From the NCBI GenBank assembly GCA_010015805.1, contig ML978121.1, forward strand, positions 3,286,001-3,350,000: DNA of 64,000 nt. Reading direction: 5' to 3'. This stretch comes from Rhizodiscina lignyota. Its lineage: Eukaryota. The translations under genes and the position numbers were made by a program. Below the pieces are notes generated by a model that saw only the letters and a program-made list of their open reading frames with translations, was not told the DNA's origin and did not search any database. Of the stretch, positions 1 to 64,000 are shown in pieces. Position 1 is the stretch's first letter, and every line of letters starts with the position of its first letter.

Positions 1-1058
1 GTCCTGATCAAGTGCGGATATTCTAACTCTTTCATCAGTTTGAGCATTTCCACTTCCTTTCCAGCTTGGTCGTTAAGCTCTTCCTTATTCATTTGCGGTT
101 TCAATATCTTGACTGCAACGCGCGGGTGTCCCTCAGATTCGGCTAGATTAAACTGGAAGCCATTAGCTTATCTTTTACCACCATCAATTTACCCCCCCCC
201 CCCCAAAAGGTTTCATACAATAATATCATGTTGAAGATAATCTCGATGTATCCTGCGTTCCTTCACCTCGCTGAACTGTGTGCTGGCAGTGATGTTATCC
301 CTGGTATCTACGAATGGGAGGCGAGTGTTCTTAGAAAAACTGTACTCGAATTTCTCTTTCTGGAATACTGGTGCCAAGAATAGGTGTTGATAGCGCATGA
401 ATTGCTGGCCCCGGCCCGACGTCAATGAATCTAAGCTTAAAGTACCAAGGGGGTCGTTGGTACACTCAGATTCAGCAGTCGAAGTCTGATTTTCCTTGTC
501 CCATTTCAGGCTAATGGGTAGTGTGCTGTCATCTATTCCTCGTTTGTGGAACCAATGGATCAACTCCAGACTGCATTCAGCCAAGACGATGGTTGCGAAT
601 ATCTTGGTCGCCTTCCCGCAAATGAACTCCATCAGATCTCCAATCGTTGATTTCTTTTCGCACTGTTCTTTCGACTTGTATGACGCTTTCGATTCGAATG
701 ACTCTAAGACCTCCTTCACGGCTGGTTCTGACAGGACATCTCGCAAGCTCTTCTCTGGAATGATGCCAGGAGGAGGCAAGAGTCCATCGTCATCACATGA
801 TGGTTCAAGAATGTCCTGGATCTTGTCTCTCAATCGTTGCATTGGATCCATATCGGAATTGTTAGTGTTCCTACGACTAAATAACGTCGTTGTCGTTGTC
901 CACGACAGTGATCGGCCGAATACAGTGACTCGTGAGCCGCCGGTGGAATTTCTTCGTAGCCAGGGAAGGCTATTGAGTTCTTGATTCTGCTCTTGTTTGT
1001 CTTCACCATCAACTTCGGAGTGAAAAGGTCGTCCTGGCCTTTGCGTTGTCGGAACCAC
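1..1058 (-). CDS. Fungal Ser/Thr protein kinase with N-terminal 'KIFAxLV...LP...APVF' domain; 3' part runs off the window start
   Basis: ORF 213-1058, then intron 218-153 (GTATGA...GCTAAT...CAG). The next exon reads FNLAESEGHPRVAVKILK...KEVEMLKLMKELEYPHLIR (kinase subdomains II-IV). The start codon is uncertain. Confidence 0.8.
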
Positions 1059-2115
1059 TTCTTTAACGCCTGCGATCCACGTTTAGTGTGAGACTCTTCA
1101 GGTTTCAGAACAAAGCAGAAGCCATATAGTCTAAGATAAGACGACTGAGGTGTACCTGTAGTTTAGAATAAACTCCATTGTCTCGCTCAGATGGAGGTCC
1201 CATTGTCTTTTGTCAAGAGAACCAAGCGTCTGTGGGTTTCTTGCCAACTCGGGTGGGCCACGTTGACATGTTGTTCTCGACTCATCTTGCTAGGGAGAAG
1301 ATGCAGGAGCTGGGAACAAGGGTGACGGCGAAGCTGCAGCACATGACGAGTGAATGGAGCAAACGAAGCAGTTGAACGATGTCGTTGGTCGTCAACCGAC
1401 TTCTTGGCACTGTCATTCACTGAGGACACAAAACCCAGCTCATCGAAACTCTTGAAACCAATATTGGCCTGGAAGCTCACCGGATCCACATATTTCTGCA
1501 GGCAATTACCACTCCGGGCCCACATTTTCGGTCGGCAAGTCGGTCTCTCATTGATCAAGTTAAGATGTAGATACTTGTGCAAGCAGCCGTTTGCGGCGAA
1601 ATTTAGACCTCGCAGTCACCGGTCAACCGAGTTCGGGCATTGCAGCTAGAATCCTAGTCGAAGGTTAACGCCAGCTACCACATGCACCAGTATTCATAGA
1701 GGGCTCCCCACCAACAGTCATCATACCTGTTCTGTGGCTGGCTGTCACGAAACACTTGACACTTGTCTCGGTTCAGTACATCTTTCGAGACGACCCGTCC
1801 TTCCCGAGAGCTTTTGAGCCGCAAGATACGGACCCTTGTTCTTTCTATTTCACTATTGACCTCCTAGATGGTCTGTTCAAAGCATGCTAAGCATATATGT
1901 GACATTGACTTCATGGTAATACTTTTATGGTCCAATCCTCCCTCAAGGATGTTTCACGATTGGCAATAGATACCGAGATGGAGCTCGACTTGGGAGTGTT
2001 GCCGTTGACTAGTTGTCCGTCGTGCGCGATGATTTAGTGAAACAGTTCAGGCATTTAACAGAGTTAACACTTCCCCTTCTCAAGAAAGGAACATGATAAT
2101 CTACCGTGTTGTCAA

Positions 2116-2483
2116 ATGTCTACATCCTCCCAAGATGCGGGCCAGGTGAAAAAAAGCCATTTTGTCTTCTGCGACGGCACATGGCAGGATGGCGTCGACA
2201 ACAAAAAGCCTTTGACAAACGTGACGACCCTTGCACGGTGCATCGAGAGAGTTTTCTTCTGACGGTTATCTCCAAATTGCTTATTATGACAACGATATCC
2301 GTAATGGAACAGCATACGGGCTCAACTCATTGACGGAGCCATTGGTAGAGGTGAAAACGAACCTCTTATCCAGATTTGAGAGCTGCTAACACTTGGCTTG
2401 TAGGTATATCCGGGAAGATTAGAAACTCCTACAGTGTTCTGTCGCATAATTATAATTTCGCAAATCAGAATGACGAGATCTTT
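2116..2483 (+). pseudogene. Truncated, frameshifted DUF2235 (Tle1-like alpha/beta hydrolase) gene remnant
   Basis: Manual translation: MSTSSQDAGQVKKSHFVFCDGTWQDGVDNKKPLTNVTTLARCIERV /frameshift/ SDGYLQIAYYDNDIRNGTAY /frameshift/ AQLIDGAIGR|GISGKIRNSYSVLSHNYNFANQNDEIF, with intron 2351-2403 (GT...GCTAAC...TAG). Similarity stops just before the expected GFSRG motif. Confidence 0.8.
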
Positions 2484-3241
2484 CCTAAAAGAAGAACTTC
2501 AGTTTGAGGGAAACTAATTGCGCCGATCGCAAAATATTCACCTCAACTTCGGCAGCAAATTTATATCATTCCTCTTCCCTTTGTTACGGTGCCAGTGATC
2601 TCTTGCTGTGATAGAACTCTCATAGGGACTAAGAAGCTCAAGGGCCACGGGTGCAAATGACAGCAGCAAGTGGAGCAGCGCGACAGAGGCGGCGAGGGAA
2701 AGTTTGACCAGTTCTCCCGCACATTTGGCGGTTTTTGAACTCTGATCCATGAGACTTCAAGGCGTCCTTCAGCCTTCAGTGGCCGGCTGGCACCGCTCTT
2801 GATTTTGGTGTGGCTACAAGCAGACTTTATTCGTCATCAAAACAGGCAACAGTCGCTTCTTAGATGGTGTTACAAGCATCTCGAACCCGCTCCAATCGAA
2901 AATGAGAGCTCTACAAGGAGATGGACAATGGTGCGGGGTTTCCGGTCAACACAGCCTGCTTCTCAATGCCGTCAATACGAGTGGCCGGCTTTGGCAACGT
3001 ACATTATCCCAGCCGCTAGGCGAGCGGTCAAATACTGCCATTGGATATATACCAGTGCCTTTGGAAGGGATTGAATGGCTTAACTGCTTCTTCTGCTCTG
3101 CACCAAAGTGGCGTAAGAGAGCCTTATGAATTGATTACGATCCGAATGGTTAGTCGTCTCTTGCATGACCACTAGTACTATCTTTGGTTACCTTTAGATC
3201 AACATTCGCTGTGTTCCTAATCAAGGCGCGTGGAGTACACG

Positions 3242-4816
3242 ATGTCTTTGTTCGAAAAGGTCAAGGATCGCGTGCTGGAATGCCCTCTACGTGGAAAGAA
3301 GTTTCTACCACTGGATGCCCTGGACGAGATGATCACCACAGAGGCGGTTAAGGCCAATCTCCGAAAACGTACTCGCTGGTTAAACAGTGGTCTACCCGGA
3401 AAAATAGTGCAGCAAACGAGAAAGATTTTTGCGATCCTCGTGCTCATGAAAGAGTCTCCTTTCATCAACGACTTCCTAGCCTTGTTTGAAGAAGGACTCA
3501 GGGATGAGCATCTCCCACTCAAAACGAGAAAGGAAGACGACAGCGTTCTGGTATCTGAGAGCGGTAGAGAGTTTCACTCGTTCCGGCATTGGAACCCCTT
3601 CAAAGTTAATGCCTTCCTCGAGAAGCAATGGATTGTTCAGGCGCCGGTGTTTGACCTCGAGGGCAATCATATTGTCCTCGATCCAGAGTGTGCTTTACCA
3701 TTACTCGAAAATTTCAAACAAATAGGTGGTGGGCAAGCTAGTGCAGTTTACAAGGCAGTGCTCCATAAAAATCATCAGAGATTCGCCGTGAGTATTATTT
3801 TCCCTACCCAATCTTACCGGAGCTAATTCCCGAAGACCCAAGGAACGGAAGTTCCAGTTGCCGTAAAAATGCTCAATTGTCTGGGCGAAAAGGAAGTAGA
3901 GAGCTTCAACCAAGAAAGGGACAACTTGGAAAGGGTCCAAAAGCTCCACCATGAACATCTCATCAAACACATCACAATCTGTCAGGGCAAGCCTCATTCC
4001 TTTGTTTTGTTTCCGCTGGCTGAAGGCGGAGCCCTCTCGGACTTCTGGAAGAATGAGGATTCTCGACCACGAAACACAGAGCTCTTCTCGTGGTCTTTCC
4101 GTCAAATGCTTGGCCTCTCCAGTGCCCTCCAAGCTCTTCACGAGTTGAATTGCCGCCACGGCGATCTTAAACCTGACAACATTCTCAACTTTAAGAATGG
4201 TCATGGGGAGGATGTCTTGGTGGTTGCAGACCTTGGCGTGTCGAAGATTCATGCAGTTGCAACCGACTTAAGAAAAGATCCAACGAGAACAACAGCTACC
4301 ACGCGCGCATACGAGAGCCCCGAGGTTTTCGAGTCTGACAGTGAGGACCTACCGAGGAGGCGCAGATTCGATATCTGGTCTATCGGCTGTATATTTTTAG
4401 AGTTTTCAATCTGGCTCCTGTACGATAACAAGGCAATCTCTTGCTTTGAACGAAACAGAGAAGCGCCAGACCACAGCTTCTACAAGCGCACGGAAGGGGG
4501 GCGGGCGATTGTCCATCCAAAGGTCTCTGAAGCTATGGAGGCTGTACGAGAGGATCCACGATGCAAAGGCGGGACTGCGCTGGAAGATCTGATCAATCTC
4601 ATTGATAAGCACCTTCTCCAGATCAAGGCGGAAAGCCGCTATTCCGCCCAACAGTTGCATGACAGGCTTCAAGCGATAGTCCAAGGAGCAGCGGACGACC
4701 CTTCGTACCTGTTTAGACAGGTTGATCCCCATCCGACTACACCAGTAGTTTTCCAACGTTCCGAGTCGCTCTCGGGCCAAGGAACTCGAATTATTGGTGA
4801 CACCAGTGCCCTGTAG
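3242..4816 (+). CDS. Fungal Ser/Thr protein kinase with the same N-terminal domain as the gene at 1-1058
   Basis: Exons 3242-3787 and 3836-4816 join in frame (intron GTGAGT...GCTAAT...AAG). Motifs GGGQASAVY, VAVK, HGDLKPDN, DLG (in place of DFG), YESPE, DIWSIGCIFLE. Confidence 0.92.
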
Positions 4817-5587
4817 AACAACAATGGAATTTGAGACGGAGGGTTATCAAACAAGCCGAAAGTTTGACAGTCCCGAAAAGGCTTAGGGAGCCGGATTGGA
4901 CTCGACCTGAAATATAGCCACCGGAGAATCCTTGGAACTGGTTCGGGTTCTTCTGCAATAACGAGGCATTAAGGGCTCCAAGGAGGGCGGACCGTAATCT
5001 ATCGATTACCTACTTGCGCAGTCTCACATAAGGATACCTAACCATGAGCGGGAAGGACAATTAGCGTAGCGACACCAAAGTCAATGTAGACCAGTTATGG
5101 TTGGAGGGATGGAGTTGCGCAGGAAAATGCTGTCTCTACTGGTGAGGTTGGCCTGCAAAGCGGAGGTGTTATATATCCGTGCGCTAGCCTAATGAGGTTA
5201 CGATAGCGGCTGTGTCGCACATTCAGGGGCTAAAATGGAGGCGCCGTGATGATTAGTTTCGAACTTGCATCTGATGCTGTTAGCCTATGGATTATATCAC
5301 GTTCAATAGACCAACTAGTAAAAGGTTCTTGAATCCATGATACTGTTCGTGCAGTTCGATAGTGGTCCGAGAGCTTTGGGCTGAGAACTCATAGCCCTAA
5401 GCTGTGCCACGCAGCCACATACAACATGGAAGTGAAAGGGAAGAACTGCTGCATCTTGTGTGTTGGTTATCGTATGGGTAGGGGCCGTTACTCACGCAGT
5501 CGTGGCAGTGTATCGACGAGGCTGAAACATATATAAGTATATCAACCTCGATTCCTTCCAGCATTTCCACATCGGAGTTTGACGACG

Positions 5588-7111
5588 ATGGCTTCAACAC
5601 CACACTCGTCCCTATTCACTTATAGTATCTCTAAGCCATATCCATTCCGATGGTTCACCCCAGTGGTCGCAATCGGCTTTCTCGTCTTCGCTACGCTATT
5701 CTCCGTCATCAACTTCGTTTCCAACGGCTACAGTCTCACTGTTGTGCTTGTTTCAAATCCGAATGTAACGGTCACGAGTAACGACTGGTTTAAACGCTGG
5801 CCTTCCTTCCTGACGAGCAGAACTCAACCGACATGTCAACCCGTCAGTCTGCCAGTGGGGAGTCAAATATTTACGAACCAAACAGCTCTAACGTATACAA
5901 TCGCCGCTGTGTGGCTACCCGATCATGCTCCATCCGGCGGAGGGACCGTGTTACCGTCATTGGAATATCACAACAACGTGCTTGAGAACTGCTCCGTCAC
6001 AGCTGTTGAGATCGACCTTTCGGCCATGGACCGGAATGCAAACCAGTTCGGATACGCCGAATGGGGCGCAGTCGTACGATCGTTCATCACTTGTGCAGTG
6101 CAAGGCCGAAATCGCACAGCAATGCTGAACTTGACGCAAGAGTATGACTACATCCCCACAACGATCGGCTTCCCGCCACTCAACGACTCGTTTCTCGGCA
6201 CCAACTTCTTGGATAGAGACAAGCAGTCAAAGGCGTGCCTCTGGTGGGGCGAGTCGCTCCTCTCAACATACTACTGCGAGTTGTCCTGGCAAATGCAGCT
6301 CAATCGACAGAATCAAACCGACACCGGGGGATCGGCGATACGCAAAGGGACCATATCCTTCACGCCGAATGATAAATCAAGCTCGGATATTGAAAACTCT
6401 GGCTTCCTGGACATTGATTTTCGATTCATTGTGGACGAAGGCTCTGGGTTATACGATATAATCGCTCCCGGGAATTATTTCGAAAACAAAGACAGCGCAA
6501 CGGTTGCAGGCCTAGTTGCCCAAAAGGCGTATCCAAATATCTGGAAATCGGCGGATTCTCTCGCAAAATCAGCTCAATCTACCGTTCTGGTCGACTTGGG
6601 CCAAGCCTCTGAGGTGCCGAATATTCTAACGAATGCTTCCGCTCTGAGAGATTTCACTTCCGGGTTTCCTACCTCACTTCACGCAAACATGCTCCCTGGA
6701 CCTGCTACCAAGCCGTACGAGAGCCTCAAAGACACAACTGGCCCTCTCACAGTTACGCCATCAGTGATCAGTACCGAATACATCTGCCAGGTCCCACAAC
6801 GAAAGTCCGCAGGCATGCTAATTGTCGCTATATTCATAGCCGATCTGGTATTTCTTCAAGCGCTGTGGATCGTCTTCCGACTGGTCGTTGACCACTTCTT
6901 CCTCAGAAGGATACCAGGTGCAGGATACTGCGAGGGCTGCGCGCCGCAATCACGAGCCAAGTACAGCGCAGTATCACCGGATACTCCTGTAGCATATTCC
7001 AGCCAGATTGAATTAACTCCCTTGGCGAGGACGAGCACGATCGATACCAGGCTAGTTCGCAAGCATATGAGCGAACAGAGCTTACTCCGCCGAGAGAGTT
7101 CCCAAGGATAA
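5588..7111 (+). CDS. Hypothetical fungal membrane protein (two TM helices, large N-glycosylated loop)
   Basis: Single long ORF. N-terminal YSISKPYPFRWFTP plus a hydrophobic helix; C-terminal YICQVP plus a hydrophobic helix; many NxS/T sites. Confidence 0.8.
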   Translation: MASTPHSSLFTYSISKPYPFRWFTPVVAIGFLVFATLFSVINFVSNGYSLTVVLVSNPNVTVTSNDWFKRWPSFLTSRTQPTCQPVSLPVGSQIFTNQTALTYTIAAVWLPDHAPSGGGTVLPSLEYHNNVLENCSVTAVEIDLSAMDRNANQFGYAEWGAVVRSFITCAVQGRNRTAMLNLTQEYDYIPTTIGFPPLNDSFLGTNFLDRDKQSKACLWWGESLLSTYYCELSWQMQLNRQNQTDTGGSAIRKGTISFTPNDKSSSDIENSGFLDIDFRFIVDEGSGLYDIIAPGNYFENKDSATVAGLVAQKAYPNIWKSADSLAKSAQSTVLVDLGQASEVPNILTNASALRDFTSGFPTSLHANMLPGPATKPYESLKDTTGPLTVTPSVISTEYICQVPQRKSAGMLIVAIFIADLVFLQALWIVFRLVVDHFFLRRIPGAGYCEGCAPQSRAKYSAVSPDTPVAYSSQIELTPLARTSTIDTRLVRKHMSEQSLLRRESSQG

Positions 7112-7423
7112 TTCGCCAGCGGCCGCCAGGCCATTTGCGAGAATTACAGACTGTCACATAAGCGCTTATACTCGCCGCCTCGATCGAGCGCTTCGGGTCG
7201 ACGTGAAGATGCGCCCAGCCATGTGTACCACTCGAAGCCACGCGGTAGCACAAGCGCGCTCTCCAGGAAGGGCGATTTGCGCCCGGATCCGCATATAAGA
7301 CTCCCCCACAGCCCTCCACCAGGGGCAAACGTGGTCACATCTCGAGTTGTGTCTTGAATCTGCTAAGCAGTTCTTTAATCGCCCAGTCTGCTACCCTCTT
7401 ATGAGTTCTCATAGACCCTTATC

Positions 7424-8402
7424 ATGACAAAGCACAAATCAGCATTGCCAGCGCTCAAAGTACCCGCAACCCTCTGGCTCCAGTGCGGCGGCGACGGCCC
7501 CGCTCCGACATTTAAGCAGTTCGAGCAGATGGAGAAGGGGGATTGGTCCTTGTACGAGAAGGAACATGTTCCGAAGGAGAAGCGCGGATGTGGCTGGCGC
7601 GAGGACTTGACGTTGCTGTTCCCGATGGGCGTGCGAAGGCTCCAGATGGAGGCTGATAGGATAAAGGTTGTGAGTAGGGTGCAGAAGGCCTTCGCGGAGG
7701 AGGCGAAGAAGGACAAGGAGGAGAAGAAAGAGAAGGGAGAGGAGAAGAAGAAAAAGAGCGCCGAGGCAGAGGGCAAAGGAGAAGACGACGGCAAAAAGGC
7801 TATGCAGAAAGAAATCAGGAAGTTGAAGCAGCAGAACAAAACTCTTCGCGCCGCGCTTAATAAGGCCCTCTCTGATGACGAAGACGACGAAGAACCCTCA
7901 GGGGGTGAAGGCAAAAAACCAGGACCCAAATCTGAAGGTGAGTTTCAAACCACGCCCACCAGTGCAGTTTATATGACTGAATAACTTAGGAAGCGACAGC
8001 GGAGGCTCCGATACCACCACCTCCAGTTCCGGGTCTGGCTCCGATTCTGAAGGGCTCGTCGTCGAAAAGAAAAAGCGCAAAGACAAAAAGAGTGCGCATC
8101 CTTACGTAGTCGATCCTCACGTCGTCGTCGTGCCTCATGAAGGGAGCGCGCCGAGCTGGCGCCACGTCCCTGCGCCGCCGGGCGCGAAGATAAAGCGGAG
8201 GAAGAAGTTGATGCTTGCAAACCCGGAGGTGGAGGTTGTCGAGGTCGTAGAAGAAGTGGAGGATGAAGGGGTGAGTGATGCCCCTGCAATACTCTTTTTG
8301 GAAGGGAGTTATGTTGGCGATGTGCGCTCTATAAGCCAGCGGAGGCACAGGCGGATGGAGGAAGCGGCTGCTGGGCTGTGGATGAGTGGAGCAAATGGAT
8401 GA
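7424..8402 (+). CDS. Hypothetical Lys/Glu-rich low-complexity protein
   Basis: ORF 7424 joined through intron 7938-7989 (GTGAGT...ACTGAA...TAG) reads in frame into ORF 8130-8402. Confidence 0.6.
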
Positions 8403-8627
8403 TGTAGGCTGACGAGTGTAAGACAGGGGAGATAGTACTGTTCCGGAGAAGGGAAACGTTTTGGAAGTAGAAGCATCAAAGAAGTAAATGTGACTTGAAA
8501 GAAGGTCAAAGTGTTGGAGTTGAATTGTGATCAAGAGCTTCTTGCTTCGAAGAAGCTGAAAATGATCTGAGAGTGCGGTCAAACAAACAAGAGGCATTGG
8601 GTATCTTCTCTTCGTGCGTCTAAAATG

Positions 8628-10258
8628 TCATACGGAGATCGTCTTGAATACACTATTTCTCATGTCAGTTGGAGGTTTCTGAGGGATTCGAGTCGCAATG
8701 GAGGCTTACCCAAACCCGCTACTACCCGTAGCCATCACCGCTCCGGGTATTTGAGGATGCCAATGTCCCTCCTTGACTCCTTCCATATAATGCACGAACA
8801 GCAACTGTGGAGGTACATCTTGTACCCCTGCAGTGTCTCTGCTCTCCTCATCGTCGAGCTCAACAGCCAAATCCCAGAGCGTCAGAGTATTATCCCCCGA
8901 TGCTGCCATGATGATACTGTCATCTGTGGGATGCCACTCCAGGCACGTTATTTGCTCCTTGTGGAATGAGAACGAAGCAACTGCTGTGGATTTTGGATTC
9001 GCTACGCTGGCAGTCGCGCCCTTGGTTTTGTTCGCTGCACTCGGTTTCCATTGTCGTAGATCCCATACTGCCCATTCTCCATCGTCCTGACCAGAAGCAA
9101 GTAGATAGTCCGTTAGATGGCTCCAGCTCATGACGTTTACATCGGTGTCTGATACCTGGACGCTCAGTGCTGGCTTCTTGCTTTTACTTCGAGTGTCAAA
9201 AATCTTGACGCATCCGTCAGTCCCACATGATGCAAAGACGTTTGGCTCGCTGCGAGACCACTGTATTTCTTCTACGGAGCCGGCATGTCCAGTATACGGA
9301 GTTGAGTCGGTTGCGAAGCTACCAGCTTCGTGTCTGGTAGTCTTGAAGATGCTTCCGGAATTGTCGCCAGTCAAAAGGGTGCCAGACGCGTGAGCTTGGT
9401 GTGGCGACCAGTCGAGTGCATATCCCTCGACGTTCTTATGAGCTCGCATTGTAGAAACTGGTTTGTTCGCGGACGGAGGTATACTGGTCCCAGGCGTGTC
9501 GAAGGAGGTGAGGTGTGAGGTAATGTCGTGGATGAGCACTTGGCCATTTTCCAGCATAGACGCTGTGAGAGTAGTTGGAGGTTGTGAAGAGGATGCTTGT
9601 GGACATTGGTGTGCTCGTATACGATTTGTAGTGGACGAGAGCGGGATTGCTTTATGTTCCAATATAGGATCCGCATCTTCGTCTTCTGACTCTGACTCGG
9701 ATTCTGATCCCTCTTGATCTTTGTCCGTTCTCGAGAGGCCGCTCAGCTTCATCACCATGAGTTTGTTCTCCTTCTCCCTCCGCACCTCTGCCTGTGTGCC
9801 AGCCACAGCATACATTGTTGCGGGGTAAGATTTTCGATTATCTCCCAGGCCATCTCTTATTATGTCTAGTGACAGACATGGCCATTCGGAACTGAGGTTA
9901 TGCTGCATGTGGTAGGTGGAAGGGTCCGCTATGAGCGTCTCGCCAGCAGCGAGCTTGTGTCGGCCGGGTATGAATGTGTCTTGGTCTACGTCCATTGCAC
10001 CTGTCCATGTGTGAGTTTTGGTGTTCAAATTGACAATTGTTATGATGCGCACAGACCTTCACGCTCTTCAGCTTCTCGCTCCTCATCCGGCCGGCCGTCA
10101 ACGCCAGCCTCTAATATCTCGTCATCTTCACTTTCGAATTCATCTTCAAACTCGTCCTCGAACTCCAAAGCCTCTTCACCATTTTCCTGCAATGGCCGCT
10201 CTCCAGACTTGAGGGCGCCAGGGCTGTCTTCCGACTGGTCAGCTGGTCGTTTGCTCAT
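8628..10258 (-). CDS. RRB1: Ribosome assembly WD40 protein Rrb1/GRWD1
   Basis: Acidic N-terminus, WPCLSLD, EGYALDWSP, GHAGSVEEIQWS, VPPQLLFVH and C-terminal GFGVFKTISV. Introns 10056-10001 and 8709-8653. Confidence 0.95.
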
Positions 10259-10329
10259 TTTGCCGGCGTGAGAAGGTTGATGAGATGTATTATGGGGTAT
10301 ATCACGGGCAATGAATCTATAACGCGCAC

Positions 10330-10342
10330 ATGGAAATTTTTT
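10330..10342 (-). promoter_or_regulatory. RRPE-like motif (AAAAAATTTCCAT) upstream of RRB1
   Basis: About 72 nt upstream of the RRB1 ATG. The same AAAATTTCCAT occurs at similar spacing upstream of RLP24. Confidence 0.55.
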
Positions 10343-11161
10343 GACTGCGCGTCACTGCCACTTGCGAAATTTCGCGGGGCAGTTCCGAACTTCTGCCGAC
10401 TAAGCCACGAGGCTTGATAAGATAAGATTGTGGGCCGCCAGCCAAGGTTGGAGGAATGTACAAAGTGCGAAGTAGTGGATCTACGATCTGCAACCAATTG
10501 ATCTTTCACTAGGGAGTTATACACCCGTAGTTCACTATATGTCAAGTGGATCTATCTGGATCGAATCTCTAAGATAATACACTGAGGGCCGAGAGCTCCT
10601 GTGCCAAAGCATCTCACTCGCCCAGATCACGCTCGACTCGCGATGGGGCGTGCCACCCCAGTGATTCGCGCTAACGCGCCTTGCATTAGCGCCGATTTAG
10701 CGCGGTGCGACCTGAGTTTGCGGCGAGTGGCAGCACGGCGAGTTTACTGTGGGCGTGCACTGTATTTTCCGCTTCATTTCCATCAACACGCACGTAAAGT
10801 CGCAACTGGTCACCCACCGTCAACCTCGCTCGCTTCGCCGCTACATAAACAACGCCGCCCTCTGCTATGGGTCTCTCCCTCCTCCACCTAACACCGCTCT
10901 AGCCCGCGACTTAGCTTGCTCCCGTCAACGCGACCTCGGATCGATTGGCTGGCGCTTGCTGACCATCGACTGAGGCTTGCGCTCTCCTATATCGAGCACA
11001 CTTCGCGACTTCACGCACCTCTTGGAGCTTTCACTTGAAGTCGACCTTGCATTTGATCTTGCGCTTCAATTCCACCTCTTGCACGCATAGGCGCAATCGG
11101 CGGCCCGCAGCCTCTCCATCTCAACTTCTATCAAGCACAACATTCCCACAATATCGCAACC

Positions 11162-12309
11162 ATGGAGATGGACCTCGACTCCGCCGCCTCCTCCTCTCAC
11201 GGAGAGCAGGACATCACCATCGTGAACGAGCAGTACCGCCGCAGCATTGGCCCGAACGATGACAGCATGGACGCTACCATCACTCCTGGCACTGCATACA
11301 CCAGCAACGGCCATCACGAACACCGCCCTCAGACTTCCTACTCCGACACTACCGGCGCGTTCTCTCGCTCCTATGCCTCTCACAGCGACGTCGAGAATGG
11401 CTATGCCGGCGGCAAGTCCACTTCGCGCCCCAGCTCGGGGCTCGGCATGCACGGCGACGGCCAGAACTACACTGCTCAACAGCAGATGTTGTTGCAGCAG
11501 GCTGAGGCCCAGCGCACAAAGGAGTCTGTCGTCCTCAAGGTCGGCATGGTTGGCGACGCTCAGATTGGCAAGACGAGCTTGATGGTCAAGTACGTGGAGG
11601 GAAGTTGGGACGAGGACTACATCCAGACACTTGGTAAGTTGGTACTCTGGCTCCTGCAGTGAACGTGTACTACTCTTAGCCTATTTGTTGTTGAAGGTGA
11701 CGAGTACGTTGTCGTTGATGATCCTAAAGGTGTGAACTTCATGGAGAAGACCATCACTATCCGCAATACCGAGGTCACCTTCTCCATCTGGGATCTCGGC
11801 GGCCAGCGCGAGTTCGTCAACATGCTGCCGCTCGTGTGCAACGACGCCGTCGCCATCCTCTTCATGTTCGACCTCACGCGCAAGAGCACGCTCAACAGCG
11901 TCAAGGAGTGGTACCGTCAGGGCCGTGGCTTCAACAAGACTGCCATCCCCTTCCTCGTTGGCACCAAATACGACCACTTCATCAACTTCCCGCGCGAGGA
12001 GCAGGAGGAGATCTCTCACCAGGTACGTGACTCCACTGCCACAGTGACCTCCGTGTGTGCATGCTAACGTCGCTGTCCAGGCGAAGCGTTTCGCTAAGGC
12101 TATGAAGGCCTCTCTCATCTTCAGCAGCACGTCGCACAGCATCAACGTGCAGAAGGTCAGTCCGCTTTCGCCCTCAAACCAATTGAACCATCTTTCTGAC
12201 AACGTCGTAGATCTTCAAGATCGTGCTGTCCAAGGCCTTCGACCTCCGCTGCACCATCCCGGAGATCGAGCACGTCGGCGAGCCTCTCTTACTCTATCAG
12301 TCTGTCTAA
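11162..12309 (+). CDS. SPG1: Septation/mitotic-exit GTPase Spg1/Tem1
   Basis: [58 protein letters not shown]. Three introns (11634-11729, about 12023-12080, about 12155-12210). Confidence 0.95.
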
Positions 12310-13098
12310 CTTGCGCACCCCCCCTCTACTTGTACCATCTTACTGCTCCTGCTGATAGTGCGGCGGAACCAATCTCCAAGAACGCGGAGGAGGGCTGGGA
12401 AGCGTTGAGAAACGATAGGCAGTGGCGTAACTGGTCACGCAAGTACAAGTACGTCCGCTGTGGTAGTACCTAGTCCCAGAGAGGCTAGCTTCTTTCCGAA
12501 TTGCGGAAACACGGTGATGATTTCAATGACTTTCACGGGACATGCACGGTTTGAATACCTCGGAATCATAGCAAGCGCGTCTGGCGCTTGCAATGGCCCA
12601 ATTTAGGGCTTAGATAAACGGAACTTCTTCACAGATTCAAATTGTTACTGCTTCAACGTGATTGATGGTGGTGGAGACGTTGACTATCCTGTTCGAAGGG
12701 CCCCAATCGAACCTTCGATATTGCTGCGAAGCCATTCGGGGATGCGTGTCTGGTTGACATGGAGTTGTCAATACTCAGTCATCAAAATTAAACCCGAAGC
12801 CCACAATGCGGATCTTCTATGAAGTCGTAAGCCAGAGTCGGACAAACCTACAGCGATAATGGAATCTTCCGAGCAGAGAGCAAAGGCCTAGAAACAGTCG
12901 TAAGATACATGGCGAGAGAGTCCAGGCATTTCAACAGTTTGTCGTACAGCACCATACACTTCAATGACATCCAGACTATCGGTGTATGAGTTTGCAGCTT
13001 GCGCATGGGATAACTATAAAGTTGGTATCGTGTGTCTCCAAACGTCTGATATCACAATATGCATGAACGAAAGGGAATATATGCTGTACAGCGCACAA

Positions 13099-16000
13099 TC
13101 AAGCCGGTGACCCACACCGTGTGCAAACCAAATGATGGCCGCCATGTACCACCCTGGCCCGGAAACTCACGCTCCCGCACCTCTTGCACTTCAATTCGCC
13201 TTCGCCTTCGCTGTGGCCTTCGCCTTTCTTCTTTTTGGGATCGCCCGCGCCGTCCTCCGCGCCACTGGTCCCGCCGCTTGCTTCCCCACTGCTCTCTCTT
13301 TCGCTGCTCAGCTGGCTCACCGCGCTGAGTGATGGCATCAACTCCGTCCCTGGAGTTGGCGGGTGTGACGACGGCTTGAGTAGGTGTCCACCGCCGAAGC
13401 TTGTTGGCTGGCCGGTGGCCGGATCAGGGACATCGGCGGATGGGGAGGCGGTACGGCTGCCCGATGTGTTCCAGAAGATGTACGAATGGCCAGATTGGAG
13501 CCACAAAGGATTAGAGTCGCCTTTCACCGGTTGTGGACGCTGCTCTGCGCCATCACCGCCGTTGCCGTTTGTGGAATTTAGGTCTTCGTGACTCACCATC
13601 TCCGGTGACTCTGTGAGTGTGAGGGGGACAGAAGTGGCGAGCGGTGATAGCGCCGTTGGCGTCGTGGCATCGGAGCTCATTAAGCTAGCTGACAGTGGTG
13701 CAGGCTCGAACCCTCTGCCACCACGCATCTGCGGTGATGTCGGCGTCGGTGCGGTGATGCTGAGATCTGGGGAGCTCATGATCGTGGGCGGCGGCGTGCC
13801 AGAACGGTTTATGCTCAATGCGTTGCGGAGGCTGCTTTTACTCTCGACTTGCCCGAGGGCGCTGGTTGACACACTTCCATTACCGAATGACTTCCGCGGA
13901 CTCATGCTACGATTTCGATTCCCCTTGGCGACTGCCGCACGCAAGGCGAGGGAGCTGGTCTCCAGGCTCCCTGTACTCGCAGCTGCAGATCCCGTGCCGG
14001 CGATGCTCTGTCGCCAGCTAAGAATCCGCTCACCAGGAGGCTGTGTTGTCGTGCTGTTAGCTCTTGAACGGCTGCTTGCCACGCTGCCTGCGACGCTATT
14101 TCGACTTGCGACTGTTGCAGAGCGACCGATTCGGCCACCGCCAACGCTGCTCGTTAGACGACGCGAGGTGCGGGAGAATACGGAGGCCGCGTCGCTCCAT
14201 AAGTCAGACTTGCGTTTGCCGTATGCGCAGTCCTGTCTGAAGACTTTGATGTTCCCTGCATAATCAGCGGTAACAATGATGTTTCCACCCATGTGCGCCG
14301 TCCTGGCCAGATACGCGGGGCTTTCTTCTGCACGCTTGAACGTACCATTGCCTTCGGCAGTAGCAGGCGTTGGTTGAACACTGCTGTCCCCATTGCGATC
14401 TGGAGGTTCACCACTTGGTGCAGGGCCAGAAGCATTGGATCCTGTTCTTATCGATTCAGAGCGTGAGATCAGCGTGACCGGGGGTGGGTTGCAGAGATCG
14501 AACACCGGGTCTTCACTTGCGCTGAGTACCATACGTGTCTTCCTTGGTGCCAGGATTGCTCCCGTCGTCATAGTGTTGTGGGCTTCAAATACCTCCATAG
14601 GTCTTTGCTTCTCCCCTTCCTGTGTCGCACCAGTGCTCCATATGTACGTTTTGCGATCTTCCGATCCGCTGATAACAAATCGCGAGTCGTCGGAGAAGCT
14701 GGCGCGTATTTGCGACGCCATGTTCTTGTGGCCCTTGAACTTCATTTCTAGGCTCTTGTCCCGGAAGTTGTAGAGCCGTATTCGTGAGTCGTTACTTGAT
14801 ATAAGCAACTTGACGTCTCGTCTTAAGCTGCTTGTCGGTGAGTAAGGAAGGTTGTGTCCGCTACCCTTACTCGAGCTGCTTCCAAACCGATCGTCTCCCC
14901 AATTGGTGGCCTGGATACTTGTGATTTTTGCTGGTTTCGCATTGCGTCCGGAGGACTTGATATTGATCTGAGTTTTAAACTTCAGCCCATCGGTATCATA
15001 GAAGGAACATGTACCACCCATTGTCCCAGCAATGGCGGTCTTGCCATCTGGAGTGAATGCGACGGCAGTGATGATTTCCGTCAGCTGATTCCAGTATGCC
15101 ACAGACTTATCCGGAATGCTCCATAATCTCAGTTTCGTGTCGAGGCTCCCCGCAAGAAAGAAGCGGTCATCGCGCGGATGGAACTGGATACTGGGGCAGT
15201 ACTCGGCGTGTTTGAAAGTGACCAGACATTCGTTCCGAGAAACGTGCCATAATCTCACGGTCTTGTCAAAGGATGACGAGAGCAAGAAGTTGTTCTTGCT
15301 CCAGCTAATGTCGATGACCGTGGATGTGTGCCCCTCATACTCTCGCAGCGGGTTCCTTCTGAAGACTGGTGCGCTCAGGTGTTGAGCAGCGTTTCCATCA
15401 GTATTCCCGTTGGCTGCCTCCTCGTCTTTCTCATGCATTCGCCTCTCCTCGCGTGACGAAAGAACGCCCCAGACGCGCACAATCTTGTCCTGGCCCGCGG
15501 CCGCGAGATATTTCCCGTCCTTGCTAAACTCCAATGCCCAAATCGCATCGGTTCCGGAGTCAGCGTCAGACTTTATCCTGCCCAGGCCACTTTTCGCAGA
15601 GTCCACTGTCGCAACGTTCCCAAGATCGCTGCTCTTTGTTCTCTCTATAATGGTGTCGCCACCAGCGCTCTTCGGTCGTATTCGCCCCTTCCTCAGCTCT
15701 TGCGCAAGAAAGACTCGGTCAAAGTCCCTGTCCTTCTTGAACTTCGCCCTGAACTTGATATATCCAGGCGGTTGAGGGTGTCTCGGGCTGAAGCCAACAT
15801 TATCCGCCGAGTGGGAGAACAACTGAGCGTCCATCCCCTCGGGTCTGAAGTCCGCAGTCTCATCGTCGTCTTCGTCAATCGCAAGGTCGCTCCGATTTTT
15901 CGATTTATTGGGCGCGAGGATGCGGCTCAGGAACGACACACCTTTTCTGATTTTCAAATTGCGGAGTCAGCCGGAGGAAAGGATTACCCAGACCCAAATA

Positions 16001-16425
16001 AGAGAGTGACATGAGATGGGGGCGATATTGGAGTGTACGCGGCATTGGAATGGAAATGACTTCGCAAACTACGCACTTCTTCTCCTGTTTGCTTGATGTG
16101 GACGTTTCTGTCCATTGCCGTTGCAGCGAATCCTTCGCGTCAGGCGCGGCAGACTCGTTCGTCGGGACCGGCGCAATTGTTGGCGAGGGTTCTGTAGGGG
16201 ACCGAAGTTTCTGAGATGATGATTGGAGCGTGGTCGTGCGTTGTATCATCTATGAAATGCGCAGGAGGATCAGTGGCAGCCCGACAAAGTATCAAGTTCA
16301 GGATGACCTACCTGCGGCTTCTTCTCCTCAGTGTCTGCTCCTTCCGCACCTTGCTCTCCAGACTCGCGCTTCGCGGTCGGTACCTGGCTTTGAGCCTGCG
16401 AGCTATTGCTCAGGAATGATCTCAT
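13099..16425 (-). CDS. WD40-repeat protein, WDR44/YMR102C/DGR2-like, with C-terminal CxxC...CxxC motif
   Basis: 952-aa main exon with IWALEFSKDGKYLAAAGQD, FLLSSSFDKTVRLWH, HPRDDRFFLAGSLD, SNDSRIRLY. The short 5' exons up to ATG 16425 are inferred and less certain. Confidence 0.88.
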
Positions 16426-17413
16426 GATTGTGTGTATCTCTCTTCTTCAAGTTTCGTTTGGTGGAGGTTCAAGTTCGTGGTGAAATGGCGCGTTGTGACC
16501 ATCACGCGTGCATTGTACAGTGTTATTTCGGAGTCGCCGGCGTTGCGCGCATTTCGCCCTGAGGGCTCGGCTCTATGTTCGCATGAAAGTGTTGCACTGT
16601 CTTCAGCTTCGGGATAGGGGTTCTATGTGTTCGAGGTAAGCTCGGGCTGGTATGGCTCGTATTTAGGGTGTCGCGCAAGTCGCGGATCTAAGGAGAGGTG
16701 TCCATCGAGGGCGGACTTTAGCATGCGACTGGATGCGATTGCCCGCGCTTGGTATTTTTTGGTTATAAGGAAAGTTTCCAAGGCGCAATGAGTGTGGGAC
16801 TGGTGTTCAAGGCCCCAAGCGATCGGTAATAATAGAATGCTTGAGCTGGTGGTGCCTTGGAGCGTGCAGTGAGATCGGCATGAGGAGAACGTCACTCTGC
16901 GCTTCCCGATAAATTTAAGGTTGGCCGTTAACGGCAATCGTCCCATCCACATTTCTGGCAGCAGACACAGCGACAATCCAGCACAACGAAAGAACAATAA
17001 GAAAGGCTCTTACTATCACTCGCATTACTGGTTTCCCTCGAATATTGTCCTGAACTTCTCACATTGGGGTTGTTTTACTGTTATCTACGATTCTCTCTAT
17101 GCTAAACAACCGTGCGTAGGAGCTCAGCATGCGAGTCATTCCTCAGCGTCGGCAGATAGCCAAACATCGAGCACGCAATGGTACAGGGTGATGTATGCTT
17201 CAATTGCGTGCAGACCATTATCCTAATGCCTAACCAACACTAACGCATTTACAAAGACTCCGAGTCTCGTTGTGGTATCCTTTTGCCGTCTCATGAGTTG
17301 AATGTGAAATGGAACCAATATCGTACTCCCGTCTTCATCCGGATGAGAGAAGAATGATGAACGCCGCCCAACCATGCACGTTACAGAGGAAATTGAAATG
17401 ATATGCAAACCAC

Positions 17414-18843
17414 CTAAAAGTCCTCATTGAAGTTGAAATCGCCGCCGTTGAGCTTCGGAGATTCAGGCTTTGATGTTGCCTCACTCTTGTCACCGTCCTG
17501 CTTCTTAACGCTAGCCATGACGCCGGCTTTCTGGTAGTCGCCAACACGCTTCTCAAAAAAGTTCGTCTTGCCTGCCAGGGAGATGTTCTCCATGAAGTCG
17601 AAGGGGTTGGTGGCGTGGTAAACCTTGCTCAAGCCCAGCGCAAGGAGCAGGCGGTCGGCAACAAACTCAATGTACTGGCACATGAGATCCGAGTTCATGC
17701 CGAGCAGCTTTACTGGCAATGCTTCTGTCAGGAACTCTTGCTCTATTGTGACGGCCTCTGTGACGATCTTCTTGACTGCCTCTTCCGATGGCTTGCTCTT
17801 AATGTGGGAGTACAACAGGCAGGCGAAGTCTGTATGCATGCCCTCGTCACGAGAGATGAGTTCATTCGAGAAGGTAAGGCCAGGCATGAGTCCACGTTTC
17901 TTCAGCCAGAAGATGGAAGCGAAAGAGCCACTGAAGAAGACTCCTTCGACGACAGCGAACGCAACCAGACGCATCGCGAATGTTGAATTATCGTCAGTTA
18001 TCCAACGCAGAGCCCAATCAGCCTTCTTTCGGATACATGGGACTATGGTGTGTTAGTGGACATTATGAACCGTCATGGGAACAGACGTACTGTTATCGAT
18101 GGCATTGAAGAGGTAATTTCTTTGCTTCGGTTCACTTATATAAGTGTCGATCAGCAGCGAGTATGTTTCCGAATGGATGTTCTCCATCATGATCTGGAAG
18201 CCATAGAAGCAGCGCGCCTCTGGTATCTGCACCTCGCCGCTGAATCTCTCCACCAGATTCTCGTTGACGATACCATCCGACGCGGCAAAGAAGGCAAGGA
18301 TGTGGGAGACGAAGAATCGCTCGTCGTTGTTGAGGCGTCTGTTCCAGTCGTGAAGGTCCTTCGACAAGTCGATCTCCTCAGCAGTCCAGAACGATGCTTC
18401 AGCCTTCTTGTACATCTGCCATATCTATACAAGTGGTTAGCGCTTGGACCCACTTTACGCGTTCTTCGTGACGCGTCGAGGATTGAAATAACAAACCTCG
18501 TGATACTTTATTGGGAAGAGAACGAAGCGTTGAGGATTCTCTTGCAGCAATGGCTCATCTGCCTCTTCTTCCTTGATCGTTGATGCGACATTCGGCTTCG
18601 ACACGCACACCTCTGGTTCGGGGACATCGAACTCGGGAATCCCCACGATAGGGACAGCGACCTCGCAGTTCTCCTTGTTCGCAGGGCTGAAGTCAAGCTT
18701 CTTTGCAGGTGAGTCGTTCATCTTGAGGCCCTCAATGGCAGCTGCAGCCTGGATAGAAGAGTACCAGTCAGTACAAAGCGCGTCTGATGCGCGTGGCGAC
18801 GACGGCAACGAACCTTTTTCGACGGCGTGATTTGGGTAGTCAT
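17414..18843 (-). CDS. RNR2: Ribonucleoside-diphosphate reductase small subunit
   Basis: [60 protein letters not shown]-terminal FNFNEDF. Introns 18813-18749, 18496-18425, 18090-18043. Confidence 0.97.
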
Positions 18844-18892
18844 TGTGTGGTAGAACGTTCAATTGCTAAGCAATGCAGTGCTCGCAAGATGA

Positions 18893-19214
18893 ACGCGTGG
18901 AGGGGGGATGTAGTGGTTAAGAGAGTGGTGTAGAGAGCTGTTGTTTGGGAAAATAGAGATGTACCTGCAGACGCGTCGTTTTTAATGGGTGGGCGGTATC
19001 ACGTGCGCGGACGTGAACGGACGTGACGCCATTGCGCTTTCGGCGCGTCGCGAGGCAGCAAAGCGCGTTTTCTCGTATTCCCAGCCATCTTCACAACATC
19101 CCGCGCCCCTGTTTAAGGAACTTGTACGGAGAGGTATGTTACATGTATGCATGGTTTGTTCAATTAAGACCCATTTAAATATGTCCGCGGTATCAAGCTT
19201 ATTAGCCTACGCGT
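18893..19214. promoter_or_regulatory. MCB (ACGCGT) elements upstream of RNR2
   Basis: Exact ACGCGT at 18893, 18971 and 19209, plus CGCG variants near 19043-19068. MBF control of RNR genes is established in fungi. Confidence 0.6.
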
Positions 19215-19740
19215 GAAGGTTGAGCTTTCATTTAATTATTCGCGGAAGGTCAACTTGCAACTTGCGACTTGCGCACACAGACTGGACTTTGCCTCAATTC
19301 ATTAAATTTTGTCTACTCCTAGCTTGCGCACGAAGGTCCAGCTTTGATTGAACTACTCTGTATAACAGATTGCGATCATGGAGCCACCCGTCTTGTACTG
19401 CTGAGAGATCCTCTTGCTGGTACGGACGTTCTGAGGCTTTAGTGGCGCTAAATATAGCTAACCTAAAGTAGTAAGTAGCCCTCAAGCTAAGCTAATCGCT
19501 GTGAGCCCTAGTACTATTTGGTGGCCTAGGCCTCTATGGAGTCACAGAGTATGATCACAATCTACTGTGTGTGCGGCCGCTCAATGCGCTAGTCAGAAAA
19601 CCAAGGTATTTCAACTACAATACGGAATGCAAATGCATACAAAGGAAAGCCATTTCATGGGAATCGTGTCTTTCAGGATATCTCCCATAGTCGTCCTGTC
19701 TTCTCCTTGCGATCGTCCACTCATCGCAATCTTTTTATCA

Positions 19741-20513
19741 TCATTTACGGGTTCGTCGAAATTCAGCTATTGTCTCTATCGAAAGCTTTTCCCCGATCTG
19801 ATACATCGCATCTCTCCATGCTTGATCGTCTTTGTAGAACCGCTTGCCTTCTTCTGTGCGCTGCCACTTCTCAAGCTCGATTGCGGCGTCGGTGCCGGTG
19901 CGCCTGTCGATTCCAACAGCCTCGCATATGGTGGGCCAAAACTCTGCAACACAATCCGAACGTCCCATAAAACTAACTTCGTGGCACTCCTCCACCTCCT
20001 GTTTGAGTGGCCCATGCAATCCGCCGCAAATGACCGGCTCGCCGTCGAAGTCGATAGAGCTTGGCCATCTGTATCCCGCCAGTTTCAAGTAGACGTCTTC
20101 CTTGCAATACGCCTCAAGGTATGGCTCATATTCCCACTTTTGTCCTTTTCCCTCACTTGCAGATTCAACCCGAGTAACCGAGGGAGACGCATCACGAGTC
20201 AAGAGCCCGGCTTTGTTTAGGACAACCAAGAGTTGGGTAAGTGGTTTTTCGTCAACCTTCATACGACCACCCCAAGTAGCAATGTGTTCAATATGTCCTT
20301 CAAGCCACTTGATGTTCATTATTGTCAAGTCCTCAAAGCTCTTCGGGTAGCGAGGGTCCTCGGGCAGGATATCGGTATACTTGATACCAGTATGCTCACC
20401 GATGTCGTAGTCTGTGCTGCTTTCATTGCTCTTTTGATCAATGTTAGCGTTTCGGCGACGAACATAAAGACTGCTGTATGTCTTACGTTATGAAATAGGT
20501 CTACGTCCTCCAT
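19741..20513 (-). CDS. Hypothetical protein
   Basis: A short first exon MEDVDLFHN, then an intron (GTAAGA...GCTAAC...AG), then an open frame through 19741. No recognised domain. Confidence 0.55.
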
Positions 20514-21298
20514 TTGGACAAAAGAATTAATCTTGACAGTATCCCATAGCGGAATGGCTCGCAAATCTGGCTGACACTGGGGACCTAGGCCTGATGGGCT
20601 ATTCAGGTCTCCCAACCTCGATGAACTGAGGTACAATGATATCACTTTCTTGCTGGAGGGCTCTCTAGATGCTCTATCGGATCCACACTGGCAGTTAAGG
20701 ACTTGTGCTGAGGGAGATTGGTGAGAATATATAGCCGACGGGGTAGGAACTTCTGAGGTGACTGGAAGACCAAAGCAAACATTTTCGAAGCTTAGCCTGT
20801 CAAGGCCCCGGCGTGACAGCTTGTTGAAATCATACGATCCAGGGCTTTCCGGTGATTAGAACAAGGAACCGAAGCTAGCACGACGTCGTTAAGAGGCGCT
20901 GCGTACTACTGTGCCACAACTAACCCCTCCGCATTCGATTGTACGACTCTGAGGCTTCGAAGCTGATTCAGGAATACACTAACTTAGACAAGACCCAATC
21001 GCAGTACAAGAATGGATCTAAATAAACTGCGATGGTGACGGTTCGCAAGAAGATATTAACACAGGTGACCGAAGAATCGCTAAAGGAGAAGGCCACGCGA
21101 CCAAAAACCTTCAGAGAACGCCAACATAATGCGAACGGCAAGGGACATTGACAAGATCAACGTGATACATCAACCGCAGATACTCTTTATCTGTGACAGT
21201 GCGCTGGTGTCTATCGCCTGTGTAACGATGCCAGTGCGTTACTTCCCAGTGTCTCTATGCTCTTTCAGCTCTGATCTCGGTTAGGCTTCCAGTGGATT

Positions 21299-22865
21299 CT
21301 ACATCGCCTCCAGTTTAGCCAGGCTCTCTTTGATCAACCCGTCGATCCTCTCAATCGGTTCGTACTTCTTGTACGACGTCGCCAGCTTCGCCCCCGTCTC
21401 CTTGTAACTCGGTGTCAATATAATTTTATCGACTGCTTCCTGGATCTCATTCGGGGGGACAGCTGTCTTCCCGATATAGATACCGATGCCGGACCACTCA
21501 GCGATTGGCCCGGTATGCTGTTTATCTTGGGCCTCGCCGGCAAGGACCATTGGGACACCGTTGCGTAGAGCATGCTGTACGGTGCCATAGCCGGCACTGC
21601 TCACCAAAACGTCGACCTGCAAGCAAAATCAGCATGTTGAAATGCACTAGATGTTGTCGGGGTCAAGACTGGAGGTAGAAAATGGAAGTGAGACTTACGT
21701 GTGGTAGGAACTCATTCATTGGAATGAATTTCGCCACGCGAGCATTTGAGGGGATTTCGAAGTTGAGGGTACTCGGATCAAAGTTGACAAGGGCAGCGAC
21801 CACGAAGACATCATCACGGTTCCGAAACGCCTCTATAGTAGGTAGAACCAAGCTCGTCGGGTCGAAGTCCATGCTGCTGGCTGACGCAGCGATAATGGTC
21901 TTGCCAGATTTCTTCGCTTCGAGGACGTCGTCCCACCATACTGGCAGAGATTGGTTCTCAACCCCAACTGTTGTGGTCATGCCGATGAATTCGACACGAT
22001 GATCCCAGTCAGGCCTGTCATATTCAAACTCTGGAATCGCCATGGCCAACCAAATATCGTTGAAGTCAGAAATAAGATCACCCCATCTGCCAGGAGAGGC
22101 TATCGCTCCGAGTTGTTGATACACCTTGCCAACCTCATACTTCAAGGTCCTGAACATATACTCTTTATCTTGTTCCTGTTGGGCGGCCCAATGTTTCTCA
22201 AACGCATCTGGTCCTGTGTCCGGATTCTTTCCCGAACGGAACGGGTACGTGTAATTGCTTGCGCGGAGGATAGGATGAATACCTATCGCCATATCGACAT
22301 GCGGGCGAAAGCCAGGCGCACCGAGGTAAGATGGACCACCCGCGAGAAACGAGGAATCATGGAGGTAAATCGTCCGGATGTCGTTCAAATCTCGTAGGGT
22401 CCGTTGGAAGGTTCGGCGCCAGCCTGCGAGTGCCTTAGCGAAGATGACATTGATCGCAAACGTCTCCCTCTCCTCCTCGTCTTCGATCTCCATCATCTTC
22501 GCCATATCCTCGGGCGCCATCAACTCGGTCTGATGTCCTTCCAGCTGGACATACTTAGCGCCAGTTCTTTCGACTTGATCCTTGAATGCTTCGTTCGACA
22601 TGAAAGTCACTGGGTAGCCGAGTTTGACGAGACCTTCTGCGAGTGTGGCCACTTTCTCAACGTGAGACCAGGCAGGCATAGCAGCCATAAGAACGGGTGG
22701 CTTTCCAGACGGGTTGCTTGCGGGACATTTGCCGGCATCTTTGCTACTGAAGATGTTCGAAAGTGTTTGCTGGGTTCGTGCGCTCCATCCAGAGAGGCCT
22801 TGGACGAAAGCAAAAACTATCAGAGGAAGAGCACTAAGAACAAGAAATAGGTTAAGGCGCAACAT
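21299..22865 (-). CDS. UDP-glycosyltransferase, family GT1, with N-terminal hydrophobic anchor
   Basis: PAWSH catalytic-His region, WWDDV, and FIPMNEFLPH|VDVLVSSAGYGTVQHAL..GVPMV.AGEAQDK (PSPG-like box). One intron at about 21697-21617. Confidence 0.9.
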
Positions 22866-25046
22866 ATTGACCGCTGTGGTCAATCGAGAGGCAACACCGA
22901 AAGAATAGGAAAAGAGAGTGAGAATGCTTATGAAGATTTGGGTTTTGGAGGTATGTACTTATTTTTGAAAATGTGCATCGCTTATCTTGATACTCCCTTT
23001 CAGCGCGGCGAACTACTCTTCATCGTGCCGGAGAAATGTTCGAGTAAATTTTAGGAAGAGCCTCTACCGAGTAATCAGCAGCTACCTGCTGCCCTTTCCA
23101 TGCGTGGAGATTGGCATACTGGTTATGGGATCCATGGACTAATGGCATCCTTGTGGGAGAAGTGAAGACGAGGCGCTGAGCTGAGCTCGAAACAATATCT
23201 AAAAGGGGACTCTGCTCAAATCCTTAAGGCTTGGATAACTGGCCGAAGCCATAATGTCAGCCAAACGATCCATGCTTCGGCCCGCGCCAGCTGAATTCTC
23301 GACCGTCGGGCTCTTGTCCTGTTCCTTGAGAGGCTTAGGTACGTACCACATCCTGAACGCCTTGAGTCTACGTACCGCAAGGGTGAATACGGAATGATTT
23401 CAGTTTATTTTGCGTCAACCTGAGCGGAGTGTCTTCCGCCAAGGGTAAAACACCACTGTAGACGACCACGCCGTGGTCAGCATTGCGCACGCTTGCTGGT
23501 GGCTTGCGGGGTTCATTTACATACCTACTCATAGGCGTAGAAATGATTTGTCGAAATAACGTATTGGGAGTGCTCAAACTCATCGTACGACGGACCACGT
23601 GGCCCACGCTCACCACCGCGGCCGCCCCTGGTGCTGCTGTACTTACTGTTGTAGGTGCCGAAGGATTTTGAGACTGCAACGTGGAAGTTGCCAAAAGTCT
23701 GCAGAGGGCCTGTGAGGTATCGTTGGCGATAATAGCTTAGTCATAGCTGCTTGACCAGAGACATTGAAAGCTGAGTGTTTCCCGAGTTCAAACGTGGTAT
23801 TATTCGTTTTTGAAGAGTCGCTACGCACATGTAAGCCGCCTGTCAGATTAATCCACTCGCATCTCATACCCTTTTGAAGAAACGCAAAAGATCAGGTCAG
23901 AGATTTAGCGAGGCACCGAACGGCAGCCAACATATGTATAGCCTCTGTGCAGCAGAAATATCATGAAGATTTGATGGCGATTGGCGACCAGCGGCAGACG
24001 GTGTTAGAGATCTTACGTTTGACAAAGCAATTTATCAGGAACAAGAACAACGCACGAGTACCAAAATCATTCAGCACTAACCGCTCACGTAGACCGCAGA
24101 CCGCTCCAGCAACCGGACTCTATAGAATATAGATTGTGGCATAGCTATCACGGAAATGAGAATGAACACACACGGTTTGATCTGCCCTCTAACTATTTTG
24201 GGCTATAGTTAATCTCTTCTCTTCCTCCTCATCGGATCGTAAGGCGGTCAAGGGGCGGCTTTATGCGAGTCACGACCTTCTACTAGATCCATCTCGAATC
24301 TCGCCTAAGATGTTGTCCAGACCTCCATCTTCTTGGACCGCAGATGTCCATTAACTTCGTTTTGTTAAAGAAGCAGCCATGTCCTCAGCCTTGAAGATTG
24401 CGTCCTATTCAGGGTATTTCGACTTTTGGAAGTAGGGGTCTTACATAAGTTCAGGGCGGATGGCCTATCAAGCCGAAGTTTGCGACGTGAGAAGAGACGA
24501 CGACATGTCTCGACCCTTCAGGGACGATGTATGTCTTCACAGACTATTGAGTCTGACGCGCGCAAAGATTGGGTCTAGCACAATGCTTTTATCACTTCTG
24601 TTGCGCTGGCCGGCTTGGATTTCAAGAACAAGGACTGATATCTCCCCGCACGGACTCACCGTTCCCCCATGTGAGCTCTTTCAGCCAGACAATGTACTGA
24701 TAGTATATCATGAAAGTCAGCTACTTCTCGAAATCCTGCTAACTCTAGCCTATTCTACTAGAGCAGCACAGGAAGTTGTTAGTCTAGAAGAAAGTCCAGT
24801 AGAATCATGTGTTATCGAGATCGCGTAGTCATTGCTCATACCAGGTTCAAGAAGCATTTCCCCCTCAAGGCTGGATGTAAACGAGTGTTCCTCCTCAAAG
24901 CTACCGAGAACATCTCGAAAAACCTGTTTCAATGTCTTCAGTGTTGAGTATTGTTTCTTAGTAATACGAAGCTCCACCGAGCATTAGTTCTGTGAAAACA
25001 AGAGAGTGTACAGGCTTTTATCTGACATCTCGTAGCCATTGCCTAA

Positions 25047-26429
25047 CTATTTTAGCTCCTTCCATGCTTCCACGCTCCACCAGTCATCAAAAATATCAGC
25101 TCCTTTGTTGACCCATTTGTATACAAATCCGGCGTCCTGTACCTCACTCTCAAGCTTGCGAGCAGCCATCCGCTTTTCTTCTTCTTCGGCGGAAGGACAA
25201 AACCTGAGTGGACATATGGTTAATTCGAAGCGGCGCATGTTTGGGAGTGACTGGCTATCGACGACCTTTGCAAATGCCAGAAGTGGCTCTTCATGGTCTC
25301 GTCCACAATAGTCCACTTTGAAAGTTTCAAGACTTGCGGGAAGCAACTGGATGATACTCTGACTGGTCACCTTGACAGTTGCACTGCCAGTCGCAGCAGA
25401 GCTGCGGCCAAAGATTGTCGGACCCCGGACAACTAAGTGCTTGAGCTTATCGAGGACGCGAAGCCCACCAGCAGTGACGAAATGAACCTGATACAGTGTA
25501 TTTACATGTAGAGACTCGAGGGTAGTTGCATGAGCAGCGGCCAATTTAGTAAGAGTGAAAGGGGCCAAAGAGCTATCGCCACTCTTGTTGTGCGGTGGAA
25601 TTTCGATATATTCGAGACGGGTCAGAGCCTTGCATGACGACACGAGAAGGTCGATAAAGCCGGGCTGCTTGGTCCCAATCCAGCTGATTGTCTGCACCGC
25701 CGACGATCGCGGAAGGCATGTCCACAGAGACAGATCTAAATCAGGTTTGTCGCCGAGGTCTACGCACATGAAAGTAGAAAGGTTTGGCATGGAGAAGAGA
25801 ATTGTCAGTCCCTGCAGGTCGATGGGAGATTTGTCGCTAGCTATCAGCCTTATACTTTTGAGCTTCGACATGCTATGTCCGACTTTCGCTACCAGCTCGA
25901 TTAGAGATAGCGGGTAGTGAATTTCATCGTTGTGAAGTTTGTCGGGGGCGAGCTCATTGAGTTTTAGCTCCTCGAGATTTGGAGTGCGCGCCAGTAGGGT
26001 GTGGATCTCGGCAACTTCGCAAGGATATAGGTCGGTATGAGGCATTTCGCTTAAATCGAGCGGAATGCGACTTGTGACAGTGGTCGGGAGCGCCAGTTGC
26101 TCTTTGCTAAGAGGAGCCTGCTCGAGCATTTTCTTGTAGAGCGTCATATCTTCTTCAGATAATGTTGTAGGAAATTGAGGCGGGAGCCACTGGCGGAGGT
26201 TAAGAGAGCGGACCAGAAGCCCAAGCTCAGGATTCTCGAGAAGAGTCCGCGCGAAGGGCCAAAATGGTTTGGGTTGATACATATCAAAGTTTTGATACCT
26301 CTTGTAGAGTTCTGGAGTGACCCATTGGTTAACTCCACGTGATACGAATGACAGCGCCTTAAGATCTTTCTCATCCTGGAGCCGCTCGAAGATGAGGGGG
26401 AAAATGTCGCTCGGAACGTTTGGCAACAT
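25047..26429 (-). CDS. F-box/LRR-like protein
   Basis: N-terminal LPNVPSDIFPLIFERL..DLKALSFVSR....VTPELY, then LxxLxL repeats. The likely start is ATG 26429, not the 26597 ORF start. Confidence 0.75.
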   Translation of the reverse strand: MLPNVPSDIFPLIFERLQDEKDLKALSFVSRGVNQWVTPELYKRYQNFDMYQPKPFWPFARTLLENPELGLLVRSLNLRQWLPPQFPTTLSEEDMTLYKKMLEQAPLSKEQLALPTTVTSRIPLDLSEMPHTDLYPCEVAEIHTLLARTPNLEELKLNELAPDKLHNDEIHYPLSLIELVAKVGHSMSKLKSIRLIASDKSPIDLQGLTILFSMPNLSTFMCVDLGDKPDLDLSLWTCLPRSSAVQTISWIGTKQPGFIDLLVSSCKALTRLEYIEIPPHNKSGDSSLAPFTLTKLAAAHATTLESLHVNTLYQVHFVTAGGLRVLDKLKHLVVRGPTIFGRSSAATGSATVKVTSQSIIQLLPASLETFKVDYCGRDHEEPLLAFAKVVDSQSLPNMRRFELTICPLRFCPSAEEEEKRMAARKLESEVQDAGFVYKWVNKGADIFDDWWSVEAWKELK

Positions 26430-26632
26430 CCTGGGATCGATAGTTGTATTAAAGCAGTGGACTGCTGTGTGATTCCGAAGGCATGTAGCGATGTGGGACA
26501 GTTGAAAGGTCGCAGCCGGAGTAGAAGTATTTATAGGCAGCCTCTCACAATTTTGGTAGGGGTATTCGCAAGCAAAGCTTCGACTTTTGTGAATCATGGA
26601 AGTGAATGACGAGCGCTAACCGAAGCATTGCT

Positions 26633-27310
26633 TCAGAAGGCGCTGAGGCCATGCCACCACATGTAGCAACCAACTGCAAGCAAGCTTGGTACTGCGTAAC
26701 CTAATTGCATTTCGATCACACTCCAGACCCACAATGTCCCCACTGGAGGCGCCCTCTTCATCACAGCGTAATATCCATGCTTGTTGCCAGAGAAGACCAA
26801 GTAGCACCCTGCGACCACTGAGGTTCCCATGAACAGGACTTGTTTCCCGATCGCAAGGTATCGATTCGAGGGTGTTCCGTGAAGCATGTACACCAGTAAC
26901 ATTAATATCGGCACTGCGACTGCCCACCGTGCGGCGATCTCCTTCCACTCAATTTCTTGCCGGTATTGATTGTACACTAGGACGTCGAGGGTAAAATGAA
27001 GCATCGAGAGGCTTGAGCCGTACAGCACTGCGTCACCGAATGCACCTAACGGCTCGTCGCTCATGAACTCCCAGTCACCATCCTTGTCTCTTACAGGGCC
27101 GCGCCTCTCTTCAGGAGGCTTATCTTTATCAAGTTCAGCTTGCCGTTCGTCTGCGAGCTCGAAGAGCGTCTTGCCGTCAGGGCGCTTTCGTGTCGGTAGC
27201 TCCATTGCGATGTCATCGATCGTCTGTATTTTATCCGGATCTTTGGACTTGCCGCTGCGTTCAGCAGCCCGGCGCTCTTTTCGGTTCTTTGGCTGTTGAG
27301 TCGATGCCAT
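26633..27310 (-). CDS. Conserved fungal multi-pass membrane protein of unknown function
   Basis: NRKERRA, KTLFELA, LHFTLDVLVYNQY, YYAVMKRAPPVGTLWVWSVIEM; about 4 hydrophobic helices. Confidence 0.8.
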   Translation of the reverse strand: MASTQQPKNRKERRAAERSGKSKDPDKIQTIDDIAMELPTRKRPDGKTLFELADERQAELDKDKPPEERRGPVRDKDGDWEFMSDEPLGAFGDAVLYGSSLSMLHFTLDVLVYNQYRQEIEWKEIAARWAVAVPILMLLVYMLHGTPSNRYLAIGKQVLFMGTSVVAGCYLVFSGNKHGYYAVMKRAPPVGTLWVWSVIEMQLGYAVPSLLAVGCYMWWHGLSAF

Positions 27311-27483
27311 CTCGAGGGTTTGAACGCGTAGATAGTGAAGAAGACGCGTGAGCAGCTGAAGTGACGTCTGAATTTTTGCGGCTCTGCGGAGGAGCTCAAC
27401 CCCCCTGTCGATCACCTCCGAACTCCACCCATCATGTATTTCTTGGACCTCTGCAACTCATCTTCTTCTCGCAGTTTCCGAAG

Positions 27484-28372
27484 ATGCACTGGCTCTCTAT
27501 AGCCTCAATCCCCCTTCTTGTCTTCGGCCTATGGCTCTACACAGCGCAACTGTCGCGTGGCTTCCCTGCGATTCGCGGAAAGCGGATATGCTTCCTTATA
27601 GCGCATCCAGACGATGAAGCCATGTTCTTTGCGCCTACAGTGCTTGCATTAACCAAACCAGAGCTGGGAAATCATGTCAAGATTCTGTGTCTGAGCAGTG
27701 GTATGTTTCTTTTTCTCGTATAGTTAGGAAAGCATTCTCACCACCACAGGCGACGCAAATGGCTTGGGCGAAACGCGCAAAAAAGAGCTCATCACCAGTG
27801 GCCTAATGCTCGGCCTACGCTCCTCCGATGACATCTTCGTCTTCGAAGACCGTAACTTTCCAGACTCAATGTCTGTGACCTGGAATCCACGTCTCATTTC
27901 GAACCTTTTAACCACGACATTCGCACCGAAGATGGCCTCAATAGCTGCCACGAGCGCACCGCAGACCACGGTTGACATTGTCATAACCTTCGACGAGCAT
28001 GGCATCTCGCACCATCCGAACCATCGCTCATTATATCACGGCGCTACTACGTTCATCAAGTCTCTTATGCACCGACACACGGGCTGGGAGTGTCCGATTG
28101 CCCTCTATACACTCACCTCTGTCAACATTGTGCGTAAATACAGCAGCGTGTTAGATGCGCCGGCTACCATCTTCAACTTGATATTCAGAAAAAAGGAGCA
28201 GAGCGCCTTTCCGACTCCACTTCTGTACGTCAGCGGCCTACGAGAATATGTTGCAGCTAGGAGTGCAATGGTGCGCGGTCATAAGAGTCAGATGGTGTGG
28301 TTTCGCTGGGGTTGGATCGCACTAGGGAGATATATGATCTTGAACGATCTGAAGAAAGAAAAGGTCTTATGA
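27484..28372 (+). CDS. GPI12: N-acetylglucosaminyl-phosphatidylinositol de-N-acetylase (PIG-L)
   Basis: N-terminal TM helix, IAHPDDEAMFFAP, CLSSG|DANGLGETRKKEL, TFDEHGISHHPNH, HKSQMVWFR. One intron at about 27701-27749. Confidence 0.93.
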
Positions 28373-28589
28373 ATACTGCGAGGTATTATTGATCATTGGT
28401 CATTCCATGTCCTGCATTATCACTATGATCACGAAGGTCCAGAGCTATCCCGAAGGCCCATCAATTCAGCATGCAATCCCTTCATGGCGGCCAAGTCCAA
28501 TGACTTCGCAGTGTCTCGGTAATGCATATCACCCTCAACCTTGATTCAGGCATTGCATGTACCGAGATGTTGTCTCTGTTAACTTCGCT

Positions 28590-30229
28590 TCACATGCTTC
28601 CTTGTATCGGGATGAAACATTTCCCGGCTTCGACAGTGGCATTCCCCAATGGCCAATGCCATCCGTCATGCTCTGGCTCCGAGCTCACGAAATGGTCTAG
28701 ATCCTCTATCTGCAATGGTTCCAGGTTGATGCGTAGCACACAGAGGCTCCCGTGCGCGCCTTCTGGGAGAAACAAGTACATCGTCTCTCCATCCTTTCTA
28801 AGCAAGAATACCTCACTTTTATTACCCTTCCTAGTCGTCCCGTTGAGAGCTTGAAGCGTCGTAGCCGCGGTAGAGCGACTGGCACACTTCTGAGGAAGTC
28901 CGCGAGCCAGCCAAGGTGTTTGTTCGCTATGTAGCTCTCAGTGTCCGCCGCTCGCAGATTGCTATCGTTGGGGAAATTTCCGTTCCATTGTAGGATCAGA
29001 GTGGACAGCTAGACTTTCATCAGCTAACGAACAGGATACGATTTTCTAACTAGCGTGCTACTTACGTCAAGGGCCTCCGGTGTAGCTAGGAGGTGGTTCT
29101 GCAGTCCCAATAGTGCTGTTGAAGAGGTGTCTGCAGGCCAAAAACACACCGCATCGGTGGCAAGGTGTTTGAGCTGCTTGAAGCTCGAGAGATCTAGAAC
29201 TGTCCTGTCGTGGGTTACACGATTAGGGTCGGCCTTCCAAAAGGCGGATATCGAAACCTCTAGCGTCAAATACACCAGCGAATCTTTTACTTCCTTAAAG
29301 GCCTCAACTAGCTCCTGGGGCGAGAGAGGCTCGGCTGTTCGCCGTCCTCCAGCAAGGTGATGAAGATGTCGCGAATTCATCTTTTGTAGAGGTGCTACGA
29401 CACGGAGGTCTTTGAGAGCCTTTGGGATCGATAGCAACTGCCGGAGGATACCGATTTCGATATCGTAGATTCCAGGTCCATTTCTTTTGCCAATGGCCAA
29501 CCCAAGGACCTTTACATTTGACGATTTGGGCCGCACGTCTTTCCAATCCAGTTTTTGGAGCGTAAGCACTCCAGACGCCTCGATCGTAGTAACTGATGGG
29601 ATTGACATCAAGTCCACGATTTCTGTTACTGTGGCTGAACCCTCGAGAATAACTGTGTGGAGCACTCCGATATCCAAGCACGTCGCAAAATCCATTCGCC
29701 GATCCAACCCGATGAAGCCGGAAGCCGACTCTTTCGCTATATGCGTTGGGTCATCGCGTTTCTCTTCATCGCTACGATAAAATCGATCCAGTGTAAGACG
29801 CAGAACTTTCAGGCCAGGCAATTTCGCAAGCATTGTCTCGAGTTCAAGATGCCAGGCAGGGTCCATGAGTTCACAAATGCAAAAGTTGAACTCGCGAACC
29901 CTTCTCGCGAGAAGGGGTCGCTCTAGAAGAGCTGTCTTGAAAGGTTCAAAGGCATTCACGGTCGGCTCGCCCCTCATCTCCCTCCTCACTTCAAAGTGGA
30001 CATCACGGACAAGCCACTCTTGAGCGAGATGACAGAGCCTGCTGTGGACGAGGCAGAGATTGTGGAGTGTTTTGTAATGACGTTTATCGTAAAGGATCCT
30101 AAAGATTTCGTGGAGACAATCCTCATTGAGGTCGAGAAGAGTCGTGGCTGTGCCTGACGATGATTTGATGGCTGTTGCCGACGTTGGTCTGACGGCCGTC
30201 ATCGGCAATGTCTTGATCCAAATTACCAT
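28590..30229 (-). CDS. F-box/LRR-like protein (3' exon structure uncertain)
   Basis: TLLDLNEDCLHEIF...TLHNLCLVHSRLCHLAQEWL F-box-like segment and LxxL repeats. After a GTAAGT intron near 29064 the frame continues LSTLILQWNG...WLADFL. The true stop is not resolved. Confidence 0.65.
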
Positions 30230-30525
30230 CGAAATTAGAGGGTTCTCAAAGAGTAGGCATAAGAGCTATCAAGGAAGAAGATTCGTTATTGAAGCGTTTC
30301 AAGAAAGAGTGGGTTTAAGAGAGGGCTTATATATTAACCCCTAGGTGTTTGAGAGACTAGTGCGGCTACGAAGAGCCGTCATAACTACAGCGACAGACAT
30401 TGACGCCCAACAAACTCAGCAAATGACGCCAGCTTGCAAATCTGCACAGAATGTTCATAAACGAGCGAGAGACGGCCTTCAAGGAATCGAGAAACATTGC
30501 GAGATCGTGTCACAAAGCCGGCGCT

Positions 30526-31248
30526 TCAGATATAGTCATTCTGCGCATACCAGTCTCCCCGGCCCTCAGGAATCAAGTCCAGTATCATCCACACTGCGGT
30601 GAATAAATCACCGCCACGCTCCGGGAACCGCTCCTGGTCTTCGTTCTCCTTGTCAAAGTGGGCATTCACAGTGTACACGTGTCTGACAATGCCCTCCTTC
30701 TCCTTTTTAAAGACACTCATTGACGGAACATCCTTGAAGTCGGGCATCCACGGCGGGTGCTCCAAGTGCATGTCATTATTGAATGTGCTCTCTAGGCTGG
30801 ACAGGATGCGCAGATTGTGCCACCCGCGTTTACGCGCCCACGCACGCAGCTTGCGAATATCGCCCTTGCCAATGATCGCGAGGTTGGCGCGCTGCTCAAT
30901 GTGCTTGGCAGCGCCATTGATGCTGTCGATGGCGCAGCTGCACATGGAACAGGCTTCTTCGGCGTCTTCGCCAAACATCATGTGGTAGATGATGAGGCTG
31001 CGGCCGTCCGCGGCGAGATCGGCTAGCGTCGTCTTGGTGAATGGGCCATCTTCGTTGAGGTCGCGTGGTCCTTCGATGAAGGTATATTCCTTCATGGGAG
31101 CACCTGGTGGAAGAGCTCGACGCATCTCAGCGACGCGCTCGACTTGATTGCGGAGGTCCCACTCGGCTTTGAGGAGATCGGCACGAGCCTGCTTGTACTC
31201 CTCGCTGGCACCAGCGGGATAGCGTTCGATGTGAATTGGACCAGGCAT
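30526..31248 (-). CDS. DUF899 thioredoxin-like protein
   Basis: ARADLLKAE..L....ERVAEMRRALP, LIIYHMMFG, CSMC, ARKRGW..LSS..STFN.D, LDLIPEGR; intronless. Confidence 0.9.
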   Translation of the reverse strand: MPGPIHIERYPAGASEEYKQARADLLKAEWDLRNQVERVAEMRRALPPGAPMKEYTFIEGPRDLNEDGPFTKTTLADLAADGRSLIIYHMMFGEDAEEACSMCSCAIDSINGAAKHIEQRANLAIIGKGDIRKLRAWARKRGWHNLRILSSLESTFNNDMHLEHPPWMPDFKDVPSMSVFKKEKEGIVRHVYTVNAHFDKENEDQERFPERGGDLFTAVWMILDLIPEGRGDWYAQNDYI

Positions 31249-32500
31249 CTCGGCTGAAGCAAAGTATTATTCTTCTGATGATACTGATAAACTGATTCTG
31301 AATAGAGAATTGGGAGCGAGGACTGGAGCGTTTGATTGTGCTATGCGCTGATGAGCAGCTGGAGGTCAACCCTGTACCATATTTATAGAGCAATTGAGAA
31401 GCAAGAAGGTATGAGAGATCAGTAATCTGAAATCAATTGCGCCTCGTATCTAAGGCTGCAATGCGTATCACGGAACCTTTTCAGTGGTATGGATGCACTT
31501 GTTAGAGTGCAGGAGCCCGAGATATGTGGGAGAACGTCGTAGGTGCAGTTCGGTTTCAAGTGACGGTGAGAGCGCCACACAAACTCTGAAGATCAAGCTG
31601 GTGCCTATTCTGAGCTTGGAAACTAGGCATTGAGTCAATTGATTCAGGACGCCAATTTGCAGAGCAATTGAAGTGTCGAGAAGCCTTGCATGATTTTAAC
31701 TTTAACCCCGCGTACGGCGCGCGCCACTGACGCGAAATCACGGGGTTCTGCCTAATCTCTTCGCATTTCCACGGATTCATAAATCCTTTCACATTCGGGA
31801 CGCTGAACTCGCTGATATCGACATGAGCTCGATGTCCCTGTATCACATTTCGCTATGCATAATGGATGAGCAGCTTAGACGGCTTCGCTAGTGATGTGAT
31901 CTGTCCTTGCTTGAGCCCCATGCGGCTGCAGGATTCGAATAATATGCCACAGGCGTGTGCGGCCGCTGATACTGTCTTTCATTTCGATGGCTGTGGAAGA
32001 GATAGTCTAACCTACTATGAAGTTTAAAGCTAATTGACCTCGGTATGTGTCTTACCTGGCTGTCAATAACTCTAGGTATCACTCGTTCGGTATTTTGTCA
32101 CCCCCTGAGCATGGTTCCGCCAGCCTGATTCTTCTGATTTCCACGACGAAATTTCCCCTCCAGACAGCTTCTATGGCAGAAAGTTGTGTCTTTCAAAAGA
32201 CACAGCTCATAGCTCACCTTTTGCCTCTTAAGGATGCAATGTCGATCGCTGATACTTAGACCGACCGTGTGCGGCCGCGCGTACATATCAAGCGTACATC
32301 AATACGTTACATGAATGTGCCGATTTCCTAGTCAAGAGAGAATATTCCCATCGAGTCTCTTGCACGTCGCAATTTGTACTGGTTCTCCCCAGGTTTATTT
32401 TCTTTTAGTATCTCTGAATTTTTTTTACCTACATCGGGTAAACTCTCGACTTCGTGCTCTCAAGCAAACTCTAAGAATCGGTCGAACTACCGTGCCTGGC

Positions 32501-33882
32501 ATGGAGTCGTGGAGTCAATACTATGAGAAAATTGGAGCATCACAACTCCCTGTCGATATCAAATATGAATATGACGAAGAGGCACCGGAGATTCTTGTCC
32601 GGGAGGTCCTCTGCGACCAGCAGTCGAACTCATACGAGGCGAAATCACGCATAATTGCTGGAACGGACATTGGTGTATGGCTTCAGAATGAAAACCAAGA
32701 CAAGAATGATAATCGGATTATACCAGCTTTACAGCTCGTCTGGGTCAATTGGTGTAATAATTCGCTCATGCATATTCGGAAAGATTGGGAGGAACAGATA
32801 CTCAACAGCTTTAATCTGACAGCCGCAAAGCATTATGCTGGAGTGACGCGATACTCTTTCGCAAGGTTTGAGGAACGAACAGGGTCTTCAGACAGCACGA
32901 AGAGCTACTTGGTTAGATCACCTCTCCTTTGCCTGATTTGGTCGTACGACAAGAGTCTGGGAAGGAACCGCGGCATATTCGTGGCAGACCCTTGGCTTCG
33001 CCACCAAATGTCCCACCTGCTAGAGTGTGTCAACGGTTCCACTCTGCACCACCCAATGTTTCTCGCCGAAGTTGCCTCCATGGTTCTCAATTCACATCAT
33101 GACTTTTGGCTCTCAGCTGCAGAGCGAGATATCCGACCAGCGGAGGCACGAACCGGATTTGGCGGGGCAATGAGAAAACATCCTCCTGCCCAGAAGGCGC
33201 TTAGCGAGTTATCAGCGCAAATGAGTGGAGTAAAGGTGAACCTAGCTGCGAGCGATGTTGGATTGGCATTCAATAAGAGATTAAATCGCTTCATCTGGGA
33301 AAACTTACAAGACTACAGCAATGCTCCAGATGGATCGCCGCAACTTGCGGCATTTGACGCGGGCAAGAAAGCGCTGATGGCTAGCTGTGAAGCGACGAAG
33401 GATCGACTGGACTGCGTTCATGATAGGCTGGACGAGTACGTCAAGAGAGCAGATAATCAGCTCACAGCAGTACGGCCACCGCTCCGTAGAGAAGTGAAAA
33501 CCATTGACATATACTCCAGCTCTTTCACCTGATAACCCAGGAAGACACAAAAGCTAGTCTCGCAATCGCTCAAGAGTCCAAGGCTCTGGCTGAGGCAGCA
33601 AAGCGCGACTCAGACTCCATGAAATCTTTATCATTAGTCTCGATGATCTTCCTCCCTAGCACTGCAGTTGCATCGATCTTCGCCATGCCTTTCTTTGACT
33701 GGGATCGCAATGGTGTTAATGACAATTTTTGGATATACTGGGTCACGGTGATTCCTCTCACGATTTTAACGCTGCTCATCTGGCAGCTTTGGATCCGGAG
33801 GCAGAACCTGATAAGGAAAGCCGAATATTTGAAGGGGTCAGAAGGTGGTGATCTAGAGAAGGACGACAAGATTTCCGCTTAG
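32501..33882 (+). CDS. Fungal CorA-like protein (C-terminal coiled coil plus two TM helices)
   Basis: Intron 33470-33519 joins QLTA|LFHLITQEDT..S..IA....KRDSDSMKSLSLVSMIFLPSTAVASIFAMPFF...FWIYWVTVIPLT. An upstream HPMFL motif is present. Confidence 0.85.
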
Positions 33883-35104
33883 GCTTCCATTTATACCCGG
33901 TAATAGCTCTTGATGTATTTTTGAGATGCTACGTTTGCACTGCCCTTGCATTCTAATTTTCGGCGAAAGTTATTTAGAATAGTGTCCATCATGAGAAGCA
34001 GACGAGAAGTGCAGTCTCGACATGTTTGACTTGAGGTAGCCGTGGAAATGGCAACCCTTGGAGAAAGCAGATGCAGGTGTTGTACTCCCACACACCTGAT
34101 CCCAGTTGCTCGCACAACTCAACAAGACGTTTGTGCGGCTGATGCCGAATCAGCAAATTAGTATGCTTCGTAATTTTGATGGTAGATATTAGAATTGTTT
34201 TTTGGTGCCCACGGTCGAGTTTCTGAATTGACACCGATTGCTGTCGATCTGTCGCCTGGAACACTTAAAAATCTAGAAAACGGACCGAGAGCCTCGCTGT
34301 TCCGATGAGAATCGCCTCCCAAAATGCCGAAGAATCAAATAGATCCAAGTTTGTCCTTTATGTTCCGTGAGAGACAACGTCGCCGCTGTACATCAACAGT
34401 TTTGCCACACATTGTGGTTAGCGTGTTCGCTGTTGCCTGAGCATCACGAAGCTGTATTTCGGAGAGCACTGAATCACGCCAGAAAATGAACGGGCCTACG
34501 TCGACAAGGCTCTTCGAGGCTGTGTCTCACGCAATTGGCTACTCGCAATTACATGTGTCGGTCTGGCAAGACGTCGTTTGTCCGAGATCCCATGGCATCT
34601 AAACACGGAAGATGACGAGCGGTCCAAATAGAGGTTCAACTGAGAGCAAAGATAAGACCACTGCAGATGCAGAAGATACAAAGCCATTTCTGTCCTCGAG
34701 GGCGAATATCTAGGCATGGGATTTGTAAATAGAAAGCTCGCAAAGTTTCGTATCCCTGAGACATACAGGTAGAGTACCCCTGCGCTAGTCCGAATGTGGA
34801 ACTCGCCTCAAAACTGGCCTTGACGTCTTGGATGTTTTTTTCGATCCTACATACACTTCTGTACAAGAAAATGACTCGGTATAATCACATGCACTGGCAG
34901 TGCTTTGAAAGCGTAGGATCCCACGGAGGGTTGATCCATTCCCATTCGTCAGTCGGGAATGCGACGCTATCGTTTCGAAGTTATGCATGGTGCATCTTCT
35001 AGCCTGGCGACGCATCGTGAGGCGCAGCACATAACCATCACCCGTGAAGATGAGTACATATTCACATTTTCCTCGCGTATTCTCTTCAACTCTCGCTAGG
35101 CATC

Positions 35105-37301
35105 ATGGGAGCGGTAGGTATTGCTCTGCCAGTAGCGTCTCTTGTAGTGCAATGCACACAGACAGCAAACGCGTGCAACGATGTCAAAGAGAGATACCAA
35201 TCCGCACCAACAACCGTTGTAAGCATTATCGCCGAATGCAATTCCATCCAGCCTTCACTTCCGGAGATCGAAAGCTTCGCGGAGCGAGCGCTTCCCTACC
35301 TGGATTCAGAACGCCAACAGCGATTTCAGTCTTCCGTGTGTAGCCTTTGCGAAGGCTGTATAACCGCTCTCACCTCGATCGACGAATGCTTGAAAGGTTC
35401 CGAAGAGATTTCTAGCAATGGCGGTATCATTATTCCACCGGTGCGTCGATTGAGTAGGAGGGGGAAAGGACGAACGGCATGGAACGAGAGAGAGCTTCTG
35501 GTGTTGCTAGACCGTCTTCGGGGCTATCAGACTAATCTCATATTGTCGCTCTCCCTGTTGAGGCTGTGAGATACCAAGAACTCTTGGGCTGGCTATGCTC
35601 ACGCTGATGGATCAACAGAGAATCAGATGAGAATCTTCGGCAGCTGATCGAAGTGCAAGGTAGCATGCTGGTCGCGATGCACTCGCGATTCATGCGATCC
35701 AACCTACACTCCTCGAGTCAGATGGATACCAATACAGAGCGTAAAGACGCCCGGAGATCGATATACGGAAACCGAAGCACATTGTCTCTTTTCGATGATG
35801 AAGCGATCACTGCTCATCTCGTGCGCACAAGAGCTGAAGACTCCTCGAGCGCTCCCGACTTGAGCGCCAGACTCTCTACCCTCGCCAATTCCAATGCGAA
35901 CAATTCCCAGACGAGCCTACATACAGGCCTGTATGTTGCTAACCCTTCTTGATTAAGCATCGACTCCACCCGCAGTAGCATCGTCTCCGAAACATCGTTC
36001 CTATTTGACGCCGAGGCTTTGAACTTGCGTGCATATCGAGCAGTGTTTCGGAAGCGAGTCAAGAAGCTGGTTGGTGCACCGGTAGGAAATATTCTGATGG
36101 CCGGTGTAGAGTCATTAGAATGGTGCTCGGATTGGACGGTCTCTGCATATTATGCAGCGCTTGACTATCTGGGCGACGTTGCTGCAGAGACGATTCTCGA
36201 CGCGGAAGACCAGTCCATTTATTACTCGATATTGGAAGATGACATTCCTGATCGCGTAAAATCCTCTGATCCAGCGCGGCCGTCGACCGCAATGTACGGA
36301 TCTCTTAATAGGCGACTTGACAATCATGGAGCGCCGTACCCTAAGGTACAAAATCGGGTTGTGCCGGTGGAAATAGCAATGATGATATCAATGGGCAGAA
36401 TGCCAACATTCAAAGGTGTTCCTAAAATCAAGTACGTAACCGTGAAATCACATCCGGTTAATTGTCCTGAAAAACTCATGACCGCAGATGTACCGTCATA
36501 GGCGAGGGCAGCTCTCCCAAAACAAGATTACTCTGGTCGTTCATACATGGCAAACCTCCGGAGGCTTATACCCCGAGGACATTCAAGGACTCTGCACTAA
36601 CAATTAGGTAAGGCGGTCCAATTTGCTTCACAACCGGAGCACACACCTACTAATCTCTTCACCAGGTTGAAGTCCACCAGAGAAGGGGACTGGTGGGAGG
36701 ATCGGCGGGTTCGGATGAGCCTGTTCGACACTTCTGGCCTGGAGGAATATGATAAGCTTCGCCGAATGCACTACGAAAACACTGATGTTTTCTTGATTGT
36801 GACTCCGGCCAATGCAACTCCGGCCGCCACGGCAACGACAGGTGCTAGAGGTCGGCATGCATCAATGGACAATGCGACGAAATGGGAGTATGATATTCGA
36901 AGCCGCTATTACAACACCCCGTACTTGATTGTTCGGGCCAAAGATCCAGCGAACGATCCAACGCAGCCATCATCGAGCGATGAAGGGAATAACAGAAAGA
37001 GCTCGGAATCCGAATCCCCTTGGAAAAATCCCGGACCTCTTTCTCTTGGAGCGGTCAAGATAGTACAATGTGATCTTGGAAGCGGCGAGGATATCATGAC
37101 AGTTTTTCGTGAGGTATGTATTTGAGGATAGCCGTCGCAGTGATTTTGCTACTCACTTCCACATCGCAGGCCATTGTAGCGGCCTTGAACTTCAAAGCTG
37201 ATAAGGCATCTGTGAGAAGCATGCTGAGGAACGTAAGGCAAAGCAGAATGCTACGTCAGCTGATTCAAGGCCGAAGAATCATCGAGACAGATGAGGGTTG
37301 A
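35105..37301 (+). CDS. HeLo-like/fungal STAND N-terminal domain fused to a degenerate Cdc42-like GTPase domain (about 648 aa if fully spliced)
   Basis: Exons 35105-35565, 35619-35930, 35958-36431, 36488-36607, 36666-37113 and 37170-37301 join in frame. The C-terminal part reads IKCTVIGEGSSPKTRLL...YTPRTF...SLFDTSGLEEYDKLRRMHYENTDVFLI...LGAVKIVQC...VFREAIVAAL. The second intron is abnormally short (27 nt). Confidence 0.8.
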
Positions 37302-37812
37302 CATTGCAGACCGAAAGGCAAACTTCGTACGGAGTACTCCTGGATATTTCGGTGTCGTCGAAATTCAAAAGGTTGGGAACATCGCTGCGCGTTGAACTAA
37401 GAGATGGAGTACACTTGAACAGCAACAGTAATGAGAAGAGATTTGATGGAAAGATCTTTACAATAGTTCGGTGGATTTGACATCAATTTCTTTCTACTTC
37501 TTTCTGCCTATTATAGCTTAAGCATAGCAGATTGACCAACGAATTGAAACAAGAAGAGCAACTAAGGCTGAAATTTCATAAGCATATTAAATCAGTTAAG
37601 GTGCTTAGACTTCTTTATGAATCTTCTTGGTGATGTTCAAGGTGGTACCTTGAGAGGTTTTTGAGGCGTCGATTTGAAGGAAGTGTTGGGACGGCGCCGA
37701 AGATTATCCGGCGCCAAGTCTTGAAATAAAACACCACACTTAGATTAGTACGTAATAAATTTGTTACCATAAGGCTGAAGGCGGTGAGTGAAAAGTTCTG
37801 CCGGCCGTCTCC

Positions 37813-37823
37813 AAAATTTCCAT
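37813..37823 (+). promoter_or_regulatory. RRPE-like motif (AAAATTTCCAT) upstream of RLP24
   Basis: About 74 nt upstream of ATG 37897; identical 11-mer to the RRB1 upstream motif. Confidence 0.55.
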
Positions 37824-37896
37824 AGTCGGCACCAAAGTTGTTCGGTAGTCATCACCGCTGTTCTTCAAGTCGCCCATACGGCGCAGGCAAATCGCA

Positions 37897-38607
37897 ATGA
37901 GGTCTGTTGTACACGACTGCGTTACTTTCACTTGAAGCTGATATCCTACAGGATCGAGACTTGTACCTTCTGTTCTCGCCCAGTCTACCCCTCCAAAGGT
38001 ACGCGATATCCCTCGAAGCATGCTTCAGATCAGCAATTTAACCAGTGATGTCTTTTCAGGTATCACATTCGTCCGCAACGACGCGAAACTCTTCCGCTTC
38101 TGCCGCTCGAAATGCCACAAGAACTTCAAGATGCACCGCAACCCGCGCAAGCTCGGCTGGACGAAGGCGTTCAGGCGCGCGCATGGCAAGGAAATGGTCG
38201 TCGACTCCACACTGCAGTTCGCGGCGCGGCGCAACGTGCCCGTGCGATACGATCGTGACAGGGTGGCCACGACGCTCAAGGCGATGCAGAGAGTTGCGGA
38301 GATTAGATCGAAGAGGGAGAGGCAGTTCTACAAGGAGCGCATGAAGGGTAACAAAGAGAAACAGCGGGCAGCGAATCGCAAGTTGGTGGAGGAGAATCAG
38401 CACCTGTTGCCTCCGGAGGAGAGAGATGTTGTACCGGAGCATATCTTGGCACAGCAGGAGCTCGAGGCGGCGAAGATGGATGCAGAGGTCGATGTCCAGG
38501 AGGAGGAGGAGCAGCTTGTGGAGAAGAGGCCGAAGAGCATACTGAAGCAAAAGAAGCAACGGCTAATTGTTGGCCATGGGCCGGAGAATATGGACGTGGA
38601 CGAGTGA
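37897..38607 (+). CDS. RLP24: Ribosome biogenesis protein Rlp24
   Basis: [54 protein letters not shown]; two introns (about 37902-37951 and 37999-38059). Confidence 0.96.
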
Positions 38608-39782
38608 ACGAAATCTGGCTTGCGAGCATTTGCATGGGCAATTAGAGTATTGCATGGCGTTTGGCGCTCGACAATATCCTTCAATCATGGCGAAGAGCTA
38701 CGGTTCTCTAGGAACCCCTCTTGAAATTTCTCGGCAGCATAGAGCGCTCAGGTCCCAGTAGGTCCGCTGCTAAGCTGTATGGTCTAGTTCACGAATGGGA
38801 TATTCGCAATGCACACCGGGCTCAGGAACGCAGTAGATGGCCCTGGGCTCTCAGATCAACGGGTCCCAAGTGTAACACATGAACAAAGAAACTAAATATC
38901 GGAAGACCATCAGATGATCGCAAAAGAAGTCAAGAATGCGATCTTGCGCTAGCCACATATCTCAGTGCTACAGTAGTTACATGTGACGCAGGCACGGTGC
39001 ATTCGATGACCGTGGCTGTGCCAAAAATTGCGACTTCAAAGTCCTGAAACGTTCACCACCAACTCCTCACTTGCCGGAAACCAGACCAGATGCGGGCGGG
39101 TAAGAGCGGGCACCCATCCTGTTGGTATGCGCTGTAATCAGAATGAGATGTCATCGTTGGTTCCTGGAATCAGCTTCTTCTTGCGAACCCGAATGGCCTC
39201 AGGGTCAGGCTTCCTGGTGAAGCACCATCTTAAAATTTGATAATGTGAAGCCTATGAATGTGTCTCAAGAACGATAGATCCGCAATTTATTGTTTTGCTC
39301 TCCTGTCATCTCTTTTGATTCATCCCCTCGCGTTTCTTGGAGAATGCTCGTCCAATTGGACAGCCTTACAAACCCAACCACCCCACGGCTTCATCATGCA
39401 TAAGCTGCGCCCCTGCCTCGCCAAATATAAGCTGACAGTAGTCAGGTTCGACGAAACGAGCACTCCAGACGCATTCTACTGTAGGTATGTGTATCATTAG
39501 TATGGCACTAAACCAGGCATGGCATTCCCTCTCGACCAGTTAATCCAGAGGCATTCCAGCCCTTGCAGCTGAGACGCCCTTGAAGCCTAATCCCAAGGCC
39601 ATAAGATGCTCGCGGTCGGGACGATCTGGAGACTTTTTGGAGGCCACAAGCTCACAGCTCACCATCATGCGAATGGAAAGGGTTCCTTTCACACGCACGA
39701 CACGTTGATGATCGACAAAGCTGATTATTTGAACAATATCTCATAACATCTAAATCTCTATCATACGATTCTCTCCTTCAAT

Positions 39783-40358
39783 ATGGAATCTTTCTTTTCG
39801 TCACCAGTCTACTATCCTCTCCCTTCTCGTACCCTCTCCACCATCAACACCGCTTCTCGCTCCTCCACTTCGAGTCAAACGGAGACAGAACCCCTGATGG
39901 CCCACGCCCCAGACTTCGCTTACACCGACGGCGAATTTGCTTCCGTGGCATGTCTGGCGGACATTGACAACGCTATCATAACCACTGCCAGCCCATATGC
40001 ACGACGGCAATCCTCACGATCTCTTCCTCCATCATATGACGACCCATACGACGAACTTGATTTAGAGCAGAAGTCTAAGCACACACTGCCACGGCTCAGA
40101 TCGAGAGGATGGTACCAAAGAACACTATGGCACCTGTCGAACAAGCCGATGGAATCTTGGATGGCTTTTGCAGCGGTGATGTTGGCGCTGGTCGCGCTGG
40201 TCGCGCTGATCTTTTTGGTGTTCGTGTTGGCGATGCAGTCGACGGGACATATGGGTGCCGTCTACAAGTCTGTAGACAGGAGCATCACTTCTTTCCACAG
40301 TGGTGTCATGAATGTGATGTGCGTACTAGCGGGACCGGACTGTCCAACCGAGCTATGA
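39783..40358 (+). CDS. Hypothetical single-pass membrane protein
   Basis: 191-aa ORF with a Ser-rich N-terminus, a PPSY motif and one long hydrophobic helix. Confidence 0.6.
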   Translation: MESFFSSPVYYPLPSRTLSTINTASRSSTSSQTETEPLMAHAPDFAYTDGEFASVACLADIDNAIITTASPYARRQSSRSLPPSYDDPYDELDLEQKSKHTLPRLRSRGWYQRTLWHLSNKPMESWMAFAAVMLALVALVALIFLVFVLAMQSTGHMGAVYKSVDRSITSFHSGVMNVMCVLAGPDCPTEL

Positions 40359-40638
40359 TGTGTCGGGTTATGACCGCATGAGATGATTGTTATGCACCTG
40401 GGATCCTTTCGGCGTTTGCTGGACGGTGTCGAGCATGGATTTATTAGATACCAGAAGTTTTATTGTAGCATCTCTCGATATGGCTTCAATCGATTCCCGA
40501 TAACGAAAATTGAACCGACTTTGGTCTTCGTAGTCCGTGTCTGCTGAACGGTCGTATAGTGCTGCTCAGGTTGAAGTGCTTCTTCTGTATTTCCATTTCA
40601 CGCAGAAGGAGTTGCTCTTTGTCTTTCCGGCCATATAG

Positions 40639-41778
40639 TCATTCAACCGCAGGCGGCTCCGTCAATTTCAATTCGCCAGCGTCCGCGGTATCTTTGCCAG
40701 CCCAGATATCCTTTGTGAATCTGACGGTCTTGGTGAAGATTTGTCTCCTTGTGCGCTTCTCTTCCTCATTCAACCAGCTCTCTGGCATCTGGGTCCAACC
40801 ATGCTTCATGTCCGGGTATCGTTCAACTTTCAAATCATCTCCACGTCCACCGTCTTGAACTTTCTTAACCCACGTCTCGCTTTGTTCGGCAAGCGAGTCC
40901 AGACCAGACAGCACGAGGAGCATGCGTGCCTTCGCGTGCAAGCCCTCAAGATCTGCGAGACCAGGAGAGGCACGAGGCTCAGCAGCCTTATTGCGTGGGA
41001 GGTATGTTGGGGCGAGGAGATCCGAAAGCTCGGAAAAGAAGCCGTGCGACATGTGAAGCCCAACTGGACAAGTTCGTTCGGACGGGAGCTGGCGCGCGTC
41101 GAGAGAAGGGTAGTAGAGAAGGAGCGGTACTCTCGCCGGAAAGTCATTTGGAATAGCACTCGGCCAGGCAGGACTGTTTTCCGTTTTGCCAATCGAGAGC
41201 GCCATATTGAGCGCCAAATTGCCTCCGCTGCTGAATCCTGAGATTGCTATACGTTGCCGGTCAAGTCGTACCTTCATGGGTATCTCGACTGTGCCATCTG
41301 TGTGCTTGTAATTCTCCTTGACTTTCGCTGCCACCGCGTCGCGTAGCACATGATACCCCTTGAAGGTCTCGTCGAGGACGGACCGGAGCACGTCTTCGGC
41401 GTCCTCGATGGCGGCGGGGTACTTTTCGATAGGACCAAGACGGTAATCGACGGTGATGACTGCGGCGCGGAGCTCTCTTGCCATCTTCGCGCAGAAAGGT
41501 GCTTGTTCGAGAGTCGAGCCTAGATAGAAGCCGCCGCCGTGAAAGTCGATGACCACGGGGAGGCTAGAGGCCTCGTCAGGGGTCAAGTCGGTCGGAACGA
41601 AGACGTAGTTGGGAATCAGAGCCTTTCCACGAGATGGTAGGCTCAGCATGAACGGATGAGGGCCTTCGGGGGAGGTCAAGTGGATGATCTGAGATGGGAC
41701 GTATCGTGGAAGCTTAACCAGGGCGGAGCGCCAGAGGACGCCGAAAGGTTCTGAGAAGACGCTGTTGTCTGTCGACAT
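40639..41778 (-). CDS. Alpha/beta hydrolase fold-3 (HSL-like esterase)
   Basis: DFHGGGF, VDYRLGP..YPAAIED, nucleophile elbow GFSSGG, LDSL acid, HGW histidine. Confidence 0.92.
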   Translation of the reverse strand: MSTDNSVFSEPFGVLWRSALVKLPRYVPSQIIHLTSPEGPHPFMLSLPSRGKALIPNYVFVPTDLTPDEASSLPVVIDFHGGGFYLGSTLEQAPFCAKMARELRAAVITVDYRLGPIEKYPAAIEDAEDVLRSVLDETFKGYHVLRDAVAAKVKENYKHTDGTVEIPMKVRLDRQRIAISGFSSGGNLALNMALSIGKTENSPAWPSAIPNDFPARVPLLLYYPSLDARQLPSERTCPVGLHMSHGFFSELSDLLAPTYLPRNKAAEPRASPGLADLEGLHAKARMLLVLSGLDSLAEQSETWVKKVQDGGRGDDLKVERYPDMKHGWTQMPESWLNEEEKRTRRQIFTKTVRFTKDIWAGKDTADAGELKLTEPPAVE

Positions 41779-44770
41779 TTTGGCGTTGAAGGTAGAGTAA
41801 GTCAGTTGTTTGATTTCTGGTCTTCATCGTGAGAGCAATTGGAGGGTGATGGGGATTATAAGCTATATTTCCACGTTTCCAGCGAGACGCGTCGGTGGGG
41901 GTTTCCTCAAATGGAAGAGCGAAGGATGCCACAATGCGATGCGGGAGAAAGTTCGGTCCCATGTCGCTCGCATCCGAAAGCCAATGACAGCGTGGGCGAC
42001 GTCATGGAGTGCCATCTCCGGCAAGCGACGATGCACTGCGCCTCCGCAAAACTTTCGCTTTGAGAGTCTCTGGGTGCGAAACATTCAAATCTCACACGCC
42101 ACACCTTAGCTGAATGGTCCGTGATCATCGCGTATCTGCTTTTATTCTGCAAAACGGCCATGAACGACCATCTCAGAGCGCGACCTTCTAGTTCTTCTTC
42201 TGTATCTGGCGCATTTCACGACCCGATTCCCGGGGATAAGGGAGAGAGATAGTGCACTTCGGATGCACCCATCTCGCGCGAGAGACTGCATACTATCAGA
42301 AAGAAATGCTCGAGTTTTTCCGCAAATCTGCATAGGAGGACGTTGCGAACTCAGCGCGCAATGTGACCGCGGAATCCAAATCAGTAGCCGCCCTCGCAAG
42401 CAGGTGGTGAGGGCTGGAGCTCAGATTACAAACCTTCCATGTGTTGGGATGTCTTACTAAAGTGTATTCCTAACATTCAGTTCGTATTAAGATACATCCC
42501 TATAATTTCATTTTCTCTTCTGCGCAGCCTCCTGTTCAACTTTGCTTCATGTCTATGTCGCTTAGATGATATTTGACCGTCTGTTACGGTCGGCTTCGAC
42601 TCCTTCCGGGGGGCGGACCATTAGTGGACCAAAGTTGTGTGGCTATCCTTTCGTATGTACTGTAGCTTACTTGTATTGCGTGGACTTGCCCCTGGAAGTA
42701 TGGAACCGACCACTCGGCGACGCCCGAATACGATGTTTACTCGATGTTCGATTTTTGAGCGCGAAAAGAGGACTCGACGTCTAAAATAAGTCGCATACCG
42801 CTAACTAGAGCATACGCATTTCATACGACAACGTACTAGCTTAACTGAGTCTCAACGTCGAAGCAAAAAGTGATCCGAGCAATTCTTGCTGGATCAACGG
42901 TGAGAGCAGCCCGCGGTCTCAGATTGGAATCGAAAAGCATCGACCGGGCCGCATGGAGCTTGGTCAAAATGCTGCGCAGGGCGGACAAATGTTTGGGAGT
43001 TAGAAGTCTTTCGAAGAAGTCTAAGATTTCTCTTCCATTACTCCTGAGAGAATATTCATCCAGCAGGCAATAGCAATGTTCCTCGGCTCTTCCTTGACAA
43101 TAGTCGAGGTTCGAAAGTCTATGTTGCTATCCCAAAGCGAGCGTCGACAGGCTTTTAGAACCCCTTAGCTTGTCCAGTGGATGCGTTATAAAGGCGATAA
43201 CTGGTGCCATAGAAGCCATGTTTGTATGGCCTTCCTCTCAGCGCCCCATGTTGCTCGAGCCTTTGCCGCGGCACGGTCGAAACAGCTGAAAAGAGGATAT
43301 GGAACTTCGGAGGTAGTTGCGTAGGAAACCAGAATAGCCGGAATGATGCTAATATGTCGTTGATGCCATTTATGTTTGAGCCAAAAGTTCAGAATACGAC
43401 TAGACTTTAGGTTTTACTCAGAGGGTAAAAAGCAATTGCAAAAACCGGTAGACAAGAGAAAAGGGCGCCGAGTCAACAAAAAAGTAGCGACTGGAAGTCT
43501 CCGAGAGCTCAAGGCTCGACCAGAGGATGACTACAGCAAAGTGTTCGGTCAAAGTTTGATCTTCTAAATTTAAAAAAGGCTTATGCAAATGGAGTTCCAG
43601 TAGCGGGTGTTTGATAAAAGAGTAACATTCCTCCATCAAGCCTAGGCGCATGGTGTTGAGCTGCGCATTTGAAAGCTGAGTCTAGATTCTGAGCACTGCA
43701 AGTCTGCAAACACAGTTGTGGCCGCTGTTGAGTTAGTGGAAGCTGGCCAACCACACGAACGAGTGAACCAATTTCGTGGTAGCCAACCAAGTCAATCTAG
43801 CCACCGCACATCTTCGCTGGGAAGAGATTGATGACTGGGCATGGCGAGGAGAAAGAAAGATGCAGGCGAGAAAGCGTGGCGAAAGGAGACGGAGGTTTTC
43901 GTACTTGTATCGTAGCCTGGTAAATATTCGGTAAATTCTAAGCGCATCCCGAGAAAGGGCCGAAATGAATCGAAAAGGAGACGATATGTCACTACGTGCT
44001 AGCAACAACGTACATCCTCTTCGAAACTATGGAACTCCTCGGCCTTTCACGGTCATCACAGCAGTTGATAGTCTCAGTCAGCAAGGAGAACAAGTTAGGG
44101 ACAAAAGATGCGGGGACGCAAAAACTTCGCCATCGCAATGATTTCGAGCCTGCCACGAATCGCTTTCAGCATTTATAGCGATTCTCTATGTAAAATTTCT
44201 GAAGTGGTTCCGAATTAAGCTATCAAGGTGACAAAGCACCAGGTCGACTGTGCTCATATCTCGTTACGAAAACTGACGGTCATCGGTAGGACAGCAATAG
44301 CATGGCCACCAGTTGTACATCAGAAAAGCCCATATCTGAAAACTCCAACGATATAGAAGGTCTCGGAGTTTATCACATGTGGAGTAGCACTTTAGGAACG
44401 TCTCTACGTATTTCCAAATGATGGACTGCGAAGCAGAGGAGCATTCCAAGGATGGCGGAAAGACGGGACGGTCGCGGGCTTGAGCCACAAGGTTGTTTGA
44501 GAACGCCACGCAGCAGCCTGTTGTGGTCTCGATATGCATCCTCGGCCCGTGGTAGGACCCATTGGCGACGAAGATCGAAAATCATGCATCTCCTGCAATG
44601 CACAGCACAGCATCCTTGCAGCCGCAACGAGGAGATAGGAACCCTGCCGATGCGGCTCTGCGGACGCTCAGCTGAGGCCTCAGGCAGCATAAAAAGGCTG
44701 ACAGGTGGTGGCGATTGCGATGCAGATCGTACACGCTTTCCTCGTATAGCGAGGCATCTCAGAATACGAT

Positions 44771-46329
44771 ATGGCCAACATTGCTATCGCCGCTGCTCCG
44801 TCAAACTTAGTAACCCCTGCATCATCCCACCAGACGTTGGGTGGCTTGCGCAAGAGGTACTTGGAAGACGCGCGTCATGCTATTGGACGCGACGAGGCCC
44901 CAAAGTCCAAACGAACAGCTATAGAGACGACCCCAGGCCCTGATATCCAATGGAACCCATCTTTTGAGACGTATCAGGCGCGAGTGGAAGCTCTATCGAA
45001 GCTGGATATCGAGCGACCAACCACTTTGCCAGGTGGATTCCCGGAATCTATAGAATCGTCACGTGTGTGGACAGGTGCAGACTTTGGAGACGAGGCAAAG
45101 TTCGTAATGCGTCTTGATGAAGCGCAAGTACTTGAGATCGACAGAGCATTGTCGTACTTCAAAAGTACTTTGAAAAGAGTAATTGTGGATAGTACTAGGC
45201 TGATTTGTCTGAACAGCTCGGCGACCAAGATTGGGTCTAGATGAAGTGTCGCGGCAAATGTTCCCATTACCAACGCTCAAACTCAAACTCAAGAACATTA
45301 GCAGAAATCTCCACTTCGGTATTGGATTTTCGGTGATTCGCGGTCTTGATCCGCGAAGATACTCCGCTTTCGACAATGTAATCATCTATTTGGGCATCAC
45401 ATCTTACGTTGCTGAGCAGAGAGGCTGTCAGGACTCGGAAGGCAACATGTTGAGTAAGCTTTGATGCGCTTATACACAAGCAAAAAGTGATGATTTCTGA
45501 CCTATCACAAGTTCACATCAAAGATCTGGGAGACGAAAGACCAAACTCTGAGTTGCGACAGGCTCCCTATGCACGCAATGCACAGGTGCGGAGATTGGGA
45601 AAGAGAGAAAGGTGCTCTTGAGCTAATACTCTGCAGCCTTTTCACACTGACGTGTGCGATATCCTCGCCATGTATGTCCAGAATCAAGCTCCAGAGGGAG
45701 GCGAAAGCCATCTTGCATCCTGCGGGAAGATCTACAACGACATCGCCCGCACCAGACCGGATGTTATTCATACACTAGCGGAGCCCAACTGGATCTTTGA
45801 CAAGTAATCTTTCGCGTCGAGAACCATCTTCCAAGAATGAAAGGCTGACAGAAGTTCAAGACACCAAAAACCAGCGTATTGGAATAGAAGACAGTTACTT
45901 TTCAATTTCAAAGACCATGGACCTGGTTTTTGCTTCTCCCGACGACCTATCACAGGGTCCCCAGCGTCTCCACGAAGTCCTGGAGTGCCGCCGATGACCG
46001 AAGTGCAAGCCGAAGCTCTTGATATGGTGCACTTCACCGCAGTCGAGCATAAGTTGACAATGCAGTTGCAACGTGGAGATATCCAACTCATCAATAACCT
46101 TGCCGTTTTCCATGCCCGCAGTGGATTTAGGGACACGCCGATGCAGAAGCGGCACATCATGCGCTTGTGGCTGCGAAACGAGGAATTGGCCTGGCAGACA
46201 CCCGAAGGCTTGCAAAGGACGTGGTTCGAGAAGTACGGTGACTCGGAGCGCAGGAAGATTGCCAAATGGAATGCATACGCGGGGGCGACGCGGGAGAGGA
46301 TCCTGTCCCGAAGCCACAGTTGCTCATAA
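44771..46329 (+). CDS. TauD/clavaminate-synthase-like Fe(II)/2-oxoglutarate dioxygenase
   Basis: LPGGFP....VWTG, LHFGIGFSVIRGL, FHTDVCDIL (HxD, from 45640), GGESHLAS, LQRGDIQLINNLAVFHARSGF..RHIMRLWLR; about four short introns. Confidence 0.9.
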
Positions 46330-47534
46330 CGATGCTGTTAATTGGGTTAAGAATGCTGATTGTAGCGTTACAGAATGATGATGGATATCAAATTGTCACA
46401 GCTCGCCTGTTTAAATGCGTGTTGCAGTTGGGCGCTGATGTGCCATGGTCGTCTCGAAGATTGTAGGGTGACCAAGGGCCGATCCCGAGCATGAAGCGAT
46501 CCATTGGATCTGATCCTGCATCTGTCCCTGGTGGTGACAGGGGCTGTTGCAATGTATCGATCTGCAGAGTCCTGGTTGGCGAACTTGGGTTGTAGCCGCC
46601 TGGGCCTTCACAACAAGGTACAGTTTCTGAGATGCCTAGCAGCAAGTAGTCCCGATAGTCTGATCCTCTTTGATGCAGGTGGGACTCGCTTTGATGCACC
46701 GAGCAACTGCTTTGCAACCACGACATCGTTGGAAGATCGACGGTGCGCTCTCGAGATCGTGATGTACCCGGAAGCGTTTGACTCTCCTCACTGTTCTTCT
46801 CTTAGCATGATTCCGAATCGCCTACAAAGCAAGACATACAATTGAATTTGCGACTCCTCTCCCGTTACATCTGTTCCCAAAGTTTGTTGGGTAGCACTAA
46901 CATGAAAACTGCGCGGCCGTAGATCGGCCGATGCCGGCCTCGAGAGCATCTGGTGCGAACTGTTACCTGTACGGTAATGACAATGCTCGTGCTGTTGCCG
47001 TGTATCGCAGCCTGACGCCGGCATCTTCGGACTATGCTTCGCGACTATGGTATCTTGAGCCATGATGAATTAAAACTTTGTTGGTTTGGCAGGCGCCGGA
47101 AGCGTTGGACGGCGGATGAGGAACGGATGACTGACGATGAGTACATTGTGAATGTCGGGGACATATACATATACCGCAGACATTCAACAGGAGTCAATGT
47201 CTTCTCTGGCCGAGTGCCATTTTGGGTAAGTCGGGGAAGGTATTTGCCACACGCAGTATTCACGTGTACGGCCCCCTTGTCCAGCACGAGTTCGAAGCGG
47301 CTCCCCTGTGATTGCCCAGAGCCGCGCTTCGAACCACTGGCCGTTGTTAAAAGCAGTTAGCGCCAGTGGAAACACGTATTCCGCCCACAAAGCGTTGATC
47401 TTGCCTGAGACAGGAAAACGGCGAGCTTCAGACGATACGAAATTATCACGAGACAGTGAGACGCTCTGATGGAAGAAAATGGCCAGATTTCAAACAGAAC
47501 AACTTTTGAAAATGCGATATGCTTGTCATGATCG

Positions 47535-48362
47535 TCAATTAATTACTGAGATGCTCTGGAAAGATCTTCCTTCGCTTATAAGTTGCGCAATCGTAGGCTC
47601 CGGCCACGCGCTTCTCGAATATACGTTCTGAGGAATATAGGCAAGAGCCGTAACTTCAATGTACTCTTCCTCATGTGGCACCTGGACTCTAACTTGGTCA
47701 AATTCACGGAATCCCAGTCGCTGGTAAAGTCGTCGGCCCATTGGACTTGCAAAGACAGAAGTAGCCATGCCTCTGTCGGAAGCTATTTTAACGCCGCAGT
47801 TACAGAGCGCACTTCCAGCACCAAGTCTTTGGTATTTGGGATGCGTGGCAAGTATTTGAAGATGAATATGATGTCTCCCGAAAACATCGTCGAACTTCTC
47901 TTTCTTTGCGCTACTCATAGCTTGTCTCCAGGCTTGCATGCGCTGCTGGTTGCCGTCCCGTCTCTTCTGTGTCCCACGAGAGGGAATATTATTTGACGAT
48001 AACGTACAGTCAGCACATGTGGTTCCGATATTTGAGACTTCCCAGACAGCGAAAGCAATTGGCCGAGGTGGATATTCTTCACACTCTCCACACAAGTCCG
48101 CTATCAGGACTTGCCACTGAGCAGGGCTGTTCAGGAATTCCGAATATTTGGCGCGCGTGAATGATCTTGTATCGGCAGGAAAACTAGGCGACAGTGGGTA
48201 TCTGTAGTTCCATTGAGGGTCCATCGGCATTGCGGCCAGCGCAATGTCCAGCATGGGCTCAAGGTCCGCCGTCGTTGCCTTGCGAACAGAGATCTCATGG
48301 CCTGAGGTTCGAGAAGCGGGTAATGAGATGCTGACTGAGTGAGAAATACGTAAAGAGGGCAT
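47535..48362 (-). CDS. GNAT-family N-acetyltransferase
   Basis: AAMPMDPQWNYRYP, HLQILATHPKYQRLGAGSAL (motif A), ASPMGRRLYQRLGF. Confidence 0.9.
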   Translation of the reverse strand: MPSLRISHSVSISLPASRTSGHEISVRKATTADLEPMLDIALAAMPMDPQWNYRYPLSPSFPADTRSFTRAKYSEFLNSPAQWQVLIADLCGECEEYPPRPIAFAVWEVSNIGTTCADCTLSSNNIPSRGTQKRRDGNQQRMQAWRQAMSSAKKEKFDDVFGRHHIHLQILATHPKYQRLGAGSALCNCGVKIASDRGMATSVFASPMGRRLYQRLGFREFDQVRVQVPHEEEYIEVTALAYIPQNVYSRSAWPEPTIAQLISEGRSFQSISVIN

Positions 48363-49016
48363 AACAACTTCTGAATGAGATCATGCAAACAGTGAACGGA
48401 GGCAAATTGCTTAAAGGGCGCAGATCTGTCGCGGTTAATGGAAAGCCGGTCAAGGCATATTTGTAGCGAGCGAAATGTCAAAAGGTCTTACGCACTCTCA
48501 GCTCTCGTATGTATACGAACGCTCAAGTGAAATCTGCCCACACGAAAGTGTTGTGGCAAATCTTGGACAAATTGGGTAGTCGGCGAGAGTGAGAAAAAGG
48601 GCACGCCGCGTCGCCAGCCCCCTTTGTGCCCAGCGCCGAGGCCAACAGAGATCGACGCCGCCGACGTAGCTTGCAGCCAGAAAGGCTCAGCCGCCCGCGA
48701 CAACGCCATCCAACGGCCAGCACCCTCCTGTTCGTCATCAAGTCACTCGCATGCCATTGTCGTTTCAGGAACCGGAGAGAGGATACGCCCCAATGTCTCA
48801 GCTGATGTCCCCAGGAACGCTGCGGATAATGCGCGGTGGCAACATCTGGCTTCTGCAGGGCACATACATGTATCGACATCCGGGGATGTCGATGCGTGAG
48901 ATGCTGCAAGCTTTGCCAGATCTAAAGTCGAGCAGTCGGCAACCAATTCCATCCTTGAAATGAAACAGTTCAAATTGTAAAAGATTTGCGATCACTCCTA
49001 CCCTTCCTTGTTCGAA

Positions 49017-51030
49017 ATGGATCCTAACAATCTTTATTCCAACGTCCCGGAGTCTTTTCCTTTCGGGAATGGGAATTTTGACTTCCAATTTGGTAACGTC
49101 GGTATTCCTCTCCATCTTTTCTCTTCTATTGCCAATAATTCTGTAGGAATATCAGTCTCTCCTAGAGCCGTGGCCGGTCGGAACCACTGGAGGACCTCTC
49201 GACGGTATCGAAGCATCAAGTATTGATGAGGTCCGGATATTTCAACCCAATCTATATTCGGACAGCTTCTCTTTCAGCTTCAATAGTCCCGTTCTCCAAC
49301 ATCTTAATACTTCTGCTCAGCATGCCTTCAACATCACCGGAATCCTCGCACCGGACAAGCCGCAATATGCTCCAAGTGCCCCGCCAACTCCAGTTACATC
49401 CGGCTCAACTCTCGAGCGCTGTGAACCTAATGCAGACTTGCTTGAAACGGTCCTCTTAGAGACAAAGTCCCCTACACCAGCCTTCGAGCAAGCTCCTCCA
49501 AGGAATCTCAGCAAGTACAAAGTGAACAAGTGCAGGAAGGAGAGAAACTCTCAAATATGCTTGAAAAAAGGCTCCCACATGCCGATCAAGGGCGTCAAGG
49601 GTGCAACTGGAGGATTCGTTTTCGGGAATCCAAATCGGACCAGGAGACGTCCGGATGAAGCGGAGCGGCTTGCGATCGCTTCGACTCGGAGACGAGGTGC
49701 CTGTAGACGATGCAAGAAGTTGAAAACCAAATGTGTTTTCCAAGAAGACGCACCATATATGTGCGAGGGGTGCTCAAAACCTTCCATTGTGAAGCTGCCA
49801 TGCTTCTTGGAGCATTTGATTGACGCCCAGCTGTTTCGACCTCGAGCTTCAACTGGCCACCCTCTCGAAACACTCAACAGGAGCGTGTATTCTTTGGAAG
49901 ACTTGGATTCAAGGACAGGTGGCACGTATCTAGTCCAACTCACTCAGGGAGTTGGTGAAATAATCCTTCCAATACATGTAGCAGAATTCGTACCTCGGAG
50001 CGGGGACAAGACTGAGCAAGTGTGGAAAGACCGCGACGGCACGACTAAAAAGATTATGATGCGGCCGTACTGCATTGCGAATCTCGAGCATGCCAAACTC
50101 AGTATGTTGGAATACATCAGTCGGTCTCGGGACAGATATATCAAGCATCTGAAAGGCGGAAACGAGATTACATTTGCTGTCATCGAGGAAGCTCGGAAGT
50201 TTGCGGCGCTTCACGAGGTGTGTGTCCAAGAGCAAATTTGAAGAGAAATTGCTGATAAAGTCCAAGGACTCCACGGTCCGCAAGGCACTTGATCTAGTCG
50301 CCGCGAGCCGGATAATTGAGCGTGACTGGCATATCGACCAAGGCACAGCAATCATTGACGTCGTATCCGACCCGGCAAGTCCATGGTACGAGAAAAGACC
50401 TATTACCCCAATGATGGACTGCCAGCTCGACCAGCTCGTCATCCAAGGCTTCCTTCAACCCTTGCGGGAGGACCTGCTGAAGGAACTCAAAGAGAACATC
50501 GACACTGCTCGGCGAGAGAAATTCTTCGAGATTTTCTTGACCATCTTCATCCTGCTCGCAAACGCTGAGCAGCTTCTCGCACATTCGCGCCGCAACGCTG
50601 TCAGACATGGTGCTCCTGGCCGTTACAATTCTCCAGAACGAGCGATGATGTACTTCCACGCGTGCAAGATGATGATTGCGCATTTCCATTATGCATGTAA
50701 TCATGCTATGGCATCATCCTTCGACTGGCGCTCACCCAATGCTCATGAAATAGCGAAGCTAGGCACCGAGCAGGCCACCTTTATGAACAAGATACAGGTT
50801 AATGCTCGGAACGAAGGTAAATCTCTGTTTTCTCTCAGTCTTATGTCCTGTTCAACATAATCACTGACATGACTGTTCATACAGGAAGACGTCTGCTCGA
50901 TCTCCGTGCTGGACACAACTTTGAGACCCCATCATACTGGACTCATCAGATGTTCTTCGAAAACTGGAGTCCTGGCCTTGAGAAAGAGGAGATGGAGTAC
51001 ATCAAGGTTATGCCACCAACATGTGCATAG
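49017..51030 (+). CDS. Zn(II)2Cys6 transcription factor
   Basis: C-x2-C-x6-C-x9-C-x2-C-x9-C (ACRRCKKLKTKC...CEGC...LPC), PMMDCQLD, C-terminal YWTHQMF..W.P. Introns 49098-49146, about 50218-50266 and about 50817-50884. Confidence 0.88.
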
Positions 51031-51368
51031 GCTTCTTAGTGTGGAGGTTTGAGCTTTAAGCCTGATGTCCTGTTTGAATACGAACCTACCCTTTGCATGT
51101 TTGCAACATACGATTGGATTGAATGTGCAGTCGAACTGTTACGTACGATCCCGGTTCCACGCAGTCAAAACTTGGCGATCGGAACAAACCCAAGGATGAT
51201 GGCATGGAGCGAAGAGGTTTCGCAAGTTGTCATGCGGCTGATAGATGATTTGGTTGGCAGACCCAGATAGTGAAGCAGATAAGTCCTTGCACAATGCCGT
51301 GGCCAATATTTGGTATGCGGCGAATGTTGTAACTTGAGGTAACTAAAATGGGTATCTGAATTATCAAA

Positions 51369-53842
51369 TCATATCAGTGTAATTTCTTCTGCTGGCTGCG
51401 TATGTCCCAACCAGGATTGAGGAAGACAGTCCCTTTCAGCGACGCAAAGCCCCACACCGATCCTCTCGTATGTGCCAGGGACCGTCGCTGAATTCTCAAC
51501 TACGAGAAGATAATATCCTACTCCAGTTTGCCCCGTCTCTCGGCCTGAAGCATCTTCTCTGAATACTGGTATCGAATGCAAGACGAGACAAAGACACTCG
51601 CCGTTGTCTTCCGGCTCCCAGTCTTTGTCGTCGAAGTGAATGTGGCCGGGCAAGTCTACGTGAGGCTTCCCAGACGGTCGAACTGTCATCTCACAAATGT
51701 TGAATGTTGGCAGGTTATCCAGAGGCTCAACGAACTCAGTTGGCGTCCACCAGTGCCTTGTTTTGAGTTCTCGCATACTATTCCAGTATTCGTCGTTGTC
51801 TCTACGCTTGTTGATGCGAGCGGGCCACATGTGTGCAGCAACTCTGATCATTGTCCGTGTGATCGACAGGTCCTGGGTTCTGTCTGCCCACTCAAGGACA
51901 TGTGGTCGAGCGTTGTCGTACTCACTGATGAAGGTTGCAAATTCGACAGGTCCTTTCCAGGCTGCCCAGCTCCATGATGGTGCTACGTGATCAGTTAGCG
52001 ATAATTCAATAGCCGACATCAGCTCACTGTGGCAATACCTCCTGATGCAGGTTGCCTTCTAAGGTCGTCCGATGACGCGTACCAGAACAGATATCGGGCG
52101 ATGTCCTCTATCCATAGGCCGGCACAGTAGGTTAGTCTGGTTCGCGCTTCAAACAACTTGGCGAGACCAAGGATTGCAATCAACTTGTCACTCTCCTCCG
52201 TTAGATCTGCAACATTGTATCGAGATACTACTCGGTTCCAGAAACGGTATTGCGCCTCAACGACAGGTGTACCTATGCCAATGCCCGTCGCATCCTTCAA
52301 CTTATCCCAGGTCAAGTAGGCAATGGCTCGGAGAGACCGAAGTTGACGTGAGGACGCCGTCAGGGAGTTCGCCAATGTTGTCTCTCGATTGAGGCGGTCA
52401 AAGATTGCTCGCTTGGAATGTACTCCCGTGTCTCCGAGGATCTCATGGGAGGATGTCTCAGGGTAGAGACCGTGCTGGCATTCGAAATACAGCTTCTGAT
52501 GAGCGAAATGTATGATGCGACGAGACAAGAGACTCTCCTGTACCACCCATCCACGATGGTACCACTTACTAATCTCTAATTCCTTGTTGAACCCGCTCAA
52601 GCTCATCGGTGGCTCAGGGCAAGCTATTCCAGAGACTCCGATATCCCCGATTCTTCGGCCCTTCTCATTGCACGGAATCCTGAGAAAGTTTTCGCCACAT
52701 GCACCCGCGGGAGCGGCGAAAATATCAGGATCTGGGCGATGGAATAGACCCTCGTCACTGCTTTGGGCAGAAGTTGCAGCGATTGTGCATACTGCATTCT
52801 GAAATATTCGACCCATGTTCTGCGACTCTCTTCTCCAGTCGTCCGGATCGTCTTGAACAATGCAGAGCGCATCTACCCACAAATAGCGCATGCCCAAGTT
52901 CTGGGTTACAAGTATGGCATCCTGGACTGTCTGAGGCAGGCTATTTCCAGGTATTTCTTCGCGGAATTGCCCTAGTGTGTCACGAGTTGTCCTCAGTGCT
53001 TTTTTCGTAGGATCGCTCAGTGCTGATCCCCAACAATAGCTCAAGGTTACGTACGGGCGTCTTTCTCCGCTTGATATGAAGAGAAGCGGCCTCGCGCCAG
53101 GCTCTGTGCCCACGTCAATCACGCGGGTCGGAAGCAAAGCAGGCCGTGAACTGTCGTCGATTTTAGCACCCGAAAGCGCGAGCCGACAGCTCAGGTGGTT
53201 CTCCATGCAGTTCTTTAGCCATGCTCTGCCGCGCTTAAACGCGAGTTGTGAATTTGGTGGTACTATTGGCCGCCCAGGAAGGCGAGACTTGGCTGCGGGA
53301 GGAGAGTCTGCACGTTTGTCATCAGTTTTAGCGGGGAATAGAACGGAGATGCTGTGGGTACCTTTAGTCGCAAAAACTCTAAGAACTCCTGTATATACAG
53401 CAGAACCCGAAGCCTCCGAAGCGTGATAGTTGCCTGCAGCAGTCCGATCAAGGGAAACGATAATGCACGTCAACCGAGCGGGCGGATGAGCTTCGCCAAG
53501 TTTGGTTCTCCTCTCACGTTCGGCAGCAACGCTCGAGTATCTCGGTTGTGCAGCACGGTCTAGGACGCCGTCGAGGACGACGCCCTGGAGGAACACTCTC
53601 CTCCCCTTGACCCACTCTGCCAGCGCCTTATGATTCCCATCGCGGTCTACAGCAACGGCATCCAAGATGGCTTTGCAGAAGCGGCAATCGCGGCATGTCC
53701 TCAAAACTTCGTGAAGAGTCGGACCGTAACAATAGCCTTTCTCTAGCTTATCTAAATCAATGTCCATGCAATAGTTGCAAAGGCCTGATTCAGCTGTTCC
53801 ATGCTCTTTTGCTTGTAAATCCTCTGTAGAAATTGGCGACAT
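51369..53842 (-). CDS. Heterokaryon incompatibility (HET) domain protein
   Basis: WLKNC..NH..C, LPTRVIDV, YVTLSYCWG, LPQTVQDAI, RYLWVDALCIVQDD, RGWVVQE, DKLIAILG, APSWSWA, YERIG. Introns 52038-51983 and probably 53361-53308. Confidence 0.93.
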
Positions 53843-54978
53843 GATTAAGAAAAGCCACCGTCAGCTCCGCTAATCATTCGTCTGACACATTACCATTTGG
53901 CTGGGTTATATCATCACGCCTCTTGTGGCGATGCTCAGGGTCCGACGGTCAAGAAATGGCGCTTGGATCGGTGATCCAATCCAGCTTAAGCATTTCGGTC
54001 GAAGACTTCAAGAACGGTGTTGTAATATGATGGTGATGAAAAGCTTCATCTGCCCGGCGAAGTTATAGCAATGTATTGGCCTCGAAAGCGAAGCGACATC
54101 TCTCGTGTTTCCAGCTCGTACAGAAATAGCAGGCGGAATTTCGGCTATTCTTTGGCAGTTCCCGTATCCTAATTCTCCCACTTCCGAAGTTTTCCCGTAT
54201 GTACATAATACGTATTTCCTTCTCACGCGTTATGAGTGAATTCCGCGGATATTTACATCAATGCTCAAGCAACATGTGCGAATAAGTGTTCGATTCTCTA
54301 GGTTGAGCGAATTGAAGCCCGGACAACACACGGGCATCAGCGGTCATGAACCGCTCCTCCCTGACAAGCTGTACACCATGAGGACGAGCAGCTCCTGCAC
54401 TTCGAGGTGAGCGAGACTATCTCTGAAAGCTCGATTGTGCGTCCTTTAGAGTGTATTAAAGAACAGCGAACCATAAACAAACTCTTACACGCTTTACTAA
54501 TTACAGAGGCTACACACTGCTGCTGTTCAGTGTCTTGAAAGCGGCAGAAAACTTTTTGTCACCATGAAGTGCTTCTTACCCTCACGTATGAGACGACTAT
54601 CTCCCGTCCTTCTACCTGAGAAGCAGGTAAACTTTGATCTCTCATGTTTTGAGTTGTTCTAAATGATCATCGAGTCGTAGCAGACGGAGAAGAATTATAG
54701 CAGTATATAGAGTGCTTGTTACATTGTTTATTTGGAGCCGGGGTTCCGAGTGTAGATTCCTTTCTTGCTGGAGCCTTCGAATTTCTGAATTGCACCTTCC
54801 TTCAAGTTGCGGCTGCTCTCGATCCAGTTTATGACGCCCTCATTTATGTTGTAACAACTTCTCTTCCTTTCCTTCATTCCCGCATAATCCCACATACTTT
54901 TATAGCCTGAAATCCTACACAGTATCTCGCTGCCTTGCTTCTCAATAACCTAATTACTTCAACCTTTATAATAACCTA

Positions 54979-56781
54979 ATGCCTGCAAAGTTTCTTTGGG
55001 CCCTCGCGGCCATCCCCTCAGTCCTTTCCGCTACAATTCAAGGCTTTAACTATGGCTCACAAGGCATGAACCAAGAAACATTCGTACAGCGCTTCCAGCT
55101 TGCTCAAAATCTGGATAACACGGGGAGTCGTTTCAGCGCTGCTAGGCTGTACACCATGATTGAAGACGGAACAGTGAACACACCCATCTCTGCCTTTGCA
55201 GCTGCCATTGCTACCAAGACAAGGCTACTGCTGGGAATATGGTGCTCTGCAGGCCAAGCCGCCGTCACAAACGAGATCGATGCATTTGTTAGTGCACTCC
55301 AACAGTACGGTAGCGACCTCACCGACCTCCTTGATGGCATCTCTGTGGGCAGCGAAGACCTCTACCGCATCTCTCCTACCGGATTAGAGAATCATTCTGA
55401 CCCCGGTGCGGACCCTGACACCTTGGTCGAATACATCAATCAGCTCAAGGCAGCTATTGCAGGCACTAGTGCTGCGGGTGTGCCGATCGGACACGTTGAC
55501 ACATGGACTGCTTGGGTAAACAATAGTAACCAAGCGGTTGTCGTCGCATGCGACTGGATTGGCGTTGACGGGTATCCCTACTGGCAGACGGTGAACGACA
55601 ATGACATATCAAACGCTAAGCAGTTGTTCTTTGACTCGTACGATGCCACTGTCGATGCCGCAAGCGGCAAACCAGTCTGGGTCACGGAGACGGGCTGGGC
55701 TGTTGATGGGCCTACCGAGAACGCGGCCGTCGCTAATATCGCAAACGCGAAGCGATACTGGGACGAAGTTGGGTGCGCGCTGTTTGGAAAAACAAATGTG
55801 TGGTGGTACACCTTGGAAGACGCAGGAGCTGTACCCTCCTTCGGCATCGTTGGCTCCAGTCTCACAAATCCTCCGCTTTTCGACCTGACCTGTCCCAATG
55901 GCACATCAGGCAAATCTGTCCCCTCGTCGAGCGCGCCACCAGTGTCATCTGTGTCGTCTGCAACGACTCCCCCCTTCACAATTACGAACGCCTCTGCGAC
56001 TCCTGCAACGGCACCACTACCTATTCCGTCGAACGGCCTCAACAATATCACAACGGGCAACTCTTCCGGACTGGTGACCAAAGTTCCCGCTACGACGCTC
56101 GTCTACACCTACAGCACAACGACATGTCCTGTGAGCTACTCGACCTACACGACCAATGGAAAGGTCACCTCAACTCCGATTACTCTGGCAACCTACACCA
56201 TTGTCGGGACGCAGTCATACGTCGCTAGCAAAACGACCACACTGAAGACCTCCACGAAACCCTCGTCCGCCTCAATCAGCGACGCTTGTCCGACAACTCT
56301 GACCAAAGACTATGAATTCCCGCACCTCATCGTCCCGGTCGACAGCTCAAATCCGGATACAGCACTCGGCAACTCCTACAACGGCAAGGTATCAGGCACC
56401 ATCTCTTCTATATTCAACTTCGACATCCCGCCTGGAGATTCCGACAAGACCTGCACGCTGTTGTTCCTTCTTCCATCTCAAGATGACTTGACGACGTCAT
56501 CATTTACGCTCTCGGGTAGCGGAGGCATTAGCATCTCACAGGTTGCGCCAGCCACGGAGGGCAGCACTTACAACTCCGTCACCAAGAACGGTGGCGTCGG
56601 AAGCGTGGATACAGTGACTCCGGGTTCAAGCTATGTAGTTTCGAGCGGAAGCTGTTCGGCATTGGCTGGACAGAAGGTGGCATACCTCCTTAGTGCAACA
56701 GGAAGTCTGGCATGCTCGTGGTTTGAGGATTCGGGAAGCGACAGCTCTAGTCCGATCGGGCTGTTTATGAATGTATGCTAG
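54979..56781 (+). CDS. Secreted GH17 beta-1,3-glucanase/glucanosyltransferase (EglC-like) with Ser/Thr linker and C-terminal But2-like domain
   Basis: Signal peptide, GFNYG, ARLYTM, ISVGSEDLYR, GHVDTW, DGYPYW, VWVTETGW. The C-terminus reads YEFPHLIVPVDSSNPD..GNSYNG...SSIFNFDIP...KTC.L.F.LP. Confidence 0.9.
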   Translation: MPAKFLWALAAIPSVLSATIQGFNYGSQGMNQETFVQRFQLAQNLDNTGSRFSAARLYTMIEDGTVNTPISAFAAAIATKTRLLLGIWCSAGQAAVTNEIDAFVSALQQYGSDLTDLLDGISVGSEDLYRISPTGLENHSDPGADPDTLVEYINQLKAAIAGTSAAGVPIGHVDTWTAWVNNSNQAVVVACDWIGVDGYPYWQTVNDNDISNAKQLFFDSYDATVDAASGKPVWVTETGWAVDGPTENAAVANIANAKRYWDEVGCALFGKTNVWWYTLEDAGAVPSFGIVGSSLTNPPLFDLTCPNGTSGKSVPSSSAPPVSSVSSATTPPFTITNASATPATAPLPIPSNGLNNITTGNSSGLVTKVPATTLVYTYSTTTCPVSYSTYTTNGKVTSTPITLATYTIVGTQSYVASKTTTLKTSTKPSSASISDACPTTLTKDYEFPHLIVPVDSSNPDTALGNSYNGKVSGTISSIFNFDIPPGDSDKTCTLLFLLPSQDDLTTSSFTLSGSGGISISQVAPATEGSTYNSVTKNGGVGSVDTVTPGSSYVVSSGSCSALAGQKVAYLLSATGSLACSWFEDSGSDSSSPIGLFMNVC

Positions 56782-57095
56782 AGACAAGGAGAGCAACGGT
56801 TTGACTAGATTGTAGTAGTACGAAAGCAATGGAAGTATCTCATCATTGCCATTCTCTTACACTAATCATTCCTCGGTCTCTTGACGTGTAGAAAATCTCT
56901 GCAATTCACAGTTGAAAGCATCGAAGACAAGTTTAGCAAAAGAACGCAAGCAGATTGTCAACGAAGGAGTCGGTATTTATGTTAGTGTGAATTTGACAGC
57001 GCAACATGTTGCGGAGACTATACCTCACAAGAGTCCGGAGCTCCTTGAAGCGTCTATCAATAATATCCCTGCATTTCATGCATTCGCGCACCCAA

Positions 57096-58397
57096 TCATC
57101 TCGACTTCACCCAGTCGGCGCGCAGTTCTGTCTCCTCACTTTCTCCGTCTACTATTTTGCCACGGTCCCATTCCCTTCCTTCTCCATTCTTTGCCCACTC
57201 GGCGCGCAGTTCTGTCTCCCCAGTTTCCCCATCTACCACTTTCCCACGGTCCCATTCCCTTCCCTCTCCCTTCTTCGCCCACGTGACATCCTCATCCTCC
57301 ATCTCCTTGCCTTTTCCGCCCTTTTCCCATTTCTTCACCTCTGCTTCGGAGAAGCCCGCTGCTCTCAGTCTCTCAGCTCCCTGCGCCTTCCATTGAGCCT
57401 GGTCCCTTAATCTCTCTAAAGCAAGGTCCCAATCATCCTGCTCGTGATCCGAATCCGGCTGAACATCAGCTGAAGGGTCATATGAAGCGGCAAAGCGTGC
57501 ATCCATAGCCGAAGAAGACGTTCCAGCACCACGACCGCGACGGCGCGGCTGTGGGTACGCTCGAGGGGGTAGTGGTCCTACGATGGCCTCGAGTGGGTCG
57601 GAGTCTGAGCCTTGATCGGCTCCTAAGGTGGCGGATGAGCGCTCACCATGAGATTGATTTCTGGCTGATTCAGATTTTTTCTTATCCTCCTTCCTTTCAT
57701 GGGAGGGAGAGCGCCTCCTCCGATGCTCTTTTCGATGTGAGTGTTTCGATGATGGAAGAGGTGATCGTGACCGGCTGGTTGATCTATGCCTTTTGCGTGG
57801 CCTGCGCGGATTCGTCGTGTTTGGGTAATCATCCTCAGAGAAGCTGGGTTCTCTGTGGGTCCTCATGACGGGTCGGATGGGTCGTACGTGCGAGATCTTT
57901 TGTCGGCGTCGCTCATTGTCTTCATCCCCAGAATCATAATCTTCCCTCTTCATGCGCTTCGAGTGTCTATCGTCCCGATGTCTATCATCCCGATGTCTAT
58001 GCTCTGACCGAACCTCCTCTCGCCTTCTGCGATGCCGCCGCTCGCGCCCATCTTCCGAGTCGCTCTCCTCCTGACGCCTCCTCTTTGATGGACGGTCCTC
58101 CTCTCTCTTGTCACGTCTTCGCTCATCCCCTCGTCTGTTTTCACCGCTGTTCTCCTTGCGCAATTCCCTGAGTCTTGCCCGTGAGTCGCTTTGCTCTTTT
58201 TCCTTTAGCGCCGTATTGTGACTGTCGGTATCTTTCAAAATGTTCCGGAGAAACTTCAGGTTCGGTTTTGGTGCGTGAGATGTCGGCCTCTTCGGCAGGA
58301 AAGCAGACAGGCCAACGAATGAGTAGTCTTTCGACTTCGCTTTGGCGTCCTTTTTCAAGAGACTTGCGACGTAATCGTCGGAGAGGTCGTCTGCCAT
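57096..58397 (-). CDS. Conserved Arg/Ser/His-rich nuclear hypothetical protein
   Basis: DDYVASLLK, PKPNLKFLRNILKDTDSHN.AL, SDPLE..VGP.P, MDARF..YDP..D, WAKKGEGREWDRGK. Confidence 0.8.
   Translation of the reverse strand: MADDLSDDYVASLLKKDAKAKSKDYSFVGLSAFLPKRPTSHAPKPNLKFLRNILKDTDSHNTALKEKEQSDSRARLRELRKENSGENRRGDERRRDKREEDRPSKRRRQEESDSEDGRERRHRRRREEVRSEHRHRDDRHRDDRHSKRMKREDYDSGDEDNERRRQKISHVRPIRPVMRTHREPSFSEDDYPNTTNPRRPRKRHRSTSRSRSPLPSSKHSHRKEHRRRRSPSHERKEDKKKSESARNQSHGERSSATLGADQGSDSDPLEAIVGPLPPRAYPQPRRRGRGAGTSSSAMDARFAASYDPSADVQPDSDHEQDDWDLALERLRDQAQWKAQGAERLRAAGFSEAEVKKWEKGGKGKEMEDEDVTWAKKGEGREWDRGKVVDGETGETELRAEWAKNGEGREWDRGKIVDGESEETELRADWVKSR
57111..57278. repeat. Imperfect 84-bp tandem duplication in the coding sequence
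   Basis: 57111-57194 and 57195-57278 are near-identical and each encodes WAKxGEGREWDRGKxVDGExxETELRAx. Confidence 0.9.
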
Positions 58398-58747
58398 TGT
58401 AAAAGACAGCTTCTCGTTGGAAGCAGAGGGAGTTCTGAGATTTAACCCATACTTAAGAAGAAATATTCCAGTATATCCAACACTCCCCAGAGGTGTGTAA
58501 GAGGCGTGGAGGTTGCGAATGAGAATCCGTAACTTCCAATGGAACTCGCTTCCAATCGACGGCAAACTTCATGAATGGCGTTTTGTTTCGCCGCCCCGTT
58601 CCCCGCGATCCGCGCTGGGTGCGCGCTGGTCTTGCGCTTTCCCGCTTCGAGGCAAATCTAAACATCAACGTCAACAATCGAACAACTTCACGTCTATCCA
58701 TGCTTCCACGCTACACGTCGCTATTATAAACATTTACTATCGTAATC

Positions 58748-59700
58748 ATGTCAGTAAATGATCATTCGCCCTCGGAATTGCTGTCGCGACTCGATGCCAC
58801 GGAAAACCTCTCTATTCTCCGCATTCGCGACTCTATCTTCGAGGACTCCACTTCAAGCCCGAACAAGCGCAACTCCGACATCTCGACAACGGAGGATGGA
58901 TATGAGAATGCCACTCCTGCGTCACTAGAGGCAGATTTGGCACACTATAGGGTATTTCTTTCACATTACGCATGCATGTGCCTTACACAACCATTGAAAT
59001 TATTCGGCGCATCGCGACATAGTAGCTTACGGAAACACAGGACCTCTTCTCCAAGCTTCGCTTCTCCTACATCGAGCAAGTCACCAAGGAGAAATTTCTA
59101 CGCGCCATTACATTCTCAACTCCGCTGTTCATCGACCCAGCGGATAATGCGCTGCTCGAACAACAGCTCGCGGAGCAGAAGGCGGCCCTTCAGCAGCAGA
59201 AAGCCGACGTCGCGACTCAAATCAAGCAACTCGAGGATAAAGCCAAGCAGCTAGTAGCGCGATATGATGCGCTGCACGCGCAGCGAGAAGAACTGGAGAC
59301 CCTACCGACGCAAGTCGCCCAGTTAGAAGAGGAGGTTAAACTACTCAGGGAAAGCGAGGCGTCGGAATCACGCGACGTGCATGATGCAGCTAAGGAGCCG
59401 CATCTGAGCCTCCCACTTGAGGAAACGCGTGAGCTCCTTGTACGGAAAGAGGCGGAAATCGACGCGCTCGACATGGAGCTGGAGACCCTGCGTCGCCAGG
59501 TGCCGCAGGCGGGATCCGAGTTGGAAAAGCTAGGGAAGGAACTGCGGCCCCTGGAGGCGCAAAAGATGGGCGCTGTCACGGCGGCAAGGGAAGCTAGAAA
59601 GAGGAGGGAGGGCGGCGGGATGGATGAGTTGGAGGGCAAGGGGAGATGGTGGGGTGCATGTGGTAGGGGGTTGGAGTCGTGGTTGCAGCTCGAGGGCTGA
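58748..59700 (+). CDS. Kinetochore coiled-coil protein, Sos7-like
   Basis: ASLEADLAHYR|DLFSKLRFSYIEQVTKEKFLRAI across intron about 58951-59040, coiled coil, then HLSLPL and LEGKGRWW. Confidence 0.8.
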
Positions 59701-62700
59701 AATCTGTGCGCCTCAGACTGAGGTGTCAGCGAGTATTATGCGGGCGCAAATGACGACTATTGACATTCAAGGACTGAGCAGTGCGCTGGAGCAATGGACG
59801 GACGCAACGACATCGGGACGCGCCGGTCCTCGCCCTGGTATAAGGCTGGAGACTGAATGTTAGTTTAAGGTTACGCCGCGAGGATTACGCACGTCTCGGC
59901 AGAGTTTCCAGGCAGTTGCATGTGCGCGACGAAGCAGGAGCTTGCGAGAAATCGCATGAGAAGTGCAGAAACGAAATCTCCGTTCATGCGGAAGTCTAAA
60001 TCGGCAGGCTACAATGGGACACGCAAGAGCAGACAGCGAGGGAATGATATGTTATACTTTCAAGATCGCCGATCCGATAACACAAGCGCGTGCGCGTCGA
60101 AATACGTGACCATGGAGTTGGGTTCACGGCCAAGACCTTATCGTCAGGGTCAGCACGTTTTCCTCCCAGTGACTAATCCTCTCAACCCCTCATCCTCATC
60201 GTGGACATCCAAGTTGACTGAGTCAATAGAGGTCTCCGATGCTGGGCATGGCCGTGAGGATATGCAGATGCTCGAAGTAGCGCCGGATACCCTGCGTCGG
60301 TAGACTGAGCGCAATACGTAGGGCGCAAGAACAAAACGAATTCCTCAATTGATGAATTGGCAGTTCGTACCGGACAGGCTCGACCAAATGGCTTGATAAT
60401 GATGGAAGAAATTCAAATATCGGGAGATAATTTTCTATCTGCGATTTCGGCCTCAGGCATTGGCTCAAGCTTCCTCTTTTGCGTCCGCGGAGGGTTACAC
60501 TGATATAGGGTTCTGCTTTATATAATGGCCTTATAAAGCTTGACACGCCCCGATCGACGATCAATCCCTCAGTATTTGAGTATCCCCAACTTTGTGTTGT
60601 ACGATCTACCACGAAGATGAAGACCAATATGGAAATGATCCCCTTCAACATGATACATTCCTTCGCATCTTGTCGTTCTAGGCTGCCCAATTACTTAAGC
60701 CATAAGTCGGCGGTGGCTGCATCGATTTGTCTATTTTTCAAGATGAGATGTTCTATCTACATCTAAAAACTTTGTCGATCGTATGATTTGCGTTTTCCCA
60801 CGTGTCTGTCAGATCCACAAAAACCCGCCGAAGGTACAGAAGTAGTAAGGGAATCGTGATGTGTGGAGAACTACCTGAACTATTTCCACCTGCATACAGG
60901 CTACATGAGTGTGGCGAAGTTCGACAGAATTGAATTATTGGGGTCGATGTTTGAGATGCGCTCCAATTTCCTGGTAGCGAATGTTCCCTCTGTACGGAAC
61001 TTTCCGTATGTAGTACGGCAGTTGAAGTTCGGGGAAAGTTGCCACCTGAGCATAAACTCCTCTGAGATCCTTTACCTCACTCGGCCCGAGCAACAATCCC
61101 CGAGTTAAAGCAACGAACAAGATCCATTCGTTTGAGAGCCGAACGAGATCCTCAGGCTTGAGCAGCGAATGTTCATAAAACAAAGCCCCTCATTCGGTGT
61201 GGCTTGGGCGAGTCATCTTTTATCATCGTAGCCGATCTTCATTGAAGCTGTCCATTTGCTGTGACCGGGTTTACCCTGAGGCAGCACACAGTACCAAACG
61301 TTCTAGACACAATGGAGAAAGAATAGTTTTCCGCATAATGCAAATAATGAGACCGTTGAAGTAGATCCGTAGATCCCGAGCCTAAGGAGCTGAGCCCGAG
61401 ACGGCGCGAAGACGGACTGCCATTCCGACCAAACAAGACGCCAGGAGCGTGTGTTCAACGGGACCGGCCCGTCAGCGTGCGCGCTAAAATGTCTCAAAAG
61501 ACCTAACCGCAAGAGCAGGCTCGAGGCAGGTGATCAGCGCTCATGTCGGAGTACATTTTGAGTATAGGATAATATGGGGGGCATTTGGACCCTGCATGCG
61601 GCTCATTAAGCCACATGCAGTCGAGGCACAAGAGAGCAGCGAATTTCGCGGCTAATTTGGCGAATGAGGAGGGTAGCGCCCCGGGTGTGGGAAATGATCC
61701 CTGGATCCAAGCCTGCGACAGGCCAGGCCGGCAGGAGTCGAGACAACGGCGGCCATTGTCCGTCGTGGAAGTGGTGACAGATGTCGAGTCAGCGCAAGGT
61801 AGTACTGTCGCGGGGAGATAGGCCGAACACTGGCGCCGTGGCAATTCGGCAGGTGCGTTGAGACAGATCTGAGGTTGAGTGAGTTGTCTCTTCTTCAACG
61901 GGCAGGTAACGCGCGGCTTGGGGCCCAGAGAGGCCTTATTTCCGTGTGCGTAGGTAAGAGATCTGGATATTAGCTAAGTGACAAGATTGCCGATGCAATC
62001 TGGTGACAATCGCCACCGCGCCCTTCACAACGCGCTCCAGAGACGGAAGGTGGGGTGCGAGTCATTCAGAGACAAAGATTAGGATTTGGACGATATAGTA
62101 TGTGCTAGTTTGGAAAAGAATCCGCAAAACATCTGATCGGAAGGACGTTCTTGAGGCTCGAAGACGACGAGTCGCACAACCACGATGATTGAGAATGACA
62201 GATTCGCGACGGAGCAGAAATTCGAATATGGTTAGAGAGCGCACCGTTCTCTAGCCCTTCTTGGCCGGGAATACACTGCCGTGATGCGTAAAGATTGGTA
62301 GTCTGTGCCTTATTGCGGGCACTAAAATCTGACTTAGCAGCGTACAGAAAGCAGGCTTCTCGACGGCCATCAACGTCGAATTGATCGTGGCACGAGACAT
62401 GCAGCATCACCACGGTAACATCCCCCTTCTTTTGGGGGCTGACGAGCGCTTTCGGGAAATATCGTCTGCATCACAAGCGTTTCGAGTGGGCGAGAGGCAT
62501 GAATCTCGCTCAAGCGACGCTCCTGCAGCAGATCAGCCGTCGATACAGCAGCGATGGACACGGCGAACTCCAGAAGCCCATGCTGCAGAGGCGAAAAGGC
62601 AGTGGGCGAGCGTGTGAGCGTCTTGTGAAATCGCGCCCTGGTCTTTTGGCCCCACGATGGGGGCGACAGCAGTGCTGTGTTATTGGCACGCCGAGAGCTC

Positions 62701-64000
62701 GACGCCGGGCCGTTAGAACAACGACATGAACCCGACCCCCTCCATCACCACCTACCCTGCTATCCAGGTAACCGCTTTTGTGGCGCCGTCCAGAGAGCTT
62801 CCACTCTCGTGGAGCCTCTCCATTCTCCAATGGCGCACGACCATCCACCGCCTTTTTGATGCCCGCTGTGCTGCCGCCCCATTCGTCTCTACCCGAACTG
62901 CCGCTCGTATCTGATGCACATCTGGAGTTGGACGACCGTCTTGCACTCTTCGGCGCGCCCTCCGCCCGCGCCTCTGTGCAATTGGCGGATGCTAATCCGA
63001 CACAATGCGCTGTGCCCTCTCCCGAACCCGATGTAGCGACGAAGGGCACGCGTGCTGGCCGATTGTGGCCGTTTGCAAGTTGCGCCCCGAAAAGCACTTC
63101 GCAATCGCATGTACTCACGCACCCTGCTGCTCTTCTGGGACTGGCCGCTCTTTGTCACAGCCAGCGACAAGCGAGGCGTGCAAGGTCGTGCTCCTGCGAG
63201 ATGCGCCGTCAACTCAATTCCTGCTCGACGCGGCACAAGGCTGATAGGGGTGCTGCCACTCTGGTCTGCCTGCGAAATGTACGGCGGCTCGAAAGACTTC
63301 AGCCGAGACCTGTGTCCTGGGATGTCGTGGATGTACGTACCAGGGAGCGAGGGGAGTGCCATGGTCGGGGGACCAGACAGCAGCCATGGACATCAGAGGA
63401 GGCCGAAACGCAGCCGGGTGCGCACGAGGCAGTTTGAGCGCGTGCGAGCATGGGAGCGCGCGCGACGAGTGCTGTTGCCGTATGTACTGTGCTCCCTGAG
63501 GGGAGGTATCCGGGCGGGCATTGCGTGTGCATGATGGCGAACGGGCGGCGCATGGAGGGCATGGAGCACCAAAGGCCCTCATACGACGGAGGGCGAGTAC
63601 ATGTCGACCGCAAATCTCCTGTACCGCGCACGTTACGGAGTAGCGCGAGCAGCAGCCTCCCCGTATTCGCCATTACTTACACGCTCCACTGCGCTGTGGC
63701 CGGGCATCCCCAGCATGGCAGCCCTGCGCATCACCATCTGCTCTCCCGCGTGCCTCGTAGGGTTGAGCTGGCATCTCGAAAGTCTCTAACGCTGCCACTA
63801 AAGGTACATCACAGCATCTGCTTCGTGCGGCACGTCTGCGAAGCAGAGCAATGCCGCTTCATTCCCATTTTGCCCCTTCGTCTCGCCTTAACCTTCATGT
63901 GCATCTCGTGCCCTTGCTCGCTCAGTCAGTCACCGTCCTGGTTGTCGCTGCAACTGCCTACTCCCGCCTTGTCCGCTCGCCTATGAAGCCTTTCCTGGGG

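Follow-up and report, generated by a model that had tools for sequence, protein, structure and literature searches.

Positions 35105 to 37301 of the window, by which we mean the whole 64,000-nucleotide stretch of Rhizodiscina lignyota DNA that was analysed, carry what is largely established as an intact filamentous-ascomycete gene with six exons, encoding a protein of about 648 amino acids (Table 1). The exons total 1947 nt, corresponding to 648 codons and a stop, and splice in frame, as the earlier note had proposed; every intron is bordered by GT..AG and opens with a donor of fungal type (GTGAGA, GTATGT, GTACGT, GTAAGG and GTATGT). This gene model stands with one caveat, namely a second intron of only 27 nt that hides an in-frame TGA.

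Table 1. Features of the fusion gene, in positions of the window.
Feature	Position	Strand	Content
Exon 1	35105-35565	+	Start codon and N-terminal four-helix bundle, aa 1-153, PF17111/HeLo-like family (transitive assignment)
Intron 1	35566-35618	+	53 nt, GTGAGA..CAG; directly after the bundle
Exon 2	35619-35930	+	Fifth helix (ESDENLRQLIEVQGSMLVAM...), then Ser/Asn/Thr-rich linker
Intron 2 as read	35931-35957	+	27 nt; GTATGT, GCTAAC, TAAG; in-frame TGA 35950-35952
Exon 3	35958-36431	+	Family motif, ~130 aa without assigned domain, first G-domain strand (..VPKIK)
Family motif copy SFLFDAEALNLRAYR	35995-36039	+	Matches FxFDxxxxNSxxYRR
Exon 4	36488-36607	+	Beta1, degenerate P-loop GEGSSPKT, alpha1, switch I YTPRTF, beta2
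Exon 5, first part	36666-37113 (whole exon)	+	Beta3, switch II DTSGLEEYDKLR (Leu at 61), 13-aa insertion
Exon 5, rest	36666-37113 (whole exon)	+	Eroded G4 (AKDP), low-complexity segment of Rho-insert length, eroded G5, start of alpha5 (VFRE)
Exon 6	37170-37301	+	Remainder of alpha5 (AIVAAL), basic tail, stop codon; without CAAX

The coding frame is free of stop codons, compared with 36 and 34 stops in the other two frames, and composition-preserving shuffles stayed open in 0 of 20,000 cases for the whole coding sequence, 0 of 20,000 for the GTPase part and 4 of 20,000 for exon 5 alone. Moreover, a single stop-to-stop ORF (35953-36501) covers the motif of the N-terminal module as well as the strand with which the Rho-type G domain begins; the fusion is thus real at the DNA level.

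The second intron differs from the four others in length (27 nt versus 53-58 nt), and exons 2 and 3 share one reading frame, parted by the TGA at 35950-35952 alone. An independent contig assembly of the DNA run X1, which may be the window's own source, is letter-identical over 34900-37500 and consists here of a single identical 303-kb contig with no joints, which excludes an assembly error as the origin of the TGA. Alternative in-frame acceptors at 35975 and 35978 would yield introns of 45 and 48 nt, respectively; the acceptor at 35957 is favoured because the residues that follow it, IDSTRSS, match LDSVQSNRSS in L001, a 1225-bp contig that is the sole metagenome locus recovered and that ends just past the motif. 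An unspliceable intron 2 would leave only the N-terminal half as a product.

The N-terminal half and its family

The N-domain is modelled by AF2 as a confident four-helix bundle (pLDDT 87.5; helices 4-30, 36-65, 68-105 and 128-152), the first helix of which is hydrophobic (MGAVGIALPVASLVVQC). A phmmer search with exon 1 against 1.84 billion representatives retrieved 62 relatives, the best at 40% identity, and of the 27 positions best conserved in the family the window protein keeps 21, including E44, C45, L52, C85, W126, R139 and G140. The alignments begin at residues 1-5 of both query and relatives and at position 1 of the PF17111 model, which places the domain at the extreme N-terminus, and they extend to about residue 175; in the relative P0040, a helix at residues 161-195 is modelled at pLDDT ~75-81.

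The earlier note had called this N-terminus HeLo-like, a label that holds in part. PF17111, formerly Helo_like_N and now PigL_N (gathering score 27.2 bits), is termed HeLo-like in the consulted part of the literature (PMC9815663). Exon 1 itself matched 0 Pfam families at E ≤ 10 and did not reach the PF17111 gathering score, whereas 25 of its 43 aligned relatives match PF17111 at E ≤ 0.1 from model position 1 (best 8.5e-9), and PF17111 clusters account for 24 of the 30 ESM-Atlas neighbours of the N-terminus. Among the 30 relatives scanned, two alone exceed the cut-off, P0037 at 27.5 bits and P0040 at 29.6 bits, and most lie below it. Judged from these phmmer relatives and Atlas neighbours, the N-terminus belongs to the PF17111 family, but only transitively.

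The bundle superposes on MLKL's four-helix bundle (4HB; 4btf) with Z 10.9 (rmsd 2.7 over 100 aa), tenth in rank and below unrelated bundles such as IncA (Z 14.2) and SPECT (Z 12.8), and the bundle of P0040 does so with Z 10.4 (rmsd 2.1, 100 aa, 20% identity); plant CC domains (Rx, MLA13 and NRG1.1) occur in the structural match lists of both. On these predicted models, the likeness to MLKL appears not to be specific. A Foldseek search of the N-domain model against the PDB gave no match at E ≤ 0.001. Against PDB sequences, a profile of the alignment A1 brought up nothing beyond coiled-coil entries such as coronavirus HR1; neither MLKL nor HET-s was listed, and the matches were taken as heptad-composition noise. 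Word-indexed protein searches with exon 1, exon 5 and A1 found no match, which is weak evidence; HMMER later found relatives. A complex prediction for four copies of the N-domain, in which the alignment was not used, scored 0.15 (mark 0.32) and weighs neither way.

Similar to HeLo-like/HELL proteins (PF17111, e.g. HELLP), the window protein features a hydrophobic helix from residue 1 and a predicted four-helix bundle of about 150 amino acids. In contrast to them, its sequence falls below Pfam detection and it has neither a C-terminal amyloid motif nor a partner NLR, and the subfamily adds a fifth helix, the FxFD..NSxxYRR motif and a signalling cargo. The NLR/amyloid link is typical of the PF17111 family, not obligatory.

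The complete N-terminal half consists of the four-helix bundle, the fifth helix, a Ser-rich linker and the motif FxFDxxxxNSxxYRR, and can be aligned, motif included, in P0004, P0008, P0019, P0034, P0035, P0070 and L001. The window copy of the motif aligns with SFEFDNIIVNSRVYRE (P0004), VFDFDNEVLNSDLYRG (P0070), AFDFDNEAINSRAYRQ (L001) and others, and the motif in P0040 is modelled as a helix (pLDDT ~70). An FFAT-like reading of FxFD was dropped, since the conserved NSxxYRR tail and the missing double-Phe core appear not to fit the FFAT consensus. The position of intron 1 is conserved as well: L001, the closest relative, has an intron there (GTAAGT after ...LSLSLLKV), and many database relatives are ORF fragments that stop at this position. 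The closest relatives, P0063, P0002 and P0003 (35-40% identity), are known as exon-1 fragments only; among the cluster members of 19 representatives, long forms (P0070 and P0073) occur in the P0006 cluster alone, with none for these three.

Downstream of the shared half, the 20 relatives that reach 250 amino acids or more carry LIM domains in seven cases, RhoGEF domains in four (two above the cut-off and two partial), a weak SH3 domain in one and a degenerate Rho domain in one, while five have no cargo domain and two give low-complexity false matches. In a strict sense, LIM does not count as a domain of the Rho pathway. The degenerate Rho domain of P0053 matches Cdc42 41-160 at E 1.1e-5. P0070, which falls in the 90% cluster of P0006, joins the N-half to a Ras domain (E 2e-53) and keeps a CAAX-like C-terminus (CAFM), so the N-module is not simply a substitute for prenylation. 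Furthermore, the ESM Atlas holds a cluster of 77 Ascomycota members named "Fungal N-terminal domain-containing protein" (score 0.93), of which 96% carry Ras and 12% PigL_N. Such Ras-bearing entries, P0070 included, share with the window gene the N-half, the intron 1 position and a C-terminal cargo that is a small GTPase; their cargo, however, is Ras-type, with a strong Pfam match and a CAAX-like end, whereas that of the window is Rho-type and far more degenerate. Neither NACHT nor NB-ARC was present in any of the 30 relatives scanned, nor, in agreement with the earlier note, did Pfam find such a domain in any exon.

Taken together, these proteins make up, for the most part demonstrably, an undescribed Pezizomycotina family in which a fixed N-half is combined with interchangeable cargo of small-GTPase signalling (LIM, DH-RhoGEF, Ras and degenerate Rho). 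No paper on the family was found in the open-access literature searched, and the databases carry automatic names only.

The degenerate Rho-type G domain

By sequence comparison, the C-terminal part qualifies as a degenerate G domain of the Cdc42/Rac type with most of its GTP-binding motifs gone. The 39 aa of exon 4 match Cdc42 residues 6-44 colinearly and over their full length (phmmer, E 0.003), and exon 5 aligns colinearly with Rac1 49-174 (phmmer, E 1.7e-9), which bears out the degenerate Cdc42 C-terminus claimed from the sequence. Exon 5 also passes the HMMER check against the Ras model that had been recommended (27.4 bits versus a Pfam cut-off of 21.6), and its best 60 matches listed in the PDB are all Rac, Cdc42 or Rho-family GTPases. 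Exons 1, 2, 3, 4 and 6 have no match in Pfam, and exon 3 alone and exon 6 alone have none in the PDB; from colinearity, we take AIVAAL in exon 6 to be the counterpart of the Cdc42 segment.

The substitutions that had been singled out before (P-loop Pro, Arg35, Leu61 and an eroded G4) are all present in the alignments. In the P-loop (G1), GEGSSPKT replaces GDGAVGKT, such that the glycine before the lysine has become proline while the lysine and threonine are kept. Switch I (G2) reads YTPRTF instead of YVPTVF, with Thr35 changed to arginine, and the effector loop is strongly altered (FKDSALTI versus FDNYAVTV). The G3 motif DTSG is preserved and is followed by leucine in place of Gln61 in DTSGLEEYDKLR; the best PDB matches of exon 5 are Rac1 chains that likewise have leucine at this position. 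Both G4 (VRAKDPAND versus VGTKLDLRD, with AKDP in place of TKLD) and G5 (QCDLGS versus ECSALT, with CDLG in place of CSAL) are lost, and the protein ends in ...RRIIETDEG, which confirms that it has no CAAX box. Retained are Lys16, Thr17, Asp57, Gly60 and Phe56, along with most of switch II, whereas the Asn39/41 position is substituted together with Thr35 and Gln61.

The domain is therefore colinear with Cdc42/Rac from beta1 to alpha5 and has a Rho-type switch II, a TDVFLI segment and Phe56 as in Cdc42; in contrast to Cdc42/Rac, its G1, G2, G4 and G5 are all degenerate, it contains a 13-aa insertion after beta4, it lacks CAAX, and it is fused behind 415 amino acids of other sequence. Exon 5 shows no significant match to the G domain of P0053 (BLASTP E 0.94), and a search with the Ras domain of P0070 does not detect the window G domain; in a separate comparison the domain E was 0.039. 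As far as these comparisons go, the Rho fusions of the window and P0053 may be independent, or one of them may be decaying.

Candidate functions of the fusion protein

Tentatively, and with slightly less than even confidence, we read the protein from its motifs as the family N-half joined to a non-cycling G domain derived from Cdc42/Rac, possibly a GEF trap, that is placed by the bundle. Such a domain would be unable to switch, with Leu61 and Arg35 removing hydrolysis and Mg/gamma-phosphate sensing, and Pro15, combined with the loss of the G4 Asp and of G5, predicts a very low affinity for guanine nucleotides. According to the consulted part of a published account, GEFs bind nucleotide-free GTPases with high affinity, the mutation equivalent to Ras G15A drastically lowers nucleotide affinity and is used to enrich Rho GEFs, and a G4 Asp mutant behaves as a nucleotide-free mimic (PMC4905258). 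The window changes fall at the GEF-trapping positions of such dominant-negative or nucleotide-free mutants (G15A, T17N and D118N types), as far as the same source describes them (PMC4905258). Proline at position 15 differs from the alanine of G15A and may simply unfold the P-loop. Given the predicted nucleotide-poor state, the preserved switch II and Phe56, and GEFs' affinity for GTPases devoid of nucleotide, we read the domain as a constitutive Rho-like binding module, which most likely would trap or dock a GEF or some other regulator of Rho. Since it has no CAAX, it would owe its position, and perhaps its clustering, to the N-terminal bundle module instead of to prenylation. The output could consist either in controlling polarity signalling locally or in setting free a membrane-active bundle.

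Fungal HeLo-like bundles are known as cell-death executioners that are attached to NLRs or triggered by amyloids. The locus shows a HeLo-like N-module subfamily in another use, with one fixed N-half on Ras, pseudo-Rho, RhoGEF and LIM. If the bundle is a targeting module, the family would represent unrecognised polarity regulators of Pezizomycotina, including natural Rho proteins of a dominant-negative-like kind; if it is membrane-active, it would link Rho/Ras directly to regulated cell death and provide a second four-helix bundle governed by a pseudoenzyme.

The integrated decoy of the earlier note, an immune bait wired to an executioner, found no support: the toxin-target residues are replaced, no NLR context was found in the ORFs and relatives scanned, and the cargo is of signalling type. 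Thr35, Gln61 and the Asn39/41 position are the sites modified by covalent Rho toxins, and a bait for these toxins would be expected to retain them, not to have them replaced. Neither an NLR nor an amyloid motif nor NACHT was detected in the 20 longest ORFs of the window or in the 30 relatives scanned, and the partners of the N-module (LIM, DH-RhoGEF, Ras and a weak SH3) point to small-GTPase/cortical signalling rather than to a set of baits. The resemblance to plant NLR integrated decoys, in which a host-signalling-like domain is fused to an immune-type module, is conceptual only; the window gene differs from them in lacking NB-ARC, NACHT and repeats, its candidate bait is devoid of the known toxin-target residues, and a paired helper was not found.

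An executioner resembling MLKL, in which a membrane-permeabilising HeLo-like bundle is restrained by a pseudo-GTPase sensor or bait, as the MLKL bundle is by its pseudokinase, until a change in the partner of the Rho-like domain, endogenous or pathogen-derived, frees it, seems to us unlikely, though not negligibly so. Its appeal lies in the founding HeLo-like (PF17111) members, which kill via their N-terminal helix as described in the consulted parts of two papers (PMC12881547, PMC9815663), and in the hydrophobic N-terminus of a domain that, like HeLo and HELL, begins with the first residue. The superposition on 4btf (Z 10.4-10.9 for P0040 and the window), the matches to plant CC domains, and a layout of N-terminal four-helix bundle, connecting helices and C-terminal pseudoenzyme that parallels MLKL also favour it, and the absence of a close orthologue among the 1.84 billion representatives would fit fast-evolving non-self genes. 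However, the structural scores are no higher than the background of any helical bundle, with nothing from Foldseek at its threshold, and the likeness is one of layout, not a claim of homology: the pseudoenzyme has a small-GTPase fold in the window and a kinase fold in MLKL, and the window linker spans ~260 aa, largely of low complexity. The Pfam result for exon 1 and the sub-threshold PF17111 scores of most relatives also tell against it, as do the lack of NLR, amyloid motif and NACHT in the relatives and window ORFs scanned and the replaced toxin sites, and LIM, DH and Ras would be odd choices of sensor. Within this group of ideas falls a still more specific one, which we regard as very unlikely: a fungal counterpart of MLKL, whose HeLo-like bundle would sit under a nucleotide-free-like pseudo-Cdc42 acting as a high-affinity GEF trap and would be released or clustered at the membrane by an abnormal GEF activity, endogenous or supplied by a microbial effector that mimics a GEF, with the sister architectures acting as NLR-free executioner modules on the small-GTPase network.

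The remaining alternatives concern the state of the G domain and of the gene. That the gene is decaying or truncated, with an unspliceable intron 2, termination at the TGA at 35950, and the motif and Rho part left as an untranslated CDC42/RAC relic, we consider decidedly unlikely. The brevity of intron 2, the TGA as the sole barrier between same-frame exons, its surroundings confirmed in the second assembly, and a G domain without intact G1, G2, G4 and G5 would all suit such a relic; yet about 390 codons past the TGA are open across three further canonical introns, a state that no shuffle of the GTPase part reproduced, GTATGT, GCTAAC and AG flank the TGA as intron signals would, the residues following the acceptor at 35957 are conserved with L001, and two more in-frame acceptors are at hand. 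Switch II, the beta strands and alpha5 are also well conserved, unlike in random decay. An unconventional working GTPase, a constitutively active Cdc42-like protein which would bind GTP or another nucleotide, be locked on by Leu61 and, tethered by its N-terminus, drive effectors of the CRIB/formin type at a fixed site, strikes us as highly improbable. It could draw on the retained Lys16, Thr17, Asp57, Gly60 and switch II, and on the classical GTP-locking nature of Leu61, which the best-matching Rac1 chains share. P0070 is altered at Ras positions 12 and 13, where changes block GAP-stimulated hydrolysis in Ras. Nevertheless, Pro15, Arg35 and the losses of the guanine-reading G4 Asp and of G5 jointly make stable GTP binding unlikely, and the effector loop is heavily altered. 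Least credible, and in our view extremely unlikely, is a merger of two genes in the model, that is, an N-module gene (exons 1-3) and a small Rho-like gene starting from a methionine late in exon 3 (..MMISMGRMPTFKGVPKIK). Several ATG codons do lie shortly upstream of the first G-domain strand, but the halves are joined without an intervening stop codon, terminator or promoter-sized gap, with the motif and the start of the G domain in one ORF, and two single database proteins carry the N-half as a fusion, P0070 with Ras and P0053 with a Rho-like domain.

Gene structure and continuity of the two halves

The gene comprises six exons, re-derived from the sequence, with GT..AG at all junctions and fungal-type donors. 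As the earlier note had claimed, they splice in frame: the 1947 nt give 648 codons plus a stop, with no stop inside the reading frame and 36 and 34 in the other two. None of 20,000 composition-preserving shuffles left the whole coding sequence open, nor the GTPase part, and exon 5 alone stayed open in 4 of 20,000. The start codon at 35105 is the first ATG past the upstream stop and lines up with where every relative begins. The exon noted before as absent from the ORF track is presumably the 40-codon exon 4. The DNA sequence of the gene region is sound: a contig assembled independently from a DNA run is identical over window positions 34900-37500, although this run may itself be the window's own source.

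Features of the gene and of its surroundings (window positions)
Feature	Position	Strand	Remark
Exon 1	35105-35565	+	N-domain
Exon 2	35619-35930	+	
Intron 2	35931-35957		27 nt
TGA	35950-35952		divides exons 2 and 3
Stop-to-stop ORF	35953-36501		
Exon 3	35958-36431	+	
Family motif	35995-36039		SFLFDAEALNLRAYR
Exon 4	36488-36607	+	
Exon 5	36666-37113	+	
Exon 6	37170-37301	+	
L24e gene	37942-38607	+	starts ~640 nt past the stop codon
WD40 ORF	13099-15966	-	955 aa, uninterrupted
DUF899 ORF	30526-31266	-	E 8e-42
HET ORF	52019-53860	-	613 aa, PF06985 E 4.9e-31; 15 kb downstream

Intron 2 stands apart from the remaining four introns (53-58 nt) and falls below the roughly 40 nt that introns of filamentous fungi usually exceed; we found no open-access paper settling this point. 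Exons 2 and 3 lie in one frame. The segment with its in-frame TGA is either among the shortest filamentous-fungus introns or a fresh disabling lesion. It contains GTATGT, the branch box GCTAAC and AG, all of them perfect signals, and so resembles an intron rather than a chance stop. The frame would equally be preserved by two alternative acceptors, 35975 (45-nt intron) and 35978 (48-nt intron); the 27-nt version is favoured because IDSTRSS, directly past the 35957 acceptor, matches LDSVQSNRSS in L001, the metagenome contig of the closest relative.

In the DNA the two halves are genuinely fused. A single stop-to-stop ORF holds both the N-terminal motif and the first G-domain strand (..VPKIK), which exon 4 (CTVIGEG) completes, and neither a stop nor a gap lies between the halves. 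Comparable fusions occur as single database proteins (P0053 and P0070, described below), so that a merger of two genes in the model would need an internal promoter; we found no evidence of one and regard this reading as hardly credible.

A conserved N-terminal half with variable cargo

Exon 1 has no Pfam match, even at E 10. A HMMER scan of 1.84 billion representatives matched 62 proteins (E ≤ 0.001; best identity 40%); two of them, P0058 and P0060, are low-complexity false matches to judge from their multi-stretch matches and odd Pfam rows. The family alignment A1 joins exon 1 to 42 short matches, omits the 20 long ones and substitutes P0063 for its fragment P0001. Scanned singly, 25 of the 43 A1 members match PF17111 (PigL_N) at E ≤ 0.1 (best 8.5e-9), the matches beginning at model position 1, and three match SesA. 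The family is called HeLo-like (PMC9815663), and its founding members are described as membrane-targeting cell-death domains akin to the MLKL four-helix bundle (PMC12881547). Likewise, 24 of 30 ESM Atlas neighbours are PF17111 clusters (top score 0.96). The HeLo-like assignment made earlier thus holds only by way of the relatives, exon 1 itself being unmatched in Pfam. The window retains 21 of the 27 best-conserved family positions, so the N-domain is not degenerate. Glu44-Cys45 and Gly84-Cys85 are nearly invariant in A1 and Cys17 is frequent; all are present in the window and, judging from the alignment, might serve as a metal-binding, redox or acylation site.

AlphaFold2 folds A1 into a confident four-helix bundle (pLDDT 87.5, pTM 0.81; helices 4-30, 36-65, 68-105 and 128-152). 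Foldseek with this exon-1 family model found nothing in the PDB at E ≤ 0.001. In VIA-align, where helical bundles reach Z ~13 by arrangement alone, the leaders were IncA (Z 14.2) and SPECT (Z 12.8); Rx-CC scored 11.4, MLKL (4btf) 10.9 at rank 10 (rmsd 2.7, 100 aa) and MLA13 8.7. The relative P0040, modelled as well (281 aa, pLDDT 75.5), gave MLKL Z 10.4 (rmsd 2.1, 100 aa, 20% identity). These comparisons allow an MLKL-like bundle without singling it out.

With the exons joined in silico, homology to the relatives extends beyond the bundle as far as about aa 175, taking in a fifth helix, and resumes past a Ser-rich linker. This second block is the central motif flagged in the earlier note, which proves to be conserved and aligned in P0004 (SFEFDNIIVNSRVYRE), P0070 (VFDFDNEVLNSDLYRG), P0026 (FFTFDDELVNAPVYRR) and L001 (AFDFDNEAINSRAYRQ); in the P0040 model it is helical (pLDDT ~70). 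Together, these blocks define a conserved N-half, 240-300 aa long, behind which the cargo varies. Intron 1 lies directly past the bundle in both the window gene and L001, which accounts for most relatives in the databases being ORF fragments of 150 aa.

Cargo was surveyed in all 20 matches of at least 250 aa. Seven carry LIM domains (P0004, P0008, P0012, P0019, P0022, P0024 and P0036), four RhoGEF (P0026 and P0035 above the cut-off; P0033 and P0045 partial and below it) and one a weak SH3 (P0037); five have no cargo domain in the Pfam scan, and the remaining three are P0053 and two false matches. In P0008 and P0012 (872-928 aa), about 300 further C-terminal residues are conserved without a Pfam match and end in another Cys-rich, LIM-like stretch. 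P0053 (KAF1986636.1, Aulographum hederae), known in databases only as 'Fungal N-terminal domain-containing protein', has no Pfam match, and its C-terminus aligns to Cdc42 41-160 (E 1.1e-5); it is a second Rho-type fusion, even more eroded than the window's and lacking a CAAX. P0070 (631 aa, in the 90% cluster of P0006) joins the N-half to a Ras domain (residues ~436-631, E 2e-53) with the P-loop GGKDTGKC, changed at Ras positions 12, 13 and 17, and NKCH for NKCD; a CAAX-like end, CAFM, is kept. GTPase cargo may be generally non-cycling across the family. In a 77-member Ascomycota cluster of the ESM Atlas (score 0.93), 96% of members have Ras and 12% have PigL_N. NACHT or NB-ARC occurs in none of 30 relatives scanned.

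We found no open-access paper describing a HeLo-like/PF17111 domain joined to LIM, RhoGEF or a small GTPase; architectures of this sort may be listed in the supplements of NLR surveys. The words GTPase, Ras, Rho and LIM are absent from Dyrka 2014 (PMC4986451), and a Sordariales NLR preprint names GTPase only in excluding an orthogroup. The architecture is present in databases under automatic names and hence is not categorically new.

The Rho-family G domain and its possible role

The C-terminal part is a Cdc42/Rac-type G domain, as proposed before. Over its full length, exon 4 matches Cdc42 residues 6-44 (E 0.003), and exon 5 aligns with Rac1 49-174 (E 1.7e-9); the best 60 exon 5 matches listed are all Rac, Cdc42 or Rho-family GTPases, the top ones being Rac1 chains that themselves have Leu at position 61. 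The Pfam Ras match reaches 27.4 bits (cut-off 21.6). Exon 6 alone has no PDB match, so its AIVAAL match to Cdc42 rests on colinearity after VFRE. All substitutions listed earlier are readable in these alignments, and the lack of a CAAX is confirmed, the protein ending in ETDEG. Lys16, Thr17, Phe56, Asp57, Gly60 and most of switch II are retained; a 13-residue insertion follows beta4, and a low-complexity segment occupies the Rho-insert position.

Nucleotide-binding elements of the G domain
Element	Window	Cdc42/Rac
G1 (P-loop)	GEGSSPKT	GDGAVGKT
Switch I	YTPRTF	YVPTVF
Switch II	DTSGLEEYDKLR (Leu61)	Gln at 61
G4	AKDP	TKLD
G5	CDLG	CSAL

With Arg35 and Leu61, the Mg/gamma-phosphate sensor and the catalytic Gln would be gone, and Pro15 with the loss of the G4 Asp and of G5 predicts very poor guanine-nucleotide binding; the domain is probably unable to cycle. 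The switch II and Phe56 region is the main GEF contact. GEFs are described as high-affinity binders of nucleotide-free GTPases, the Ras G15A-equivalent change as drastically lowering nucleotide affinity and serving to enrich Rho GEFs, and a G4 Asp mutant as a nucleotide-free, GEF-binding mimic (PMC4905258). The window G domain unites changes of both types with a retained switch II and Phe56, and sister proteins bear a DH-RhoGEF on the same N-half. For these reasons our tentative preference is for a Rho-like module that constitutively docks or traps a GEF or some other regulator of Rho. Since a lipid anchor is lacking, the N-half would position it, possibly through membrane binding, clustering or pore formation.

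An MLKL-like executioner with the pseudo-GTPase as sensor would suit the PF17111 kinship, but with fold comparisons led by IncA and SPECT we consider it unlikely. The short intron 2 could mark a truncated or decaying gene, a reading that the intact splice signals and the otherwise open frame make quite improbable. A GTP-locked, tethered, active GTPase would accord with Leu61, and is very unlikely given the predicted poor nucleotide binding. The integrated decoy of the earlier note is weakened: the residues modified by covalent Rho toxins (Thr35, Gln61 and the Asn39/41 position) are all replaced in the window; LIM, DH and Ras cargo are no obvious baits; and a scan of the 20 longest window ORFs showed no NLR context, yielding only an unrelated HET-domain (heterokaryon incompatibility) ORF that does not adjoin the gene. 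The G domain might still, with low probability, be a bait for GEF-type effectors.

Genomic neighbourhood

With the ribosomal protein L24e gene nearby, the gene sits amid housekeeping genes (RBBP4-type WD40, Sos7, But2, GNAT) rather than in a variable-gene cluster. The repeats of the WD40 ORF span residues ~200-490, and none of the 25 matches listed assigns a family to its C-terminal half. Pfam describes DUF899 as bacterial and of unknown function; here it occurs in a fungal window.
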